Source of the DNA: Nanobdellota archaeon
GTDB lineage: Archaea; Nanobdellota; Nanobdellia; Pacearchaeales; GW2011-AR1
DNA length: 47,971 nt
NCBI GenBank assembly: GCA_043810695.1
Contig: JBDRNV010000008.1
Location: 1 to 47,971 of the forward strand
Direction of reading: 5' to 3'
Shown here: positions 1 to 47,971 of the stretch, piece after piece
How the letters are laid out: each line of letters opens with the position of its first letter
How positions within the stretch are numbered: position 1 is the first letter of the stretch
Translations under genes and position numbers: made by a program
Notes under the pieces: generated by a model
What the model was told of the DNA's origin: nothing
Database searches by the model: none
Seen by the model: the letters and a program-made list of their open reading frames with translations, nothing else

Positions 1-88
1 TGGTTATAAAAAATATTCAGAATCTAAAAAAGTTCTTGAGCAACTCAGAAAAGTTGAACAAAGAGGGAGATACAAGGAGAGGTATTAG
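1..88 (+). CDS. 3' end of a CDS entering from outside the window (...GYKKYSESKKVLEQLRKVEQRGRYKERY*)
   Basis: Open frame from position 2 to TAG at 86-88; function unknown. Confidence 0.45.
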   Translation, partial: GYKKYSESKKVLEQLRKVEQRGRYKERY

Positions 89-123
89 AAAAGGTATATA
101 AAATAAAAATTCTTTTTGTATTT

Positions 124-777
124 ATGGAAATTATTTCTCTAAAAGAAATAAAAAAATCTTTCAGAAGAAAGAATGTTTTACATAATGTAAACTTATCTGT
201 TAAAGAAGGAGAAATAATAGGACTTATAGGAAAATCTGGAAGTGGTAAATCTGTTTTAATGAAGATTATCATAGGTTTTTTAGAACCAGATAAGGGGATA
301 ATTACTATAAATAATTTGACCAAAAATAAGATTAACTTTTCTATGCAGGGTAACTCTATCTATGATTATTTAACTGTTAAACAAAACTTAAGATATTTCT
401 CTAAGATGTATGGTTTATCAAGAAAAGAGAGGAAGATAATCATACCAGAAATAATAAACAACTTAGAATTGAAAGATTTTGAAAATATTATAGTAAAAAA
501 ACTTTCAGGAGGAACTCAAAAAAGAGTAGACATAGGCTGTGCTATGATAAATGATCCAAATATCTTAATATTAGACGAACCTTTCTTAGGATTAGATCCT
601 GAATTAGTAAAAAAATTAAGCACATTTATCTGGAATTTAAACAGAAGAGGGAAAACAATAATAATTTCATCCCATGATATACCAGAACTAAGCAAAATTT
701 GTTCAAGATTCATGCTAATAAAAAATGGGGATTTAATTCTAATAAAAAAAGATGAACTAGCAGGAGTTTATAAATAA
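124..777 (+). CDS. ABC transporter ATP-binding protein (multidrug/ABC-2 type)
   Basis: Walker A GKSGSGKS, signature LSGG, Walker B ILILDEP, H-loop SSH. Confidence 0.93.
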   Translation: MEIISLKEIKKSFRRKNVLHNVNLSVKEGEIIGLIGKSGSGKSVLMKIIIGFLEPDKGIITINNLTKNKINFSMQGNSIYDYLTVKQNLRYFSKMYGLSRKERKIIIPEIINNLELKDFENIIVKKLSGGTQKRVDIGCAMINDPNILILDEPFLGLDPELVKKLSTFIWNLNRRGKTIIISSHDIPELSKICSRFMLIKNGDLILIKKDELAGVYK

Positions 778-2288
778 TGGTTAAAAGAATATCTGCGATA
801 ATAAAAAGAAATTTGCAAATTTATTCCAATTCTAAGCTCTCTTCTTTAATTATAATTTTAGGCCCATTAATTTTAATATTGATGGTTAGTTCTTTATTAC
901 AAGATACTTCTTTAAAAAATATCAATGCGGGGGTTTTTTCTCAAGAAGAAGGAACCTTCAAGGATAATTTCATAAATAGATTAAATGAAAGATCTTTTAT
1001 TATAAAACAAGAAGGATCTCTTGAATCCTGCAAAAAAGATGTTATTAATGAAATAACCCATGTCTGTATACATCTTAAAAAAGGTGGATTTGTTGTGCCT
1101 GGCTATAAGAATTATGATATTGACATATATGTAGACTTTTCTAAACAAAATATAGTTTGGGGCATTATTGGGTCAATTCAAGGAATAATAGAACAAGAAT
1201 CATCTTCTACAAGAGAGGCTGTAATTAAAGATATAAAGAATGATGTAGAATCCTTAAATAGTAAATTAATAGCTATAGAAAATACCTTGAATGTTGCTTT
1301 ATCCATAACAACTTCTTTTAGAGAAAAAAGTTCTAGTATTACTACTGAGATAAATGATTTAAAATTAATTCTTTCCAGTACAAAATCTGTTCTTCAGGGA
1401 ATAAACTCAATCCAATATTCTTTAGAAATATCTAATTTAATAAATCAGTTAGATTCTTCTGAACAAAAGTTAGAAAGTCTTGAACAAAATATTCCCTCAG
1501 AAAGTGAAATAAGAAATTTAGAAAATGAATTAAAAGAGATCAAAAGTTCTGTAACTGATCTTAAACAAGAGATTAATGGAATCAAAGAAATTAATGTAAA
1601 CAGATTAGCAGATCCGATAGTTCTCTCATATTATTCTGTTTCTGAAGATGGTGAATCCGGAGTGTCAAAAGGTAAGTTAGAAATTTTAGATTATCTTTTT
1701 CCAAGTTTTTTGATTTTCTTTTTATTATTTGGATCGCTATTATTCACCATAACAACGATTATAAGAGAAAGGAAATCTAATGCTTATATTCGCAACATCA
1801 CAAGCATAAATAATAGATTTATATTTCTCTTTGGTAATTTTTTAACAATAGTATTTTTGGTTTTTTTTCAAACCCTTATAATAATTTCAGTGGCTAGTTT
1901 ATTTTTAAATGTAGATATTTTCGCAAATATTTTTTCATTATTAGGAGTTACATTAATCTCTATAATAATTTTTACATTAATGGGAATTGCTCTAGGATAC
2001 CTTTTTAATTCTTATGAATCTGCAACTATAGCTTCTATATCTGTTGCATTATTGCTATTAATTTTCTCCTCTGCAATAATTCCTATAGAAACTTTGCCAA
2101 AAATATTCTATGAAATAATAAAAGTATCTCCCTTAACCTTATTAGAATCAAAAATGAGAGTCATCTTAATGTTTGGTAGTATTTTAAAAATGAAATTAAT
2201 TGAAATAATCTCTTTATCTTCAGTATTTATTATCTCAATAATAGCTATTTTACTTTTTTACAATAAGAATGAGGAAAAGGAAATATAA
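777..2288 (+). CDS. ABC-2 type permease with extracellular coiled-coil region
   Basis: N-terminal TM helix, large soluble domain, several C-terminal TM helices, IIRERK motif; start overlaps the ATPase stop (TAATG). Confidence 0.85.
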   Translation: MVKRISAIIKRNLQIYSNSKLSSLIIILGPLILILMVSSLLQDTSLKNINAGVFSQEEGTFKDNFINRLNERSFIIKQEGSLESCKKDVINEITHVCIHLKKGGFVVPGYKNYDIDIYVDFSKQNIVWGIIGSIQGIIEQESSSTREAVIKDIKNDVESLNSKLIAIENTLNVALSITTSFREKSSSITTEINDLKLILSSTKSVLQGINSIQYSLEISNLINQLDSSEQKLESLEQNIPSESEIRNLENELKEIKSSVTDLKQEINGIKEINVNRLADPIVLSYYSVSEDGESGVSKGKLEILDYLFPSFLIFFLLFGSLLFTITTIIRERKSNAYIRNITSINNRFIFLFGNFLTIVFLVFFQTLIIISVASLFLNVDIFANIFSLLGVTLISIIIFTLMGIALGYLFNSYESATIASISVALLLLIFSSAIIPIETLPKIFYEIIKVSPLTLLESKMRVILMFGSILKMKLIEIISLSSVFIISIIAILLFYNKNEEKEI

Positions 2289-2308
2289 TTAAAATTCTAA
2301 TTTTTTAA

Positions 2309-2381
2309 TAGCCCCACCAGGATTCGAACCTGGGTCTCAGGCGCCAAAGGCCTGCATACTTGACCACTATACTATGGGGCT
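2309..2381 (-). tRNA. tRNA-Gln(TTG)
   Basis: Reverse complement AGCCCCATAGTATAGTGGTCAAGTATGCAGGCCTTTGGCGCCTGAGACCCAGGTTCGAATCCTGGTGGGGCTA folds as a cloverleaf; anticodon loop CT-TTG-GC; A1-U72 pair typical of archaeal tRNA-Gln. Confidence 0.95.
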
Positions 2382-2472
2382 AAACCTTCATACCGCTATA
2401 TTTTTATCTAAGATTAAGGGTATTAAAAACTTTGTTTGGTTAGTTTTTAAGATTAATAATAATTGTTAATAA

Positions 2473-3267
2473 TTACTTAAACACCTGATTATAAAAAAGT
2501 TCCCTGTTGACTTCCTGTCTGCTAGGGGTTATTTTTCCAAAGAAATCTCTAAAACTCGATTGCTTGTATTTTTCTCCAACCAAAGTAGCTGCTAATTTTT
2601 TGTATTCAATACTTCCTTTTGAATTTGGCTTAGCTGTTATATAAGACTCCATATCTGCAAGAGACCTAAGAACATTTACATCATAAGGAATAACAGCAAG
2701 CACTGGCAAATCCAATGTCTTTTCAACATCCTTTAAGGAAACTTCAAAATTTTTATTATGCACTTTATTAAGAATAAGTCCTAATATAGGAGTTCCTCTC
2801 TGCTTTGCAAGTTTTATGGCCTTTATTGTTGCGCTTAAAGTGGTATGGTCTGGCGTTGTTACAACAAGAATTTCATCAGAAGCAAGCATAACTGCAAGTG
2901 TTTCCTCATTCAGTGAGGGGGATGAATCAACTAGAATAATATCATAACTTCTTTTAAAATTACGAATCCTGTCCTTTAATTTTAAAGGATTAACCTCTAT
3001 TTTTTCAAATATAGAAGAGGGCATTACATGAAATTTGCCATAATCATAAATCGCCTCTCTTGGATGTGCAGTGCTATTAAGAACATGATGAAGTGTTTTT
3101 TCAGGGCTTAAAATATTAAAATGAAGTCCAAGAGTTGGAGAAGATAAATTTCCGTCAATCAAAAGAACTTTTTTTCCAATTTCTGAAAATGCAGAGCCTA
3201 AAGAAGCCACAACGCTTGTTTTTCCAACTCCACCCTTTAAACTCACCACACCAATAATCTTCCCCAT
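2473..3267 (-). CDS. minD: MinD/ParA-family ATPase
   Basis: Deviant Walker A KGGVGKTS, LLIDGN, ILVDSSP, LILNKV. Confidence 0.85.
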   Translation of the reverse strand: MGKIIGVVSLKGGVGKTSVVASLGSAFSEIGKKVLLIDGNLSSPTLGLHFNILSPEKTLHHVLNSTAHPREAIYDYGKFHVMPSSIFEKIEVNPLKLKDRIRNFKRSYDIILVDSSPSLNEETLAVMLASDEILVVTTPDHTTLSATIKAIKLAKQRGTPILGLILNKVHNKNFEVSLKDVEKTLDLPVLAVIPYDVNVLRSLADMESYITAKPNSKGSIEYKKLAATLVGEKYKQSSFRDFFGKITPSRQEVNRELFYNQVFK

Positions 3268-3351
3268 AAATAATAATATAAATTCAATGTTTAAAATCTT
3301 TTACTTTTAATACATAACAACCTTTAAAAACAAACTTTTACATTTTATAAA

Positions 3352-3708
3352 ATGCCTAAAAAATTTTCAGTTAAAAAAGAAAAAAAGCCTGAAAAAATTA
3401 AGCTTTCGCAGGAAGAATTTGAGAAAAAAGTTCTGGAACTTGCTGAAAAGGGAGTAACAAGCGAGAAAATTGGAGAAGAACTAAGAAAACAAGGCATTCA
3501 TTCTAAAGAATATAATAAAAAAATATCAAAAATACTCAAGGAAAAAAATAAGTATACTCCCCCTGAATTAAAAAATATAAAAGACAAACTAGAAAAAATA
3601 AGAAAACATTATGAAAAAAACAAACAGGATAAAAAAGCCATGAGGGAGATAGAAAGAATATTTTCAGCATTAAGAAAGATTAAAAAATACCATAAAATAA
3701 AAAATTAG
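3352..3708 (+). CDS. rps15: 30S ribosomal protein S15 (uS15/S13e), short form
   Basis: VLELAEKGVTSEKIGEELR and HYEKNKQDKKA match archaeal S15; usual position upstream of a DHH gene. Confidence 0.8.
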   Translation: MPKKFSVKKEKKPEKIKLSQEEFEKKVLELAEKGVTSEKIGEELRKQGIHSKEYNKKISKILKEKNKYTPPELKNIKDKLEKIRKHYEKNKQDKKAMREIERIFSALRKIKKYHKIKN

Positions 3709-3842
3709 TAATAAAAATGGTTAGATATAAAGATTGTTAATAAAATAAGAGGAAGATAACAAGTAAAAATTATTTAAGAGCGATTTATTAATTAACAATG
3801 ATTATTCAGCAAATTAGAAATATAATATTAATTTAATTAAAA

Positions 3843-5180
3843 ATGGAAAAGGGGCAGGATTCTTTAAAAGAAAATATAAAAGACATAGCTGGAAAGTTTC
3901 TGGAAAGAATAAAAAATAAAGAAATTTTTGTTATTAGTCATTTTGATACAGATGGAATAACCTCTGCTACAATAATGATCAAAGCTTTAAAAAAATTAGA
4001 TAAAAAATTTTCTGTAAAGATAATAAAATCATTAGATGAAAATTTTATCCTAAGTCTTCCAAAAAATAAGCTTATTTTATTCTTAGATTTAGCTTCTGGA
4101 AGTTTAGATTATATAGAAAAGGCAAAACTTGAAGATGTTTTTATAATAGATCATCATGAAGTTATTCAAGAAGTTCCTGAAAGAGTAAACATAATTAATC
4201 CGTGGTTCAATGGAAAGGAAAAAATAAGCAGTGCGGGACTTGTCTATCTTTTCTGCAAAGAGATTGATCCTGAAAATAAAAAATTTGCAAAGCTCTCTGT
4301 TTTGGGTATGATAGGAGATTTAATGGAAAATTCTATAGACTCCCTCGACGATAAAATCTTTGAAGAGGGAGATATAAAAAAGAAAAGAGGTCTTCTTATA
4401 TACCCTTCAACAAGACCAATAAATAAAATTCTTGAATACAGTTCAGAGCCATATATTCCGGGCGTTACAGGAAGTCCTAGCGGAATTATCGAGTTATTAA
4501 GAGAGGCTGGAATCGAGCCCTCAAATGGAAAATACAAAAGCCTTCTAGAATTAAACGAAGATGAAATGAAAAAACTTACAACTTCAATAATATTAAGAAA
4601 TCCTATAGCAAGAAATAAAGAGATAGCTGGAAATATTTTTCTTATAAAGTTTTTTAATAAATTAGAAGATGCAAGAGAATTGAGCGCTACAATTAATGCT
4701 TGTTCAAGACTTGGAAAAAGTAGTACTGCTTTAAGATTCTGCTTGGAAATTCCAAATGCCAAAAAAGATGCAGAAGAAATACACACTCAATATAAACATC
4801 ACATTATTTCAGGCTTAGAATTTGCATCAAAAACACAAAAAATTGAGGGAAGAGGCTTTGTTATAATCAACGCCCAAAATGAAATAAAAGATACAATAAT
4901 AGGAACAATAGCAAGCATTCTTTCAAATTCCTCTATTTATGAAGAAGGCACAATAATAATAACAATGGCTTATTATGAGGATAAAATAAAAATTTCTGCA
5001 AGAAATGTTGGAAGAAACGGGAGAAATGTCCGGGAGTTACTTAATAATGTAATAAAAGAGGTTGGTGGAGAAGTCGGAGGGCATGAATTTGCAGCAGGGG
5101 GGATAGTCAACAAGGATAAAGAAAAAAAGTTTATTGAAATGTTAAAAAAAGAGTTAGAATTAGAAGTAATAAAAATCTAA
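3843..5180 (+). CDS. DHH-family RecJ-like exonuclease/phosphoesterase (GAN/HAN-like)
   Basis: HFDTDG, LDL, IIDHH, IGD and C-terminal GGHEFAAG (DHHA1) motifs. Confidence 0.9.
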   Translation: MEKGQDSLKENIKDIAGKFLERIKNKEIFVISHFDTDGITSATIMIKALKKLDKKFSVKIIKSLDENFILSLPKNKLILFLDLASGSLDYIEKAKLEDVFIIDHHEVIQEVPERVNIINPWFNGKEKISSAGLVYLFCKEIDPENKKFAKLSVLGMIGDLMENSIDSLDDKIFEEGDIKKKRGLLIYPSTRPINKILEYSSEPYIPGVTGSPSGIIELLREAGIEPSNGKYKSLLELNEDEMKKLTTSIILRNPIARNKEIAGNIFLIKFFNKLEDARELSATINACSRLGKSSTALRFCLEIPNAKKDAEEIHTQYKHHIISGLEFASKTQKIEGRGFVIINAQNEIKDTIIGTIASILSNSSIYEEGTIIITMAYYEDKIKISARNVGRNGRNVRELLNNVIKEVGGEVGGHEFAAGGIVNKDKEKKFIEMLKKELELEVIKI

Positions 5181-5217
5181 AGAATAACTTTATTAAATTA
5201 GATAATTTTATATTTTA

Positions 5218-5793
5218 ATGGGAAAACATGTCCAACAGATTTCTAAAACTCAAAAAGATCTAATAAATTATTTTTATAATATGGGAGAATATGATTTACC
5301 TATTTTAGGAAAATTGGATAAATATACCTTTAATGAAGGAGCTGGAACAAAAAGTTTTATCTTGCGGCAGTTAGGCAATGAAAAATTTAGAAGAAAAAGA
5401 GAATTATATGGAAAATTTTATAGCGATGAACTTATAAAACCAAAAGACTTATATAAAAAATTTGGAAATAATCCAAATCTTGGAGACGAAATAGAGGATT
5501 TAGTAGATAAGAATATATTAAGAATTGTATCCTTAACAAAAGATGAATATGTTCTAACAAGAAAAGGAGTTAAAACGCTTAAAAAATTAAGAGAAGAAGC
5601 TCCATCAGAATTAGAAAAAATTGCTGCAGCTTCTATAATTTTAATAGGATTTATTTTTGTATTCTCGCAAAAATCCTTTTTATCTGGAATGGCTATTATA
5701 TCATTCACAAATTTAGATAATTTATTAGGCATAGGATGGGTTATAATTATTATTGGCTTATTATTTTTATTTAAAATTAATATTAAAAAATAG
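5218..5793 (+). CDS. Hypothetical protein, possible winged-helix region plus two C-terminal TM helices
   Basis: LVDKNIL...YVLTRKG resembles a wHTH wing; hydrophobic C-terminus. Confidence 0.55.
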   Translation: MGKHVQQISKTQKDLINYFYNMGEYDLPILGKLDKYTFNEGAGTKSFILRQLGNEKFRRKRELYGKFYSDELIKPKDLYKKFGNNPNLGDEIEDLVDKNILRIVSLTKDEYVLTRKGVKTLKKLREEAPSELEKIAAASIILIGFIFVFSQKSFLSGMAIISFTNLDNLLGIGWVIIIIGLLFLFKINIKK

Positions 5794-5834
5794 CATTTCA
5801 ATAGATTTAAAATCCCTAATTCTATTTCTAAAAC

Positions 5835-6548
5835 ATGGATTTAGAAGTTGGGGATATTGTTTTATGCACTGTAGATAGGATAATTGGGACTAATGTATTT
5901 GTGAAAATACCTTTAAATAACCGGGAAGTAGAAGGTTGTATTGTTACAAGTGAAATTGCACCTGGTAGAATAAGAAACATAAGGGATTATGTTGTTCCAA
6001 AGAAAAAAATAGTCTGCAAGATTCTAAGAATATCTGGAGACAGAATTGATTTATCATTAAGAAGAGTAACCCAAAAAGAACAGAAGGAGATAAAAGAAAA
6101 AGATAATCAGGAAAAAAGTTATGAAAGCATATTAAAAAGCGTTTTGGGTGAAAAAAGTAGAGAAATAATAGAAAAAATTCAAAAAAAAGAAAATATTTAT
6201 AATTTTTTACAGGAGGCAAAGGAAAACACAAAAGAACTCGAAAAAATAGCTGGTGAAGAAAATGCAAAAAAAATAATTGATATATTAAAAACACAAAAAC
6301 AAAAAAAGGCTATTTTAAAAAAAGATATATTTCTTACTACGATAAAGCCTGATGGGATTATTCTGATAAAAAATTTTCTGGGAAATATAAAAGGAGTTGA
6401 AATAAAATATATTTCAGCTGGAAAATATTTTTTAAGGAGTGAATCAGAAGACATAAAAAAAACAGATCAAAAATTACAAAAAATTCTTATAGAACTCGAA
6501 AAAGAAGCAAAAAATAAAGGAATTGAGTTTAGTATTCAAAAGAAGTAA
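5835..6548 (+). CDS. eif2a: Translation initiation factor 2 alpha subunit (aIF2-alpha)
   Basis: S1 domain GDIVLCTV...SEIAPGRIRNIRDYV...IDLSLRRV; C-terminal YISAGKY; nop10 nearby. Confidence 0.9.
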   Translation: MDLEVGDIVLCTVDRIIGTNVFVKIPLNNREVEGCIVTSEIAPGRIRNIRDYVVPKKKIVCKILRISGDRIDLSLRRVTQKEQKEIKEKDNQEKSYESILKSVLGEKSREIIEKIQKKENIYNFLQEAKENTKELEKIAGEENAKKIIDILKTQKQKKAILKKDIFLTTIKPDGIILIKNFLGNIKGVEIKYISAGKYFLRSESEDIKKTDQKLQKILIELEKEAKNKGIEFSIQKK

Positions 6549-6668
6549 AAAGAAACAAATTTTTTTATTGATTGATGAAAATAAAAACCATAAGACTTAA
6601 AAAGATACTTTTTTATGAAATATCATAAATAAAATAGGGAAACTAAAGAATTCACTTAATAAATTAAG

Positions 6669-7088
6669 ATGAATAAAGAAAAAAGAATAAATAATTTTCA
6701 GGTAATAATTTTGGGTATAATTTTTGATCCAAAAACAAGAAGAATTCTAATTGGAAAAAGGAAAAATGATCCATATTTTCCTCAGGTAAGCTGGTGTTTT
6801 CCAGGAGATAGTCTTACAAATGATGGAGAAATAAACAAAACCTTAAAAGAAAAAATTAAAGAGCAAACAGGATTAATAGTTAAAAATTTAGGGGCTGTAT
6901 TCTCTAAAACATATGAAGAAAAAAGAGATTTATTAGCTGTTTATTTTTTATGTGAAGCTATTAATGGAAAGGAAAAGGAAGGAGGAGACCTAAAGGAAAT
7001 CAAATGGGTAAAACCAGCTGAAATAGAAAAATATTTTACAACTTCTTTCCATCCAAGGTTAAAAGAATATCTAGTTAGTATAGGATGA
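6669..7088 (+). CDS. NUDIX-fold hydrolase with degenerate Nudix box
   Basis: WCFPG...TLKEKIKEQTGL resembles GX5EX7REUXEEXGU. Confidence 0.75.
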   Translation: MNKEKRINNFQVIILGIIFDPKTRRILIGKRKNDPYFPQVSWCFPGDSLTNDGEINKTLKEKIKEQTGLIVKNLGAVFSKTYEEKRDLLAVYFLCEAINGKEKEGGDLKEIKWVKPAEIEKYFTTSFHPRLKEYLVSIG

Positions 7089-7213
7089 AATTGAAAAAGT
7101 GCAAACAATGCAAAGCATATACTTTAGAAGAAAAATGTCCAAAATGCAGTAATAAGACTTCTGATGCACATTATAAATTTATTAAGATAAAGATGCCTGC
7201 TGAAGAAAAATAA
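7085..7213 (+). CDS. nop10: Nop10-like H/ACA RNP zinc-ribbon protein (42 aa; not in ORF track)
   Basis: MKLKKCKQCKAYTLEEKCPKCSNKTSDAHYKF...: CxxC-YTL-CPxC pattern, downstream of aIF2-alpha as is usual in archaea. Confidence 0.85.
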   Translation: MKLKKCKQCKAYTLEEKCPKCSNKTSDAHYKFIKIKMPAEEK

Positions 7214-7247
7214 CAAATTATTTAATCTCTTATACTCCTAATCTCAT

Positions 7248-8468
7248 ATGGAAATTATTGCTGATTTGCATATTCATTCCAAATATGCAAGAGCGACAAG
7301 CAAAAACATTTCAATAGAAAATCTTGAAAAATACGCGAGAATTAAAGGATTAAATCTGCTTGGAACAGGAGATTTTCAGCATGCATTAAGGAGAAAAGAA
7401 ATTGATGAAAAATTAACAGAAGATGATAAAGGAATATTATGGACAAAAGATGGATTTCCTTTTTTATGGCAGACAGAAATAAGTTTAATGTTTTTTCAGA
7501 ATGAAAAAAGAAGAGCTATTCATCTGCTTGTATTTGCTCCAAATTCAAAAACAGCTGATAAAATAACATTATATCTTAGCTCAAAAGGAAGAATTGATTA
7601 TGATGGAAGGCCTATATTTGGAATATCATGCACGCAGTTTGTCAAAGATTTAAAAGAGATAGATGATAAGATAGAGATTATTCCTGCACACTGTATGACT
7701 CCTTGGTTTGGACTTTACGGAAGTAAAAGTGGTTTTGATTCTATTAAAGAATGTTTTGGGGAGCAAGCAGATAAGATTTACGCTATAGAATCTGGAATAA
7801 GTGCAGACCCTGGAATGCTATGGAGAATTAATGAAAATGTTAATATTGTAAGTTTCAGTGATGCACATTCATTTTGGCCCTGGCGTATGGGCAGAGAAGC
7901 CACAATATTTGATATTGATGAATTAAGTTATGATAATATAATCCAAGCTATTAGAACAGGAAAAGGTTTGAAAGCCACAATAGAAACTCCTCCAACATAT
8001 GGAAAATATCACTGGGATGGGCACAGAAATTGTAATTTCTCATGCTCTCCAGAAGAAACCAAAAAGCTTAACAGAAAATGCCCTGTTTGCAAAGGAGATT
8101 TAACAATAGGTGTTGATTACAGAGTTGAAGAAATTTCAAAGGAAAAAATAGGATACAAAACTAAAAACGCAAAATCTTATCATTCATTAGTTCCACTTCA
8201 TGAATTAATCGCTATTAGCTTAGGAAGCACGCTAGCAAGCAAGAAAACAGGAGAGTTGTATAATTTCTTTATAGAAAGGCTTGGAAATGAGTTTAATATT
8301 CTTTTAAAGACAGAAAGAGAAGAACTGATAAAGATATTACCAAAAAATGAAAAGCTTGTTGAACTTATTCTAATGAACAGAAATAATAAACTACAGATAA
8401 AGCCTGGTTATGATGGAACATATGGTGAGATAGTATTAAGTGATAAACAAGCTAAATTGCCCATATAG
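7248..8468 (+). CDS. Endonuclease Q family PHP-domain DNA repair nuclease
   Basis: ADLHIHSKY, GTGD, IPAH, SDAHS, GKYHWDGHRNC, CPVC, PGYDGTYG. Confidence 0.85.
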   Translation: MEIIADLHIHSKYARATSKNISIENLEKYARIKGLNLLGTGDFQHALRRKEIDEKLTEDDKGILWTKDGFPFLWQTEISLMFFQNEKRRAIHLLVFAPNSKTADKITLYLSSKGRIDYDGRPIFGISCTQFVKDLKEIDDKIEIIPAHCMTPWFGLYGSKSGFDSIKECFGEQADKIYAIESGISADPGMLWRINENVNIVSFSDAHSFWPWRMGREATIFDIDELSYDNIIQAIRTGKGLKATIETPPTYGKYHWDGHRNCNFSCSPEETKKLNRKCPVCKGDLTIGVDYRVEEISKEKIGYKTKNAKSYHSLVPLHELIAISLGSTLASKKTGELYNFFIERLGNEFNILLKTEREELIKILPKNEKLVELILMNRNNKLQIKPGYDGTYGEIVLSDKQAKLPI

Positions 8469-8579
8469 CTGTTAACATAGCCATTAACTCTAGATAAATT
8501 TCAATAAGTAAGCTACAATAAAGATATATTGTAAATCTTAAACATAATCATTAAAAAGCGAAAAATCCTGTCTTTTTGT

Positions 8580-9347
8580 ATGAGTAATCTTGTTGAATCA
8601 TTAAAATATTTAACTGTATTATTCCAAATGAGAACTAATTATTTTAGTTATATAAAAGCCATATTTTTATACAGATTAAAGCGCAAAATAGAATTTCCAA
8701 AGGCAATAGTTAAACTTAATGGAGCAGAATTTATAACTAGGAAAAATAGCATGGATATTGCACATTTATCAAATCTTTACGAAAGAGAAACAACCAAACT
8801 ATTATTAAATTTAAATCCGAAGATTTTCGTGGATATTGGAGCACATATAGGAAGATTTTCTGTAATTCTGGCGAATAAAAAATCCAAAGTTATTGCTATA
8901 GAACCAAGCACAGCTAATTTCGAACAATTAAATAAGAATATAAAATTAAATAATTTACAAGATAAAATAAAAGTTCTTAATGTTGGATGTTCAGATAAAA
9001 ATGGGAATAAAGCCTTATATTTTGTCCCTCATAACGAAGGATTAACTTCTCTTGAAAAAAAAGAAGGAACAAAAAAAGAAATCATTAAGGTAAAGAAATT
9101 GGATAACATTTGCAATAATCTTCATTTAAATCCAAATCAGATAGATATCATAAAAATTGATGTAGAAGGTTTTGAATTAAATGTTCTGAAGGGAGCATTA
9201 AATATACTTAAAAAAGGTGCGCCCTTATTAATTGTGGAAATAACAGATAAAAGAAAAGAAAAGCCAATAAAAGAGTTCCTCAATAAATTAGGCTTTATTA
9301 ATAAAAAAATTCTTGATTTAAGAAATTTTATTTTTGTAAAAAAATAA
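8580..9347 (+). CDS. FkbM-family SAM-dependent methyltransferase
   Basis: FVDIGAHIG, AIEP, IKIDVEGFE motifs. Confidence 0.9.
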   Translation: MSNLVESLKYLTVLFQMRTNYFSYIKAIFLYRLKRKIEFPKAIVKLNGAEFITRKNSMDIAHLSNLYERETTKLLLNLNPKIFVDIGAHIGRFSVILANKKSKVIAIEPSTANFEQLNKNIKLNNLQDKIKVLNVGCSDKNGNKALYFVPHNEGLTSLEKKEGTKKEIIKVKKLDNICNNLHLNPNQIDIIKIDVEGFELNVLKGALNILKKGAPLLIVEITDKRKEKPIKEFLNKLGFINKKILDLRNFIFVKK

Positions 9348-9353
9348 TTATTA

Positions 9354-10949
9354 TTACTTCTTATTCTTCATCACAAACCAGATTATCAAACCTGCAATAA
9401 CAGCAATAACTATTACAATCCACAACCATGTTAAATTTCCTCCTGCACCAGCACCTTCTTCTCCTTGATCACCAGTATCTACTCCTCCTGCACTAGCTGC
9501 AAGTTTTTCTGCAATTGCAAAATAACTAAATGAAGTTACTTCAACATCATAATAGTAATGGGTATTGTCTTCTGATGCAAAGGTTGTTGTAAGCTCATTC
9601 CACTTATTACCAGTTTCATCGAATTTAGAAACAACAATCTTTTCTTTAGCTAAATTATTTGTAGTTGCCCATGTCTTTTCAACTCTGAATTGAACAGTTG
9701 CCTTACTTAATTTGTCAGCTAAGTTTGTAGCGTCTATCTGAACATACTGATAAACTTTTCCTGATTTTGAAATAGAAACATCTGCTGGTTTTCCATCATA
9801 TTTCGTAACACTTACTTTAACATTTTGTGCAGCGTTATTAACTTCAATCTGTATTTGCTTTATACCAACGTCTGCATTAAAGTCTTTAACAATAGATGCT
9901 ACTCCAGGAGTCATCTGAGCGAATGAATGAACTTTTGAAGGTTGAGGTGTTGAACCAGTTGTAGATGGCAAGCCACTACCACAACTATTAGTAGAATATG
10001 TTCCTGTTGCATCACCGGCATGTCCATTACTATCCACACATGTTACAACATAAGTATAAGATGTTCCACAATTTAAACTAGATTCTGTTAAACTAGTAGT
10101 TCCTGAAACAGTTGCTCCTGATCTATCAACAGTACATGAAGCAACCCCTGTTCCAGCATCTGTTGCAGTAATTGCTAATGTTATTGAATCTTTAGCTATA
10201 GTTGTTGCAGTTAAGTCTACTACAGGAGCATTACTATCTGTAAATACAACATAAGTAATTAGTTGCCCCCAAATTCCCACAGAGTTGTTTGCATATACTT
10301 TAATTGTATTATTTCCATCCGCCATGCTCTTCAAAGATAAATTAGTAGTGTTACATGTTGCAAGAGTGGCACTTATAACTGTTAAATCAAGTGTTTGATT
10401 TGTTCCATTAACATTAACTTTACAAGCAGATGTTGTAGCCACGTTAATATCAACAAGAGTAATATTTATTGTAACATTAGTGTTATTCTGTATTGTTCCA
10501 TTAACATACCAAGGTAATGTTATTGTTGGGGCGCTATTATCAACAACTACTGTTGCACTTGTATCTGTTGTATTTCCATCAGATACTGTTGTGTTTCCAC
10601 GAGCAACTATCACCCAAAAGGTTAACGTTGCATTATCAGGTGTTCCAGCCGAATTCCAAGTAGTATTAAATCCAATATCAGTAACATTTTCTACAAAAGA
10701 TGCAATTGAAACATTTGTTCCATTTACATATGAATACAAAAACCATGCCCTTGTTAAGTTTAATGCTCCCCCATCATTTGAATCAAGAGTTGCATTAAGA
10801 ACATATGCTGTCCCCGAAATATTAGCACTTGCAACTGGTATATTTAATGTAACAGCACCAGCAGCACTCACTAAACTCATTGACAAGAAAATTATTCCGA
10901 ATAAAACAAGAATTCCCGTTAATAAAAATTTATTTTGCCTCATTTTCAA
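9354..10949 (-). CDS. Cell-surface glycoprotein with PGF-pre-PGF domain and C-terminal TM anchor
   Basis: Signal peptide, Thr/Asn-rich Ig-like region with many N-x-S/T sites, VYQYVQI...FRVEKTW...SFSYFAI, terminal TM helix plus KNKK. Confidence 0.8.
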   Translation of the reverse strand: MKMRQNKFLLTGILVLFGIIFLSMSLVSAAGAVTLNIPVASANISGTAYVLNATLDSNDGGALNLTRAWFLYSYVNGTNVSIASFVENVTDIGFNTTWNSAGTPDNATLTFWVIVARGNTTVSDGNTTDTSATVVVDNSAPTITLPWYVNGTIQNNTNVTINITLVDINVATTSACKVNVNGTNQTLDLTVISATLATCNTTNLSLKSMADGNNTIKVYANNSVGIWGQLITYVVFTDSNAPVVDLTATTIAKDSITLAITATDAGTGVASCTVDRSGATVSGTTSLTESSLNCGTSYTYVVTCVDSNGHAGDATGTYSTNSCGSGLPSTTGSTPQPSKVHSFAQMTPGVASIVKDFNADVGIKQIQIEVNNAAQNVKVSVTKYDGKPADVSISKSGKVYQYVQIDATNLADKLSKATVQFRVEKTWATTNNLAKEKIVVSKFDETGNKWNELTTTFASEDNTHYYYDVEVTSFSYFAIAEKLAASAGGVDTGDQGEEGAGAGGNLTWLWIVIVIAVIAGLIIWFVMKNKK

Positions 10950-11129
10950 CTCTTTTTCTTGTATATCTTAATTTCATAATATTTATAAATGTTTCTTTTA
11001 CAAATTTTTTTCCGTTTGACTAAATTTTATAAATCTTTTTTGGTTTTTTGAAATTCTTGACGACATATCAATTATTTTCTACGAAAAAATGGTTCGTGGA
11101 AAAATTAATATTTTTTAACAGCATATCTT

Positions 11130-11137
11130 TTTATATA
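11130..11137 (+). promoter_or_regulatory. Putative TATA box for the tRNA 5' piece at 11162
   Basis: TTTATATA 25-32 nt upstream of GCCCTCA. Confidence 0.5.
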
Positions 11138-11161
11138 CAATCTAGTTCAAAATACTAATAA

Positions 11162-11185
11162 GCCCTCATAGTTCAACGGATAGAA
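11162..11185 (+). tRNA. 5' fragment (acceptor 5' strand plus D-arm) of an interrupted tRNA, Arg-like
   Basis: GCCCTCA-TA-GTTC-AACGGATA-GAA; GCCCTCA pairs 7/7 (one G-U) with TGGGGGC at 12438-12444. Confidence 0.75.
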
Positions 11186-11188
11186 ATA

Positions 11189-11196
11189 TTTATATA
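11189..11196 (+). promoter_or_regulatory. Putative TATA box of the LAGLIDADG ORF, just inside the insertion
   Basis: TTTATATA 22-29 nt upstream of the ATG at 11218 (leaderless-type spacing). Confidence 0.5.
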
Positions 11197-11217
11197 GAGT
11201 TGTTTCTTTTAATATAA

Positions 11218-12348
11218 ATGCGAGTTTTATTGGAAAAAGAATCTCGAAGAGAACTATTCAATTATTTAATGAAACAAAATAAAGTTTTCAACTTAATAGA
11301 ATTAGCAAAAAAAATGAATATTCCTTACAAAACAATAAACAGTTGGCGTTACAACTACAAAAAATATCTTCCTAATAATATTTTAAATGATTTTATAAAA
11401 AATTTAAAGATTTTGGATAAACAGCCAGATAACTGGGGGCAAATCAGGGGAGGAAAGATAGGAGGAAAGGAAAGTTCTAAACGGCTAAAAGAATTTTGGG
11501 GGAAAGAGAAATATCAAAAAATAAAGAAAGAGATTGGCAGAAAGGCAATTAAAAAACTTCAAAAGAAATATGGAATAGTTAAATTATCTCAAATGGCAAT
11601 TAATGGGAGATTAAAAAAGAGGAAAAAAAGAATTAGAGAATTAGAAGAAAAAAATAAAGAATTTTTTAGGGAACAGAAAATATTTTTGAATACAAAAGGC
11701 ATAAAATTTAGCAGGTATGATAAGATGAAGAACATCAAGTTGCCTTTTGAAATGTCATCTGAATTAGCAGAAGAAATAGGGATTCATCTTGGAGACGGAT
11801 GTCTTTCTTTTAATAGAAAATATTTTTCAGTTAAAACAAATAAAAAAGAAGAAAATTATATGATAAATTTTCTGTTTCCTTTATATAAAAAACTGTATAA
11901 TCTAGATTTAAAGTTAATGAAATTACCAAGCGTAGTTGGTTTCGAGATTTGCTCACAAACATTATTTGATTTTAAAAACAAAGTTTTAGGGATACCTTAT
12001 GGAAATAAGGTTGAGAAAATTGAAGTTCCTAAAGTAATAACAGAATCACAAAACAAAGAAATATACCGGGCTTTTATCAGGGGTTTATTTGATACTGATG
12101 GGTGTGTTAACATAATAAAATCAAAAAAGAATTATCCGGTAATAACCTTTACAATAAAATCTAAGAAGCTTATATCACAAACAAAAGAAATGTTGATAAG
12201 GTTAGGATTTATTCCTTATGCAGGAAAATGGAGAATAGACATAAATGGGAAATTTATGTTAAATAAATGGCTTGAAGAAATAGGTTCAAATAATCCAAAA
12301 AATCTTGTTAGATTAAAACAGGCGAGTGGTTCAACCAGGATAGAATAG
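11218..12348 (+). CDS. Free-standing two-motif LAGLIDADG homing endonuclease with N-terminal HTH-like region
   Basis: LAEEIGIHLGDG and FIRGLFDTDG motifs; LAKKMNIPYKTINSW HTH; no intein splicing motifs; last 29 nt overlap the tRNA-Arg(GCG). Confidence 0.88.
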   Translation: MRVLLEKESRRELFNYLMKQNKVFNLIELAKKMNIPYKTINSWRYNYKKYLPNNILNDFIKNLKILDKQPDNWGQIRGGKIGGKESSKRLKEFWGKEKYQKIKKEIGRKAIKKLQKKYGIVKLSQMAINGRLKKRKKRIRELEEKNKEFFREQKIFLNTKGIKFSRYDKMKNIKLPFEMSSELAEEIGIHLGDGCLSFNRKYFSVKTNKKEENYMINFLFPLYKKLYNLDLKLMKLPSVVGFEICSQTLFDFKNKVLGIPYGNKVEKIEVPKVITESQNKEIYRAFIRGLFDTDGCVNIIKSKKNYPVITFTIKSKKLISQTKEMLIRLGFIPYAGKWRIDINGKFMLNKWLEEIGSNNPKNLVRLKQASGSTRIE

Positions 12349-12393
12349 CTCCTTGCGGAGGAGTTGATCAGGGTTCAAATCCCTGCTCGCCTA
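12320..12393 (+). tRNA. tRNA-Arg(GCG), intact
   Basis: AGGCGAG/CTCGCCT acceptor, GTTC/GAAT D-stem, GCTCC-TTGCGGA-GGAGT anticodon arm, CAGGG-TTCAAAT-CCCTG T-arm. Confidence 0.92.
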
Positions 12394-12403
12394 TTCTCAA
12401 ATT

Positions 12404-12445
12404 TTCTAAGGGGTTAAGATCGAGGTTCGAATCCTCGTGGGGGCA
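12404..12445 (+). tRNA. 3' fragment (anticodon 3' strand, variable loop, T-arm, acceptor 3' strand) of the interrupted tRNA
   Basis: TTCTAAGGGGTTAAGAT-CGAGG-TTCGAAT-CCTCG-TGGGGGC-A; perfect T-arm; acceptor complementary to 11162-11168; left boundary uncertain. Confidence 0.75.
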
Positions 12446-12490
12446 TTGAATAGAATAGTTCGTGTCCCTAATTATAAAGATTTTAGTTTT

Positions 12491-12841
12491 TTACTCTAAA
12501 TCTTCCAAATCATTTTTTATTTTTTGAATTTGTTTTTTTAAAGTTGGAAGATCTTCTTTAATTACTTCCCATACTTTATCTAAGTCTACCCCAAAATATC
12601 CATGAACCATAACATCTCTAAATCCAGAAATATCTTTCCACTGAACTTCAGGATATTTTGTTATAAAATCTATTGGAAGATTTTTAACAGCCTCTCCAAT
12701 TATCTCTAATCTTCTTATTGCAGCATCAATAAGTAATTTATTTGATTTAAAATTTTTTTTAGTTATTTTTATTATTGATTTTTCAATTAAATTTATATTT
12801 TCAATAATATCTTTAACAAAAAATATATTTTCTCTTTTCAT
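12491..12841 (-). CDS. HEPN (HepT/DUF86) RNase toxin
   Basis: DAAIRRLEIIGEA and RDVMVHGY (Rx4HxY) motifs. Confidence 0.9.
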   Translation of the reverse strand: MKRENIFFVKDIIENINLIEKSIIKITKKNFKSNKLLIDAAIRRLEIIGEAVKNLPIDFITKYPEVQWKDISGFRDVMVHGYFGVDLDKVWEVIKEDLPTLKKQIQKIKNDLEDLE

Positions 12842-13311
12842 ATTATTCTAACCTCATCATCTAATATGTTCTTTTTAAGCTCTGGCCTAATCATTTTATA
12901 TTCAACCAAGTCTACTTTTTTTCTAAGAGCATCCTGCAACTCATTTTTGATATGAATAAAACCCAATAAACTCATTTTCTTATTAGAAATTTCAACAAGT
13001 ATATCCACATCACTATCTTCTTTCTGTTCTCCTTTGACATAACTCCCAAAAATTCCTGCCCTTTTTATTTTATTTTTCTTTAAAATTTCAATTATTTTAG
13101 ATTTTATATTTGACAAGTTCTTATTTTCTTCCTTGTTTTTGTGTTCACGCAAACTTTTATCTGCTATTTCTTCAGCCCTTTTTAAGTCAAACTTTTTTAA
13201 ATCTTTTCCAAGATAGATTCTTTTCTTCCTAAATTTTTTACCTTCCCTTGAATTTCTGACCCTATAATAGTACTTTCTTTTATTTTTTTCTTTAATTTCA
13301 GTATATGTCAT
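12838..13311 (-). CDS. Minimal nucleotidyltransferase (MNT/MntA) antitoxin with basic N-terminal extension
   Basis: FGSYVKGEQKEDSDVD (GSx10DxD), KVDLV; ATGA overlap with the HEPN gene. Confidence 0.9.
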   Translation of the reverse strand: MTYTEIKEKNKRKYYYRVRNSREGKKFRKKRIYLGKDLKKFDLKRAEEIADKSLREHKNKEENKNLSNIKSKIIEILKKNKIKRAGIFGSYVKGEQKEDSDVDILVEISNKKMSLLGFIHIKNELQDALRKKVDLVEYKMIRPELKKNILDDEVRII

Positions 13312-13319
13312 GATTTTTA

Positions 13320-13360
13320 TACGGGCACAATATTTATAAAACTTTCTGTTTGTGCACGTA
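13320..13360. promoter_or_regulatory. Inverted repeat bracketing the TATA box of the MNT-HEPN operon (candidate operator)
   Basis: TACGGGCACAA (13320-13330) and TTGTGCACGTA (13350-13360) are 10/11 complementary; the spacer holds TTTATAAATA on the - strand. Confidence 0.6.
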
Positions 13361-13413
13361 AAGGGATTAATAAATATGGATTAAAGAATATAAATCTCTG
13401 AAGAAGATATTTG

Positions 13414-13492
13414 GGTGACTACAAAAGAGAAAAGTGTGGTCACCTGTTCCCCAATCCCCTTTTCACGCCCTATTGTAGTCTCGCGGGGGCGT
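13414..13492. other. GC-rich intergenic element with two hairpins and an alternative pairing (candidate ncRNA or tRNA relic)
   Basis: GGTGACTAC/GTGGTCACC stem; ACGCCC/GGGCGT stem; GACTACAA (13417-24) complementary to TTGTAGTC (13473-80). Confidence 0.4.
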
Positions 13493-13623
13493 TTATCCTT
13501 AGGATTAACTAATCGTAGAATGTTCATAATAATCACTAAACAATTTTAATTGAACTCCTTTATAACAATAACTAAAATATACCCAAATAAAAAGTTTATA
13601 AAAACTAAAAATAGTAAGAATAT

Positions 13624-14019
13624 ATGATGAATGATTATAAAAGTCATCCCACATTAACTCATCGCTGGAATCGCGGACAAAGAGCAGCGGATAAAGTAAC
13701 AGAATGGATTGGCTCATGGAAATTTATTATTATTTTTATATTTTTTCTGATAATCTGGACAGCAATTAATGCTTACTTCTTCATGGAATATTCACTAGGA
13801 AAACCATGGGACCCTTATCCATTTATTTTATTAAATCTTATTCTCTCCTGTATTGCTGCACTTCAAGCGCCAATAATTTTAATGTCTCAAAACAGAGAAA
13901 CTCAAAAAGACAGATTAAGAGCACAATATGATTATCAGGTAAACAAAAAAGCAGAAAAAGAAATTGAAGAATTAATGAAAGAAGTAAAAGAAATAAAAAC
14001 AATGATTAAAAAGAAATAA
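13624..14019 (+). CDS. DUF1003 membrane protein
   Basis: ADKVTEWIGSWKF, WDPYPFILLNLILS, QAPIILMSQNR. Confidence 0.9.
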   Translation: MMNDYKSHPTLTHRWNRGQRAADKVTEWIGSWKFIIIFIFFLIIWTAINAYFFMEYSLGKPWDPYPFILLNLILSCIAALQAPIILMSQNRETQKDRLRAQYDYQVNKKAEKEIEELMKEVKEIKTMIKKK

Positions 14020-14159
14020 ACTTATTCTAAGATTAAATACTTATTATAGCATAACCAAATCATAGAAGACTTCAATAGCTATTAATATACATCAATAAGA
14101 TTGCATTAGAAAATGTTGAAGAAAGGTGGTTTTTTAAATTAATAATCATTTAGTTCTAT

Positions 14160-16364
14160 GTGGGAAAAGGAGCTGCGTTTTTAAGATTTGTAATATGCCT
14201 AATCTTGGGCTTTTTGCCATCTTTTATATTTGTAATTTTGTTAGTTCAATCAGGTTCCCCTTTTACTAATTATATAAACTTCTTAAAAGATTTCAATTCT
14301 TCTTGGTGGGCTTGGGCGTGTGCCGGAGGTTTAATTATTTTTCTTTATTTATTTTGGAGTTCTATTATCTATTTAAAAAATCCGGAAAATAAAGGTGGTA
14401 GAAAAGTCACATTAACAATTTTTGTTTTTATATGTGCAATAATTTTATTTTTGATATTAACGCAGGTTTATTTGTATGGGCAATTTTTCTTAGGCAGTGA
14501 CTTATTAATAAAACTCTCTTCAGATAAAGATAATTTATTTTTTAGCGAAAATCAGGCTCAGGATGTTACTTTTAAGATTTCTGCAACAATGAATCCTTTT
14601 TGTGTTGCAGAATGCAACTATGAATTTGTTGATTTAAGTTCTGGAAATTTAATAGAAACTGGTAATTTTAATATTGTTTCAATTTTTTTAAAATTAAAGA
14701 CTTATTCATTTAATAGAACAGAAACAAATGAAAGTCAGAAGCTTGCTAGATTTTATATAAGATGCAAAACAGAGGAAGCTAGATTTTGTTACACTAAATC
14801 TAAAGAGATAGAAAGGTCAATTTTGATAACATTAAATTATGGATTAAATGAAGAAGAGAAAAAAATTATGGATGCTTCTAAAGAGAAAATTATAGACTTA
14901 AAAAAAACAAGCCTATTAATAGAACAAAATTTGAACGAATCCAACTTAAATATTATAGGGATAAATAATTTTTTTTCTACAAAAAATTCTTTAGATGAAT
15001 TTTCTAATCTGCAGAAAAAGGTTTTAATTTCAAATAATTCTATAATAAACCTTGAAGGATTATGGAAAGCTAAAAAAATAACAGAGATACAAGAAAAAAT
15101 TAATGAAACAGAAGCGATGCTTCAAGAAATTAATAAAAGTGGAACCTTACTAAGAGAAAATATTTTCTCAGATATTTATTTATATAACTCATTAATAGAT
15201 AATCTAACTAGCACAAGAGTTATATTAAATGAGATTTCTAAATTAAATTTAAATAATTTATTTTGTGAAGAATTTAAAGAAGAAGTTGAGAAATTTAATA
15301 TTTTAGTAGAAGAGTTTGCTAATGACTCAGATTTAAATAAAAAAGAACAAGATACAATAAAGCTTTTTGCTGAAATATTTTTATTTTATCAAGGAATTGA
15401 GGAATCTGAAGAAATTTGTTCTTTGGAAACACCTATCTCAGAAAAGAATTTTTCAAAGATAAATTTGATTTATCTGGACAAAATAGTTCCTGAAATATCT
15501 TTAGAAGAATCAGAGTCTATATGCTGTTTCTATGGAGAATGTGAAAGCTGTTGTGATAAAAATTGTTCAAATAAAAATTATCCTGTTATTTTCCTTCATG
15601 GACATAGTGTTAACAAAGCACTTCCAGCAGACTATAGTTTAGATGCTCTTGCAAAAATTAAGGAGAGATTATTCAAAGAAGGATATATTGATGCTGGAAC
15701 TTTGATAACTAGTACAGAAAAAGAACAGCCTGGATTATGGGGAAGAGTTAATTTTCCAGTAGCTGTAACAGCTAGTTATTTTTTTGATATTTATAAAACA
15801 GCAGATGGAGAAGAAACCACTATTCCTTCAAAAACAGACAGCATAGATACTTATGCAATAAGATTAAAGGATATAATTGAAACAATAAAATATAGAACAA
15901 ATAAAGATAAAGTAATTATTGTAGCACATAGTATGGGTGGATTAGTAACCAGAAGATATGTTCAGGTTTTTGGTGATTCAAATATAGAAAAAGCCATATT
16001 TATCACAATACCTAATCATGGAATAGATGGAAAAATCAGTGATTATTGCTCAATATTAGGAGAGAAGTCTACATGCAATGATATGAACAAAGATAGTATT
16101 TTTATAAACAAGTTGGACAATGCTCCTGCACCAGGATTCCCTATAGTAAACATTATCGGAATTGGATGTAACATGGGTTCTGAAACAGGAGACGGAATTG
16201 TAAAGAATTCAAGCCAATTTTTATCTTATGCCACAAATTATTATATTGGAGGAAAATGCAATGAATTGAACTTGGATTTTCTTCACAGCAATATAGTAAA
16301 TCCAGAACAGTATCCAGAAGTTTATGGGATAATTAAGAAAACGCTGAATAATTCTGGTTTGTAA
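14160..16364 (+). CDS. Membrane-anchored protein: 3 TM helices, helical stalk, Cys cluster, C-terminal alpha/beta-hydrolase (lipase/PGAP1-like)
   Basis: PVIFLHGH, IIVAHSMGGL nucleophile elbow, PNHG, GDGIV, His in FLHS. Confidence 0.8.
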   Translation: MGKGAAFLRFVICLILGFLPSFIFVILLVQSGSPFTNYINFLKDFNSSWWAWACAGGLIIFLYLFWSSIIYLKNPENKGGRKVTLTIFVFICAIILFLILTQVYLYGQFFLGSDLLIKLSSDKDNLFFSENQAQDVTFKISATMNPFCVAECNYEFVDLSSGNLIETGNFNIVSIFLKLKTYSFNRTETNESQKLARFYIRCKTEEARFCYTKSKEIERSILITLNYGLNEEEKKIMDASKEKIIDLKKTSLLIEQNLNESNLNIIGINNFFSTKNSLDEFSNLQKKVLISNNSIINLEGLWKAKKITEIQEKINETEAMLQEINKSGTLLRENIFSDIYLYNSLIDNLTSTRVILNEISKLNLNNLFCEEFKEEVEKFNILVEEFANDSDLNKKEQDTIKLFAEIFLFYQGIEESEEICSLETPISEKNFSKINLIYLDKIVPEISLEESESICCFYGECESCCDKNCSNKNYPVIFLHGHSVNKALPADYSLDALAKIKERLFKEGYIDAGTLITSTEKEQPGLWGRVNFPVAVTASYFFDIYKTADGEETTIPSKTDSIDTYAIRLKDIIETIKYRTNKDKVIIVAHSMGGLVTRRYVQVFGDSNIEKAIFITIPNHGIDGKISDYCSILGEKSTCNDMNKDSIFINKLDNAPAPGFPIVNIIGIGCNMGSETGDGIVKNSSQFLSYATNYYIGGKCNELNLDFLHSNIVNPEQYPEVYGIIKKTLNNSGL

Positions 16365-16393
16365 AAGATTTCTAAAGATTTATATGATGGTTA

Positions 16394-16630
16394 CTACTTT
16401 TTTAACAAAGAAGCAATACCATTAATCAATAAACCAATACTCAATAATACAAATAAATAGATTAGGTTTGAATCCTGTAACATTGTTGCGGCAATAATCA
16501 CCATTAATGCAAGTGGAATCTCTAAAGCATAACCTGTTTTCTTAAGACTTTTAGTGGTAAGAAATACTGCTAAAAAAACTATTATTTCAACAATTACAAG
16601 AACAGGAAACCATCCAATTTGAAATGCCAT
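16394..16630 (-). CDS. Small 3-TM membrane protein
   Basis: Start re-assigned to MAFQIG at 16630, which has GGAGGA upstream and avoids overlap with radA. Confidence 0.6.
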   Translation of the reverse strand: MAFQIGWFPVLVIVEIIVFLAVFLTTKSLKKTGYALEIPLALMVIIAATMLQDSNLIYLFVLLSIGLLINGIASLLKK

Positions 16631-16695
16631 AATATCCTCCTTTAATAGATTAATTAACAGAAGGTATATAAATTTTCCTATAAGAAATTTAAAAA

Positions 16696-19167
16696 TCAAG
16701 CCTCATCAACAACACCGGCATCTGTCACATTAAAGATAATTTCGTTTTCAGGAAGATTTGGAGAGTCTATTAGTTTTGCAACTCGACTGCCTGCTTTCCC
16801 TCTTCTCAAATATATTCTGTATGTTGAATTATGCACAATAAATCCGTTCGCAATATAATTCTCATGTGAAGGAACAGAGAAATCATAAAACAATTCTCTC
16901 TTCTCGTTATTTTTAATATCAATCTCTCTTATTTTCTCAAACCTAATCCCTGAGCTCAAAATTTTAAAGATAAATTCTATTTTTTGTTTCACTTGTCTGT
17001 CTTTAATTTCAACGTTCATTAAAGATTTGAAAGCCTTTTCAAGCTCGTTTCTACTAATCCATTGATAGTTTGAAGGTCTTGGTCTAATAATTTTAGAATA
17101 TTGCAACCCTGCTAATTCCAAAAGCTCTCTTAATTCTTTTCTTTTTATGGGCATCATTTCGTAAGAGTATTTTTCTTCAAGGATTTTAACGGCTTCTATC
17201 AGCCTTGCCTGTTTATCTACTGCTGTAAACCCTATCTGTAAATAGCCTTTAACATCTTTATCAATAATTCTCAGAACAGCCATTTTTTTGCTGCCAATAT
17301 CAAACTTGATTGTGCTTCTTATTCCCAGCCTAAGCAAAAACAATTGTAAGTATTGAAGAATTTTAGTTTGTTTCTGAGAAACTGAAATATATGCTCTCTT
17401 TTTATTTATATGCCCTTCTGCGTCAAAAAATCCTTTAATAAACCTGAGAACAACATCGTCTCTACTCTTTCCAACATAATTAAAAATATCATTAATAACT
17501 AAAACAAATAAATCTCTAATCTCCTTCGAATTAATAGACAAAGTATAGCAATTCTTATTTTTCATTTTACTTATATTTCCGGGGATGCTAAAAACATTTT
17601 TGAACAAAGAATTATAAAAATTCAAAACACCTAATCTTTCATCTCTGAATCTTAAACCTCCTGCCTCAAAATTTCCATCTCCGATAAAATATCCGAAAAT
17701 TTGAGCAAGTTGAGGGATCATAATTTCCGGCATAGCTAAATCCTTATATTTATTGGTATAAACTGGTAAAAGCTGTAGTTGTAATCTGCCTGAAAAATAG
17801 TTTTCTAATTTATTTAAAGTTTCAAAATTAGTTGGATAAGACTGGTTTAAAACTCTTCTAAATTGTCTTGCATTTATCCCAATTTTTTCACAAATTTCCT
17901 TTCTTGTTGTATTTTCTTTTTTTAATTCTCCTATAATTTTATTTGAATCTTTTTTAGAGATTAAACCAATTTTCTTAATATTCATAATAGGCAATCTTTG
18001 TTCTTCTCCTTCAATCTCTATTTTACCTGCTTGAGCAATAAAATCTCCGGCTTTCAAATCCTTAGCTTCTTTCTCAACTACAGAAAAATCCTCAATTGTA
18101 AAAAACCTGTGCAAAGAAGAGCAATTTATTTGATTATTAGTTTTAATAGTATAAGTCTTATCAATATTTGGATTAACAAATACAAATTCAGAATCAGCAT
18201 CATTCAATTTCATATTATTAAAATTATTTGATAAAACTTTTTCTTGCCCCATATTTTTAATTTCTTTTATTGAGCCATCTGCCAATTGTATTAAACTGTC
18301 TCCTGTCAAACAAGCATGTCCTACAATATGCCCGCCAATTGCTGTTGTTGGATCTCCAAAAATCTGTGCTGGATTTGCCATTACTTGATTTGTAACATAA
18401 ACAGCTAGATTATATGTCTCTGCAAGCTTCATAAGCTGATGAATATATCTGTTAAGCTTCTGCTGTCTGTCTGCAAGCTGCCCTCTTCCTGAGAATTCTG
18501 CACGGAAATGAGCTGTTAGTGAATCAATAATAAGAATTTTTATTTGTTCTCCATTTTTAATCATCTCTGAAATTTTATCAAGTAAAAGAATCTGATGGTC
18601 AGAATTAAAAGCTCGAGCAACAAGAATATTTTTCAAAACTTTCTCTGGATTTGCACCGAGTTTTTCTGCAATTTGTTTTATTCTTGCAGGCCTAAAAGTT
18701 CCTTCTGTATCAATGAAAACACATTTTCCATTTGCACCCCCTTTTTCTAAAGGAAACTGAACATTTACAGCAAGTGTCAGACCAACCTGGGTTTTTCCAG
18801 AACCATAAGCGCCGAAAGCCTCTGTTATTGCTCTCGATTCAACACCTCTTCCGCCAAGAAGAGAATCAAAATTTTTGCTTCCTGTTGTTATTGTAAGCAC
18901 GCTTTCTCTTTTTTTTGCATATTCTATTCCGTCCATAAATCCCAAGTCAAGCATGTTTCGTGCAGCCTGAATTATCTTTCTTGCAACAGCAGCGCTCACG
19001 CCTGCTAAATCAGATAAATCAGAAGGAGTCATTACTGCAATTGACATTAAATCATAAATTCCAGCTGCCTCTAACTTTGCAGAAACAGCAGGTCCAACAC
19101 CTGGTAAATCAGTAATCTTGGGTTCTGTAATTGCAGAAGCAGATTTTTCTTCCTCTTCCTTTACCAT
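16696..19167 (-). CDS. radA: DNA repair/recombination protein RadA, intein-containing (328 aa after splicing)
   Basis: HhH DLPGVG, Walker A GAYGSGKT, IDTEGTFRP, IIDS, TNQV, GGHIVGHA|STYRIYLR. Confidence 0.96.
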   Translation of the reverse strand: MVKEEEEKSASAITEPKITDLPGVGPAVSAKLEAAGIYDLMSIAVMTPSDLSDLAGVSAAVARKIIQAARNMLDLGFMDGIEYAKKRESVLTITTGSKNFDSLLGGRGVESRAITEAFGAYGSGKTQVGLTLAVNVQFPLEKGGANGKCVFIDTEGTFRPARIKQIAEKLGANPEKVLKNILVARAFNSDHQILLLDKISEMIKNGEQIKILIIDSLTAHFRAEFSGRGQLADRQQKLNRYIHQLMKLAETYNLAVYVTNQVMANPAQIFGDPTTAIGGHIVGHACLTGDSLIQLADGSIKEIKNMGQEKVLSNNFNNMKLNDADSEFVFVNPNIDKTYTIKTNNQINCSSLHRFFTIEDFSVVEKEAKDLKAGDFIAQAGKIEIEGEEQRLPIMNIKKIGLISKKDSNKIIGELKKENTTRKEICEKIGINARQFRRVLNQSYPTNFETLNKLENYFSGRLQLQLLPVYTNKYKDLAMPEIMIPQLAQIFGYFIGDGNFEAGGLRFRDERLGVLNFYNSLFKNVFSIPGNISKMKNKNCYTLSINSKEIRDLFVLVINDIFNYVGKSRDDVVLRFIKGFFDAEGHINKKRAYISVSQKQTKILQYLQLFLLRLGIRSTIKFDIGSKKMAVLRIIDKDVKGYLQIGFTAVDKQARLIEAVKILEEKYSYEMMPIKRKELRELLELAGLQYSKIIRPRPSNYQWISRNELEKAFKSLMNVEIKDRQVKQKIEFIFKILSSGIRFEKIREIDIKNNEKRELFYDFSVPSHENYIANGFIVHNSTYRIYLRRGKAGSRVAKLIDSPNLPENEIIFNVTDAGVVDEA
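16828..18312 (-). mobile_element. Intein (495 aa) with LAGLIDADG homing endonuclease and HTH-like insert
   Basis: Starts CLTGD; block B SSLHRF; ends YDFSV...NYIANGFIVHN followed by Ser+1; motifs GYFIGDG and KGFFDAEG. Confidence 0.93.
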
Positions 19168-19371
19168 AAACTTTCAATATAAAACCTGTTTATAAAGATT
19201 TTTTGCCTGCGTGATATATATTGCGTTCGCTCATTCCATCTCGCACATTGCCCTGTTATTAATTAATTTTTTGTCAAGCCAATATGCTCGCGCTCACAAT
19301 TAAGATAATATTGTTAATATCAATTCAACCATAATTAATATAATCAATATTTATACCAATTTTTTTATAAA

Positions 19372-19821
19372 TTAAAAAGTATCTTCATCAAAATTTTTTT
19401 TTGTCAAATCCTCTGGAACTCTATATTCTTCCCATCTAACTCTCTTTTTTTCTATTGTTTCCTTAAGATTTTTTTCCTGGGAAGAGAGCTTTGAATTAGC
19501 ACTTTTAACTTCAACAAAAACAACCTCATCAATTTTCTTTTCATCCATTCCTTTAAACACAATAAAATCAACAGGTTTTCCTAGAAACTTGCATTCTGTC
19601 GGAGAAAATTCAAAATCAGGTAGATAAGGAGCAAGTTGTTCTGAAAATTGTCCGCCTAAAACAGCTCGAGATTTTATGATAGCATCTTTTCTATGCTCTG
19701 GAATTTCTTTTTCCCAAAATTTATCTCTTCTTAAAGCACCAATTTTTATTCCAGCTAGATAAGCTAAAATTAATAGTATAAAAAAAACCAAAGCTAAAAC
19801 TATTGTCAATATTTCAACCAT
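19372..19821 (-). CDS. Endonuclease related to archaeal Holliday junction resolvase (PD-(D/E)xK), with N-terminal TM helix
   Basis: SRAVLGGQFSEQLAPYLP, FLGKPVDFIVF, FVEVKS. Confidence 0.85.
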   Translation of the reverse strand: MVEILTIVLALVFFILLILAYLAGIKIGALRRDKFWEKEIPEHRKDAIIKSRAVLGGQFSEQLAPYLPDFEFSPTECKFLGKPVDFIVFKGMDEKKIDEVVFVEVKSANSKLSSQEKNLKETIEKKRVRWEEYRVPEDLTKKNFDEDTF

Positions 19822-19938
19822 TTTTATATTGTTATTAGTTAAGATAGTTTAAACTTTTTTATATTGTGTTTCACTCTTAATATTATATTTAATATATATC
19901 TAGTTTATTGATGTTTCTGTTATTTTCTAATAAAAATT

Positions 19939-20242
19939 GCCCAAAAAGATAGACTATTCGAAAAGCAGGATTCTCATTAAGAGGATTCCTGTTGCAGTTG
20001 AGGTTAAGCCTGTTATCGTTAGCGTTAAACCTGGCAACTTAAAATAGTCAGTTTATTTCACAAAAATTTTAATTTTTGTGTCTGGAATCTTGCCAGCACA
20101 AAGCAAATATAAAATTTGCACACTGGAGCTTCTCGCAAGTTGCTCCTGAATTTTATAACTTAAAATAAACATTAATATGTCTTAATAAACTGGCATGTAG
20201 TCCATCCATTCTTTTCTTGCTCAGAGAAAAGAACTTTTGGGC
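19939..20242 (-). ncRNA. Putative structured DGR template RNA (~304 nt) containing the TR
   Basis: 5' GCCCAAAA pairs with 3' TTTTGGGC; at least five internal hairpins and two long-range stems; BRE/TATA at the expected distance upstream; no ORF-track ORF. Confidence 0.7.
19955..20039 (-). repeat. DGR template repeat (TR)
   Basis: 85-nt ungapped copy of 20344-20428, rich in AAC/AAT codons (reads VARFNANDNRLNLNCNRNPLNENPAFRI in the VR frame). Confidence 0.95.
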
Positions 20243-20263
20243 GAAAAATATAAGAAAAACTTG

Positions 20264-20278
20264 TTTAAATTTTTTTCG
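20264..20278 (-). promoter_or_regulatory. BRE-TATA promoter of the putative TR RNA
   Basis: CGAAAAAAA-TTTAAA on the - strand; TATA element 22-27 nt upstream of the predicted 5' end at 20242. Confidence 0.6.
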
Positions 20279-20328
20279 TTTTTCATATCAAAGAATTTTT
20301 CAATATATCAGCGAGCTAATCAGTCAGC

Positions 20329-21012
20329 TTAATCAACTTCCAATACCCGAAAAGCAGGATCCTCACTAAGAGGATACCCGAGGCAGCTGAGGACAAGCCC
20401 GCTATCGCAAGCGTCAAACCTGGCAACTCTTTCATTTTTTTGTGATGGCTTTGAATTTAATCTCCAAATACAACTATTAGTTCTATTAATCCATTGAGAA
20501 ACTTCATTTATTTTAGTGGTATCTTTTGTTCCTAAAAGTTGTTCTAAAACATTTGTGTCAGAAAGTGCATCTATAGAACTATCTGGACCAGTAACATTGG
20601 TATCTATTGAATATTCATCTGAAGTTTTATAATTATGTATAATCTTGTCTTCGTTTACTGGATTATAAATTATTCTTGTTAATGTATTCGGATATTTTCT
20701 AAAATCTCGTGCAAAAAACTGCCTTAGTTTTTCAGCTTCTAATGAGTTTTCATTTCTAAGTTCATATGCTCTTGTTGCAATAGCCCAAATTAAAGGTATA
20801 TCTGTTGGATGAGGATTTCCTTTTTGTTTTTCAATTTCATAAAGTTCAGCAAGTTTTTCTTGATTCATTGAAGAAGTCATTTGCTCAAAAAGTCTGTAGG
20901 TCCCTGTTTGTCCTTTGTAAAAAACATCAGGAATAAGGAAACGTTTTTCAGCTTGCCAAGTCAAGATAGGAGATTCGTATATAATTCCTCGTTCTTTTAT
21001 TTCAGTTTCCAT
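20329..21012 (-). CDS. DGR target protein with hypervariable C-terminus (probably C-type-lectin-like fold)
   Basis: VR at the extreme 3' end; C-terminal AFRV resembles the GFR strand of CLec-fold targets; no signal peptide or TM helix. Confidence 0.88.
   Translation of the reverse strand: METEIKERGIIYESPILTWQAEKRFLIPDVFYKGQTGTYRLFEQMTSSMNQEKLAELYEIEKQKGNPHPTDIPLIWAIATRAYELRNENSLEAEKLRQFFARDFRKYPNTLTRIIYNPVNEDKIIHNYKTSDEYSIDTNVTGPDSSIDALSDTNVLEQLLGTKDTTKINEVSQWINRTNSCIWRLNSKPSQKNERVARFDACDSGLVLSCLGYPLSEDPAFRVLEVD
20344..20428 (-). repeat. DGR variable repeat (VR)
   Basis: 16 mismatches to the TR, all at TR adenines (11 A>G, 4 A>T, 1 A>C); 0 of 58 non-A positions differ. Confidence 0.95.
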
Positions 21013-21088
21013 GATTTTTCATGGAATAAAGGGTTTATAAATATTTCTTTTTAGTAATTTTTTAATAGTAACAAATCCATTTTATCAC

Positions 21089-22030
21089 CTACTTTTCTAG
21101 TCCTTTTATAACACCATCAGCATCAACTTCTTTCAATTCATCAACAACAAGTTCAAGGTTATTGAAAAAGGCGTTATTTCTTATATTTCCAGAGAAAAAC
21201 ATCTCTTTTCCTAATATAGATTGTTTTTGTTCTAATAATTTTTCAGGATTTTCAAGTTCTGTAATGCCTAGATTATTAAGTTTTTCGTGAAATAAAACAG
21301 CTCTTATAGTGCCTGTTCCATCATCAAGAACAATAGTTGCAACAGCTCTTTTTTCAGGAATAACTTTTTCATGAGTTTTGCATACAAATACATCTCCTTC
21401 TTTCTCAATTTTTCTGTTGCATTGGGGGCAGACATTAAAAAATCTGGGTTCAAAAAATTGAACAACAAATGCTCTTGTACCAACTGTTTCTCCTTTCTTA
21501 AAATCTGAAATTTTTCTTTCCCGAAAAATCTTTTGAGTTATTACATTCTCTAAATTTTCGTTACTAATTTTTATTTCTGAAAAATTTCCTAAATGAAGCT
21601 CATTGTCTCTCATTGCTGCATTTGATATCTCAATAACACTTCCTTCTTTTATTTCTCCTTTCTCAATTAAAGCAACATGATTTGTATCCCAAAGAACTGT
21701 TTTAATATTTGAAGAATCATCAGCCATAAAAAGATTAACAACTTTTGATTCATCCCCTTTTTTTGTTTTAAATGTTCTTACAGGCGATATGCTAATTACT
21801 TTTCCTATAACATTCACTTTTCTCATACTAGGAAGAAGCTCTCCTATCTTAAGTTTATCATGTTCAAAAGAAATTCCAAGTTCAGCTGCTACAACCTGCG
21901 CAGCTCCCTCTTTACTTATAAGTCCTGAAAGTTTTGTTCTTTTTGCTTCTATTCTGCTATCAATCTCCTCTTTTGTAAGATTTGCAGCCTTTGCTATTTT
22001 TTCAATAATTCGCTCATAATTTCCAATCAT
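21089..22030 (-). CDS. rpa: Replication protein A / OB-fold ssDNA-binding protein with Zn finger
   Basis: LSGLISKEGAAQVVA N-terminus, OB fold (DDSSNIKTVLWD), CPQC...CKTH, LDDGTGTIRAVLF. Confidence 0.85.
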   Translation of the reverse strand: MIGNYERIIEKIAKAANLTKEEIDSRIEAKRTKLSGLISKEGAAQVVAAELGISFEHDKLKIGELLPSMRKVNVIGKVISISPVRTFKTKKGDESKVVNLFMADDSSNIKTVLWDTNHVALIEKGEIKEGSVIEISNAAMRDNELHLGNFSEIKISNENLENVITQKIFRERKISDFKKGETVGTRAFVVQFFEPRFFNVCPQCNRKIEKEGDVFVCKTHEKVIPEKRAVATIVLDDGTGTIRAVLFHEKLNNLGITELENPEKLLEQKQSILGKEMFFSGNIRNNAFFNNLELVVDELKEVDADGVIKGLEK

Positions 22031-22136
22031 CTTTGAAGAAAAAAGCCATTGTTTTTAAGTATTGTGATAAAAAAGAATAACAAATATAAATCTTCACAAA
22101 CCAACATTTTATAAATCTCTTTTTTTAAGAATACTA

Positions 22137-22409
22137 ATGGGAATTGTAGCTGTAAAAATAAAGATAATGCCTGCTTCTGTAGAAACAGACATAAAAAAGA
22201 TAGAAGAAGGAGTCGTAAAAATTCTAAAGGAAAATAAAGTAGAAAATGCCAAGTTTGAGGTACAACCCATTGCTTTCGGATTAAAGGCTCTTATTTTATT
22301 GTTTGGCTGGCCAGAAGAAAAAGAACTTGAAAAATTAGAGGAAGAGTTAAAAAAAATAGAAAATGTGAGTTCTGTGGCAATTATTGATATGAGAAGGGCA
22401 ATAGGATAA
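22137..22409 (+). CDS. ef1b: Translation elongation factor 1-beta
   Basis: KIMPASVETD, PIAFGLKAL, IENVSS. Confidence 0.92.
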   Translation: MGIVAVKIKIMPASVETDIKKIEEGVVKILKENKVENAKFEVQPIAFGLKALILLFGWPEEKELEKLEEELKKIENVSSVAIIDMRRAIG

Positions 22410-22426
22410 TACTAAAAATTAAGAAA

Positions 22427-23056
22427 ATGTTAAATCCAGAACAGACAGAAATCGTGAAGAAACAATTAATTCAGCATATAGAAAAAAGTTTTCCCGAGGA
22501 CAAAAGAGCCTTTGCTATAGAGCAGATAATGAACATGAGTTCTGAAGAACTTGAAGAATTTTTAAGAAAAAATAAATTAGTGCCTTCAAATGAATCTTCT
22601 TTAAAAGAAGGGGGTTGTATTTTTTGTTCAATAATAAAAGGAGAAACTAATTCCTATAAAATAGATGAAGATAAAAAAGCTATTGCAGTATTTGAAATAA
22701 ATCCCTTATCTAAAGGACACACCATTATTGTTCCAAAAGAACATCTTTCATCATCAGAAGAAGTTCCAGCACCTATTTTTGCTTTTGCAAAAAAAATTGC
22801 AAAAAAAATAAAAACAAAATTAAAGCCAAAAAATATAGAGATTTCATCATCAAATATTTTAGGGCATGAAGTAATTAATATAATTCCTATTTATGAAGAA
22901 GAAAAACCAGAGAAGAGACAGCAAGCAAAACCAGAAGAACTTATAGAATTGCAGAAAATCCTTGCAAAAAAAATAAAAACAATTATGGAAAAAAAACCAA
23001 AAAAAATAAAAATTAAGGAAGAAGAAAAAATCTGGCTACCAAAGAGAATTCCATAA
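22427..23056 (+). CDS. HIT-family protein with degenerate histidine triad
   Basis: CIFCSII, INPLSKGHTIIVPKEH; HxHxH replaced by GHEVIN. Confidence 0.75.
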   Translation: MLNPEQTEIVKKQLIQHIEKSFPEDKRAFAIEQIMNMSSEELEEFLRKNKLVPSNESSLKEGGCIFCSIIKGETNSYKIDEDKKAIAVFEINPLSKGHTIIVPKEHLSSSEEVPAPIFAFAKKIAKKIKTKLKPKNIEISSSNILGHEVINIIPIYEEEKPEKRQQAKPEELIELQKILAKKIKTIMEKKPKKIKIKEEEKIWLPKRIP

Positions 23057-23872
23057 ACCTGTTCCCCATATATAAATAAAAATCAGGAAACTAATAAGAA
23101 ATACAGGAGAAAAAGGCAGCCCGTATTTAATCAAAATATTGCTATATTTTTTTCTTAACAAAGTTATTTCTTGTTTTTTTAATCCACTCCAGCTTGCCTT
23201 TATTACTTTTTTTCCTATTTTAACATCATTATAAAGCCAGTCGCCTTCTGTAAGCTGGCTAGTTTTGATTCTTTTTACCATACATGATTCATCAACAGCT
23301 TTTGAGTAAATATAGATATATGGGAGAATAAATATCAAAACTCCAATAATAAGAAATAAATTTTGTATAAAACCAAGAACCATAAAAAGCAATCCAAATA
23401 TAAGAACAAAATATGTTAGCTTTTTATTTCTAGTCAATTGCTTATTAAATTCTTTCTTAAATCTTTTAAAATTCTTCAGACTGAGATAGACACTTGAAAG
23501 AATAGTATAAACAGCTCCTACAAAAAGAAAGACAAGAAGAAAAATTGAAAAAATCTTTAGGTTTGAAAGAAGGCTTCCTGTAAATGGAAGAATTGCTCCA
23601 AGAGCAATCATAAGCTTTGCATCTCCGCCTGCAAAAAATCGTGCATAATAAAGGAGATTTCCCAAAATAAAGAAAATTCCTAAGCCTATAAGCCCTGCAT
23701 AAAAAAATCCAAAGTTCTCTGAAAAAAGAGAATAAAAAAATCTAAAACCCAGAGCAAATATTATAAGAGAAAAATTAAGCCAGTTTGCTATTTCTCTTTT
23801 TCTTAAATCCTGAATAGTTGCAAATATAATCCAGATTAATGCTAAAAAAATAAGGAAAATTATTTCAAACAT
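23036..23872 (-). CDS. A24-family prepilin/class III signal peptidase
   Basis: Catalytic aspartates in QDLRKREI and GGDAKL; C-terminal LTEGDW...GLPFSP; multiple TM helices. Confidence 0.9.
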   Translation of the reverse strand: MFEIIFLIFLALIWIIFATIQDLRKREIANWLNFSLIIFALGFRFFYSLFSENFGFFYAGLIGLGIFFILGNLLYYARFFAGGDAKLMIALGAILPFTGSLLSNLKIFSIFLLVFLFVGAVYTILSSVYLSLKNFKRFKKEFNKQLTRNKKLTYFVLIFGLLFMVLGFIQNLFLIIGVLIFILPYIYIYSKAVDESCMVKRIKTSQLTEGDWLYNDVKIGKKVIKASWSGLKKQEITLLRKKYSNILIKYGLPFSPVFLISFLIFIYIWGTGLWNSLW

Positions 23873-23914
23873 ATAAAAAAATAGAGAACTATATTTATAA
23901 AATGTTTGAGGAAA

Positions 23915-24034
23915 TTATTTCTTCTTTCCAAAATCCATGCTTCTTTGACTTCCGCCTTTCTTATATGGATGTTTTTTCTTTTCTTTAAACTTATTTTTTC
24001 TTTTATTTCTCTTTTGCGGAAAATCGTAATCCAT
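23915..24034 (-). CDS. Possible small basic protein (39 aa; not in ORF track)
   Basis: MDYDFPQKRNKRKNKFKEKKKHPYKKGGSQRSMDFGKKK*; fills the gap in a co-directional operon. Confidence 0.4.
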   Translation of the reverse strand: MDYDFPQKRNKRKNKFKEKKKHPYKKGGSQRSMDFGKKK

Positions 24035-24050
24035 TTTATCGGTTTATTTT

Positions 24051-24494
24051 TTAACTAGAAGCAGAGCAGGTAATAGAAGAGCATTTTTCTATTCCATATT
24101 TGAGATAAGCTGCGTCACTTGAAAGGAAATTACAAGTACTTACAAATTCTTTTCCTCCTGAAGGAAGATCAGATGCTTTTAATGTACGAGCAAAAGTGCA
24201 AAAATCATATGTATTCGCTGTAGCACATGCAGTAGAGCAGGCTGTTTTTATATTTTCAACATTATTCTGAGATATCCAAGGAAGTATTTTTTCCCATCCA
24301 AGTGTAAAACCAATAATAAGAATTACTAAAACAATAATTCCAAGAATTATAAGTATAATCGCATTCGTGCTTAAACCTTGCCCCCTAGAATTTTTCTTTA
24401 AAAAATTATAGCTAGAAAAGTTCCTCTTTTTTTGCCTTTTACTTTCCATGTTAAATACAGGGTTATTTTGTTTAAAAATGTTTTTATTTACCAA
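24051..24494 (-). CDS. Pilin-like protein (class III signal peptide)
   Basis: SRG|QGLSTNAIILIILGIIVLVILI; Cys-rich C-terminus. Confidence 0.8.
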   Translation of the reverse strand: MVNKNIFKQNNPVFNMESKRQKKRNFSSYNFLKKNSRGQGLSTNAIILIILGIIVLVILIIGFTLGWEKILPWISQNNVENIKTACSTACATANTYDFCTFARTLKASDLPSGGKEFVSTCNFLSSDAAYLKYGIEKCSSITCSASS

Positions 24495-24828
24495 GGTTAT
24501 ATCTTACTGAAATCCTGTCCTCTTTAAGAATAAAATATCTTCCAAGCGCATCTGATTCTATTTTAAAAATTTTAGAAATTTCATCCTCACTAAATCCTAA
24601 ATTTTCATAAAAGGATATTTTTTCTTTTATAACAACTGCTTGTTCAATAAGCCCTATAGAATCAAAATTGTTTTTTACAGCCCTGTCTGAAAAATAAAAA
24701 CTAAGTATCGCAATTAGACAAATTGTCAGAACGCCAAATACAAGAATTGTTATTGGAATGTCTCCTTTACGTTGATCAAGCATGAGCAATGTAGACTGAA
24801 CTTGTGAAAGTCTTTTGTTTTTTATCAT
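24484..24828 (-). CDS. Pilin-like protein
   Basis: RKG|DIPITILVFGVL hydrophobic segment. Confidence 0.7.
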   Translation of the reverse strand: MIKNKRLSQVQSTLLMLDQRKGDIPITILVFGVLTICLIAILSFYFSDRAVKNNFDSIGLIEQAVVIKEKISFYENLGFSEDEISKIFKIESDALGRYFILKEDRISVRYNLGK

Positions 24829-24829
24829 T

Positions 24830-25333
24830 TTAAAAATCCTGTCCTTGTAAAATCATTGATATTGATTTATTCTCGTTTAAAGGTATATTATTATATACAG
24901 GTAAACGGCCTGTGATGTATCTTACATCTTCTGCATCTCCATATTCAATATATTTTACAAGATGAGAAAATTCTGTAAGAACTGGTCCGCTTGAAATTAT
25001 AGCAATTCTTATATTAAAATATTCTTTTTTATAAAATTCCTGAAATATTTTTGAAGCTAATTTTATATTAAATTCATTTGGATTTTGCTCATTTTTTAAC
25101 TGCTCGTAAATTATTTTTCCTTCATTATCTTTTGTTAATAAATATGAAAAAAATGATTTTGAGGCAAGAGAATCCGCCTGCTTTGTAAAAAAGAATTTTT
25201 TCCCATCTCCAAAATAAACAGATACTATAAAAACTGAAAAAAATAAAATTACAACTATTATTACAGTTGCGACTATCCAGGTTACTGTCTCCCCTGTCTG
25301 TGCTTTTTTATTTTTTAATATTTTATTGAACAT
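24830..25333 (-). CDS. Pilin-like protein
   Basis: KKA|QTGETVTWIVATVIIVVIL. Confidence 0.78.
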   Translation of the reverse strand: MFNKILKNKKAQTGETVTWIVATVIIVVILFFSVFIVSVYFGDGKKFFFTKQADSLASKSFFSYLLTKDNEGKIIYEQLKNEQNPNEFNIKLASKIFQEFYKKEYFNIRIAIISSGPVLTEFSHLVKYIEYGDAEDVRYITGRLPVYNNIPLNENKSISMILQGQDF

Positions 25334-25889
25334 TTTTTTCTGTTTTTCTTACAATTGATAAAATGTTTATTTTATACTGATTATTGTTTTTATCAAGTGA
25401 ATAAAAAGTCCTTTTAATACAGACAGGAATAGTTTTTCCTTCTAAAATACAAGATTCTTTTAGATTTGGATTACCTAAACGAATAAAAGAAACAAGTTGG
25501 CCTGAATTAAAATTAATAATATTAATGTCAATATAATATTGCCCTTGTTCTCTCCACCCATAAGTGTCTTCTGTTTGAAAATTAAGATTGCATTTCTCTA
25601 AAAAATCCTCTTCAGAATTATAACTTAAAAATTCTTCTTTTATATATCCTGCTTCTGACAAACAACTTGCAACCTTTGTTGTTAGAATATCTGCTTCTGC
25701 TTCCCTAATATCATAAGGTTTTCCATAAAAAGAAATCACCATATAAACAACAACAGCAGCTACTATAAACAATACAGCAAACCAGTATACAGAAATTATT
25801 TTATCTCCTTTTCTCGATTTTGGAAAAATCGAAGGACTAAAAAATTTTAATTTTTTTTCTTTATTCATTTTCATATATAAAAAAGACAT
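25323..25889 (-). CDS. Pilin-like protein
   Basis: RKG|DKIISVYWFAVLFIVA. Confidence 0.72.
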   Translation of the reverse strand: MSFLYMKMNKEKKLKFFSPSIFPKSRKGDKIISVYWFAVLFIVAAVVVYMVISFYGKPYDIREAEADILTTKVASCLSEAGYIKEEFLSYNSEEDFLEKCNLNFQTEDTYGWREQGQYYIDINIINFNSGQLVSFIRLGNPNLKESCILEGKTIPVCIKRTFYSLDKNNNQYKINILSIVRKTEKNVQ

Positions 25890-26265
25890 ATTCTTTATTA
25901 TTGGTAGTATCAGGATAAGAATTTACATCTACATTATTAAAAAAAGAATAACTATAGCCCCCTTTTTCTCTAAGTTTAATTGTAACAACATTTTCCTGAA
26001 TAGAAATAATATTATTAGTGTTTATTCCTTCTTTTGCTGCAGTTTTTATTGCATCTTCCATATTAAGATGTATTACCATACCTGCTTCTGCAGAATCAAT
26101 AGCAAGCGCGATTTGTTTTGAGTATTTTTCTTCAAGAACAGCAGGGCTCCCTGTTTTTGAAAATAAAAAAACAATAAGAATTAGAAGAAAAACAAGATTA
26201 AGAATAATAAAAATAATATTCTCTGTTAAAATATTTGCCTTTTTATTTTTAATAATATTTCTCAT
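25861..26265 (-). CDS. Pilin-like protein
   Basis: KKA|NILTENIIFIILNLVFL. Confidence 0.75.
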   Translation of the reverse strand: MRNIIKNKKANILTENIIFIILNLVFLLILIVFLFSKTGSPAVLEEKYSKQIALAIDSAEAGMVIHLNMEDAIKTAAKEGINTNNIISIQENVVTIKLREKGGYSYSFFNNVDVNSYPDTTNNKEYVFFIYENE

Positions 26266-26266
26266 T

Positions 26267-27007
26267 TTAAGGCTTTGTTATAAATTCTCCTTGTTTAAGC
26301 CTGGATGAAGTTTCAGATGTTGGAATGATATATGTCCTAAGAATCTTATTTTTTTCAATGAGATAATTGTCTATTCCCGTTAAAATTGAATATCTTTGAT
26401 TAGTCATAATTTTGTCCTGATTAATATTTATTGTAAATTGAGATTCTATTACTAAATAATTTACATCATTTACACCATAAAGATAATTTAAATAATTTTG
26501 AGAACCCTCTTTTTGAATTGTTTTTAAGTAATTATAAAATTCAGAATAAGATATTTCTTTTATTTTTTCCTGAACTTTATCATCAAACTCAATTATAGAG
26601 CATAGGGCATAACCAACTGAAGAAGAACCTAAAAGGCCAGCGCCGTAATCTATTTTTCCTTCTCCAAACATCCACCAGCAACTAGCCATTTCATCTGCAA
26701 TAGCTTTCATAATTTCATTCTTATCATTTGGATCCACATCTACTTTTGATGCTGTTTTTGTTATAGAACAATCATTTCCTCCTGAAATACAAATATAACT
26801 TGTTCTGCAATCAAGAGGTCCTGCAACAATCTGAGATTGTCCTTTCAGAACAACAGAATTGTGGCATATTTCTTTATCAGTAGTTCCCCCTAGATTAAGC
26901 TGAAATATTAAAAATAAAATTATTATAAAACTTACTATAAGTATTATTATTGTAACAAGTTGTTTTGTTGTGAGTTCAGCTCTTTTATTTTCTAGCATTT
27001 TATCCAA
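26267..27007 (-). CDS. Pilin-like protein (minor pilin candidate)
   Basis: KRA|ELTTKQLVTIIILIVSF; Cys-containing domain with MASCWWMFGEG. Confidence 0.75.
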   Translation of the reverse strand: MDKMLENKRAELTTKQLVTIIILIVSFIIILFLIFQLNLGGTTDKEICHNSVVLKGQSQIVAGPLDCRTSYICISGGNDCSITKTASKVDVDPNDKNEIMKAIADEMASCWWMFGEGKIDYGAGLLGSSSVGYALCSIIEFDDKVQEKIKEISYSEFYNYLKTIQKEGSQNYLNYLYGVNDVNYLVIESQFTININQDKIMTNQRYSILTGIDNYLIEKNKILRTYIIPTSETSSRLKQGEFITKP

Positions 27008-27104
27008 GCGCTCCTAGTTTTCTAAGCAAAAAATAAATTCCTACAAGAGCCAGTGCAAAAAAAACAATCCATATTAAATATTTTATTAAATCTTCAATGT
27101 CCAT
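27000..27104 (-). CDS. Micro-protein, single TM helix, 34 aa (not in ORF track)
   Basis: MDIEDLIKYLIWIVFFALALVGIYFLLRKLGALG*; in operon context. Confidence 0.65.
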   Translation of the reverse strand: MDIEDLIKYLIWIVFFALALVGIYFLLRKLGALG

Positions 27105-27139
27105 TTTTTTATTATTATAATCTATATTTACCTCTATTT

Positions 27140-27628
27140 TTACTCTTTGAATATTTTTTTATTTGAATAATCTATTACAAGTTTTACCGGAGGATTTTTA
27201 ATAACAATAACATTATCAAAAACAAAATTTCCAGTATTTTCAAGACAGGTTCCATCTGAATCACAACTATCTGGATTATTTTCTTCACATATGCATATGC
27301 AGCTATTCCAGCCTAAATTAGAGCATGATAATGGTTTTCCTGATGCAGTACTTTTCCAAAACAAAAATCCTGTTTCATATGAATTTTGCCAAGAATTAAT
27401 ATACCAACCATCTGGATTATAAATATCAACACTTGTTTTTTTATCATTAATCTGTTGAAATAAAAAATTTAAGGATTCCTTTGCTAAATCCAGTTCTTCT
27501 GCACCCTTGTTTGCCTGATAAAGAGAAAATAAAAGATAAGCAAGAAAACCTATTGCAATTATAGCGAGTATTATTTTCAGGGTTTCTTCTGCAAGCAAAA
27601 ATCCTTTTTTTTGTTTTAGATTTTTCAT
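27140..27628 (-). CDS. Pilin-like protein
   Basis: KKG|FLLAEETLKIILAIIAI; CICIC motif. Confidence 0.78.
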   Translation of the reverse strand: MKNLKQKKGFLLAEETLKIILAIIAIGFLAYLLFSLYQANKGAEELDLAKESLNFLFQQINDKKTSVDIYNPDGWYINSWQNSYETGFLFWKSTASGKPLSCSNLGWNSCICICEENNPDSCDSDGTCLENTGNFVFDNVIVIKNPPVKLVIDYSNKKIFKE

Positions 27629-27789
27629 TTTAAAAAAATCAGGATAATTTTAGCTGTTTCATCTCCTCCAAGATTTTTGAAAAAATCAATTACATAATCT
27701 TTGAAAAAAAAGTAAATTCCAAGAACAACTACAATAAAAACAAGGACACCTATTATTATTTTTATGAGATTTTCTATAGTTAATTCCAT
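27625..27789 (-). CDS. Micro-protein resembling a mature pilin, 54 aa (not in ORF track)
   Basis: MELTIENLIKIIIGVLVFIVVVLGIYFFFKDYVIDFFKNLGG...; ATGA overlap with the next gene. Confidence 0.7.
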   Translation of the reverse strand: MELTIENLIKIIIGVLVFIVVVLGIYFFFKDYVIDFFKNLGGDETAKIILIFLK

Positions 27790-27801
27790 TGTATTTTTAT
27801 T

Positions 27802-27945
27802 TTATCCAAAAAAATTTTTAATCTTATCTATCAGAGATTCACCTGTACCCCTAAGCAAAAAAATTGTAATCATAAGTATTACAAGAACTGCAACAGCTAT
27901 TAAAATCCATGGAAGATAGTCAGATATAACCCCTTTCTTTTTCAT
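27802..27945 (-). CDS. Small pilin-like protein, 47 aa (not in ORF track)
   Basis: MKKKG|VISDYLPWILIAVAVLVILMITIFLLRG... Confidence 0.72.
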   Translation of the reverse strand: MKKKGVISDYLPWILIAVAVLVILMITIFLLRGTGESLIDKIKNFFG

Positions 27946-27980
27946 AATTAAAAAAACAAATTCTATTTAATAAATTTAAC

Positions 27981-28325
27981 TCATTTGTGTTTTCTAGCTA
28001 TTAGTTTCTCTAATCCTTCCAGATTTCTGAAAAAATCATAATGAATATAATTAAATTCTGTTCTCGTTTCCATAACAACCGCAATAATTTTTGTTCTATA
28101 TAATAAATAAGTTACCCTATCATTAGTTATAACAGGAGTAGCAGAATCATAGGAAATTTCTTCTGATTTAATTGAAAAACATTCTGGTCCTGGTTTTACC
28201 TCATAATTAGCCTTAACATATTCTACTGTTTCTTTGAAGAAATCATCAATAGTTTGAACAATTTTTCCTTGCTCGCCAGTATTTACTGTAACTGACTTAG
28301 GAATTCTGCCCATATTTTTGAACAC
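27981..28325 (-). CDS. Hypothetical protein
   Basis: 114-aa ORF, no recognised motif. Confidence 0.55.
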   Translation of the reverse strand: MFKNMGRIPKSVTVNTGEQGKIVQTIDDFFKETVEYVKANYEVKPGPECFSIKSEEISYDSATPVITNDRVTYLLYRTKIIAVVMETRTEFNYIHYDFFRNLEGLEKLIARKHK

Positions 28326-28368
28326 ATTTTATCAATTTAAATAGATTTATGTAATTATAAAGAACTAA

Positions 28369-30576
28369 TCAAACAAGATTTCCAAGTACAATGCTTACAA
28401 GAACGAAAAGGGCAAGTGTTGCTAAAAGAGCTGTTATAAAATAAAGCGTTATGCCTGCTATAGAATTTTTTCCAGTCAGATTTGTTTTCTGAAGTTTGTC
28501 TTCACCAGAGTCTATAACAACAAGTGTTTTTGTTAAAATAAAAATCATCTGAACAAGATAAACTCCAATTATTATTTGCAGGAAGTAAGGAGGAATCATT
28601 GTTGTAACATCAAAAATATCTAATATCTGGGAAAGATTTCCAAGAGCTGCAGCTCCGCCCTCGCCAATCTCAGATATTTTCAATTTTGTAAGTATTTCTG
28701 TAATCATTGCAGCTAAACCAACAACAACTCCTGAAAGAAGAGGAGCTAAAAAAGACATATTGCTTTTCATATCAGAGATTATTTCAGCAAGCATATCTCT
28801 AAGCCTTAATGTAATTTGCTGTATATTCTTAACATATTCTGAAATGCTCATCATGCTTAAAGCTGCAATTTTTAATCCTTTTTTAGAAGACTCTATAAGA
28901 ATTTTCATGCTTATTGAGATTAATTCAGAAGGATAATATAGAATTGCACCTGCTTTACGATCAAAAATAGCTTTCTCAACACTCATACCCATTTGTCTTA
29001 TGTTATAATTAACTCTATTGAAAAAATTCTCTGTTTTGAGTCCTTTTGAAGATTCTGCAATTTTTCCAAAAACAAGTTCTGGCGGAACCCCATTCCCTAT
29101 TCTATTTCCAACTTGGAATAAAGAACTATTAAATTCTGATTCAAGCTGTTTTGTGTTTTCTCTTTCAATAATTAATTCTTTTGTTCTTGCTTTGAAAGCT
29201 GTTGAAAAAAATATCGCAATTCCTAGCGGAATAAACATGCTTAAAATTAATGCACCAGAACCAAAAGGCCCTGTTACTCCTGTTGCTGTCTCAACAAATC
29301 CAAAAACTTTTCCGTCTCCGAAAAATCCCAAACCCAACTCTGAAAAAGAATAATCTTTCTGCAAACCAATCATTTCAGGCATTGGAGTGTATTGAAAAAT
29401 AAATGGCAAAAAACCAAGTATCAAAAAAGGCAGTATAAGCAGAAATGCTGTAAAATAAGGTGTCTTGCTTTTATATTTATAATAAAGCGGGTTTCTTTCA
29501 AGCAAAGAACTGTCACCATAACCTCCTGGCCTTAAGAAGGTAATTTTGTCTGTAAGATAAAAAACAAAAAATGGAATGATAAGATTAAATAGAATAAACA
29601 CATGAATCCAGGTAAGCAAACCTCCAAGCATTGCAGATGCAAGAGGAAGTAAAGCAAGTCCAAGTGTTGGAAGAACAACCCCTAACATATAAACATTTGT
29701 CAAAGGACTTTTTACATTATGTGTGAATCTAAGCATTTTTTCGTAAACTCCGTCAAGAACGACTTTTAGTGATTTTTCAAGCGTATTAATTCTTCTTGCT
29801 TCATCAGGTTCATACAAGCTGCTTTCAATAAGATGAAATGCCTCAATAAATTCTATTGAATAATCTCTCCAGGTTTCAAGATAATTATCAAGACTTTCTT
29901 TTATTGTAGAGAATTTACCCATCTGAACATTATAAAAAACTTTTTTAAAATCAAGGGCAAGAGGAAATTGAAGATGTTCAGAAGCAAAAGCAATAGCTCT
30001 TTCAAAATTAGGAGTATGCCGCATGTAAATAACAATATACAAGATAGCAGGAACCATCTGACTTGAAGCTTTTAAACGCCATTTGTTTGCTAGCCTGGCA
30101 GGATATGCTTTCATGAAATAAAAAACAAAAAAAGAAAAAATCATCATAAGAAAGAAAAATAAAAATTGAAAAGAATTAATATCTCCTTTAATAAGTACAA
30201 TTGCTACAGAAATAAGAAGCCCGATAAAAAGAACACTTACAAAAGACATAACACTTAATGTTAATGGCTGCCAGGGTTCAAGATCAAGGTGAGAAATTTC
30301 AATATTTCTTCTAACAGCCGAGGTGTCTTTTTCAGCTAATTTAAGTTTTATAACACTTCCAAAACTCTTGCACCATTTTTCATATCGTGATGTTTCAGGT
30401 GCCATTTCTTCCTTAAATTTAAGATATTCTTGGCTGTAATTAACATCTTTTATCCCAGCAGTTTCTATCTTGGATTCTATTCTGCTCCCATATTTTCTAA
30501 AGATTTCATCAATGTCTCTCGATGTTGCTGGCATTTTCTCTTTTTTATATTTCTTAATCTTAAAAGAAAATAGCAA
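28369..30576 (-). CDS. Type IV pilus/T2SS-F family membrane platform protein (fused TadB/TadC-like); start probably 30534
   Basis: Two hydrophobic halves each preceded by a cytoplasmic domain; lies between the pilin genes and the secretion ATPase. Confidence 0.75.
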   Translation of the reverse strand: MLFSFKIKKYKKEKMPATSRDIDEIFRKYGSRIESKIETAGIKDVNYSQEYLKFKEEMAPETSRYEKWCKSFGSVIKLKLAEKDTSAVRRNIEISHLDLEPWQPLTLSVMSFVSVLFIGLLISVAIVLIKGDINSFQFLFFFLMMIFSFFVFYFMKAYPARLANKWRLKASSQMVPAILYIVIYMRHTPNFERAIAFASEHLQFPLALDFKKVFYNVQMGKFSTIKESLDNYLETWRDYSIEFIEAFHLIESSLYEPDEARRINTLEKSLKVVLDGVYEKMLRFTHNVKSPLTNVYMLGVVLPTLGLALLPLASAMLGGLLTWIHVFILFNLIIPFFVFYLTDKITFLRPGGYGDSSLLERNPLYYKYKSKTPYFTAFLLILPFLILGFLPFIFQYTPMPEMIGLQKDYSFSELGLGFFGDGKVFGFVETATGVTGPFGSGALILSMFIPLGIAIFFSTAFKARTKELIIERENTKQLESEFNSSLFQVGNRIGNGVPPELVFGKIAESSKGLKTENFFNRVNYNIRQMGMSVEKAIFDRKAGAILYYPSELISISMKILIESSKKGLKIAALSMMSISEYVKNIQQITLRLRDMLAEIISDMKSNMSFLAPLLSGVVVGLAAMITEILTKLKISEIGEGGAAALGNLSQILDIFDVTTMIPPYFLQIIIGVYLVQMIFILTKTLVVIDSGEDKLQKTNLTGKNSIAGITLYFITALLATLALFVLVSIVLGNLV

Positions 30577-30639
30577 AGATTATTAATAAATGTAACTTTT
30601 ATAAAAATAAAATCATAATTTCATCTAAAGTTCTATAGG

Positions 30640-33600
30640 TTAGACGCACATTCCATATGTATTGCAGATTTTTCCTGCACTACACTTATCATTATCTGCA
30701 TGATATCCTCTTCCATCAACATTACATACAGAACATTCTGAGTTTGGTCTTAATGTGTTTGGAGTACATGGTAGACAATAACCTCTTGTATATATATTAG
30801 ATATACCACACACAGTATTACTACATAAACTATTATTAGCATATCTGACAAAACCATCCAAACATATTAAACAATTAGTGCCTAATATCAAGCCTGTTCC
30901 AGTACATCCGCCAGGAGTTGGTAAACTTGTATCAAAGAATTTAACTCCTGAAACAGGATCTCTCATATTATTTGGTGGATTTTTATTATCTATAGCAATA
31001 GCATAATATTCATGATATTCACCAATATCTTTTACAAAAAAGTTAAATATGCAAATAGGATTATTATTACAGGTAATAACAGGTGTATTCATATCATCAT
31101 AAAATATCTGAATTGTTTTAATTCCATATGGAGAATAAACAGCAGCACTTATTGTAGACTCTGCATTTACCCAAATCGTTTGAACCGGACCGTGAGAGAC
31201 AAATAACGAAGTGAAATCTGTATTAGTTGTAGTATCAACACAAGTTCCTAATGGATTACAATATTTGCCTGTTCCACATTTTGAATGGTCATAATAATCA
31301 TAAGCTGATTCATCTGTATTGCAAAATAAACAAATTGAACCTGGTTTAAGGGTGTTAGCAACACATAATTGAACATGTTGTACAGTAAAGCTTTTTGTTT
31401 CTGATGTATTTGAAATACCATAAAAATCAAAAGCTTTTGCGTAATATGTATGTGGCCCGTTTGGATAAGTTCTAGCATCAGTCGTGCAATTACATAAATT
31501 AGATTTACAAACATTACAATAATAATCAGAAAGATCACATTCTTTAATCTTATTACCATCAAAATAAATTTCTACTCTATCTATTCCAGAGTTTCCTGTG
31601 TTTACATCACTTGCTGTAGCTGTAATTGTAATAAGTTGTGTTTGATTTGGATTGCTTGGACTATGAGATACAGAGATTGTTGGGGCTGTAAAATCAGTAC
31701 GATTATATATAACATTTATTTTAGCAGTTGTTGAATTTAAACCAGATGTATCAATTGCTATTACTTCTATTGTATTATTTCCGAAAATAAATGGGTATGA
31801 TCCTGTTGCTGTACCCCATGACGCATTAGTTCCAGATTGAGTTAAATAAGCAGAAAACCATTTTTGATTATTTACCCTTAATATAACATCACTAATTCCT
31901 AAATTATCAAAAGCATTACCTCTAATAGATACCCAATCATAAAGAGATATCTGCCAATTTGTTGGTGAACTAATTGCTATTGTTGGAGGAATTGTATCTT
32001 TTGTATCTGTTACTACAAATCTTTTTGTTCCTACACTAGGGTCAACACCCATATTATTATAATTATCTAAAGCAGTTGCATAATATTCATAGGTTCCTAA
32101 GGCAAAAGTCTTTGTATAAACACAAGGACTGCTTGTACATGTTTTAACATTTACATTATCAACATAAATCTGTATTTGTTTTATTCCATTTGCATCATTT
32201 GCATTTGCTGTTATTGTAACAGGTTGTGTTTGATTTGGATTGCTTGGACTATGAGATACAGAAACAGTTGGATCTATTTCATCGATTGATCTTACAGTAA
32301 AGTCCTTTAATTTAACATCAGGAACTGTCTTAGTATTATTTGCACCATCAACAGCAATTGCATAATAAGTATGGGTACCTCTTAAATAAATTTTAGGCAT
32401 TGTTGCACAGATACATGCACCTGAAGTGCATACTGGATTAAATGTACAACTTCCAGCTAAGATATAATCAACATAAATTTTTATTTCTTTTATTCCAGAA
32501 TCACCTAATCCAACATCGCTTGCACTAGCTGTTATTGTAACACTATCTGTTGTTAATGGATTTGTTGGAGAATGGCTTGCAGAAATATTTGGAGAAATCG
32601 TATCTAGCTCTGCTACACTAAATGTTTTTGTTGTTGTGGTTGCATTATTATTTGCACCATCAATAGCACTTACATAATAATAATGTGTTCCAATGTAATA
32701 ATCATTAGCAGGAGTTGCACAAGTGCATGAACTTGAAGTGCATATTGTACTAAATGTACATGTTCTAGATAAAGTTCCGTCGACATAAACTCGTATTTCT
32801 TTTATTCCAGAATTTCCAGTGTTCACATCGCTTGCATTTGCTGTAATTACAACAGGTTGTTCAATTTTGGGATTAGTTGGAGAATGACTAACAGAAACAG
32901 TTGGAACGATTGTATCTGGTCCTGCTACCCCTATAGTTATTGTTCTTGTTTCTGTTGATGCGCTTCTAGTGTCGTCGTTTGTATTTACAGAATATATGTG
33001 TGTGCCATTTGCGATTGATTGTTCGTTTATTTCAAATAAATAAGTGTTAATGCTTGTCTTACGTAGATTTCCATAATAATGTTGTTTTATTTCTTCTGCC
33101 GTTAAGCTTCTATTCCATATTCTTAGCTCATCAACTGTACCATTTAGAACTCCTGGTGCTCCACAGCATTGTTGTGAACCAATTTCTAATGGGATAGTTG
33201 TTCTAGGTAATGTGCCATACACAGAATTAATTGTTTCTGTCTGTTGTACACCATTAATATACAATTTCATTGTCGATCCGTCATATGTTGAAGCCACATG
33301 ATACCATTGATTATTATCTGCAATTGTATTGGAGTATATTGTTCCACCTATATTGTTTCCTGTAGCGTTCCCTAACTGCATGGCTATGGATCCGCTGCTT
33401 GTCACTCCTGTTCTCCATCCTCTACTATATCCATCTAATCCTACAATGATAGCTGTAGATGATGGATTATTATTTTTCTTAAACCAATATTCTACAGTAT
33501 AAGTTTTCATTCCTTGCAATGCTGATCTTTCATAAACATTTAGGCTCATTGGTTTACCTGTAAATCCTATACCTCCACCATATACACCTGTTGTTAGTAT

Positions 33601-36219
33601 ACATTGAGTTACATTCCAACATGCACCATTTTGACCATAAATGCTTGCATCCTTAATCAAGGTACTATTTTCACCCCAATCATTCAGATTCTCGAAATTG
33701 AACATTAAAACAAGTGTTGGGTCATAGAAAGAATAACTATTACTATCCCAAACAAAATTAACATTTTTCAATTTTTGAGAATTTATAATATTAGCACTGA
33801 TACTTACATTATTAGAAGACGTAGAAGCACCGTTAGGCAGAGTACTTGGTGTAAAGCTAACATCTAAATTTGAAGTGATGATACCAAATGTTGCTGTGGC
33901 GCTTCGATTTGAATTCATTATTAAAGTACAAACTCCAGTATTACTGCAAGCCCCACTCCATCCAACAAAGTTATATCCATTTCCAGGTGTTGCTGTCAAT
34001 GCCACAGATGTTCCGCTACTGTAAGTATTTTTACATGTTGTGCCGCAATTAGTATTTGGTGGATTAATATTAATAGTTCCAGAACCTGATACAGTTGTTG
34101 TTAAAGCATAAACAGTTGGTGCTATAACTATAAAACTCTTTGTTCCTGATAAAGGATCTCTTCCAATATTACCATAACTATCTGTTGCATCTGCATAATA
34201 TGTGTGTGGTCCAGCAGGGGGTATACCTGAATATGCACATGGTGATGATGTACATGTTCTTTTTAATAATCCATCACTATAAATTCTTATTTGGCTTATA
34301 CCAGATGCATCAGTAGCAGTAGCTGTTAATGTTACTGTATCTCCTGGTATTGGATTACTTGGACTATGTGTTACGTTAACAATTGGATTTGTTTCATCAC
34401 CACCTAATTCTAATTCTACATTAACTTTAGCAATACTAGATGATTTTCCAGAAGCATCAAATGATTGAGCTTCTATAATATTAGTTCCTGGAATTAAAGT
34501 AACAGGAATGCTCCATGGATTTGTTCCTGTAGCAGTTGACCATAATGCTTCATTATTTAATCTAACTCTTACACTTGTTACTCCAATATCATCACTAGCT
34601 GTTCCTCTTACAATAATATTTGCATTTTCTGCCTTAAATCTATCTCCTTCTTCAGGATAGGTAATTGCAACAATTGGATTTTGTGTATCTGTTTGTGTAA
34701 CTGTAAAACTTTTAGAAGGATTACCAGGACTAGGATCTGTATTACTATTATCAGAACCATCAACAGCAACTGCAGAATAATTATGAGTACCAACAGAATA
34801 AGTTCTAGAAGTAGTTGCACAGGTACAGGATGTTAAAGTACATAATATGGCAAATGCACATGTTCTAGATAAAACATCATCAACGTAAACTCTTATTTCG
34901 CTAATTCCAGAATCACCTTTATCCACATCACTTGCAGTTGCTGTAATTATAACTTGTTGTATGTGTGTAGGATTATCTGGTGAATGTATTACAGAAATTG
35001 TTGGATGTTCAATGTCTATTGGTGTTGTATCATTAAAATTAACATTTACCTTAGCTACTGCAGAACCAATTTCAAAAACATTAAATGCTTGAGCTTCTAT
35101 TACATTAGTTCCTTCAACTAAAGTAACTTGAGTTTCCCATGTTGCAATCTTACTACTTAAACCAATAGGATTAGGAACATCTACACCATTTACTTTTACA
35201 CTTACATAAGATAATTTAACACCATCTCTTGCAGTACCTGAAACAACTATTGATGCAGTATTAAAAACCTGCCCTTCAGTAGGGCTTACTATTTGAATAA
35301 TTGGTACTTTTTTTATAATATCAGGATCTTTTATATTTCTTACAGAGAGGTATTTATCACTCTTACTATTAATACCTGTTTCTAGAGCTATATCTAATGT
35401 TTCATCACTATCTAAATCAACAACCTGAACATCTTCTTCTACAACTTCAAATGGAGCTGTTCCAGCATCAATATCTAGAATTATTATACTCTTATCTTCT
35501 TGATCAATTAAAGCAATTGAATGTGGTTCATCATTTATTCCAAAGTTTAAAACACTATCTTCACCTAGTATAAAATAAAATGTATTAACCAAATCTCCAA
35601 TATTATAACTCTGTCCTGCAGCAATTATCAAGGGATTTTCAGAATCTAAACCAAGGATTATAGGTAGTGGTTCAACTCCTCCACCTCCCCCGCCACCTCC
35701 TCTGCTACCAGTATTACTGCCTGCTTTTGTTATCTTTACAATTCCTTCTACAAAATCATCTGCTATTCTTTTAACTAAGGGTTTAACTCTTCTAACATTG
35801 AACATTAATTTCGCTTTTTTTACATCTCCTTTCAAAGTCATGTAAAGTATTTCAAGGCTACCTATTATTGTTTCATTTTCAACTCCTATAGGACATTCTA
35901 AAATAATCTTAACCTCTTTATTGCCTGAATTAATTAGTGAAGATTGATCAAGATAAGCATTAATGCAAGTACTCATGCGAATAGATTCAGGAATTATTCT
36001 TAATTCTTGCACATCTGTTGCTTCTAATAAAACATAATTTTGTTGATCTAACTGTTCTTGTGTAAAAACTTTAACTTCTTTGCACGTAAAAGGTCCTTGA
36101 ACATTACAACCTCTTTCTTGTTTAATTGGAACAAAATAACTAACAAGCAATAATGTAATAATAATTCCAACAATTATTATTAGAAATACTAACAATGATA
36201 TTAATTGGTTCTTTTTCAT
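30640..36219 (-). CDS. Giant membrane-anchored surface protein (1859 aa): Ig-like repeats, InlB-B-like repeat, LamG/concanavalin domain, Cys-rich tail
   Basis: N-terminal TM helix; repeated DT..PT.SV.HSP.NP...VTITA.A.D..GI..I..YVD units; TPGNGYNFVGWSGAC; WYHVASTYDG...LYING...VDELRIWNR. Confidence 0.85.
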   Translation of the reverse strand: MKKNQLISLLVFLIIIVGIIITLLLVSYFVPIKQERGCNVQGPFTCKEVKVFTQEQLDQQNYVLLEATDVQELRIIPESIRMSTCINAYLDQSSLINSGNKEVKIILECPIGVENETIIGSLEILYMTLKGDVKKAKLMFNVRRVKPLVKRIADDFVEGIVKITKAGSNTGSRGGGGGGGGVEPLPIILGLDSENPLIIAAGQSYNIGDLVNTFYFILGEDSVLNFGINDEPHSIALIDQEDKSIIILDIDAGTAPFEVVEEDVQVVDLDSDETLDIALETGINSKSDKYLSVRNIKDPDIIKKVPIIQIVSPTEGQVFNTASIVVSGTARDGVKLSYVSVKVNGVDVPNPIGLSSKIATWETQVTLVEGTNVIEAQAFNVFEIGSAVAKVNVNFNDTTPIDIEHPTISVIHSPDNPTHIQQVIITATASDVDKGDSGISEIRVYVDDVLSRTCAFAILCTLTSCTCATTSRTYSVGTHNYSAVAVDGSDNSNTDPSPGNPSKSFTVTQTDTQNPIVAITYPEEGDRFKAENANIIVRGTASDDIGVTSVRVRLNNEALWSTATGTNPWSIPVTLIPGTNIIEAQSFDASGKSSSIAKVNVELELGGDETNPIVNVTHSPSNPIPGDTVTLTATATDASGISQIRIYSDGLLKRTCTSSPCAYSGIPPAGPHTYYADATDSYGNIGRDPLSGTKSFIVIAPTVYALTTTVSGSGTININPPNTNCGTTCKNTYSSGTSVALTATPGNGYNFVGWSGACSNTGVCTLIMNSNRSATATFGIITSNLDVSFTPSTLPNGASTSSNNVSISANIINSQKLKNVNFVWDSNSYSFYDPTLVLMFNFENLNDWGENSTLIKDASIYGQNGACWNVTQCILTTGVYGGGIGFTGKPMSLNVYERSALQGMKTYTVEYWFKKNNNPSSTAIIVGLDGYSRGWRTGVTSSGSIAMQLGNATGNNIGGTIYSNTIADNNQWYHVASTYDGSTMKLYINGVQQTETINSVYGTLPRTTIPLEIGSQQCCGAPGVLNGTVDELRIWNRSLTAEEIKQHYYGNLRKTSINTYLFEINEQSIANGTHIYSVNTNDDTRSASTETRTITIGVAGPDTIVPTVSVSHSPTNPKIEQPVVITANASDVNTGNSGIKEIRVYVDGTLSRTCTFSTICTSSSCTCATPANDYYIGTHYYYVSAIDGANNNATTTTKTFSVAELDTISPNISASHSPTNPLTTDSVTITASASDVGLGDSGIKEIKIYVDYILAGSCTFNPVCTSGACICATMPKIYLRGTHTYYAIAVDGANNTKTVPDVKLKDFTVRSIDEIDPTVSVSHSPSNPNQTQPVTITANANDANGIKQIQIYVDNVNVKTCTSSPCVYTKTFALGTYEYYATALDNYNNMGVDPSVGTKRFVVTDTKDTIPPTIAISSPTNWQISLYDWVSIRGNAFDNLGISDVILRVNNQKWFSAYLTQSGTNASWGTATGSYPFIFGNNTIEVIAIDTSGLNSTTAKINVIYNRTDFTAPTISVSHSPSNPNQTQLITITATASDVNTGNSGIDRVEIYFDGNKIKECDLSDYYCNVCKSNLCNCTTDARTYPNGPHTYYAKAFDFYGISNTSETKSFTVQHVQLCVANTLKPGSICLFCNTDESAYDYYDHSKCGTGKYCNPLGTCVDTTTNTDFTSLFVSHGPVQTIWVNAESTISAAVYSPYGIKTIQIFYDDMNTPVITCNNNPICIFNFFVKDIGEYHEYYAIAIDNKNPPNNMRDPVSGVKFFDTSLPTPGGCTGTGLILGTNCLICLDGFVRYANNSLCSNTVCGISNIYTRGYCLPCTPNTLRPNSECSVCNVDGRGYHADNDKCSAGKICNTYGMCV

Positions 36220-36287
36220 TATCCTGCTCTTTTTATTTTATCCTCTTTAATAGTAAGATTATATATATTTAATGTTTTAATGTTTTA

Positions 36288-36713
36288 ATGTTTTTAAAAA
36301 GATTTATATATATGTTGAATTTTAATTCTTATATGGATAATAATAAAAAATATATTACAATAACAATTATAATAATCTTTTTAGCAATATTTTTTTTGTT
36401 TTTAAATAACAATCTAACCTCAGATGTTATAAAACAAACAGATATTATAGCTCCCACTATTTCAATAACCTCTCCTCAAAATAATTATTTTTCAGAAAAA
36501 ACTTATTTAACCATTAAAGGTATTGCAAGCGATAATGTCGGAATAAGAGAGATTAGATTTAAATCCAATGATAATAATTGGGAAATAATTGCAGGAAGCT
36601 CTTCTTGGAGTAAAGGAATAAACCTTAATCAAGGAGAAAATATTATTTATGTGCAGGCTTTTGATAAAAATGGAAATGCTTCTCCTGTAGAAAGTATTAG
36701 AATTTACGCTTAA
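36288..36713 (+). CDS. Small membrane-anchored single Ig-like domain protein (start probably 36333)
   Basis: DIIAPTISITSP...GIASDNVGI...GENIIYVQAFD; same repeat type as in the divergent giant gene. Confidence 0.75.
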   Translation: MFLKRFIYMLNFNSYMDNNKKYITITIIIIFLAIFFLFLNNNLTSDVIKQTDIIAPTISITSPQNNYFSEKTYLTIKGIASDNVGIREIRFKSNDNNWEIIAGSSSWSKGINLNQGENIIYVQAFDKNGNASPVESIRIYA

Positions 36714-36732
36714 TATTCTTTTATTTTAATAA

Positions 36733-38040
36733 TTAAGAATTAAATTCCCAGCATTCTAGACAAAGTTTTTCTCTTGGAAAACCAATAGCTTCTTCTAAAT
36801 CCTCAATAGTTGCATAACCTAAACTGTCCAACCCTCTTGTTCTTCTTATTTCATCTATGCTCATTCTTCTAGCAATGCATTCATCATCTGTGTTTGTAGT
36901 TTTTCCATATTTACAAGCAAACATTAAGGGTGGGCAGGCAATTCTAGCATGCACTTCTTTAGCTCCTTTGTCTTTCAATCTTCGTGTTTGAATTTCAGTT
37001 TGAGTTCCTCTAACAATACTGTCATCCACAATAATAATTCTTTTATCTTTGACAATTTCTTCAAGAACAATTAGTTTTCTATTTCCTTCTTCTGTTCTAT
37101 CTTCTTGTTCTTGAGGTGTAAAACTTCTGTCAGAATAATCATATCTAACAAAAACTTCTTCATAACGAATTCCTGATTCTTCAGAATATCCTATTCCATG
37201 CCATCTTCCAGAATTTGCAATTCCAGAAACAATATCAGCTTTAACAGGATATCTCCTATGTAAACATTTTCCTATTCCTTTTCGAACAAGTGCAGCATTT
37301 TTTCCATCGATGACAGAGGCAGGATGAGCTGTATAAACCCATTCAAATGTTCCAAATTTTATTGGATTTAAATCTAATTTTTTTATAACATTAAACCCAT
37401 CTTCATTTACTAAAACAATTTCCCCTGGTTCAACATCTCTTACAATTTTAAAGCCAGTATTAACAAAAGAATTGCTCTCTGAAGAAACAGCATAACTTCC
37501 ATCTTTTTTGCCAAGAATTAATGGTTTTCTGCCCCAGCCTCTTGCAGCATATATTCCTTGTTTAGTTAAAGCAATAATTGCAAAATCCCCTTGAATATCA
37601 TTAATAAGTCTTTCTACTCCTTTTTCAAAATTTAATTCAGAGGAAATTATTTTAGAAACAATTAAAGTATCTTTTACTTTCTCTGGATCATGATAACCAT
37701 CAAAACTTCTTCCTTCTTTGAGTAATTTATCTTTTAATTGAGAATAATTAATAATATTTCCATCAAAACCAAGAAGCATTCCTCCTGCTCTTGACGATTC
37801 TGAAACAGGTTGCCTATCTGTTGAAACAACACCTATTGCAGAATATGCTGAAAGACTTTTTATTAGACCTTTAGGAAATTGTTGTTTTATTAAACCTCTA
37901 TGAGTTTCAATTTCTAAAGTTTTACCATTATTAAAACTCATTCCACAATAATCCTGCGCTCTATGTTGTAAATAAAATGTTCCATAAAAAGCATCTTCGA
38001 CACAATTTTCACTTGAAACAACCCCAAAAATTCCAGACAT
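36733..38040 (-). CDS. purF: Amidophosphoribosyltransferase-like protein, atypical (Ser at Cys1)
   Basis: LQHRAQD, DGNIIN, PRPP loop VDDSIVRGT, ACPP...CKYG, CLECW. Confidence 0.85.
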   Translation of the reverse strand: MSGIFGVVSSENCVEDAFYGTFYLQHRAQDYCGMSFNNGKTLEIETHRGLIKQQFPKGLIKSLSAYSAIGVVSTDRQPVSESSRAGGMLLGFDGNIINYSQLKDKLLKEGRSFDGYHDPEKVKDTLIVSKIISSELNFEKGVERLINDIQGDFAIIALTKQGIYAARGWGRKPLILGKKDGSYAVSSESNSFVNTGFKIVRDVEPGEIVLVNEDGFNVIKKLDLNPIKFGTFEWVYTAHPASVIDGKNAALVRKGIGKCLHRRYPVKADIVSGIANSGRWHGIGYSEESGIRYEEVFVRYDYSDRSFTPQEQEDRTEEGNRKLIVLEEIVKDKRIIIVDDSIVRGTQTEIQTRRLKDKGAKEVHARIACPPLMFACKYGKTTNTDDECIARRMSIDEIRRTRGLDSLGYATIEDLEEAIGFPREKLCLECWEFNS

Positions 38041-38094
38041 AAATTAAAAATCAGAGAATTATTTTTAAATTCTATTGTGATGTAGAATAATTAA

Positions 38095-38724
38095 TTAGGG
38101 TAAAATTTTTTGATAAACACTAAATTCTTCAAAGAATTCTATTTCTTGACTGTATAATTTGAAAACAGTATAAATTCTATAATCTCCAACCTCACTAAGA
38201 ACTAAATTTTTAGAATTGAACAATTCTGCTAAATCAAAATAACTTTTAGGAGAGATGATAATATTTTCATTTAAAACAAGATTCTGGTAATTATTCCAGC
38301 TACCACCACTATTTTTTTGTATAATCATAGAAAGTTGTCCATTTATTAAACTGTCTTGATTATTCACAATTTTTGATTCTGAAATATATACATTAGGAGT
38401 ATTAAATGTATCTCGATCATTTAAATTAGAATCATCTAAATTCTCTTGTTTTTCTGTTTGTCTTCTAAATAAATTTAAGAAACCATTAAAAATTCGGGTA
38501 AAAAAGTTTTCTTTCTGTTCTTCGCCCAAAGTTGCTTGTTTATAGATAGACATTTTTGTTTTTTCTATTAAAGGTTGGCTGTGTATTGACAATAATTTTT
38601 CAACAGATTCATCATTATTATAAGCAATACTTGAAACAAAATTCATTGATAAAATAAATAAACTTAATAAGACAAAACAAATTCCCAAAACTGTTAATGA
38701 ATTTTTTCTTTTTTTAAATTTCAT
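38095..38724 (-). CDS. Secreted/membrane hypothetical protein
   Basis: Signal-peptide-like N-terminus; ATGA-coupled to the upstream gene. Confidence 0.6.
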   Translation of the reverse strand: MKFKKRKNSLTVLGICFVLLSLFILSMNFVSSIAYNNDESVEKLLSIHSQPLIEKTKMSIYKQATLGEEQKENFFTRIFNGFLNLFRRQTEKQENLDDSNLNDRDTFNTPNVYISESKIVNNQDSLINGQLSMIIQKNSGGSWNNYQNLVLNENIIISPKSYFDLAELFNSKNLVLSEVGDYRIYTVFKLYSQEIEFFEEFSVYQKILP

Positions 38725-40163
38725 ATTAATTTAATAAATTCTCCAGGTTCAAATACATTTTTATTTAATTTTAAGAATAAAGAAACATTTAGCGGCAAAC
38801 ATGCGCTATCAACACACCCGTTTAAACAATCCATAATCTCGTAATGGGCTCTATCATTATCACAATACCATTCACTTACAGCAAAACCAGAATCAGATGT
38901 AAATATCTGCCCATTATAACAAGAATCATAGCAAATTCCAAAAACACAATTATTATTTCCACCTGTAAGATTTCCCTTAACATAATAATTTTTTCCTTCA
39001 TCACTATCAAAACAAGTTGGTTCGTTTATTATTCTAAATCCAGGAGATAATCCATTAACATAACCCCAATCATAATTTCCACTAGTATCAATAGCCTTAC
39101 AATTCCAGGCATAATCAGTTGCTACAGAAAAACTTTTTATAAAAGTTAAGGTAGCATTTTTTCCAGTTACCATTTTAGTTTCATCTACATAAAATCCACC
39201 TTTAACATCTGTTAACCAAAATTCTACTTGACTTAATTCAACATCATCACTAACAGAACAAGTAAATGATATTAGTTGATTTACATTAAAAGTTTGATTT
39301 ATTGGGGAAATTAAAATAACATTTGGTTTAGTTATTTCTTTTATGCAAGCTCCATCAACACAACCATTTGAACAGTCAATAACTTCATAATTAGCTATAC
39401 CATTATCACAATACCATTCACTTACAGCAAAGCCAGAATCTAGAGTAAATCTCTGTCCATTATAACAAGAATCATAGCAAATTCCAGAATCACAGCTATT
39501 AGCTCCTTCTGTAAGACTTCCCTTAGTGTAGTAATCTTTTCCCCCGTCAGTATCTAAACAAATTGTTTTATTTATTATTTTAAATCCAGGAGACAATCCA
39601 TTAACATAACCCCAATCATAATTTCCACTAGTATCAATAGATTTACAATTCCAGGCATAATTACCAAGAATATTAAATGTTTTAATAAAAGTTACATTTG
39701 CAGCAGTTCCAGAAATAGATTTAGTTTCATTTATATAAAATCCTTTTCCACCACCAGCTAACCAAAACTCTACTTTGCTTAATCTATTATCATTGCTAAC
39801 AGAACAAGTAAATGATATTAGTTGATTTACATTAAAAGTTTGATTTATTGGTGAGATTAAATTAACTCGAGGAATAGTTAAATTTTGTACACATTTTCCA
39901 TTGATACAAATTTGATCAGAAGAACATGCAGTTATAGGACTCCATTCTAAACAAGAATCAGCATTATAATCACTACATGTTTGATAACCTGTTGCTCCAT
40001 AACACTGTGTTGCACCATTATAAGGACAGATATTAATGCATGCGGCAAGAGCTTTTCCAGTAATCTTATCCCAGAAATCTCCAAACCAACCAGCAGAAAC
40101 AGGAGCAACTAACAGAATTAATATTAAGAATAAAAAAATTGGAACAGCCATCTCTTTTTTCAT
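38721..40163 (-). CDS. Secreted Cys-rich surface protein with two tandem 182-aa units (Ig-like plus C.D.DGG module)
   Basis: Signal peptide PVSA|GWF; duplicated LISPINQTFNVNQLISFTCSVS...YAWNCK...CYDSCYNGQ; 546-nt offset. Confidence 0.8.
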   Translation of the reverse strand: MKKEMAVPIFLFLILILLVAPVSAGWFGDFWDKITGKALAACINICPYNGATQCYGATGYQTCSDYNADSCLEWSPITACSSDQICINGKCVQNLTIPRVNLISPINQTFNVNQLISFTCSVSNDNRLSKVEFWLAGGGKGFYINETKSISGTAANVTFIKTFNILGNYAWNCKSIDTSGNYDWGYVNGLSPGFKIINKTICLDTDGGKDYYTKGSLTEGANSCDSGICYDSCYNGQRFTLDSGFAVSEWYCDNGIANYEVIDCSNGCVDGACIKEITKPNVILISPINQTFNVNQLISFTCSVSDDVELSQVEFWLTDVKGGFYVDETKMVTGKNATLTFIKSFSVATDYAWNCKAIDTSGNYDWGYVNGLSPGFRIINEPTCFDSDEGKNYYVKGNLTGGNNNCVFGICYDSCYNGQIFTSDSGFAVSEWYCDNDRAHYEIMDCLNGCVDSACLPLNVSLFLKLNKNVFEPGEFIKLI

Positions 40164-40251
40164 TTTAATTCTTATTTTTTAAGACAAAGGGCCTTAATAA
40201 AAATTTCTATATTTCTTTTTTAACTTCTTTAATGATTAATTCAAAATTTAA

Positions 40252-42540
40252 TTACAGCTTCATTCTTTTTATCTCATTATTCAGCCATTTCTGCCATTCT
40301 GGAAAAACTTTTTCACTCAACGGCAAACCGGTTTCTTTCCGCACTTCATCTGAAATTCTATGAAATGCATGGTTTGAAAGTGTGTTGAATTCTGATTCAA
40401 GAAGTTTGAAATTCTTTGTTTTTTCAGCTGTCTTTACAATCTCTTCTTTTATCTTTGCTCTTAGCAGAATATTGTCCCATACAGCATCCCAGTTTCCAGC
40501 CCAGCCCTTGACAGTTGATGCAACATCTTTTATTATCTCGCTGTCTCCATTTATTAAATCGTCTGTCGGTTCAAGTTCATCTGTTTCAACATTATATTTC
40601 ATCAAATCCACAAATCCTTTTTCCTCAAGCGGATCTTTTTGCCAGTGTTTTCTTATTTCTGAAATTTGCACAACTCTTTTGAATGAATGCAAGCCATCAG
40701 GGGTTTTTATTGGATTTGCAATAACTATTATATCTGTTGCTTTGAAACTAGTAGCAGGCACATCTAAATCATTTACAACCCTGTCGAAAACACCATACGG
40801 GCTTGCTCCGTGTATTGTTCCGGCAACAACATTTGCAAGCGCTCCTATTCTCATTGCTTCGTAAAGAGCCTGGGCTTCTAAACTTCTTACCTCTCCTATA
40901 ATTAAACAGCTGTCTCCAAGTCTTAAGCTTGTTCTTATTCCGTCGTCTGCAGAAACCTCTGTTGTTGTTTTTAATAGCGCGCTTCTCACTTTCATTCTCA
41001 AAATATCATATTTTAATTTTCTAAGTGACTCAACAGGAAGTTCTAAAGAATCTTCAATAACAATTATTCTATATTTTGGAATTATTTCAAGCATTAAGCT
41101 TCCAAGCAGGCTTGTTTTTCCAGAACTTCTTGTTCCTGCAATTAATAGTGTTCTCGAGCCGTCAATCAAAAAACTAAGAAGTCCTGCTGCAAGAGGATTT
41201 ATCATTTTATTTTGTACAAACAGAGGAAGTGTCCAAGGTTCTTCACGATGACGTCTTATTGCATATGAAAGCCCGTCAGGGCTAAGTGGTTTCTGAATAA
41301 TTGCAATTCTCGCTCTTATCTTTCCTATTTCAAGCTGAGTATCAAGTATTGGATTTGCTTCATCAAGAGGTCTTCCTGAAACAAGTCTGAATTTTGCAGC
41401 CCATGAATCAACATCTTCCTGACTAGGAATTATATTTGTCAAACATTCATCATAGTCCTGATGTTTTACAAAAATTGGAATCATTGAAATTGGAGCATTT
41501 AGAGAAACATCTTGAAGTTTTTTATCCTGCAATAAAACTTCGAGCACTCCAAAGCCGATTGTATGTCTTACAAGAATTGTTGCAAGCTTGTTTAAATCAG
41601 CATAGTTTATTTTTATTCTCTTGCTTTGAGCAAGATCCTGCAAAAGATCTTTTGAAACATTAAAAAAAACTTGTCTTGTTCTTTCGGTATCTGTAAACTC
41701 TTCTGCTTTTGGCTGATGTTCTATTAAAACTCTTCTTGCAAGATTAAGAAGCATATTGTGGTCCTCGTTCAAAGCATTTTCTGGAGGAACAACATGATAT
41801 AATAATTTTGACTCATCTTTCTTTTTAAGAATCATAACAAGAGAAGAATCATATTCTTCATTTGAAATGTTATACTGGTCAATTATTTCTACGTCCTCAG
41901 GCAGATCTGAAACAAGCCTGGTAAAAGTAAAATTAGGTATGACATCTGGCTTGAAAATTTTGTTATAAATTTCCCTTTCTCCTTTCCTATAGTCATCAAA
42001 ATATTTAGATGCCTCTTTAATAAGACCTAATTTTTCCATATCTCCAAAAATTTTTTCAAGCAGATTCAAATATGTTAACTCTTCTGATTTATGAAAAGCA
42101 TCTACTTTTTCAAGAAAAATTCGGGATTGAATAATTAATTTTTTTAGTTCAAAATATGCAGAAATAGGATCTTGCCTAAGCAAGCTAAGAAAAGAAAAAA
42201 TTTCATTATATCTTTTTGCAAAAAATTGATCTATTGTGGGAGCTAATTTTTCTTTTGATAAAATTCTTTCTTGTTTAAAAAGATAGGTATAAAAATTTGC
42301 AATCTCAATAAGAAAAAGCGTTTCTTTAAAATCATAATTATAATTTTTTTGCTGCACAAAGACTACTCTTGAAACATTTGGATTTTCTGTAAGAGCATTA
42401 ATTGTCATTTCCATAACTTCTGGATATTCTGTAAGACTTGGAACAAACGGAGCTCCCAGATAATTTATATAAATTATATCTTCTCCTCCTTCTCTCTTGA
42501 TTTCATGAGAATAAAGCGGTTTTCCTTCATTTTGTACCAT
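40252..42540 (-). CDS. Type II/IV secretion system ATPase (VirB11/TadA/FlaI-like) with long N-terminal domain
   Basis: Walker A GTRSSGKT, IEDSLEL, SLRLGD...IGEVR, GTIHG. Confidence 0.92.
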   Translation of the reverse strand: MVQNEGKPLYSHEIKREGGEDIIYINYLGAPFVPSLTEYPEVMEMTINALTENPNVSRVVFVQQKNYNYDFKETLFLIEIANFYTYLFKQERILSKEKLAPTIDQFFAKRYNEIFSFLSLLRQDPISAYFELKKLIIQSRIFLEKVDAFHKSEELTYLNLLEKIFGDMEKLGLIKEASKYFDDYRKGEREIYNKIFKPDVIPNFTFTRLVSDLPEDVEIIDQYNISNEEYDSSLVMILKKKDESKLLYHVVPPENALNEDHNMLLNLARRVLIEHQPKAEEFTDTERTRQVFFNVSKDLLQDLAQSKRIKINYADLNKLATILVRHTIGFGVLEVLLQDKKLQDVSLNAPISMIPIFVKHQDYDECLTNIIPSQEDVDSWAAKFRLVSGRPLDEANPILDTQLEIGKIRARIAIIQKPLSPDGLSYAIRRHREEPWTLPLFVQNKMINPLAAGLLSFLIDGSRTLLIAGTRSSGKTSLLGSLMLEIIPKYRIIVIEDSLELPVESLRKLKYDILRMKVRSALLKTTTEVSADDGIRTSLRLGDSCLIIGEVRSLEAQALYEAMRIGALANVVAGTIHGASPYGVFDRVVNDLDVPATSFKATDIIVIANPIKTPDGLHSFKRVVQISEIRKHWQKDPLEEKGFVDLMKYNVETDELEPTDDLINGDSEIIKDVASTVKGWAGNWDAVWDNILLRAKIKEEIVKTAEKTKNFKLLESEFNTLSNHAFHRISDEVRKETGLPLSEKVFPEWQKWLNNEIKRMKL

Positions 42541-42607
42541 CTTAGAATACAGATAAAAAGATAACTAGTTTAAAATATTTTGTATGCAGAAGTTAATTTA
42601 TTTAATA

Positions 42608-44263
42608 TTATTGTCTAATGGGAAAAATCTTTTTGAATAAACATGCAAGTCCGCATGTAAATGTTGCTTTGACTTGTTTATTAGAATTCATATTAACAAT
42701 ACATTTTTTATCAGGAGTAATTTGATCACATCGGTACCAAGTTCCTACTTGTTCATTAACATTTAATGGCTGTGCTGTTAGTGTAACAATTGTTCCATTA
42801 ACATAAATTTCACTGCAATCTGTACCACAATCAATTCCACTTGGTGAACTTATTACAATTCCTTCTCCTCTCTTAGAAACAGAAAGATTATAATATTGCA
42901 GTACTGATTCTCCATCAAGACAAGCTTCTTTATTTAAGCCTATTGTAATATAAACTTTATTTGGATTTATTCCTGTTGAATCATAAGATATCTGATTAAC
43001 TTTTATATAAGTTTCATCAGTTAAAACTACAGAACCTCCTGATGATATAGTAACTGTCTGATAATTATTTACATTAAGTACAACTTTTATTGGATCAATA
43101 TATTCTATAAAAAGATTATAATTTTCTCCTCCAAGATTTAATTTTAAAGTTTCCTCTTGATAAACAATTGCGTTTTGACATGTTGCATTTGTTTGACTTG
43201 CACAACAGCAGGTATTTGCATATAGGCCAGTACAAAATTGATCTCCTAATGAACCATGTACTCCTCCGCTAGAAACACAAGCACCTGCAGAACTTAAGCA
43301 AGAACTATTAAAATAACCTTCAGTAGCGCAATAAGAAGAACAACTATTTACACATACACTTGGTGTCCCAAAGCACCAATAACCTGCTTCAAGAGAACAT
43401 ATTAATGAGCATCCATCACCAGAAACAATATTTCCATCATCACAATCTTCTCCAGGATCAAGTGCTCTATTTCCACATAGTTGTCCAGGAAACACACATT
43501 TTCCTATTGAATTACAAATAAGACCTCCAGAACATGTTCCACAATTTGTAGCAACTCCACAAATATATTTTTGTCCACAGCTATAATTAAAAGTAGTACA
43601 GGTATCTGTACAATTTGTTTGATTAGTTGAAGACACACAAGCTCCATCTTGACAGGTACATCCTGTAGGAATATAACCACCTTTTCCAATTTTCATATCT
43701 ATCAATGTAGGAGGAGATCCTGTATAAGTACCCTGACAATAATAATCTATAGTTTTTAATCCTTCACAATAATCTGTTGCAGTTTGAATAGTTCCATTAG
43801 GATAGACTAATTTTACATATCCTTTAGTTTGCCAGGCTCCATTTCCATCAGAATCATAACAAGTAGGTATTAAACTTAAGTTTATACAAGTTCCATTGCT
43901 ACAAACCAAACCAGGTGCACAGTTCCCTATTTCCCAAGCATTCCATTCACAGCCAACAGGTATCACAGCATCGCCAGTATATGTTGTTGAATCTATCCGT
44001 TTACAATATTGATAAATAGTATTGCTAATACAATAAATAGGACTTGTTAATGAACATTGACTTTGTGGACATATAATAGTTGAGTCAGGAGCTGTAGCTC
44101 CACCTGTAATTTTGTTCCAAAAATCAGAAAACAAACCAGCAGAAACAGGAACAATTAACATAACTAATATTAAAAATAAAAAAATTGAAACAATTACCTC
44201 TTTTCTCATTAAAAAATAAAAGAAAACATTATATTTAAATTTATTGTAAATCAAGCACAACAA
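42608..44263 (-). CDS. Secreted Cys-rich surface protein with Myxococcus-type Cys-rich repeat and InlB-B-like repeat (start probably 44209)
   Basis: PVSA|GLF signal peptide; CYDSDG; CGNRALDPGEDCDDGNIVSGDGCS; SPSGIDCGTDCSE...VTLTA. Confidence 0.8.
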   Translation of the reverse strand: MLCLIYNKFKYNVFFYFLMRKEVIVSIFLFLILVMLIVPVSAGLFSDFWNKITGGATAPDSTIICPQSQCSLTSPIYCISNTIYQYCKRIDSTTYTGDAVIPVGCEWNAWEIGNCAPGLVCSNGTCINLSLIPTCYDSDGNGAWQTKGYVKLVYPNGTIQTATDYCEGLKTIDYYCQGTYTGSPPTLIDMKIGKGGYIPTGCTCQDGACVSSTNQTNCTDTCTTFNYSCGQKYICGVATNCGTCSGGLICNSIGKCVFPGQLCGNRALDPGEDCDDGNIVSGDGCSLICSLEAGYWCFGTPSVCVNSCSSYCATEGYFNSSCLSSAGACVSSGGVHGSLGDQFCTGLYANTCCCASQTNATCQNAIVYQEETLKLNLGGENYNLFIEYIDPIKVVLNVNNYQTVTISSGGSVVLTDETYIKVNQISYDSTGINPNKVYITIGLNKEACLDGESVLQYYNLSVSKRGEGIVISSPSGIDCGTDCSEIYVNGTIVTLTAQPLNVNEQVGTWYRCDQITPDKKCIVNMNSNKQVKATFTCGLACLFKKIFPIRQ

Positions 44264-44292
44264 ATTTAAACCATCTTAACCTTTGTTTTTAT

Positions 44293-44631
44293 ATGGCTGC
44301 TGAACAAGGGTATGGTGATGAATCTGGAAATCAATTTCTGTGGGATATTAACACAAAAATAAGAGATCTGGAAGAAAAAAATCGGATGCTTAAAGACAGG
44401 CTTCTTCTTATAGGACAGAATCTAGTTGAAATAAAAGAAAAAACAAACTCAGATATTCTTGAATTAAAAAAAGATATAGAAATAATAAAAACAAATATGG
44501 GAAGGGTTGTTTCTTTTCTGGAAACAGCATCACAGGAATTTTCAAAATTTGCAAGAAAAGAGGATCTTGAAATACTCTCAAAGCAGGCAAAAATGTTTCA
44601 GCCTCTAAAGTTGATAAGAAAAAAGATTTAA
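44293..44631 (+). CDS. Coiled-coil hypothetical protein
   Basis: Heptad pattern; FARKEDLEIL. Confidence 0.7.
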   Translation: MAAEQGYGDESGNQFLWDINTKIRDLEEKNRMLKDRLLLIGQNLVEIKEKTNSDILELKKDIEIIKTNMGRVVSFLETASQEFSKFARKEDLEILSKQAKMFQPLKLIRKKI

Positions 44632-44693
44632 AAAAATAAAAGATAATTAATAAAGGATATATTAAATAAAAGAGTTGATAAATTAATTTAAAA

Positions 44694-45569
44694 ATGAGTG
44701 TTTTAGAGCAAGTGATTGAACAGATGAATAATGGTATTTCTGAAGATGAAATAGCATCTAGTCTAAGAGAACAAGGAGTTTCTCCGGATTCAATAACAGA
44801 AGCATTAGGTCAGGCAAAAATAAAAACAGCTATTTCTTCAGAGGATATGAATGAATATAATGGAGATGTGGAGCCATCGATAATGAGGCCTGGAAGAGCA
44901 GAGTCACTTCCAACAGAAGGCGAGATTTCTGATGAAGATTTAACCCCGCCTAGTCCATCAACTTTTCAAGCTCAAAGAGAAGGTCTTCCTCTTCACCGTG
45001 ATGTAACTGAAGAATATGTTCCTACAGAAGAATATTATTCTCCTACTCAACAATATCAGCAACCAGAATATGCTCCACAATATCAACAGCCTGAGTATAT
45101 ACAACAGCAACCAGAATATGGATATCCTTCACAAACAACAGACACAGACACAATGATAGAAATTGCAGAACAAGTTTTCTCAGAAAAAATAAAATCAATA
45201 CAAAAACATATTGAAGATTTAAATGAATTAAAAACACTAATGCAGTCAAAGGTAGAAAACATATCAGATAGGCTAAAAAGAATAGAAGTAAATATAGATA
45301 GATTGCAGGCAGAAATACTTGAAAAAGTTGGTTCATATGGGCGTGGATTAGACAATGTACAAAAAGAAATGTCAATGATGCAGGATTCTTTTGGAAAAAT
45401 GGTTAGCGGTCTTACAGATAAAGCAGAACACAAACATCATACAACTTCCCAACACACCACTCCAACACACTATAAACATCACGCAACTCCAAGTCATACA
45501 ATTCATCATATTAAGAAAAAAACAACTGTTATTCACAAATCAGGAAAAAAGCATTCTAAGAAGAGGTAA
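44694..45569 (+). CDS. Hypothetical protein: acidic/Q-P-E-Y low-complexity linker, coiled coil, His/Lys-rich tail
   Basis: QQPEY x3; C-terminus HKHHTTSQHTTPTHYKHHATPSHTIHHIKKK. Confidence 0.72.
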   Translation: MSVLEQVIEQMNNGISEDEIASSLREQGVSPDSITEALGQAKIKTAISSEDMNEYNGDVEPSIMRPGRAESLPTEGEISDEDLTPPSPSTFQAQREGLPLHRDVTEEYVPTEEYYSPTQQYQQPEYAPQYQQPEYIQQQPEYGYPSQTTDTDTMIEIAEQVFSEKIKSIQKHIEDLNELKTLMQSKVENISDRLKRIEVNIDRLQAEILEKVGSYGRGLDNVQKEMSMMQDSFGKMVSGLTDKAEHKHHTTSQHTTPTHYKHHATPSHTIHHIKKKTTVIHKSGKKHSKKR

Positions 45570-45582
45570 AATTTAAGAATAA

Positions 45583-46170
45583 TTAAGTAGAATCATCATT
45601 ATCATCTGTCGGCTGAGCCCAGTAACCAGTCATTTTGGGTAACTTCTTTTTTTTGCCACCGCTACCCACAACAATTCCTATCAATGCAAGAAAAATAATT
45701 AGTCCAAAAATTCCAGACCAATTATACATAATATCATATAGCCAATATCCAGAAGACCATCCTGTCCATTCAAATGTTTGAAATAAAACAACAAGAAAAA
45801 TAATAACACCAAATCCTAAAAGACTATAATTAATGAATTTACTTTTTGGATCAAAGAAAAGTCCTGCTAAAATAAGCAAAGCAAGAATAATAGAAAGCCC
45901 TACCCCGACTCTGGGAAAAATTTCAGAGAAAAATATAGGAACAAAATCAAACTGCAGTGCAAGAAGTCCAATAGTAAGAGCGAGAATTCCGTTAATTGTT
46001 TTATTATCAAATATTTTAGTTTTAGTTAATATGCCAAAAACAATTGCAAATATTAAAAGAAATGGAAGAACATAGCTGAAAAACCCTGCCTGCTCCCAAG
46101 AGGACAACATACTTCCAACACTTCCTCCATAAAATGCTCCAAACTGAAGAGTAAGAATTTGTTCAATCAT
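45583..46170 (-). CDS. Multi-pass membrane protein (paralogue of 46213-46728)
   Basis: YVLPFLLIFAIVFGILTKTKIF. Confidence 0.78.
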   Translation of the reverse strand: MIEQILTLQFGAFYGGSVGSMLSSWEQAGFFSYVLPFLLIFAIVFGILTKTKIFDNKTINGILALTIGLLALQFDFVPIFFSEIFPRVGVGLSIILALLILAGLFFDPKSKFINYSLLGFGVIIFLVVLFQTFEWTGWSSGYWLYDIMYNWSGIFGLIIFLALIGIVVGSGGKKKKLPKMTGYWAQPTDDNDDST

Positions 46171-46212
46171 ATTAGAATTTAGTTCATATTATTTAAATAT
46201 GTTTCGGGAATT

Positions 46213-46728
46213 TTATTTTCCAGTCTTTTTCCCCAAAACAAGAGCAAGGGCAATTATCACAACAGCAACAAAAGCAAAATTCGTCCAGAAACTATTACTC
46301 CAGCTGCTTTTGAAAAGAAAATCAAATATATTTGTGAAAAAGACTCCTGAAAGTCCAACTGCCCAAATAAGAGCAAGCGCGACAGCAACAACAATTACAA
46401 TCCCTATGAAATATTTAAGTCCTGTTGGAGCGTTTTCAAATTTTAATCCTTCTTCTCCTGCAATAAATCCCCAGAGAAGCAATCCCACAAACATTACAAC
46501 CAATGCAATAGTTAGAAACAAAATAAGATTTGATACAACTAATTGTGTGGAGAAGACTGAAATAAAAATCAATCCAATAACAAAAGCAATAAAAGCATTA
46601 AGCTGCTTTTGCTCAGCGCCAAATAATTTTGTTTTTTCAAGAATGCCGAAAACTATGAAGAATATCAGAAGAAAAGGCAGGGCAAATTTAGTAAAAATCC
46701 AGCTTTGTAATATTGTTTCTTCTACCAT
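46213..46728 (-). CDS. Multi-pass membrane protein (paralogue of 45583-46170)
   Basis: FALPFLLIFFIVFGILEKTKLF. Confidence 0.78.
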   Translation of the reverse strand: MVEETILQSWIFTKFALPFLLIFFIVFGILEKTKLFGAEQKQLNAFIAFVIGLIFISVFSTQLVVSNLILFLTIALVVMFVGLLLWGFIAGEEGLKFENAPTGLKYFIGIVIVVAVALALIWAVGLSGVFFTNIFDFLFKSSWSNSFWTNFAFVAVVIIALALVLGKKTGK

Positions 46729-46762
46729 TAATTGTAAAGTAAAGAACTCTATTTAAATATTT

Positions 46763-47041
46763 TTATACCAAGTCTTCAGGAACTTCTTCAATTCCAGCCT
46801 CTTGACTTGGCAGAGCTATTCTATTTATTATAAAAACATCGCTTATTGCCTTAACAAACTGGTGCGGAATAATAACTCCCCTTGCTCCTCCAATAAGAGT
46901 AGTGACTCCTCCTCCAACTCTTATTCTCCAGCCGTCAATTTTGTTGTCCTGCAGGTTTGCTTCTTCAACTTCTCCGAAGAAATCTCCTGAATCAGTAAAA
47001 ACTTTAAAGCCTAAAACATCTGATACTTTCTTAATACGCAT
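46763..47041 (-). CDS. PRC-barrel domain protein
   Basis: SDVLGFKVFTDSGDFFGEVEE...IIPHQFVKAISDVFII. Confidence 0.85.
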   Translation of the reverse strand: MRIKKVSDVLGFKVFTDSGDFFGEVEEANLQDNKIDGWRIRVGGGVTTLIGGARGVIIPHQFVKAISDVFIINRIALPSQEAGIEEVPEDLV

Positions 47042-47172
47042 AATAAAATTTAATCAAACTTGTTTAAATACTTTTCCATGATTGACAATAATGTTTTTAT
47101 TAAGGACAAATTTCTTAAAAACCCCAAATAAAATATAACAAACTTTATAAAAAAACAAAAACTCATTAAATT

Positions 47173-47799
47173 ATGCTAAATCTAAAAGAAACTTATTCAA
47201 TTCTGATAGCAACAATTGTTATTGGAGTAGCACTTAGTTTTTTTAAAAGTATTGAAACCTTTCTTTATACTCTTCTCGCAATTTTTTGTGTTATAATTGT
47301 GAATATTCTGGCAAAAAAAATTGCTAGTTTTTATCTTGATTCAGAAATAGAAATGAAACTCTGGAAAATAGAAAGATATGGATTCAGACCAAGCCAGTAT
47401 TTCAAAAAAGCAGTTCCAGCGGGAATAATTCTGCCCATAATTGTTTCACTTGTTTCCTTTGGATATGTTTCATGGCTGGCTTCCTTAATTTTTGATGTGA
47501 AGCCAAAGATATACAGGACTGCAAAAAGGCACGGTTTATATTCTTATTCAGAGATGACAGAAAGCCATATCGGACTTATAGCTGTTGCAGGAGTTGTTGC
47601 TAATCTTATTTTTGCAGTAATCGGTTATCTTCTAGGATACATGGAATTTTCAAGGTTAAACATTTATTTTGCATTTTTTAACATGCTTCCATTGTCTGAT
47701 TTAGACGGCAATAAGATATTCTTCGGTAACCTGATTTTATGGAGTTTCCTTGCTGCACTTGTCTTAATCGGATTATTTTATGCTTTCTTCCTAGTATGA
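47173..47799 (+). CDS. Site-2 protease (M50)-like membrane protein lacking HExxH
   Basis: IAVAGVVAN and FNMLPLSDLDG retained; HExxH position reads NILAKK. Confidence 0.7.
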   Translation: MLNLKETYSILIATIVIGVALSFFKSIETFLYTLLAIFCVIIVNILAKKIASFYLDSEIEMKLWKIERYGFRPSQYFKKAVPAGIILPIIVSLVSFGYVSWLASLIFDVKPKIYRTAKRHGLYSYSEMTESHIGLIAVAGVVANLIFAVIGYLLGYMEFSRLNIYFAFFNMLPLSDLDGNKIFFGNLILWSFLAALVLIGLFYAFFLV

Positions 47800-47813
47800 A
47801 ATTTAGAATAGAA

Positions 47814-47971
47814 TCACCTTTTTCTGAGAAATAACCAGGCAATTCCAAAAACCAATCCAACTAATAGAAAAATTATACTGCCCATATTTATCTCTCCGCC
47901 ACCACCAATAACATTCCCTGTTATATTTGTAGCCATAACCGAAGCGAGAATTAATGAACCAACAGAAATTA
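47814..47971 (-). CDS. C-terminal part of a membrane protein entering from beyond the window
   Basis: ...ISVGSLILASVMATNITGNVIGGGGEINMGSIIFLLVGLVFGIAWLFLRKR*. Confidence 0.65.
   Translation of the reverse strand, partial: ISVGSLILASVMATNITGNVIGGGGEINMGSIIFLLVGLVFGIAWLFLRKR

Follow-up and report, generated by a model that had tools for sequence, protein, structure and literature searches.

A LAGLIDADG endonuclease gene with its own tRNA-Arg(GCG) has probably displaced the native tRNA-Arg(GCG) gene of a Nanobdellota archaeon

When two pieces of a tRNA gene are separated by an endonuclease gene and a second, whole tRNA gene, it must be asked whether the outer pieces are still joined into a working tRNA or are the remains of a gene that was destroyed. 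Such a nested locus occupies positions 11162-12445 of the window, as we call the whole analysed stretch of 47,971 nucleotides (contig JBDRNV010000008.1 of assembly GCA_043810695.1, a Nanobdellota archaeon). A preliminary description of this DNA offered three models: a homing element that brings a replacement for the tRNA-Arg gene which it disables, a giant tRNA intron coding for the endonuclease, and a double splicing by which the outer pieces borrow the anticodon arm of the inner tRNA. We favour the first of them with a probability of approximately 0.8. According to this reading, a mobile cassette comprising a free-standing LAGLIDADG gene and its own tRNA-Arg(GCG) entered the native tRNA-Arg(GCG) gene between its nucleotides 24 and 25; that gene was destroyed and left two flanking relics, while the carried tRNA took over. 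The following features were assigned (G000 denotes the assembly of the window; other G-numbers and L-numbers denote the genomes and loci compared with it).

11130-11137, plus strand: TATA-like box of the native tRNA-Arg(GCG) gene, presumably its promoter element, read from the sequence approximately 28 nt 5' of relic nucleotide 1
11162-11185, plus strand: 5' relic, native nucleotides 1-24, i.e. acceptor 5' strand and D arm (nhmmer profile, E 1.3e-4)
11186-12397, plus strand: inserted cassette of 1212 bp; on both flanks the DNA aligns colinearly and gap-free with uninterrupted native genes
11189-11196, plus strand: putative TATA-like box of the cassette itself, centred approximately 25 nt 5' of the ATG
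11218-12348, plus strand: LAGLIDADG endonuclease gene, 376 aa (open reading frame, Pfam, AlphaFold2, Foldseek)
12320-12393, plus strand: carried tRNA-Arg(GCG) with a foreign acceptor stem (ARAGORN; Rfam tRNA, 59.6 bits)
12398-12411, plus strand: scrambled part of the 3' relic, native 25-38, i.e. anticodon stem 5' strand and loop (colinear with native genes)
12412-12445, plus strand: preserved part of the 3' relic, native 39-72 (nhmmer profile, E 1.2e-7)

The identity of the outer pieces was established with an nhmmer profile built from 14 uninterrupted native tRNA-Arg(GCG) genes, with which both strands of the 48-kb window were searched. Profile positions 1-24 and 39-72 matched at the E-values given above, hence the pieces are more than chance resemblances. 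Together they align gap-free to an uninterrupted native gene as positions 1-24 and 25-72, which agrees with the earlier view that one gene has been split by about 1.2 kb. Two details of that view have to be corrected. The outer gene is not an Arg(TCT) gene but the tRNA-Arg(GCG) native to the genus, the same isoacceptor as the carried tRNA, and the 5' strand of its anticodon stem, which had appeared to be missing, is present in scrambled form: since the 3' piece starts at 12398 and is colinear with native 25-72, nothing is missing from the outer tRNA. The 5' relic matches the native genes of G020 and G021 at 23 of 24 positions. The preserved part of the 3' relic (anticodon stem 3' strand, variable loop, T arm, acceptor 3' strand and discriminator) differs from the G019 native gene at only 2 of 34 positions, whereas the scrambled part differs from it at 9 of 14 (hand count on the alignment). 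The acceptor strands of the two pieces still pair at 7/7 positions, including one G-U, and the stretch upstream of the native tRNA with its TATA-like box is conserved in G017.

Uninterrupted versions of the native gene were found by a D-arm pattern search in 8 of 42 genomes of the genus, which provides the intact allele that the preliminary description had proposed to look for in relatives. In two of the eight native loci tested (G019 and G020), the intact tRNA adjoins the same surface-protein-like gene that lies upstream of the locus in the window (9354-10949), hence these are empty sites; the neighbour gene is also found at the filled G017 locus. In total, the site is filled in G000, G017, G376 and L051, and empty in 8 genomes of the window's genus as well as in 7 genomes of the genus of G376, two of the empty sites being syntenic. 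Among relatives, a single conserved target site thus occurs in both a filled and an empty state, as is characteristic of LAGLIDADG homing endonucleases. The endonucleases of the other nested loci share 70% (G017), 54% (L051) and 65% (G376) of their amino acids with that of the window. The case of G376, which belongs to another genus and was found via a variable-gap sequence pattern for the carried tRNA, is especially instructive. Its 5' relic is identical at 25/25 positions to the native gene of G417, a member of its own genus, and its relics also share the T loop and discriminator of that gene; its carried tRNA is identical to the carried tRNA of the window at 68 of 74 positions. Judged from these alignments, the relics follow the host genus and the carried tRNA follows the element across genera. 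It should be mentioned that G000 and G017 share the sequence of the upstream flank, hence these two loci may descend from a single insertion event.

The 376-aa reading frame was recognised from the beginning as a two-motif LAGLIDADG protein, and this assignment stands. It matches Pfam LAGLIDADG_3 (E 2.8e-12), both motifs could be aligned in five cassette proteins, and each of them contains a conserved acidic residue, D193 and D294 being invariant in 40 homologues. The protein consists of an N-terminal helical part of approximately 165 aa and the two-motif core. Its AlphaFold2 model (mean pLDDT 92) and the Foldseek matches predict the pseudo-dimeric alpha-beta-beta-alpha-beta-beta-alpha fold; the matches include intein endonucleases (E 4.6e-11), I-Tsp061I (E 8.6e-8) and I-DmoI (approximately 7e-6), with TM-scores of 0.66-0.68 against I-DmoI and I-Tsp061I when normalised by target length. 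LAGLIDADG genes are usually, but not obligatorily, housed in an intron or intein; the present one is a free-standing gene with its own start and without an extein. The comparison with G017 gave a dN/dS of 0.23 at a dS of 0.77, which indicates that the gene is under purifying selection. In G376, the N terminus is truncated and N replaces D of the first motif, hence not every copy should be active.

Within the cassette, the last 29 nt of the reading frame overlap the inner tRNA, and the stop codon lies within it. The distance between the cassette's TATA-like box and the ATG is that expected of a leaderless mRNA, and the box would act as its promoter. In the 11 relatives, out of 15 loci, in which this junction was read by eye, a TATA-like box likewise stands immediately 3' of the left relic. 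A neighbouring HepT/MntA toxin-antitoxin pair was considered as part of the element and rejected, as it was found neither beside the G017 cassette nor beside the empty sites.

That the inner gene is a complete tRNA-Arg(GCG) with an acceptor stem of its own, as described before, was confirmed by ARAGORN and by an Rfam scan by E-value of positions 10900-12700, in which it scored 59.6 bits against a gathering score of 29. Nothing else in this interval exceeded the threshold and no intron family was found; a weak mascRNA-like match (20.5 bits) stayed below it. Moreover, the cloverleaf keeps 24 pairs across four cassettes, six of them by compensatory double changes and none broken, so that a score above threshold and covariation are combined in this gene. 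It is the only tRNA-Arg(GCG) found in the assembly, and a search of the whole assembly for another native-type or GCG tRNA found none; as the assembly is 80% complete, "only" here means not found elsewhere rather than absent. CGT and CGC account for 291 of 5411 Arg codons in 356 long open reading frames. A 9-mer anticodon-loop pattern for GCG tRNAs gave matches in G017 and G376 close to the level of the reversed-pattern control. Furthermore, no column near position 24/25 separates all carried from all native tRNAs, hence neither an immunity determinant nor a target site can be pointed to.

The arrangement appears to be common. The species-representative genome collection contains 462 relatives of the endonuclease, and in 53 of the best 80 loci among them a tRNA lies at the 3' end of the reading frame. 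In 23 of the 30 closest public loci, this is a tRNA-Arg(GCG), which bears out the recurring tRNA linkage that had been proposed as a check. Relics were detected by the profile in 13 of these 30 loci, left ones in 8 and right ones in 12; at the thresholds used the other 17 have no detectable relic and still keep reading frame and tRNA. All eight profiled left relics end at native position 24 or 25, while the right relics begin at profile positions 26 to 52. On this sequence evidence, the layout recurs across DPANN archaea. Among viral contigs, 79 relatives were found, the best of them 32% identical (48% over one short segment), and the matches are confined to the endonuclease core, hence there is no sign of a viral carrier.

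Most of the alternative explanations can be judged by what has become of the outer anticodon arm. In the window, the would-be stem has two Watson-Crick pairs, two G-U pairs and one mismatch, and the native GCG anticodon has disappeared; in G017 and L051 the arm is gone together with the T-stem 5' strand, and G376 retains a shortened, partly deleted remnant. As the arm is scrambled here and deleted elsewhere, the outer tRNA is best understood as a relic and not as a spliced gene, and with 9 of the 14 nucleotides of native 25-38 changed, joining the pieces would not restore a canonical tRNA. This already contradicts the model of a giant 1.2-kb bulge-helix-bulge intron that contains endonuclease gene and tRNA and is removed from a functional outer tRNA. 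The insert-end helix noted earlier does exist as a relaxed candidate at 11187/12400, its central helix pairing AGAA with TTCT; however, it is one of 27 such candidates among 2250 AT-rich site pairs, its 3' partner strand is absent in G017, and a bulge-helix-bulge motif conserved in the orthologues at both borders was not found. Nor does the absence of any Rfam intron family from the locus speak for an intron. ARAGORN, applied to 4875 artificial single-intron splice variants, returned 1873 tRNA calls, of which 979 were the inner tRNA alone; the only recurrent outer call, with anticodon CTA, appeared on 173 variants, which could be counted in favour of splicing, but we rejected it as a gene owing to its poor stem. 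Taken together, the intron is most improbable. The borrowing of the inner anticodon arm by double splicing has practically no probability left. It could draw on the identity of the outer and inner D arms of the window in GGATAGAA, which the preliminary description had observed correctly at the left breakpoint; but this identity is not conserved in G017 and thus reflects the similar D arms of Arg tRNAs rather than a recombination scar. Moreover, the inner tRNA on its own is already a complete, covarying cloverleaf, the two further splice sites are without structural support, and the outer arm is scrambled or lost as described.

An artefact of assembly would be conceivable, as the locus comes from a metagenome bin and its 1.8 kb are not covered in full by any single public contig. 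Nevertheless, Logan contigs from two other studies bridge both junctions with zero differences (X3, 10900-11327; X4, 12063-12465), which supports the assembly, whose confirmation had been called for earlier, and the same nested layout is present in three other assemblies (G017, L051 and G376), so that the chance of a chimera is negligible. It is also very unlikely, if slightly less so than the intron, that tandem tRNA-Arg(GCG) paralogues arose in place by local duplication and the endonuclease gene landed later between or within them. The possibly single event behind G000 and G017 would be compatible with such an origin. Against it, the type of carried tRNA goes with the endonuclease even from one genus to another, and the relics go with the host genus; where relatives possess the native gene intact, a second copy of the GCG type is not present at the locus; and the left junction is the same in all eight profiled left relics. 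A different matter is the state of the relics, which diverge between G000 and G017 at approximately 4 of 46 positions (hand count), while the pS of the reading frame is 0.48. Such preservation far exceeds the prediction of neutral decay, and requires that homing has recurred recently or that the relics themselves are under selection. The latter is rather unlikely, although more probable than the other alternatives, and is compatible with the insertion of a mobile cassette: the outer pieces would be of use to the cassette, with the TATA box and the final 8 nt of the 5' piece forming a promoter, and the paired acceptor/T-arm ends forming a terminator or a tRNA-like handle for processing by RNase P or tRNase Z. 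Besides their low divergence relative to the synonymous sites of the reading frame, the end motif of the left relic followed by a TATA-like box persists despite decay (by eye in L101, L106, L109, L111, L113 and L115), and acceptor complementarity is intact in 7 of 8 loci with both relics (hand count). On the other hand, the T-stem losses in G017 and L051, the L051 acceptor with only 4/7 pairs, the variable starts of the right relics, which resemble erosion, and the 17 close loci that manage without a detectable relic all argue against a function.

Hence, we return to the mobile cassette that inserted into the native tRNA-Arg(GCG) gene. The syntenic empty sites, the host-specific relics, the element-specific carried tRNA and the decaying outer piece all support this first of the three original models; homing itself is its inferred component. 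The endonuclease would cleave native tRNA-Arg(GCG) genes that are still uninterrupted, near position 24/25, and the element would spread when the break is repaired from a copy with the cassette. The carried tRNA may escape cutting through its differing sequence and would take over the decoding of CGU and CGC. Transcription would start from the cassette's own TATA box and give a leaderless mRNA whose 3' end is formed by the tRNA, and on that reading the host could neither silence the element nor rid itself of it without giving up its only tRNA-Arg(GCG).

More tentatively, and with less likelihood than not, these loci may belong to a large class of homing elements of DPANN archaea that swap tRNA genes and have not been described before. 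A given clade of endonucleases would go together with a single tRNA identity (Arg-GCG, Arg-CCT, His-GTG, Val-GAC or Thr-CGT). The native gene of the host would be destroyed and the host made dependent on the carried tRNA; as this would be transcribed together with the endonuclease, the host could neither lose nor silence the element. In the course of time, tRNA genes would be replaced wholesale by foreign versions; the promoter-bearing 5' halves and orphan 3' halves could be the raw material for the split tRNA genes of nanoarchaea. If the homing inferred above holds true, many tRNA genes of Woesearchaeota-like archaea would be foreign replacements tied to a selfish gene, and there would be a concrete source for the tRNA halves and odd tRNA calls in such genomes. 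Annotation pipelines should then expect nested tRNA relics, and nature would provide a set of endonucleases directed at tRNA genes. Furthermore, a testable route is offered for how tRNA genes become split.

Homing endonucleases normally spare their host because the introns or inteins in which they sit are spliced out. In the present locus the harm appears to be offset differently, as the element supplies a spare copy of the gene that it breaks. To our knowledge, this spare-copy strategy has been known only for protein genes of fungal mitochondria. In the accessible literature that we searched, we encountered no account of a cassette that combines an endonuclease with a tRNA within tRNA genes of archaea.

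Among the known systems, the split and intron-containing tRNA genes of Nanoarchaeota and Thermoproteales consist of pieces that are joined into working tRNAs. The locus resembles them in its separated 5' and 3' pieces, in the complementary acceptor strands and in the related archaeal group, but differs in that the anticodon arm is ruined here and lost in orthologues. I-DmoI and I-Tsp061I share with the predicted structure of the window protein the single-chain two-motif fold (TM-scores 0.66-0.68). Archaeal group I introns with LAGLIDADG open reading frames are present in DPANN including Woesearchaeota, according to the accessible part of the published account (PMC6125680). In contrast to the present case, in which there is no intron and a spare gene offsets the harm, the rRNA introns of I-DmoI and I-Tsp061I splice out and leave the host gene whole, and the window protein has the extra N-terminal part of approximately 165 aa. 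SegB belongs to the tRNA gene cluster of T4-like phages, where its gene, like the present one, lies next to tRNA genes. SegB, however, is a GIY-YIG phage enzyme, which neither splits a tRNA gene nor supplies a substitute. More generally, the free-standing endonuclease genes of T4-like phages resemble the present one in lying in neither intron nor intein, and they are thought to spread by cutting the allele without the gene with co-conversion of the flanks, as far as described in the available portions of PMC13096335 and PMC2988022.

The closest analogues appear to be the mobile endonuclease ORFs (mORFs) of fungal mitochondria, whereby the match would speak for a similar way of working and not for common descent. 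In addition to the Glomus genes mentioned below, atp6 of Allomyces macrogynus is reportedly a further case in which an mORF carries a foreign gene end. For Glomus, such foreign gene ends are described for atp6, atp9, cox2 and nad3 in the accessible text of PMC3630166. According to the same text, a free-standing LAGLIDADG or GIY-YIG gene enters an essential gene and brings a diverged replacement for the displaced part, while downstream the native part persists as a relic that has hardly diverged from its counterpart in close relatives (PMC3630166). The differences are that the invaded gene here codes for an RNA and lies on an archaeal chromosome, that a whole gene is carried and relics remain on both sides, and that the reading frame runs into the carried tRNA, whereas an mORF is fused in frame to a protein gene. 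Nevertheless, the defining combination of an endonuclease, a diverged carried copy and a displaced fragment of the native gene that agrees with close relatives is found in the window as well.

The tRNA locus is nested as the preliminary description had claimed, and all parts named there could be confirmed in the window by sequence comparison, ARAGORN, Pfam and Rfam:

11130-11137: TATA-like box, about 28 nt before the outer 5' piece
11162-11185, plus strand: 5' piece of the outer tRNA, 24 nt (native positions 1-24)
11186-12397: insert between the outer pieces, bounded by gap-free alignment with native genes
11189-11196: second TATA-like box, inside the insert
11218-12348, plus strand: endonuclease ORF of 376 aa (Pfam LAGLIDADG_3, E 2.8e-12)
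12320-12393, plus strand: complete inner tRNA-Arg(GCG) (Rfam, 59.6 bits)
12398-12445, plus strand: 3' piece of the outer tRNA (native positions 25-72)

The end of the ORF shares the first 29 nt of the inner tRNA, and the acceptor strands of the two outer pieces pair at 7/7 positions. The assembly (670 kb, 24 contigs, 30% G+C; nearest public relatives labelled Woesearchaeota or Nanoarchaeota) is sound at both junctions, as contigs from two other studies bridge the left (10900-11327) and the right one (12063-12465) with zero differences, each bridging contig covering part of the stretch. A toxin-antitoxin pair, comprising a HepT-like RNase (E 1.5e-29) and an MntA-type nucleotidyltransferase (E 2.8e-17; 12491-13311, minus strand), begins 46 nt past the 3' piece; it was not found alongside the cassette of G017, a genome of the same genus, or at the empty sites.

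The outer gene had tentatively been assigned to Arg(TCT), which proved wrong. A D-arm motif search of 42 genomes of the window's genus, with the matches then read, revealed an uninterrupted tRNA-Arg(GCG), hereafter the native gene, in eight of them, and the two outer pieces of the window are its first 24 nt and its last 30-odd nt. Since 11162-11185 and 12398-12445 align without gaps to native positions 1-24 and 25-72, nothing is missing and the insert spans 11186-12397; the anticodon-stem strand previously reported as untraceable is there, but scrambled. Likewise, searching the whole window with a profile of 14 native genes gave matches at 11162-11185 (E 1.3e-4) and 12412-12445 (E 1.2e-7), which identifies the outer gene as native Arg(GCG). 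The isoacceptor inventory of the assembly placed genes for Arg(TCT), Arg(CCT) and Arg(TCG) elsewhere. Moreover, the gene upstream of the outer 5' piece (9354-10949, no Pfam family) is found beside the intact native tRNA, likewise divergently oriented, in two genomes of the genus, G019 and G020, and also beside the filled locus in G017. These loci are empty and filled versions of a single chromosomal site.

This nested layout recurs in G017 (endonuclease 70% identical to that of the window), in G376 from a different genus of the family (65%) and at locus L051 in a Woesearchaeota bin (54%). The outer tRNA is a relic. Compared with the G019 gene, the window shows differences at 9/14 bases of native positions 25-38, against 2/34 of positions 39-72, and the anticodon is gone. 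The entire anticodon arm and the 5' strand of the T-stem are deleted in G017 and L051, and the outer acceptor of L051 pairs at just 4/7 positions; the deletion in G376 is shorter. It had also been proposed that the insert is a giant tRNA intron whose ends pair. Indeed, 27 of 2250 candidate splice-site pairs passed a relaxed bulge-helix-bulge test, among them the helix originally drawn. As an intron border this helix was rejected: G017 lacks its 3' strand, and even the spliced product would have no usable anticodon stem. Among 4875 artificial splice variants, ARAGORN obtained CTA, with a poor stem, as the sole outer reading, and no Rfam intron family was found. Given the scrambled or deleted anticodon arm and the unconserved helix, the intron reading fails.

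The inner tRNA, on the other hand, is to all appearance the working gene. All 24 pairs of its cloverleaf are kept across four cassettes, in six cases because both partners changed. It is the sole GCG tRNA detected by ARAGORN in the assembly, in which the native profile found no intact native-type gene (80% completeness). CGT and CGC account for 291 of 5411 Arg codons in 356 long ORFs, hence a GCG tRNA is needed. An AT-rich stretch (12290-12319) that terminates about 25 nt upstream of the inner tRNA codes for GSNNPKN, a highly conserved C-terminal protein motif of the endonuclease; this stretch could serve in addition as a TATA-like promoter, which bears on the dependence of the tRNA on the endonuclease promoter. 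In five relatives (L099, L103, L108, L109, L111) the tRNA starts 76-77 nt ahead of the ORF stop and the endonuclease frame traverses it completely, so the C-terminal tail is whatever the tRNA encodes.

Regarding mobility, the 5' relic of G376 is identical at 25/25 positions to the native gene of G417 from its own genus, including an extra D-loop base, and its relics also have the T loop and discriminator of that gene. The carried tRNA of G376 is identical to that of the window at 68/74 positions. Thus, the relic sequences track the host and the carried tRNA tracks the element. Between the window's genome and G017, the relic ends differ at approximately 4/46 positions by our own count, whereas in the ORF the proportion of synonymous differences is 0.48. 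Such low divergence fits repeated entry into fresh native genes, or selection may have acted on the relics themselves. Homing and the cut site are inferred, and in the alignment no column around position 24/25 tells carried tRNAs apart from native ones. The modules of the cassettes also disagree: the endonuclease of the window is nearest to that of G017, whereas its carried tRNA resembles that of G376 and is much less like that of G017, a hint that cassettes exchanged parts or that G017 changed rapidly.

The two LAGLIDADG motifs, including their aspartates, do not vary across 40 homologues, and the comparison with G017 gave a dN/dS of 0.23 (dS 0.77). In the AlphaFold2 model (mean pLDDT 92), the C-terminal 200 residues match I-Tsp061I, I-DmoI and intein endonucleases by Foldseek, and the N-terminal part of about 165 residues is an extra helical portion with helix-turn-helix hints that all stayed sub-threshold. 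The G376 endonuclease (L054, about 350-1525) looks like a decaying copy that has lost its N terminus, with a stop after six codons, a frame resuming at residue 71 and LGNG instead of LGDG in motif 1.

The linkage of such endonucleases to tRNAs turned out to be recurrent in two surveys, which overlap in at least four places. In the first, covering 41 genomes, 55 rows were reduced to 41 loci by leaving out 13 rows whose open frames, at 794-1207 aa, are intein-like, and one row that repeated an ORF already listed. A same-strand tRNA starts between -130 and +60 nt from the ORF stop at 25/41 loci, a tRNA-Thr(CGT) lies 44-49 nt upstream of the ORF at 3/41 (a fourth, at 62 nt, is already among the 25), an adjacent tRNA is on the opposite strand at 5/41, and no tRNA was found at 8/41, one of them at a contig end. 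From 36 tRNAs in the 670 kb assembly, we estimate that well under one such locus is expected by chance. The second survey used an alignment query of public genomes and ARAGORN; among the best 80 of 462 relatives, 53 have a same-strand tRNA at the ORF 3' end, five an opposite-strand tRNA, one an upstream tRNA only and 21 none. Arg(GCG) is carried by 23 of the 30 closest public loci, and in more distant clades of the best 80 the tRNA is Arg(CCT) at nine loci or His(GTG) at seven. When the 30 closest loci were scanned with profiles, eight showed a left relic whose end falls at native position 24 or 25, and 12 showed a right relic, starting anywhere from position 26 to 52. At least one relic is present in 13, all within the 19 loci of at least 47% identity; in six more loci, left relics in a more decayed state can be recognised by eye ahead of a TATA-like box.

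Several variant cassettes were noticed. In a second nested case in the window's own genome (L013 1140-2360; contig C23, about 30345-31565), a LAGLIDADG frame of 356 aa directly follows the native tRNA-Val(GAC) promoter. Next come a complete tRNA-Val(GAC) whose acceptor is foreign and then what is left of the native tRNA-Val, its 3' portion from around position 26 onwards, the 5' part being gone; the flank downstream shares synteny with relatives in which the native tRNA-Val locus is intact. At L013 3331-3450, two extra tandem tRNA-Thr(TGT) 5' fragments, with the acceptor and D-arm start of the intact gene, precede that gene (3451-3522). The order is reversed at L057 527-1700 (G027): a complete tRNA-Thr(CGT) comes first, then a TATA-like box and the LAGLIDADG ORF, all between an outer tRNA-Thr 5' piece and an outer 3' piece whose acceptor pairs 7/7 with the 5' piece; L011 and L063 retain an orphan 3' piece only. 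At L061 939-2115 (G037, another family of the order), a full-length endonuclease relative with its own tRNA-Arg(CCT) is nested in the native tRNA-Arg(CCT), the 5' piece again ending at position 24 before a TATA-like box, and L143 has matching 5' and 3' relics of an Arg(CCT) gene. L083 (G080) and L090 (G420) show a tRNA-Arg(TCG) and, at most about 60 nt downstream of it, an orphan tRNA 3' fragment (T arm and acceptor), which in G420 matches the native Arg(GCG) 3' end.

Taken together, the original proposal of a homing element that disables a tRNA-Arg gene and brings a replacement stands, with the disabled gene corrected to native Arg(GCG), and the element looks widespread in DPANN archaea. No description of an endonuclease-plus-tRNA arrangement was found in the literature searched, whose coverage had gaps and excluded supplements. 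Free-standing phage endonucleases that lie near tRNA genes, such as SegB, resemble the cassette. The cassette is neither an archaeal intron of the I-DmoI kind nor a group I intron; the archaeal group I introns listed in the passages of PMC6125680 consulted lie in rRNA genes. Functionally, it matches the fungal mitochondrial mobile endonuclease ORFs which, according to PMC3630166, insert into atp6, atp9, cox2 or nad3 and supply a foreign C-terminal part, the native part being left behind. Hence, the finding is a variant, not previously described in the literature searched, of a selfish endonuclease element already known elsewhere, and it differs from the fungal ORFs and SegB in its RNA-gene target, its archaeal chromosome, the whole gene it carries and the relics on both sides.

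Follow-up and report, generated by a model that had tools for sequence, protein, structure and literature searches.

RT-16 as the 5' half of DGR template RNAs in archaea, and a probable template gene served by a remote RT

How can a DGR template be put to use when no RT is encoded beside it, and in what kind of RNA does such a template lie? These questions are raised by a locus in a 47,971-nt archaeal contig (hereafter the window, by which we mean the whole of that stretch). Nano-sized archaea and bacteria are unusually rich in DGRs; to our knowledge, a single phage, BPP-1, is the only source of what is known of DGR RNA biology. The window is contig C8 of a genome of 0.67 Mb (30% G+C, 24 contigs, 80% complete). 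It encodes, among other proteins, RadA with an intein, EF-1 beta, RPA and a type IV prepilin peptidase, and the sequencing runs that contain the region are groundwater metagenomes. An earlier note on this DNA had proposed that the TR is embedded in a structured RNA with a promoter of its own; every motif that it had located was found in place on the minus strand (Table 1).

The element, 19939-20242 on the minus strand, is indeed more stably folded than chance would give. The MFE of the 304-nt strand is -81.8 kcal/mol compared to -61.0 +/- 4.7 for shuffled controls (z -4.41), and 0/100 shuffles fold as well, which agrees with what the earlier note had expected of a structured RNA. The two long-range helices on which much of our argument turns, H1 and H2, are both already present in this single-sequence MFE fold.

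Table 1. Features of the template RNA element and of the adjoining target gene, in window coordinates
Feature	Sequence	Position	Strand	Basis or remark
Promoter-like element	CGAAAAAAATTTAAA	20278-20264	-	A-rich BRE-like run, then TATA box TTTAAA 20269-20264
H1 5' strand, predicted RNA 5' end	GCCCAAAAG	20242-20234	-	Cognate pairing test; RNA-run contig ends at 20242 + 2 nt
H1 3' strand	TTTTTGGGC (also written UUUUUGGGC)	19947-19939	-	Cognate pairing test
P2 hairpin	TTCTTTTCT/AGAAAAGAA	20233-20225/20217-20209	-	Within Rfam RT-16 consensus
P2 hairpin as RNA	UUCUUUUCU, loop, AGAAAAGAA	20209-20233	-	RT-16 consensus
X1, the H2 5' strand	GAUGGACUA	20206-20198	-	Covariation; ends with invariant A20198, candidate priming nucleotide
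Linker, H2 to P3	CAYGCC	20192-20197	-	Conserved; A20196 and G20194 invariant in 87/87
RT-16 RNA domain (Rfam RF03019)		20039-20241	-	Full model, 1-158
P3 5' strand	CAGTTTATT (RNA CAGUUUAUU)	20192-20184	-	Covariation, all 9 P3 pairs change on both sides
P3 3' strand	AATAAACTG (RNA AAUAAACUG)	20057-20049	-	Covariation; ~10 nt upstream of TR
Type-alpha insertion, three hairpins	GCAAAU/AUUUGC; GUGCUGG-CAAGAUU-CCAGACAC; CACAAAAAU/AUUUUUGUG	20059-20119	-	
Hairpins of the earlier note	GGAGC/GCTCC; GCAAAT/ATTTGC; CTGG/CCAG; CACAAAAAT/ATTTTTGTG		-	Present as described there
TR		19959-20039	-	All mismatches to two VRs at TR adenines
Y, the H2 3' strand	UAGUCUAUC, overlapping IMH*-like CGAAUAGUC	19956-19948	-	Covariation
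T5 run		19936-19932	-	3 nt past H1; possible archaeal terminator, read from sequence
Proposed TR clamp	GACTATT/AATAGTC	20049-20043/19958-19952	-	Present; no covariation
VR, C-terminus of target gene		20348-20428	-	TR/VR comparison
Target gene, 227 aa		20329-21012	-	ORF

Template, target gene and RT-16 domain

The TR bears the mark of DGR mutagenesis. It differs from the local VR at 14 positions, all 14 of which are TR adenines, with no non-A change over 81 nt, and when this TR is compared with a second VR, on contig C7, the mismatches again all lie at TR adenines (13/13); a pattern confined to adenines in both VRs suggests that the cassette was active recently. The local VR makes up the last 30 codons of its ORF, the product of which matched no Pfam family and no PDB sequence. 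Where the TR has CGAAU the VR has CGGGU, which may be compared with the IMH and IMH* of Paul et al., 2015. The sister cassettes on contigs C10, C2 and C5 have GRA-loop hairpins after their VRs. Within ~70 nt after the VR of the window no stable hairpin was found; this carries little weight, since by our criterion 26/61 RT-linked copies are also without one. In the C7 paralogue, both RT-16 and the TR have visibly been deleted. Over 561 nt that include the VR, the window and a metagenome contig (L107) are 100% identical, so no VR difference is seen between the two assemblies; further upstream the gene of L107 differs (90% protein identity). In run X3, no contig covers the VR at a likeness of at least 85%, which we did not count as VR heterogeneity; one contig of that run joins 20040 to 20330, with 31 nt on its shorter side.

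An Rfam scan identified 20039-20241 on the minus strand as RT-16 (RF03019), at 62.3 bits against a gathering score of 50 (E 1.3e-8) and over model positions 1-158 of 158. The ~200 nt structured 5' domain that the earlier note had described corresponds to this full-length match, and the RNA is therefore not the distinct, undescribed class that the note had thought possible, RT-16 having been catalogued by Weinberg et al., 2017. RT-10 gave no match in the scan of the element. In the passages that deal with these motifs, Weinberg et al., 2017 (NAR, PMC5737381) present RT-1 to RT-19 simply as motifs near RT genes, assign RT-10 to the TR-RT spacer of BPP-1 and speculate that further RT motifs may act in DGRs.

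The window shares with RT-16 its consensus parts, namely the P2, P3 and GGAGC stems and the conserved AUAAAAU core, and the P2 and GGAGC hairpins proposed in the earlier note both fall inside that consensus. In the copies on contigs C2 and C5 the sequence of P2 is different, yet its pairing is kept. In the Rfam model, which ends at the TR, the 5'-most bases pair locally, whereas in the window those bases pair across the TR to form H1; likewise, the segment before CAYGCC pairs with the 3' flank of the TR to form H2, a helix that is absent from the model. Two further features set the window apart from RT-16 as catalogued: there is no adjoining RT, and there is an extra insertion of ~60 nt with three hairpins.

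Is the proximity of RT-16 to a TR peculiar to this locus? In the source genome there are four RT-16 copies, each directly 5' of a TR, and the copies on C10 and C5 have an intact 352-aa RT (RVT_1 ORF) directly after their own RT-16 and TR. Across the same order we collected 104 RT-16 matches from 68 genomes. Of the 92 that have at least 450 nt upstream and could be tested for TR/VR pairs, 79 have an adenine-biased pair, and in 76 the TR starts at most 6 nt from the 3' end of RT-16. An RT lies downstream on the same strand in 78/104 matches, a median of 104 nt after the motif, and the usual order is therefore promoter, RT-16, TR, RT; among the remaining matches 19 have no RT, 4 have one on the opposite strand and 3 could not be judged. 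RT-16 is present in 57/151 genomes of a sample of the order and in 35/151 genomes of a sample of the phylum, where it reaches 33/119 genera. We assign RT-16 to the DGR template RNA as its 5' half. This assignment is new within the literature that we searched, as are H1 and H2, the permuted layout described below and a lineage of template RNA genes, conserved and RT-less, that carry modules of their own. The search returned neither a link between RT-16 and a TR nor the terms "orphan TR" or "standalone TR"; supplements and Paul et al., 2017 (Nat Microbiol) lay outside it and may hold a prior mention.

Two helices that span the template

Two long-range helices enclose the template; neither is part of the Rfam model, and both covary strongly. 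The first, H1, is the stem by which the earlier note had closed the 5' and 3' ends, and it proved to be cognate-specific across 87 related elements: 5' and 3' strands from the same locus reach a helix score of 8.16, compared to 6.27 for strands from different loci (z 14.6), and 0/2000 permutations reach the observed sum. H1 has at least 7 bp in 67/87 loci even though there are 80 distinct 5' strands among them. In the source genome alone, the four copies begin with GCCCAAAAG, GUCCUGACA, GCCUUGACU and CCUAGCCA, and each of these is complemented after its own TR. The cognate tests drew on 87 usable loci, the other 17/104 being left out where the anchor motif was missing or truncated, and H1 was assessed by the script comparing cognate with non-cognate strands only, because MAFFT left its strands unaligned.

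The second helix, H2, joins the 7-10 nt directly 5' of the invariant CAYGCC (GAUGGACUA in the window) to the 3' flank of the TR (UAGUCUAUC), starting from the U of GGAAU. Its cognate score is 7.82 against 5.18 for non-cognate strands (z 18.4). When the helix is read in a fixed register over 83 distinct combinations, the first pair is A-U in 83/83, the second is U-A in 48 and C-G in 30, and the eighth is U-A in 20, A-U in 20 and C-G in 12. In our alignment (A1), H2 by itself is 95.1% paired, 6/7 of its pairs change on both sides, and the terminal A-U pair at the TR 3' end is invariant in 87/87; the columns A52, A54 and G56, in the CAYGCC region, are also invariant. Taken together, H2 and P3 are 93.2% paired compared to 74.7% for shuffled alignments, with changes on both sides in 15/16 pairs and a covariation score of 0.649 compared to 0.286; 0/500 shuffles reach this score, and controls in which the strands were slid are 19-52% paired. 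P3, a long-range stem that the earlier note had also drawn (CAGTTTATT with AATAAACTG), is therefore borne out by covariation at all 9 of its pairs.

Covariation in homologues, the support to which the earlier note had looked, was thus found for the closing stem and for P3, but not for the third of its long-range pairings, a clamp of GACTATT with AATAGTC that was to hold both ends of the TR. As the main pairing of the TR flanks the clamp fails: 72.9% of its cells are paired compared to 72.7% in shuffles, its covariation score is 0.190 in both, 166/500 shuffles pair as well, and the outer A-U pairs are formed in only 29/87 and 19/87 relatives. Its four central pairs hardly vary and so carry no information. 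The clamp had assigned the wrong partner to the 3' flank of the TR, since the partner that covaries with this flank is the H2 5' strand at 20206-20198. A short alternative of 4-5 bp between the TR flank and an invariant GCUA just upstream of the TR is possible and is compatible with most sequences. We also considered the local pairing of the Rfam type, in which the 5' strand pairs with the segment before CAYGCC; it is weaker than H1 in 87/87 loci, although a small cognate signal is left (z 8.4).

Cassettes without an RT and the case for a separate gene

The earlier note had suspected a remote RT for this template. An RVT_1 domain was detected in none of the ORFs of 80 aa or more across the 48-kb window, and the two RTs of the genome lie on other contigs, C10 and C5. 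The arrangement recurs in relatives. In 19 of the 104 matches at least 1.4 kb of downstream sequence is free of any RT, and a TR/VR pair accompanies 15 of the 19. An RT-linked copy is also present in 11/14 genomes that hold an RT-less TR cassette, and in 10 relatives the RT-less cassette and the RT are on different contigs (8), 69 kb apart (1) or 3 kb apart (1). The target protein has homologues in metagenomes (67%, 66% and 47% identity), and downstream of every one of these genes come a long RT-16 and a TR; at 2/2 of the loci long enough to judge, no RT lies within ~2.6 kb.

RT-less copies also differ from RT-linked ones in build. An insertion of type alpha or beta, placed after the GGAGC stem and before the 3' strand of P3, is found in 13/19 RT-less copies but in 1/78 RT-linked copies (L076). 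Among the RT-less copies, the alpha type is carried by the window, the C2 copy, L023 and L067, and the beta type by nine loci. The alpha hairpins are common to L027, L023, L067, L076 and L108, and one of them appears as CUGG/CCAG, CAGG/CCUG, CGGG/CCCG or CAAG/CUUG around a conserved CAAGAUU loop. The earlier note had drawn the three hairpins from the window, and all three show compensatory changes, read by eye, in the few copies that have them.

The most serious objection to a working RT-less cassette is that it may be the fossil of a complete DGR whose RT was deleted or moved, the loss being so recent that the fold and the adenine pattern linger although nothing is diversified now. Cassettes of this kind can arise by RT deletion, given that stubs of the RT gene (~30 aa) are kept after the TR in two RT-less copies (L024 and L080). 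Three genomes with an RT-less TR cassette (G125, G144 and G164; 89-91% complete) gave no RT match at all, and neither did a fourth, which holds a relic RT-16 without a TR. In RT-less cassettes 212/241 (88%) of mismatches fall on A, compared to 762/788 (96.7%) in RT-linked ones, which leaves a larger share of non-A mismatches (12% compared to 3.3%). At our own locus, the VR is identical in a second assembly and the C7 paralogue has visibly deleted its RT-16 and TR, and the sections of Paul et al., 2015 (PMC4372165) on partial DGRs raise the same option for those. However, given that the alpha and beta insertions are found almost only in RT-less copies, in many genera and with compensatory changes in their stems, that the layout of gene, RT-16 and TR without an RT is kept down to 47% identity of the target protein, that H1 and H2 are intact in the window, that over 81 nt the TR shows 0 differences from two VRs at bases other than A, that RNA-run contigs exist for both RT-less copies of the genome, and that this genome has two intact RTs, we consider it unlikely that the element is such a fossil.

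If the cassette is a working one, its RNA could be transcribed by itself or as part of something longer. The BRE/TATA element that the earlier note had placed upstream of 20242 is matched by a TATA box that is conserved in position among 101 upstream sequences. Relative to the start of RT-16, these sequences are A-rich at -36..-32 and have TTT at -29..-27 and A at -24, the base composition is flat upstream of the A-rich stretch, and a strict TATA-like hexamer starts within -36..-24 in 54/101. With this conserved spacing the TTTAAA of the window is rightly placed for a start at ~20242. At the other end, a run of at least four T within 15 nt past H1 is found in 4/10 RT-less compared to 9/61 RT-linked copies.

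Transcript data point the same way. In one groundwater metatranscriptome run, a 219-nt contig corresponds to 20034-20242 with 0 differences, and the rest of 19700-21100, the target gene included, is uncovered (5/30 bins covered); a second RNA contig, from the C2 copy, starts ~1 nt before its H1 strand (the position on C2 was counted by hand). DNA contigs of two other runs continue through 20242. These are Logan contigs, which cannot prove RNA ends or strand, DNA may be present in RNA libraries, and a single study is involved; that contigs from RNA runs begin at the predicted 5' end is a hint of a discrete transcript.

The element starts 87 nt past the stop codon of the target gene and on the same strand, and in a genome of 70% A+T, TATA-like strings are common, such hexamers being found at other offsets too. 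The RNA might then be no independent gene but the 3' UTR of the target mRNA, or part of a longer operon transcript, with an incidental TATA. Considering that the information in the 101 upstream sequences peaks specifically at -29..-27 and -24, that the RNA-run contig stops at 20242 + 2 nt where the DNA contigs of two runs go on and the target gene is uncovered, and that the RNA contig of the C2 element starts at the equivalent position, we regard this as very improbable. Finally, although Weinberg et al., 2017 (PMC5737381), in the same passages, speculated that many RT motifs take part in retrons, and although the RNA is the leader of the RT mRNA in RT-linked copies, where H1 ends 10-25 nt before the RT start codon, we can hardly believe that RT-16 has some other RT-linked function (for instance in priming msDNA as in retrons, or in controlling RT translation) to which TR adjacency is secondary, as the TR starts at most 6 nt from the motif in 76/92 testable copies, H1 and H2 span the TR and covary, and RT-less copies retain the domain with no RT to regulate.

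The description of the template as a stand-alone RNA gene, which goes back to the earlier note, accordingly needs to be divided. It suits the window, with its structured RNA, promoter-like element and absence of an RT, and it suits the RT-less copies that recur elsewhere, whereas in 78/104 matches the same RNA is the leader of an RT gene.

A model for the template RNA and its relation to known systems

We believe it likely that 19939-20242 on the minus strand is an independently transcribed satellite DGR template RNA of the RT-16 class that is served in trans. In the model that we propose, the TATA box would start transcription at ~20242 and the T5 run probably ends the transcript. The RNA would consist of the RT-16 domain of ~200 nt followed directly by the 81-nt TR. 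H1 and H2 would close the template into the fold, stacked on one continuous 3' strand, and would form a three-way junction with hairpin P2. By analogy with BPP-1, H2 may be the template:primer duplex, in which the invariant A20198 (or A20196) would give the priming 2'-OH, and P3, reached after a 3-nt CAY linker, may act as the stop for cDNA synthesis in the manner of the BPP-1 cPRT Stop. As the contig encodes no RT, one from another locus would have to act on this RNA in trans. Of the two in the genome we favour the RT of C10: among RT-linked leaders, its own is most closely related to the element (81% over 74 nt), and both have the GGAGC stem in its short ACUUGCGAG form. The cDNA, mutagenised at adenines, would serve to rewrite the VRs of both the adjoining 227-aa gene and the C7 paralogue.

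The earlier note had raised the possibility that the RNA substitutes for Avd. The Avd family (PF05635) gave no match in the source genome at E <= 1, with the genome 80% complete, and a match in 13/151 genomes of the order and in 4/57 RT-16-positive genomes, one of these below the cut-off; divergent Avd-like proteins could be missed by a family model. With Avd not found in this genome and rare among those that carry RT-16, the RNA may therefore do without Avd, or may stand in for it.

More tentatively, the model might be extended to the DPANN class as a whole. DGRs there would be modular and free of Avd, with RT-16 as the RT-docking core of an RNA that is circularly permuted relative to that of BPP-1, so that primer strand, 3-nt linker, stop helix and accessory domain all come 5' of the template; the alpha and beta sub-lineage would consist of free-standing satellite template genes, with their own promoter and terminator, each reprogramming its own target by means of an RT from elsewhere in the genome, and one RT would serve several independently transcribed templates.

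With these observations an orphan Rfam motif acquires a definite place in DGR biology, forming the 5' half of the template RNA across an archaeal class, and its structure is extended across the template by two covarying helices. The observations also provide a testable model of how cDNA synthesis might be primed and stopped without Avd. RT-less template cassettes are missed by surveys based on RT genes and by the Rfam model itself. If such cassettes are active in trans, the DGR target repertoires of these organisms have been undercounted. Furthermore, compact, RNA-only "template cartridges" would, on the same condition, be attractive for the engineering of targeted mutagenesis.

The window invites comparison with retrons, in which the msr/msd RNA is a structured RNA that provides both the template and the priming 2'-OH for its RT. 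The RNA described here would resemble it in holding the template and, by analogy, the priming 2'-OH in one molecule. In contrast, retrons are not known to rewrite a target gene, their template is not a copy of a gene, and their RT is encoded next to the RNA.

The cassette appears, from its sequence, to be of the nanoarchaeal type of DGR reported by Paul et al., 2015 (Nat Commun, PMC4372165). In the parts of that paper that concern the DUSEL4 Nanoarchaeota, the DGRs have GGGGU in the VR and GGAAU in the TR, and the window and its source genome resemble them in this IMH/IMH* signature, in the GRA-loop hairpins after the VRs of the sister cassettes, in the presence of several DGRs per genome and in the occurrence of partial DGRs without an RT. 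However, the partial DGRs of DUSEL4 are described there as being without a TR, like the C7 copy here and unlike the cassette of the window, and the sections concerned contain no RT-less cassette that keeps its TR inside a structured RNA.

The closest parallel in architecture is the DGR RNA of BPP-1 (avd-TR-Sp, Rfam RT-10). According to the portions of Handa et al. (bioRxiv 10.1101/2023.10.23.563531) that treat this RNA, a strand of Sp that ends in the priming adenosine is paired with the TR 3' end, and this duplex sits in the active site of bRT; a second duplex, formed 2 nt further along Sp with RNA upstream of the TR, is the cDNA stop; and upstream and downstream sequences pair across the TR in 207/278 Avd-containing DGRs. 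Pairing across the TR is therefore no novelty in itself, being already known for DGR RNAs of the BPP-1 type. In both systems the TR is flanked by structured RNA, which is essential in BPP-1, and in both a duplex at the TR 3' end is followed, a few nucleotides on, by a second duplex whose partner lies just upstream of the TR. No relation in sequence or Rfam family was found between the two RNAs, and the equivalence of their helices is one of analogy. The linker between the duplexes is 2 nt in BPP-1 and 3 nt in the window (C-A-Y, with an invariant A). The accessory domain of BPP-1, Sp, is ~140 nt long, lies 3' of the TR and works with Avd, whereas that of the window is ~200 nt long and lies 5' of the TR, after which only ~20 nt follow before the T-run. 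By this analogy, the order in which the four strands are joined would be permuted, P3 being capped by the RT-16 core and the ends held together by H1, and the core topology of the window would be a circular permutation of that of BPP-1, with the accessory domain moved from the 3' to the 5' side of the TR.

Second target gene and sequences joined across the template element

A paralogue of the target gene lies outside the window, on another contig of the same genome (C7:7760-8000), and its variable repeat (VR) matches the template repeat (TR) of the window. When this locus was compared with window positions 19923-19968 and 20309-20460, the RT-16 domain was found to be entirely gone and most of the TR deleted, such that the gene tail ...GCTCGCTG joins CTTTTCAAATAGTC... 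directly with nothing between them. What is kept, at 98% identity to the window, is 46 nt comprising the 3' flank of the TR and the 3' strand of the long-range helix H1.

A single contig from the DNA run X3 links position 20330 to 20040, skipping the 289 nt that hold the gene tail and RT-16. The shorter side of this joint is only 31 nt, with 8 differences across its TR-like part, and the contig may come from a variant form of the cassette or be a VR placed at the wrong site. In the groundwater metatranscriptome (run X5), the RNA contig over the RT-16 domain stops 5 nt inside the TR, at window position 20034, and is followed by 8 unlike letters that are A/G-rich in the RNA sense; no TR is covered by either of the two RNA contigs from this run. 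This end within the TR and the uncovered TRs may reflect low coverage, processing or a tail.

Template repeats and reverse transcriptase genes of relatives

Five relatives (RT-16 loci L007, L024, L034, L053 and L060) carry within the TR an additional hairpin-forming segment of ~30-40 nt (columns ~558-594 of the RT-16 alignment A1), which lies immediately 5' of the GGAAU end and breaks TR/VR homology.

Many of the DGR reverse transcriptase (RT) genes in relatives either give RVT_1 matches divided between two adjacent frames near profile positions 107-115 or carry stop codons in frame. Frameshifted pseudogenes, errors of assembly in A-runs or programmed frameshifting could account for this pattern. 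In the window's genome, the two RTs are intact.

Other genes of the window

The remaining genes considered here are collected with the RT genes in the table. The two proteins with Ig domains are probably surface proteins.

RT genes of relatives with split frames or in-frame stops, and other genes of the window
Feature	Location	Strand	Remarks
RT gene	G037:C14:21638-22265		
RT gene	G116:C6:29991-30633		
RT gene	G077:C66:5118-5745		
RT gene	G177:C23:22959-23634		
RT gene	G011:C18:795-1193		
Free-standing 376-aa ORF with LAGLIDADG domain	11218-12348	+	Adjoins HepT-like RNase/nucleotidyltransferase pair
HepT-like RNase and nucleotidyltransferase pair	12491-13311	-	Toxin-antitoxin-like
RadA/Rad51 recombinase gene	16696-19167	-	Split by intein with LAGLIDADG endonuclease
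Holliday-junction-resolvase-like nuclease gene	19372-19821		Immediately downstream of template RNA
1859-aa protein, five Big_7 Ig-like repeats and laminin-G domain	30640-36219	-	Long DNA repeats inside
Second Ig-domain protein	38721-40163	-	Repeat-rich; near 1859-aa protein

Follow-up and report, generated by a model that had tools for sequence, protein, structure and literature searches.

A DGR template unit without its own reverse transcriptase in a Nanobdellota archaeon, probably served in trans

We describe a gene of a Nanobdellota archaeon that carries a DGR variable repeat (VR) at its 3' end and has its own template repeat (TR), embedded in a structured RNA, directly downstream, with no reverse transcriptase (RT) on the same contig. 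In our judgement the unit is probably a long-lived satellite template module that is served in trans, and not a fresh relic. This reading is favoured because two intact RTs are encoded elsewhere in the assembly and RT-linked cassettes use the same RNA scaffold, and because the unit is inserted into conserved synteny while its RT-less arrangement recurs across genera. The window, by which we mean the whole stretch of 47,971 bp analysed here, is contig C8 of an assembly of 669,792 bp (genome label G000), a bin of 24 contigs that is 79.7% complete.

The repeat pair and its target gene

The coding features and repeats of the unit, together with the genes on either side, are as follows.

19372-19821, resolvase-like gene (PF10107, 'endonuclease related to archaeal Holliday junction resolvase', E = 1.7e-35)
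19955-20039, minus strand, TR; non-coding, with 27 A and 9 Asn (AAY) codons in the VR frame
20329-21012, minus strand, target gene, an ORF of 227 aa with the VR at its 3' end
20344-20428, minus strand, VR; 85 nt of coding sequence, after which only 4 codons and the stop remain
20345-20348, minus strand, VR-side boundary GGGT; its TR counterpart is GAAT at 19956-19959, a pair comparable to IMH versus IMH*
21089-22030, gene of an RPA-like OB-fold protein (rpa), flanking the DGR unit

The ungapped 85-nt repeat reported in an earlier note on this DNA, with TR and VR at an offset of 389, was reproduced at the same coordinates on the coding (-) strand. Relative to the TR, 16 of 27 adenines are changed in the VR (11 to G, 4 to T and 1 to C) and none of the 58 non-adenines is, so that all 16 of the 16 mismatches are TR adenines (chance 1.7e-10; hypergeometric, 27 A among 85 positions). 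The peptides previously read from TR and VR also agree with the sequence and with the ORF translation. The assignment to the DGRs holds on these adenine-only mismatches and on the position of the VR in the 3' end of a coding target.

Not every one of the 16 changes is mutagenic, as had been supposed. A fixed difference between the 3' ends of VR and TR, known as IMH versus IMH*, gives DGRs their directionality. The corresponding difference in the window, AAT in the TR versus GGT in the VR, was found again in 16 TR/VR pairs from other cassettes, and GGGT is the consensus at VR ends. The final two A-to-G changes (TR 19957-19958, VR 20346-20347) are, from this comparison, a fixed boundary difference and not random mutagenesis. 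Since these two of the 16 recur in that way, the number of stochastic changes is 14. The pair GGGT (VR) and GAAT (TR) would work as the IMH and give the transfer its directionality. A further DGR feature, known from the BPP-1 literature, is a stable hairpin or cruciform formed by the DNA immediately after the VR. The hairpin 3' of the window VR is weak (-1.8 kcal/mol, z = 0.17) and falls short of that description; 3' of the VR in a cassette on contig C10 of the same assembly, a hairpin with a GAA loop was found at -8.1 kcal/mol.

The target belongs to a family of hypothetical proteins of Nanoarchaeota/Nanobdellota (58 homologue clusters), in which the C-terminal ~30 residues are hypervariable in an alignment of 53 homologues. 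No Pfam or NCBIfam family matched the target protein, a profile search with it among PDB sequences gave no match below E = 0.058, and its protein cluster members held no further VR variants. DGR targets display their VR on a C-type lectin (or Ig) fold; for the target protein here, the Atlas gave a weak lead to Lcl_C, at 0.79.

The template RNA

The module had been taken to consist of only the target and the TR. Our analysis revealed that it also includes a 203-nt RT-16 RNA, two closing helices and a promoter-like box of its own:

19939-19956, minus strand, 3' strands of helices P0b (19947-19956) and P0a (19939-19946); a T5 run follows at 19932-19936
20039-20241, minus strand, Rfam RT-16 RNA (RF03019), 203 nt, full length, abutting the TR 5' end
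20059-20120, minus strand, three-hairpin domain in the 3' part of RT-16, an insertion relative to the Rfam consensus; its hairpins form in the MFE fold
20198-20207, minus strand, 5' strand of the inner closing helix P0b, GGATGGACTA, pairing with 19947-19956 (10 bp)
20235-20242, minus strand, 5' strand of the outer closing helix P0a, GCCCAAAA, pairing with 19939-19946 (8 bp)
20264-20269, minus strand, TATA-like box TTTAAA, after an A-run and 27 nt upstream of the first P0a base

The RT-16 match in the window scored 62.3 bits, above the gathering score of 50, and covered model positions 1-158 of 158. The genome contains exactly four such matches, each 5' of one TR, and RT-16 abuts the TR at every locus, beyond this genome too, where a TR/VR pair was found. 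The predicted template RNA is a molecule of ~304 nt running from 20242 to 19939 (-), in which the RT-16 scaffold is followed by the TR. It folds at a minimum free energy of -83.3 kcal/mol (z = -5.1), which none of 100 shuffles reached. P0a is present in the MFE fold and has equivalents of different sequence in other cassettes. For P0b, positions 1-7 were canonical in 96% of cells across the RNAs, whereas slid registers gave 19-45% and none of 1000 partner permutations exceeded 89%. The helix covaries across 30 of 36 RNAs. RNAalifold, when run on 10 satellites, independently predicted P0b, with two-sided changes in 17 of 63 pairs. In the folding model, P0a and P0b join the two ends of the RNA and hold the TR as a closed loop.

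The three-hairpin insertion domain was found with compensatory changes at G000:C2, G002:C2, G413:C6 and G068:C1, all of which are RT-less. Its hairpin H2 has the form CTGG-CAAGATT-CCAG. When this pattern was searched with one mismatch allowed, 28 of the 30 loci inspected were unrelated sequence, and the exact matches alone were the RNA (G000:C2, G413:C6 and the window). The partial complementarity of the H2 loop CAAGATT to the TR, 6-7 bp long in the window, was treated as chance.

Upstream, a TATA-like box lies 27-30 nt before the 5' closing helix in 21 of 27 RNAs, whether RT-linked or not. Four others have it at -42 to -44, and in these the RT-16 match starts ~14 nt inside the helix (flanks judged by eye), and the remaining two have a box only at -32/-45 and only at -10, respectively. 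Judging by its position, the TTTAAA box of the window is a candidate promoter of the template RNA. An oligo-T terminator as a trait of RT-less units was unsupported: a T-run occurs in 5 of 13 RT-less versus 3 of 11 RT-linked RNAs.

These features bear on the view that the unit is an inactive relic, once served in cis or in trans, whose TR/VR match was left from the last homing; we regard this as unlikely. It would agree with the window RT-16 being the lowest-scoring of the four in the genome, with a C-to-T change in a near-invariant ACACGC motif, and with the weakness of the VR-proximal hairpin. Against it, every helix of the RNA is preserved, in a sequence particular to this copy, and among the 10 satellites the window TR has the highest A content (24 of 80 aligned columns) and the joint-highest number of AAY triplets (9). 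In favour of service in trans, the non-coding TR is the best conserved long stretch across these 10 satellites (mean identity 0.76 versus 0.38 for the insertion domain).

Reverse transcriptases, a second variable repeat and RT-less relatives

A search of the whole assembly with RVT_1 at E <= 1 gave matches restricted to C10:1869-2486 and C5:69214-69858, and none on the window contig C8. The RTs on C10 and C5 are intact (338 and 347 aa, respectively, without stops and with YVDD), and both lie within ordinary target-RT-16-TR-RT cassettes. For Avd, a four-helix bundle of the PF05635 type, there were 0 matches at E <= 10 in the whole 79.7%-complete assembly, and the ORF lists of the RT-linked cassettes showed no Avd-like or recognisable accessory ORF. 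These results bear out the earlier statement that neither gene stands beside the repeat, and the genome-wide search that it had proposed supplied the two distant RTs. NCBIfam has no DGR-specific RT model; both RTs stayed below every NCBIfam cut-off, for example 142 bits versus 300 for the group II intron model.

We propose that the template RNA would be transcribed from its own promoter and bound in trans by the DGR RT of C10 or C5, the former being the likelier server because its scaffold is more similar to that of the window. The RT would copy the window TR into adenine-mutagenised cDNA, which would replace the VR of the window gene as well as that of a paralogue on contig C7, and the fixed GGGT (VR) and GAAT (TR) boundary would keep the transfer one-way. 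The placement of the RTs and the window contig in one cell rests on the binning of 24 contigs into a 79.7%-complete genome.

The paralogue, 78% identical to the target, came to light in a genome-wide scan for A-only repeat pairs. The search for other VR/TR copies, which had been recommended, thereby turned up a second VR of the window TR, at 7820-7904 on the + strand of C7. It differs from this TR at 15 of 27 A and at none of the 58 non-A positions, so that all of its 15 mismatches are at A (chance 9.7e-10). Over the 584 nt before the VR, the C7 and C8 target genes share 84% identity, and 79% at third codon positions. Even so, each of the two VRs agrees with the TR at all 58 non-A positions; the probability of this is 4.7e-5 if the gene-wide rate is taken and ~0.03 with the local rate of ~6%. 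In an inactive relic, a neutral non-coding TR should have drifted, yet this one still matches both VRs at every non-A position. We further found that C7 still has part of the 3' end of a TR of its own, along with the 35-nt flank that comes after the TR in the window, so that the unit was already without an RT at the time of duplication. Of the two explanations that the earlier note had offered, service in trans is favoured by the distant RTs and the shared scaffold, and recent orphaning is disfavoured, since the paralogue has the same RT-less 3' boundary and yet the gene has diverged by 16%.

Present-day activity was considered in nine comparison runs, found as Logan contigs; these are consensus contigs, in which minor alleles are invisible. 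The VR was identical in all four other assemblies compared (consensus contigs, possibly from one site). There were 0 differences in X1 (19300-20482) and X2 (19772-20515), which cover VR and TR, and in X4 (20310-20460), which covers the VR; in JGI contig L107, identity is 100% all the way from the VR to the downstream gene, both of these and the TR included. A gap in X3 at 20365-20435 and an ENA contig (P0001) ending at the VR start were not counted as evidence of heterogeneity. Hence the data do not bear out the current part of the 'current or recent activity' argued for before, as the VR is monomorphic at the consensus level in the other assemblies, and this monomorphism in four of them is a point for the relic.

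The same contigs speak to a further alternative, that misassembly or binning removed the adjacent RT of what is in fact an ordinary DGR. The bin is indeed fragmented (24 contigs, 79.7% complete), but the unit lies ~20 kb away from both ends of its 47,971-bp contig, and both the independent Logan contig X1, with 0 differences, and the JGI contig span from the TR into the downstream gene. In addition, the flanking genes are adjacent in congeners that retain the resolvase-like gene, and other genomes show the RT-less layout with 2.2-3 kb of downstream sequence. We consider this alternative very improbable; a misassembly that removed a neighbouring RT had been named beforehand as what would make the locus an ordinary DGR, and the bridging contigs argue against it.

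The unit extends over ~1.16 kb, roughly from 21075 to 19918 (-), and is an insertion that separates rpa from the resolvase-like gene; the family search confirmed both flanking genes as previously placed. The proposed comparison of the rpa-radA interval covered 14 congeners, and none of them has the unit at this site: in all 14, the resolvase-like gene or radA comes straight after rpa and no DGR part was found in between, although G051, among these 14, has ~3.3 kb of other sequence there. No target-site duplication was seen by eye at the unit ends.

We then considered a family sample of 151 genomes with 99 RT-16 matches, counting as RT-linked those with RVT_1 within 2.5 kb; 70 of the 99 were linked and 29 were not. 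Twenty of the 29 RT-less loci were inspected. Seven had an adjacent A-only TR/VR pair, with at least 2.2 kb downstream free of RT, six had no detectable TR/VR pair, and in three all that is left of an RT is an N-terminal remnant. In G068 and G111 the TR is depleted in A. Such decayed relatives (RT remnants, units without a VR pair, A-poor TRs) would fit a relic. On the other side, at least 8 other genera have a target-RT-16-TR unit that lacks an RT, and the maintenance of this architecture argues against one. The window target family itself stands beside an RT-16 without an RT in G323, G182, G192, G068, G111, G421, G158 and G121, and with a linked RT only in G452 and G447.

Eight of the nine genomes with a window-type RT-less unit have RVT_1 elsewhere; overall, 57 of the 151 do. 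In G130, G149 and G323, RT-less units occur with no RVT_1 match anywhere in assemblies that are 91, 89 and 83% complete, respectively. These three would be in line with an RT that comes from outside the chromosome of the cell, for instance one borne by a virus or plasmid or encoded by the host on which the episymbiont lives. However, assemblies at 83-91% completeness may just be missing an RT gene that the organism has. In G000 there are two intact RTs, in cassettes with a scaffold of the same family, and an RT is present in eight of those nine genomes. An outside source is accordingly a rather improbable explanation, and service by an RT of the same genome is the reading that we carry forward.

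Relation to known systems and biological meaning

The unit resembles the BPP-1 DGR (mtd-VR, avd, TR, spacer RNA, brt) in the adenine-specific TR-to-VR difference, in the placing of the VR at the target's 3' end and in a fixed TR/VR boundary difference. According to the available text of PMC6182149, the BPP-1 TR is part of a structured non-coding RNA by which the RT is confined to its own template. The window TR also lies within a structured non-coding RNA. In contrast to BPP-1, there is no RT in the window unit and no match to Avd in the genome. The BPP-1 spacer is 3' of the TR, whereas in the window the structured RNA is 5' of the TR and clasps it by two long-range helices, and the VR-proximal hairpin is weak.

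DGRs with remote targets, such as that of Treponema denticola, are also known: non-adjacent targets were reported for 45 of 372 DGRs (Wu et al., 2018, PMC5758913), and in the same source avd-TR-brt works in trans from a plasmid. As far as the available text goes, they share with our case that one TR serves a distant VR, here that of C7. They differ in that their TR is beside the RT and the VR alone is remote, whereas here the TR and its scaffold are remote from the RT. The accessible part of PMC5758913, supplementary tables aside, makes no mention of two, second or multiple TRs or of orphans. In Thiohalocapsa PB-PSB1, incomplete DGR loci have lost the RT while diversification is seen, and the authors weigh whether an RT and/or TR from another locus might act in trans (PNAS 2024, PMC10907252). 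From what that text gives, the orphan VRs for which action in trans is proposed correspond to the TR of a different locus that is complete, and its RT losses are recent (by transposons or MITEs) with intact variants coexisting; the window-type unit, in contrast, has a unique TR and scaffold, and its RT-less state is conserved across genera. Multi-TR cassettes likewise have several TRs per RT (Yan et al., 2019, PMC6642488, available text), but their TRs share one cassette beside the RT, unlike the unlinked units here, each with its own target and scaffold. The RT-16 motif, listed with RT-10, was defined by closeness to RT genes, and the accessible text gives no function for it (Weinberg et al., 2017, PMC5737381). 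The window copy is a full-length match to the Rfam motif, but it adjoins a TR and lies away from any RT gene, the location by which the motif was recognised. In the literature on RT-16 / RF03019, only Rfam and JAR3D listings were found.

The organism is of the kind treated by Paul et al. in Nat Microbiol in 2017, who, according to papers citing that work, reportedly described DGRs of DPANN and CPR, many of the genomes having several DGR loci. The novelty of an RT-less TR is limited in so far as that study may already report TR/VR pairs without an RT in DPANN. DGR surveys anchor on the RT gene and seek the TR beside it, and one of them states, in its accessible text, that remote parts are missed (PMC8144416). 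RT-less units go uncounted in such surveys, because these start from the RT gene; in the archaeal family sampled here, up to 29 of 99 scaffold RNAs are without a nearby RT.

Beyond service of this one unit in trans, we tentatively raise a broader possibility, which we hold to be doubtful at present, of one enzyme with many templates. RT-less template genes, each with a promoter, target, scaffold and TR, might persist over long times and be copied to new places as ~1.16-kb units that recruit a shared, Avd-independent RT of 340 aa in trans; the extra hairpin domain of the RT-less copies may be the element of this recruitment, and several unrelated surface proteins of a tiny genome might be diversified by a single RT gene.

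If the RT does serve unlinked templates, then the RNA scaffold alone, and not linkage to the RT, would set the target of mutagenesis. The orphan Rfam motif RT-16 would gain a function and a testable structure, with a TR loop held by a two-helix clasp, and a small Avd-free RT that takes separate templates would be an attractive part for programmable mutagenesis in vivo. Collectively, this would bear on how very small symbiont genomes may cheaply vary several surface proteins.

Template and variable repeats in the window and in the genome

The repeat pair in the window is an ungapped match of 85 nt between the template repeat (TR) and the variable repeat (VR), at an offset of 389. The earlier note had described the flanking genes as rpa and a resolvase-like gene, and the annotation agrees.

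Features of the unit and its neighbours in the window
19372-19821: PF10107 gene, 'endonuclease related to archaeal Holliday junction resolvase' (E 1.7e-35)
19955-20039, minus strand: TR
20039-20241, minus strand: match to the Rfam motif RT-16
20264-20269: TATA-like box TTTAAA
20329-21012: target open reading frame of 227 aa, with the VR at its end
20344-20428, minus strand: VR
21089-22030: RPA-like OB-fold gene

The adenine-specific mismatch reported for this 3' gene end was reproduced: 16 of 27 TR adenines are changed (11 to G, 4 to T, 1 to C), against 0 of 58 other bases, and the probability that all 16 mismatches counted by script would land on A positions by chance is 1.7e-10. The peptide reading offered for the TR likewise agrees with the sequence in the VR frame, where nine Asn codons are found. 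The positions of the 16 changes are right, but not all of them can be counted as mutagenesis. The 3' end of the TR reads AAT where the VR reads GGT in the window, in the C7 pair described below and in 14 further pairs (16 in total, where the script anchor was right), so that two of the 16 represent a conserved TR/VR difference; an alignment of 15 cassettes gives GGGT as the consensus at the VR end. This boundary may be the counterpart of IMH versus IMH* in the Bordetella phage element. A DNA hairpin 3' of the VR is typical of most such cassettes; it is strong on contig C10 (-8.1 kcal/mol, GAA loop), and the window has a weak one (-1.8 kcal/mol, z = 0.17). The finding is a genuine part of a DGR.

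The source assembly comprises 669,792 bp in 24 contigs (79.7% complete, 0.5% contaminated), and the window is its entire contig C8. The earlier note had seen neither a reverse transcriptase (RT) nor the accessory protein Avd here. An RVT_1 search of the whole assembly at E <= 1 found one RT each on C10 and C5 but no RT on C8, and PF05635 (Avd) gave no match at E <= 10 in this 79.7%-complete assembly. Both RT frames are open (338 and 347 aa) and include a YVDD box; the two enzymes are 84% identical to each other, and each is encoded inside a same-strand target-TR-RT cassette. The genome-wide check for further VR/TR copies, run as a scan for repeat pairs with mismatches confined to one base, gave four TRs and six VRs in total.

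TRs of the genome, with the score of the adjoining RT-16 match
C10 TR: one VR; RT beside; 76.5 bits
C5 TR: two VRs; RT beside; 106.9 bits
C2 TR: one VR; RT-less, SMC gene follows; 76.0 bits
C8 TR (window): two VRs, one in the window and one on C7; 62.3 bits

The second VR of the window TR (C7, 7820-7904) lies within a 227-aa paralogue 78% identical to the window target. Relative to that TR, 15 of 27 adenines are changed and all 58 non-A bases are identical. We further observed that the RT-less unit on C2 (27263-28450) has a 266-aa target whose internal VR precedes the ACCAGCGAAGCTGGT hairpin also seen in the C10 cassette, and that 10 of its 11 TR/VR mismatches fall on A.

RT-16 RNA and its closing helices

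The match to RT-16 (RF03019) in the window covers the full model, scores 62.3 bits against a gathering score of 50, and ends at the TR start. Exactly four RT-16 matches occur in the whole genome, one immediately 5' of each TR; the window copy scores lowest, and its ACACGC motif, which is near-invariant, shows a C-to-T change. Besides RT-16, two tRNA genes alone exceed the Rfam gathering score in the window, at 2309-2381 (minus strand) and 12320-12393 (plus strand). In PMC5737381, RT-16 is defined just as a motif near RT genes with no function assigned, and motifs such as RT-16 are speculated to act in DGRs; a literature text search on RT-16 names returned Rfam and JAR3D listings and nothing else. 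This orphan motif is probably the DGR template scaffold in these archaea.

In the alignment of 15 cassettes, conserved blocks extend beyond the Rfam model and form two long-range helices that close the template RNA. The inner one, P0b, pairs 5-12 nt just 5' of a conserved CACGCC with the bases after GAAT at the TR 3' end, and the outer one, P0a, pairs the first RNA bases with the bases after P0b.

Closing helices in the window
20198-20207 with 19947-19956: P0b, GGATGGACTA/TAGTCTATCT
20235-20242 with 19939-19946: P0a, GCCCAAAA/TTTTGGGC

Equivalent helices of different sequence are found at the same places in other cassettes, such as those on C10 (GTCCTGACA/TGTCAGGAC) and C2 (TGCCTTGACT/AGTCAGGGCA). 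Among the 36 RNAs having both anchors, 30 form at least 5 bp of P0b in register, and 96% of the cells at positions 1-7 are standard pairs (24 distinct sequences). Slid registers gave 19-45%, a control biased toward the observed register by the choice of the 3' anchor; 1000 permutations of partners, which are free of that bias, averaged 83% and never exceeded 89%. RNAalifold on ten window-type satellites predicted P0b, P1 and P2 unaided, with two-sided changes retaining pairing at 17 of 63 pairs. The window RNA (19936-20245) folds at -83.3 kcal/mol (z = -5.1; 0 of 100 shuffles as stable), and besides three additional hairpins this fold holds P0a, P1, P0b and P2, keeping the TR within the closed loop. 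Upstream of P0a, a TATA-like box, putatively the promoter, lies at 27-30 nt in 21 of the 27 RNAs inspected, RT or no RT. Four further RNAs, whose RT-16 match begins some 14 nt into the helix, have it at -42 to -44, and the last two have it only at -32/-45 or at -10.

RT-less units in the genus and the family

In a genus sample of 42 genomes, 16 had an RT and 15 had RT-16, with 22 RT-16 matches. Six of these matches are RT-less target-RT-16-TR units with A-only pairs (two in the source genome, G002:C2, G054:C6, G054:C3 and G011:C6); at G023:C82, no RT within 1.5 kb downstream and no TR/VR pair was detected. Each genome with an RT-less RT-16 has an RT on a different contig, that of G011 containing stop codons. 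Across the family (151 genomes, about one per genus), 99 RT-16 matches were found in 59 genomes and RVT_1 matches in 57; an RVT_1 match lay within 2.5 kb of 70 of the 99, leaving 29. We fetched 20 of these 29 loci and checked them for RT by tblastn (E <= 1e-3): in seven an A-only pair adjoins RT-16 and the downstream sequence is RT-free for at least 2.2 kb, six have neither RT nor detectable pair, three keep an N-terminal RT remnant only, and four reach the contig end. At G368:C9, G445:C3 and G193:C5, RT-16 and TR are followed by just the first 60-100 RT codons; these loci may be intermediate stages of RT loss.

The RT-16 RNA is longer where RT is missing (median 199 nt vs 162 nt with RT), but 7 of 70 RT-linked matches also reach 190 nt or more. 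The extra length in the window, C2, G002:C2, G413:C6 and G068:C1, all five RT-less, is a three-hairpin domain with compensatory changes, whose H2 hairpin reads CWGG-CAAGATT-CCWG. Other RT-less copies carry different insertions at the same site.

A profile of 53 homologues of the window target found 29 places in 24 of the 151 genomes, 14 of them adjoining RT-16. Where enough downstream sequence was present to tell, the RT-less form was found in G000:C8 (the window), G323, G182, G192, G068, G111, G421, G158 and also G121, even though another cassette there has a frameshifted RT 3.2 kb upstream. G452 and G447 are RT-linked, G464, G218 and G170 reach the contig end, and metagenome contig L112 adds one RT-less case. 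RVT_1 occurs elsewhere in 8 of 9 genomes with the RT-less form vs 57 of 151 overall, although the relatedness of these genomes keeps the comparison from being a strict statistical test. Across ten satellites, the best conserved parts are the non-coding TR (0.76) and GAAT-P0b' (0.80), and the least conserved is the insertion domain (0.38). At G121:C6 (26000-31463), an RT-16-TR-RT cassette with a frameshift-split RT is followed 2.2 kb on by a window-type unit with 16 of 16 mismatches at A; such a tandem layout could be a route by which satellites arise.

Insertion, duplication and probable service in trans

The rpa locus was compared in 14 congeneric genomes. Downstream of rpa lies the resolvase-like gene (6) or radA (8), mostly after a gap of about 10-170 nt; the gap is about 600 nt in four genomes, and G051 has about 3.3 kb of other sequence there. 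In none of the 14 was a target or RT found between rpa and the next gene. The window gap is 1,267 nt; its unit is an insertion between rpa and the resolvase-like gene. Within the nearby radA (16696-19167, minus strand, 823 aa) sits an intein that bears a LAGLIDADG homing-endonuclease domain (Rad51 2.1e-89, Intein_splicing 3.2e-23, LAGLIDADG_3 4.5e-20); RadA matches in the congeners span about 2.4 kb in some cases and about 0.85 kb in others, which suggests that some congeners have the intein and others lack it.

C7 and C8 resemble each other from some 70 nt ahead of the ATG to some 35 nt past the TR, with unlike sequence outside. The similarity stops where RT-linked cassettes have the RT start codon, which indicates that a unit of about 1.16 kb was already without RT when copied. 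At 7905-7990, C7 has since lost RT-16 and most of its own TR; what remains, directly after the post-VR sequence, is the final TR bases and the shared 35-nt flank with P0b' and P0a' (the 3' helix strands). Identity between the two genes has fallen to 84% since copying (79% at third codon positions), and still both VRs match the sole surviving TR at all non-A bases. The chance of such a match is 4.7e-5 at the gene-wide rate and about 0.03 at the lower rate near the VR (about 6%). A non-coding TR, if unused, would drift. Our case that homing continued in the RT-less state, and hence in trans, rests chiefly on this. A cassette served by a distant RT, one of the readings in the earlier note, is the one we prefer and consider likely. 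The RT-16 core of the window is 85% identical to that of C2, 77% to C10 and 60% to C5, so that C8 and C2 form one RT-less lineage nearest to the C10 type; this similarity points to the C10 RT as the enzyme that would serve the window RNA.

Some findings speak against present activity. Contigs of three runs cover the VR, or VR and TR, with 0 differences (consensus contigs, in which minor alleles are not visible), one of them bridging the TR into the downstream gene, and in a JGI contig (L107) the VR is likewise unvaried, with identity extending through that gene. The ACACGC change and low RT-16 score, the decayed look of certain sister satellites and three genomes (83-91% complete) with RT-less units and no RT point the same way. 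An inactive relic is the second-best reading but seems unlikely to us, given the non-A match of both VRs.

Several observations concern these contigs themselves. L107 matches the window exactly from about nt 170 of the target CDS onward, and its first ~170 nt of that CDS, by the contig end, differ from both C8 and C7, as either a chimeric assembly or a recombinant 5' end would. Run X3 contains one Logan contig (depth 14.1; shorter side 31 letters) in which 20040 is linked to 20330: 289 nt (spacer and RT-16) are skipped, so that the TR would directly follow the target stop codon, and TTAAG stands at both edges. A deletion variant, a different organism or an artefact could each explain it. At 19950-20040, contigs of runs X1 and X2 carry a related TR with 8 differences and another 3' flank, far deeper than the window sequence (up to ~144 in X2), and a relative with a near-identical TR is thus abundant in the same samples.

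Remote VRs are well known (45 of 372 DGRs; PMC5758913), and several TRs in one cassette have been reported (PMC6642488). Diversification in trans of loci that lack an RT has been discussed for Thiohalocapsa, in which the orphan VRs correspond to a TR from a complete locus and the RT was lost recently (PMC10907252). One DGR survey states that remote parts escape it (PMC8144416); as such surveys take the RT gene for their starting point, a TR lying far from any RT would probably be missed too. None of the article texts that we searched describes a TR encoded separately, together with a scaffold RNA of its own, and kept RT-less across genera, and our claim of novelty is limited to that coverage. 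Collectively, our results suggest that the window probably holds a template satellite module that has long existed without an RT of its own and is served in trans by one encoded elsewhere in the genome.
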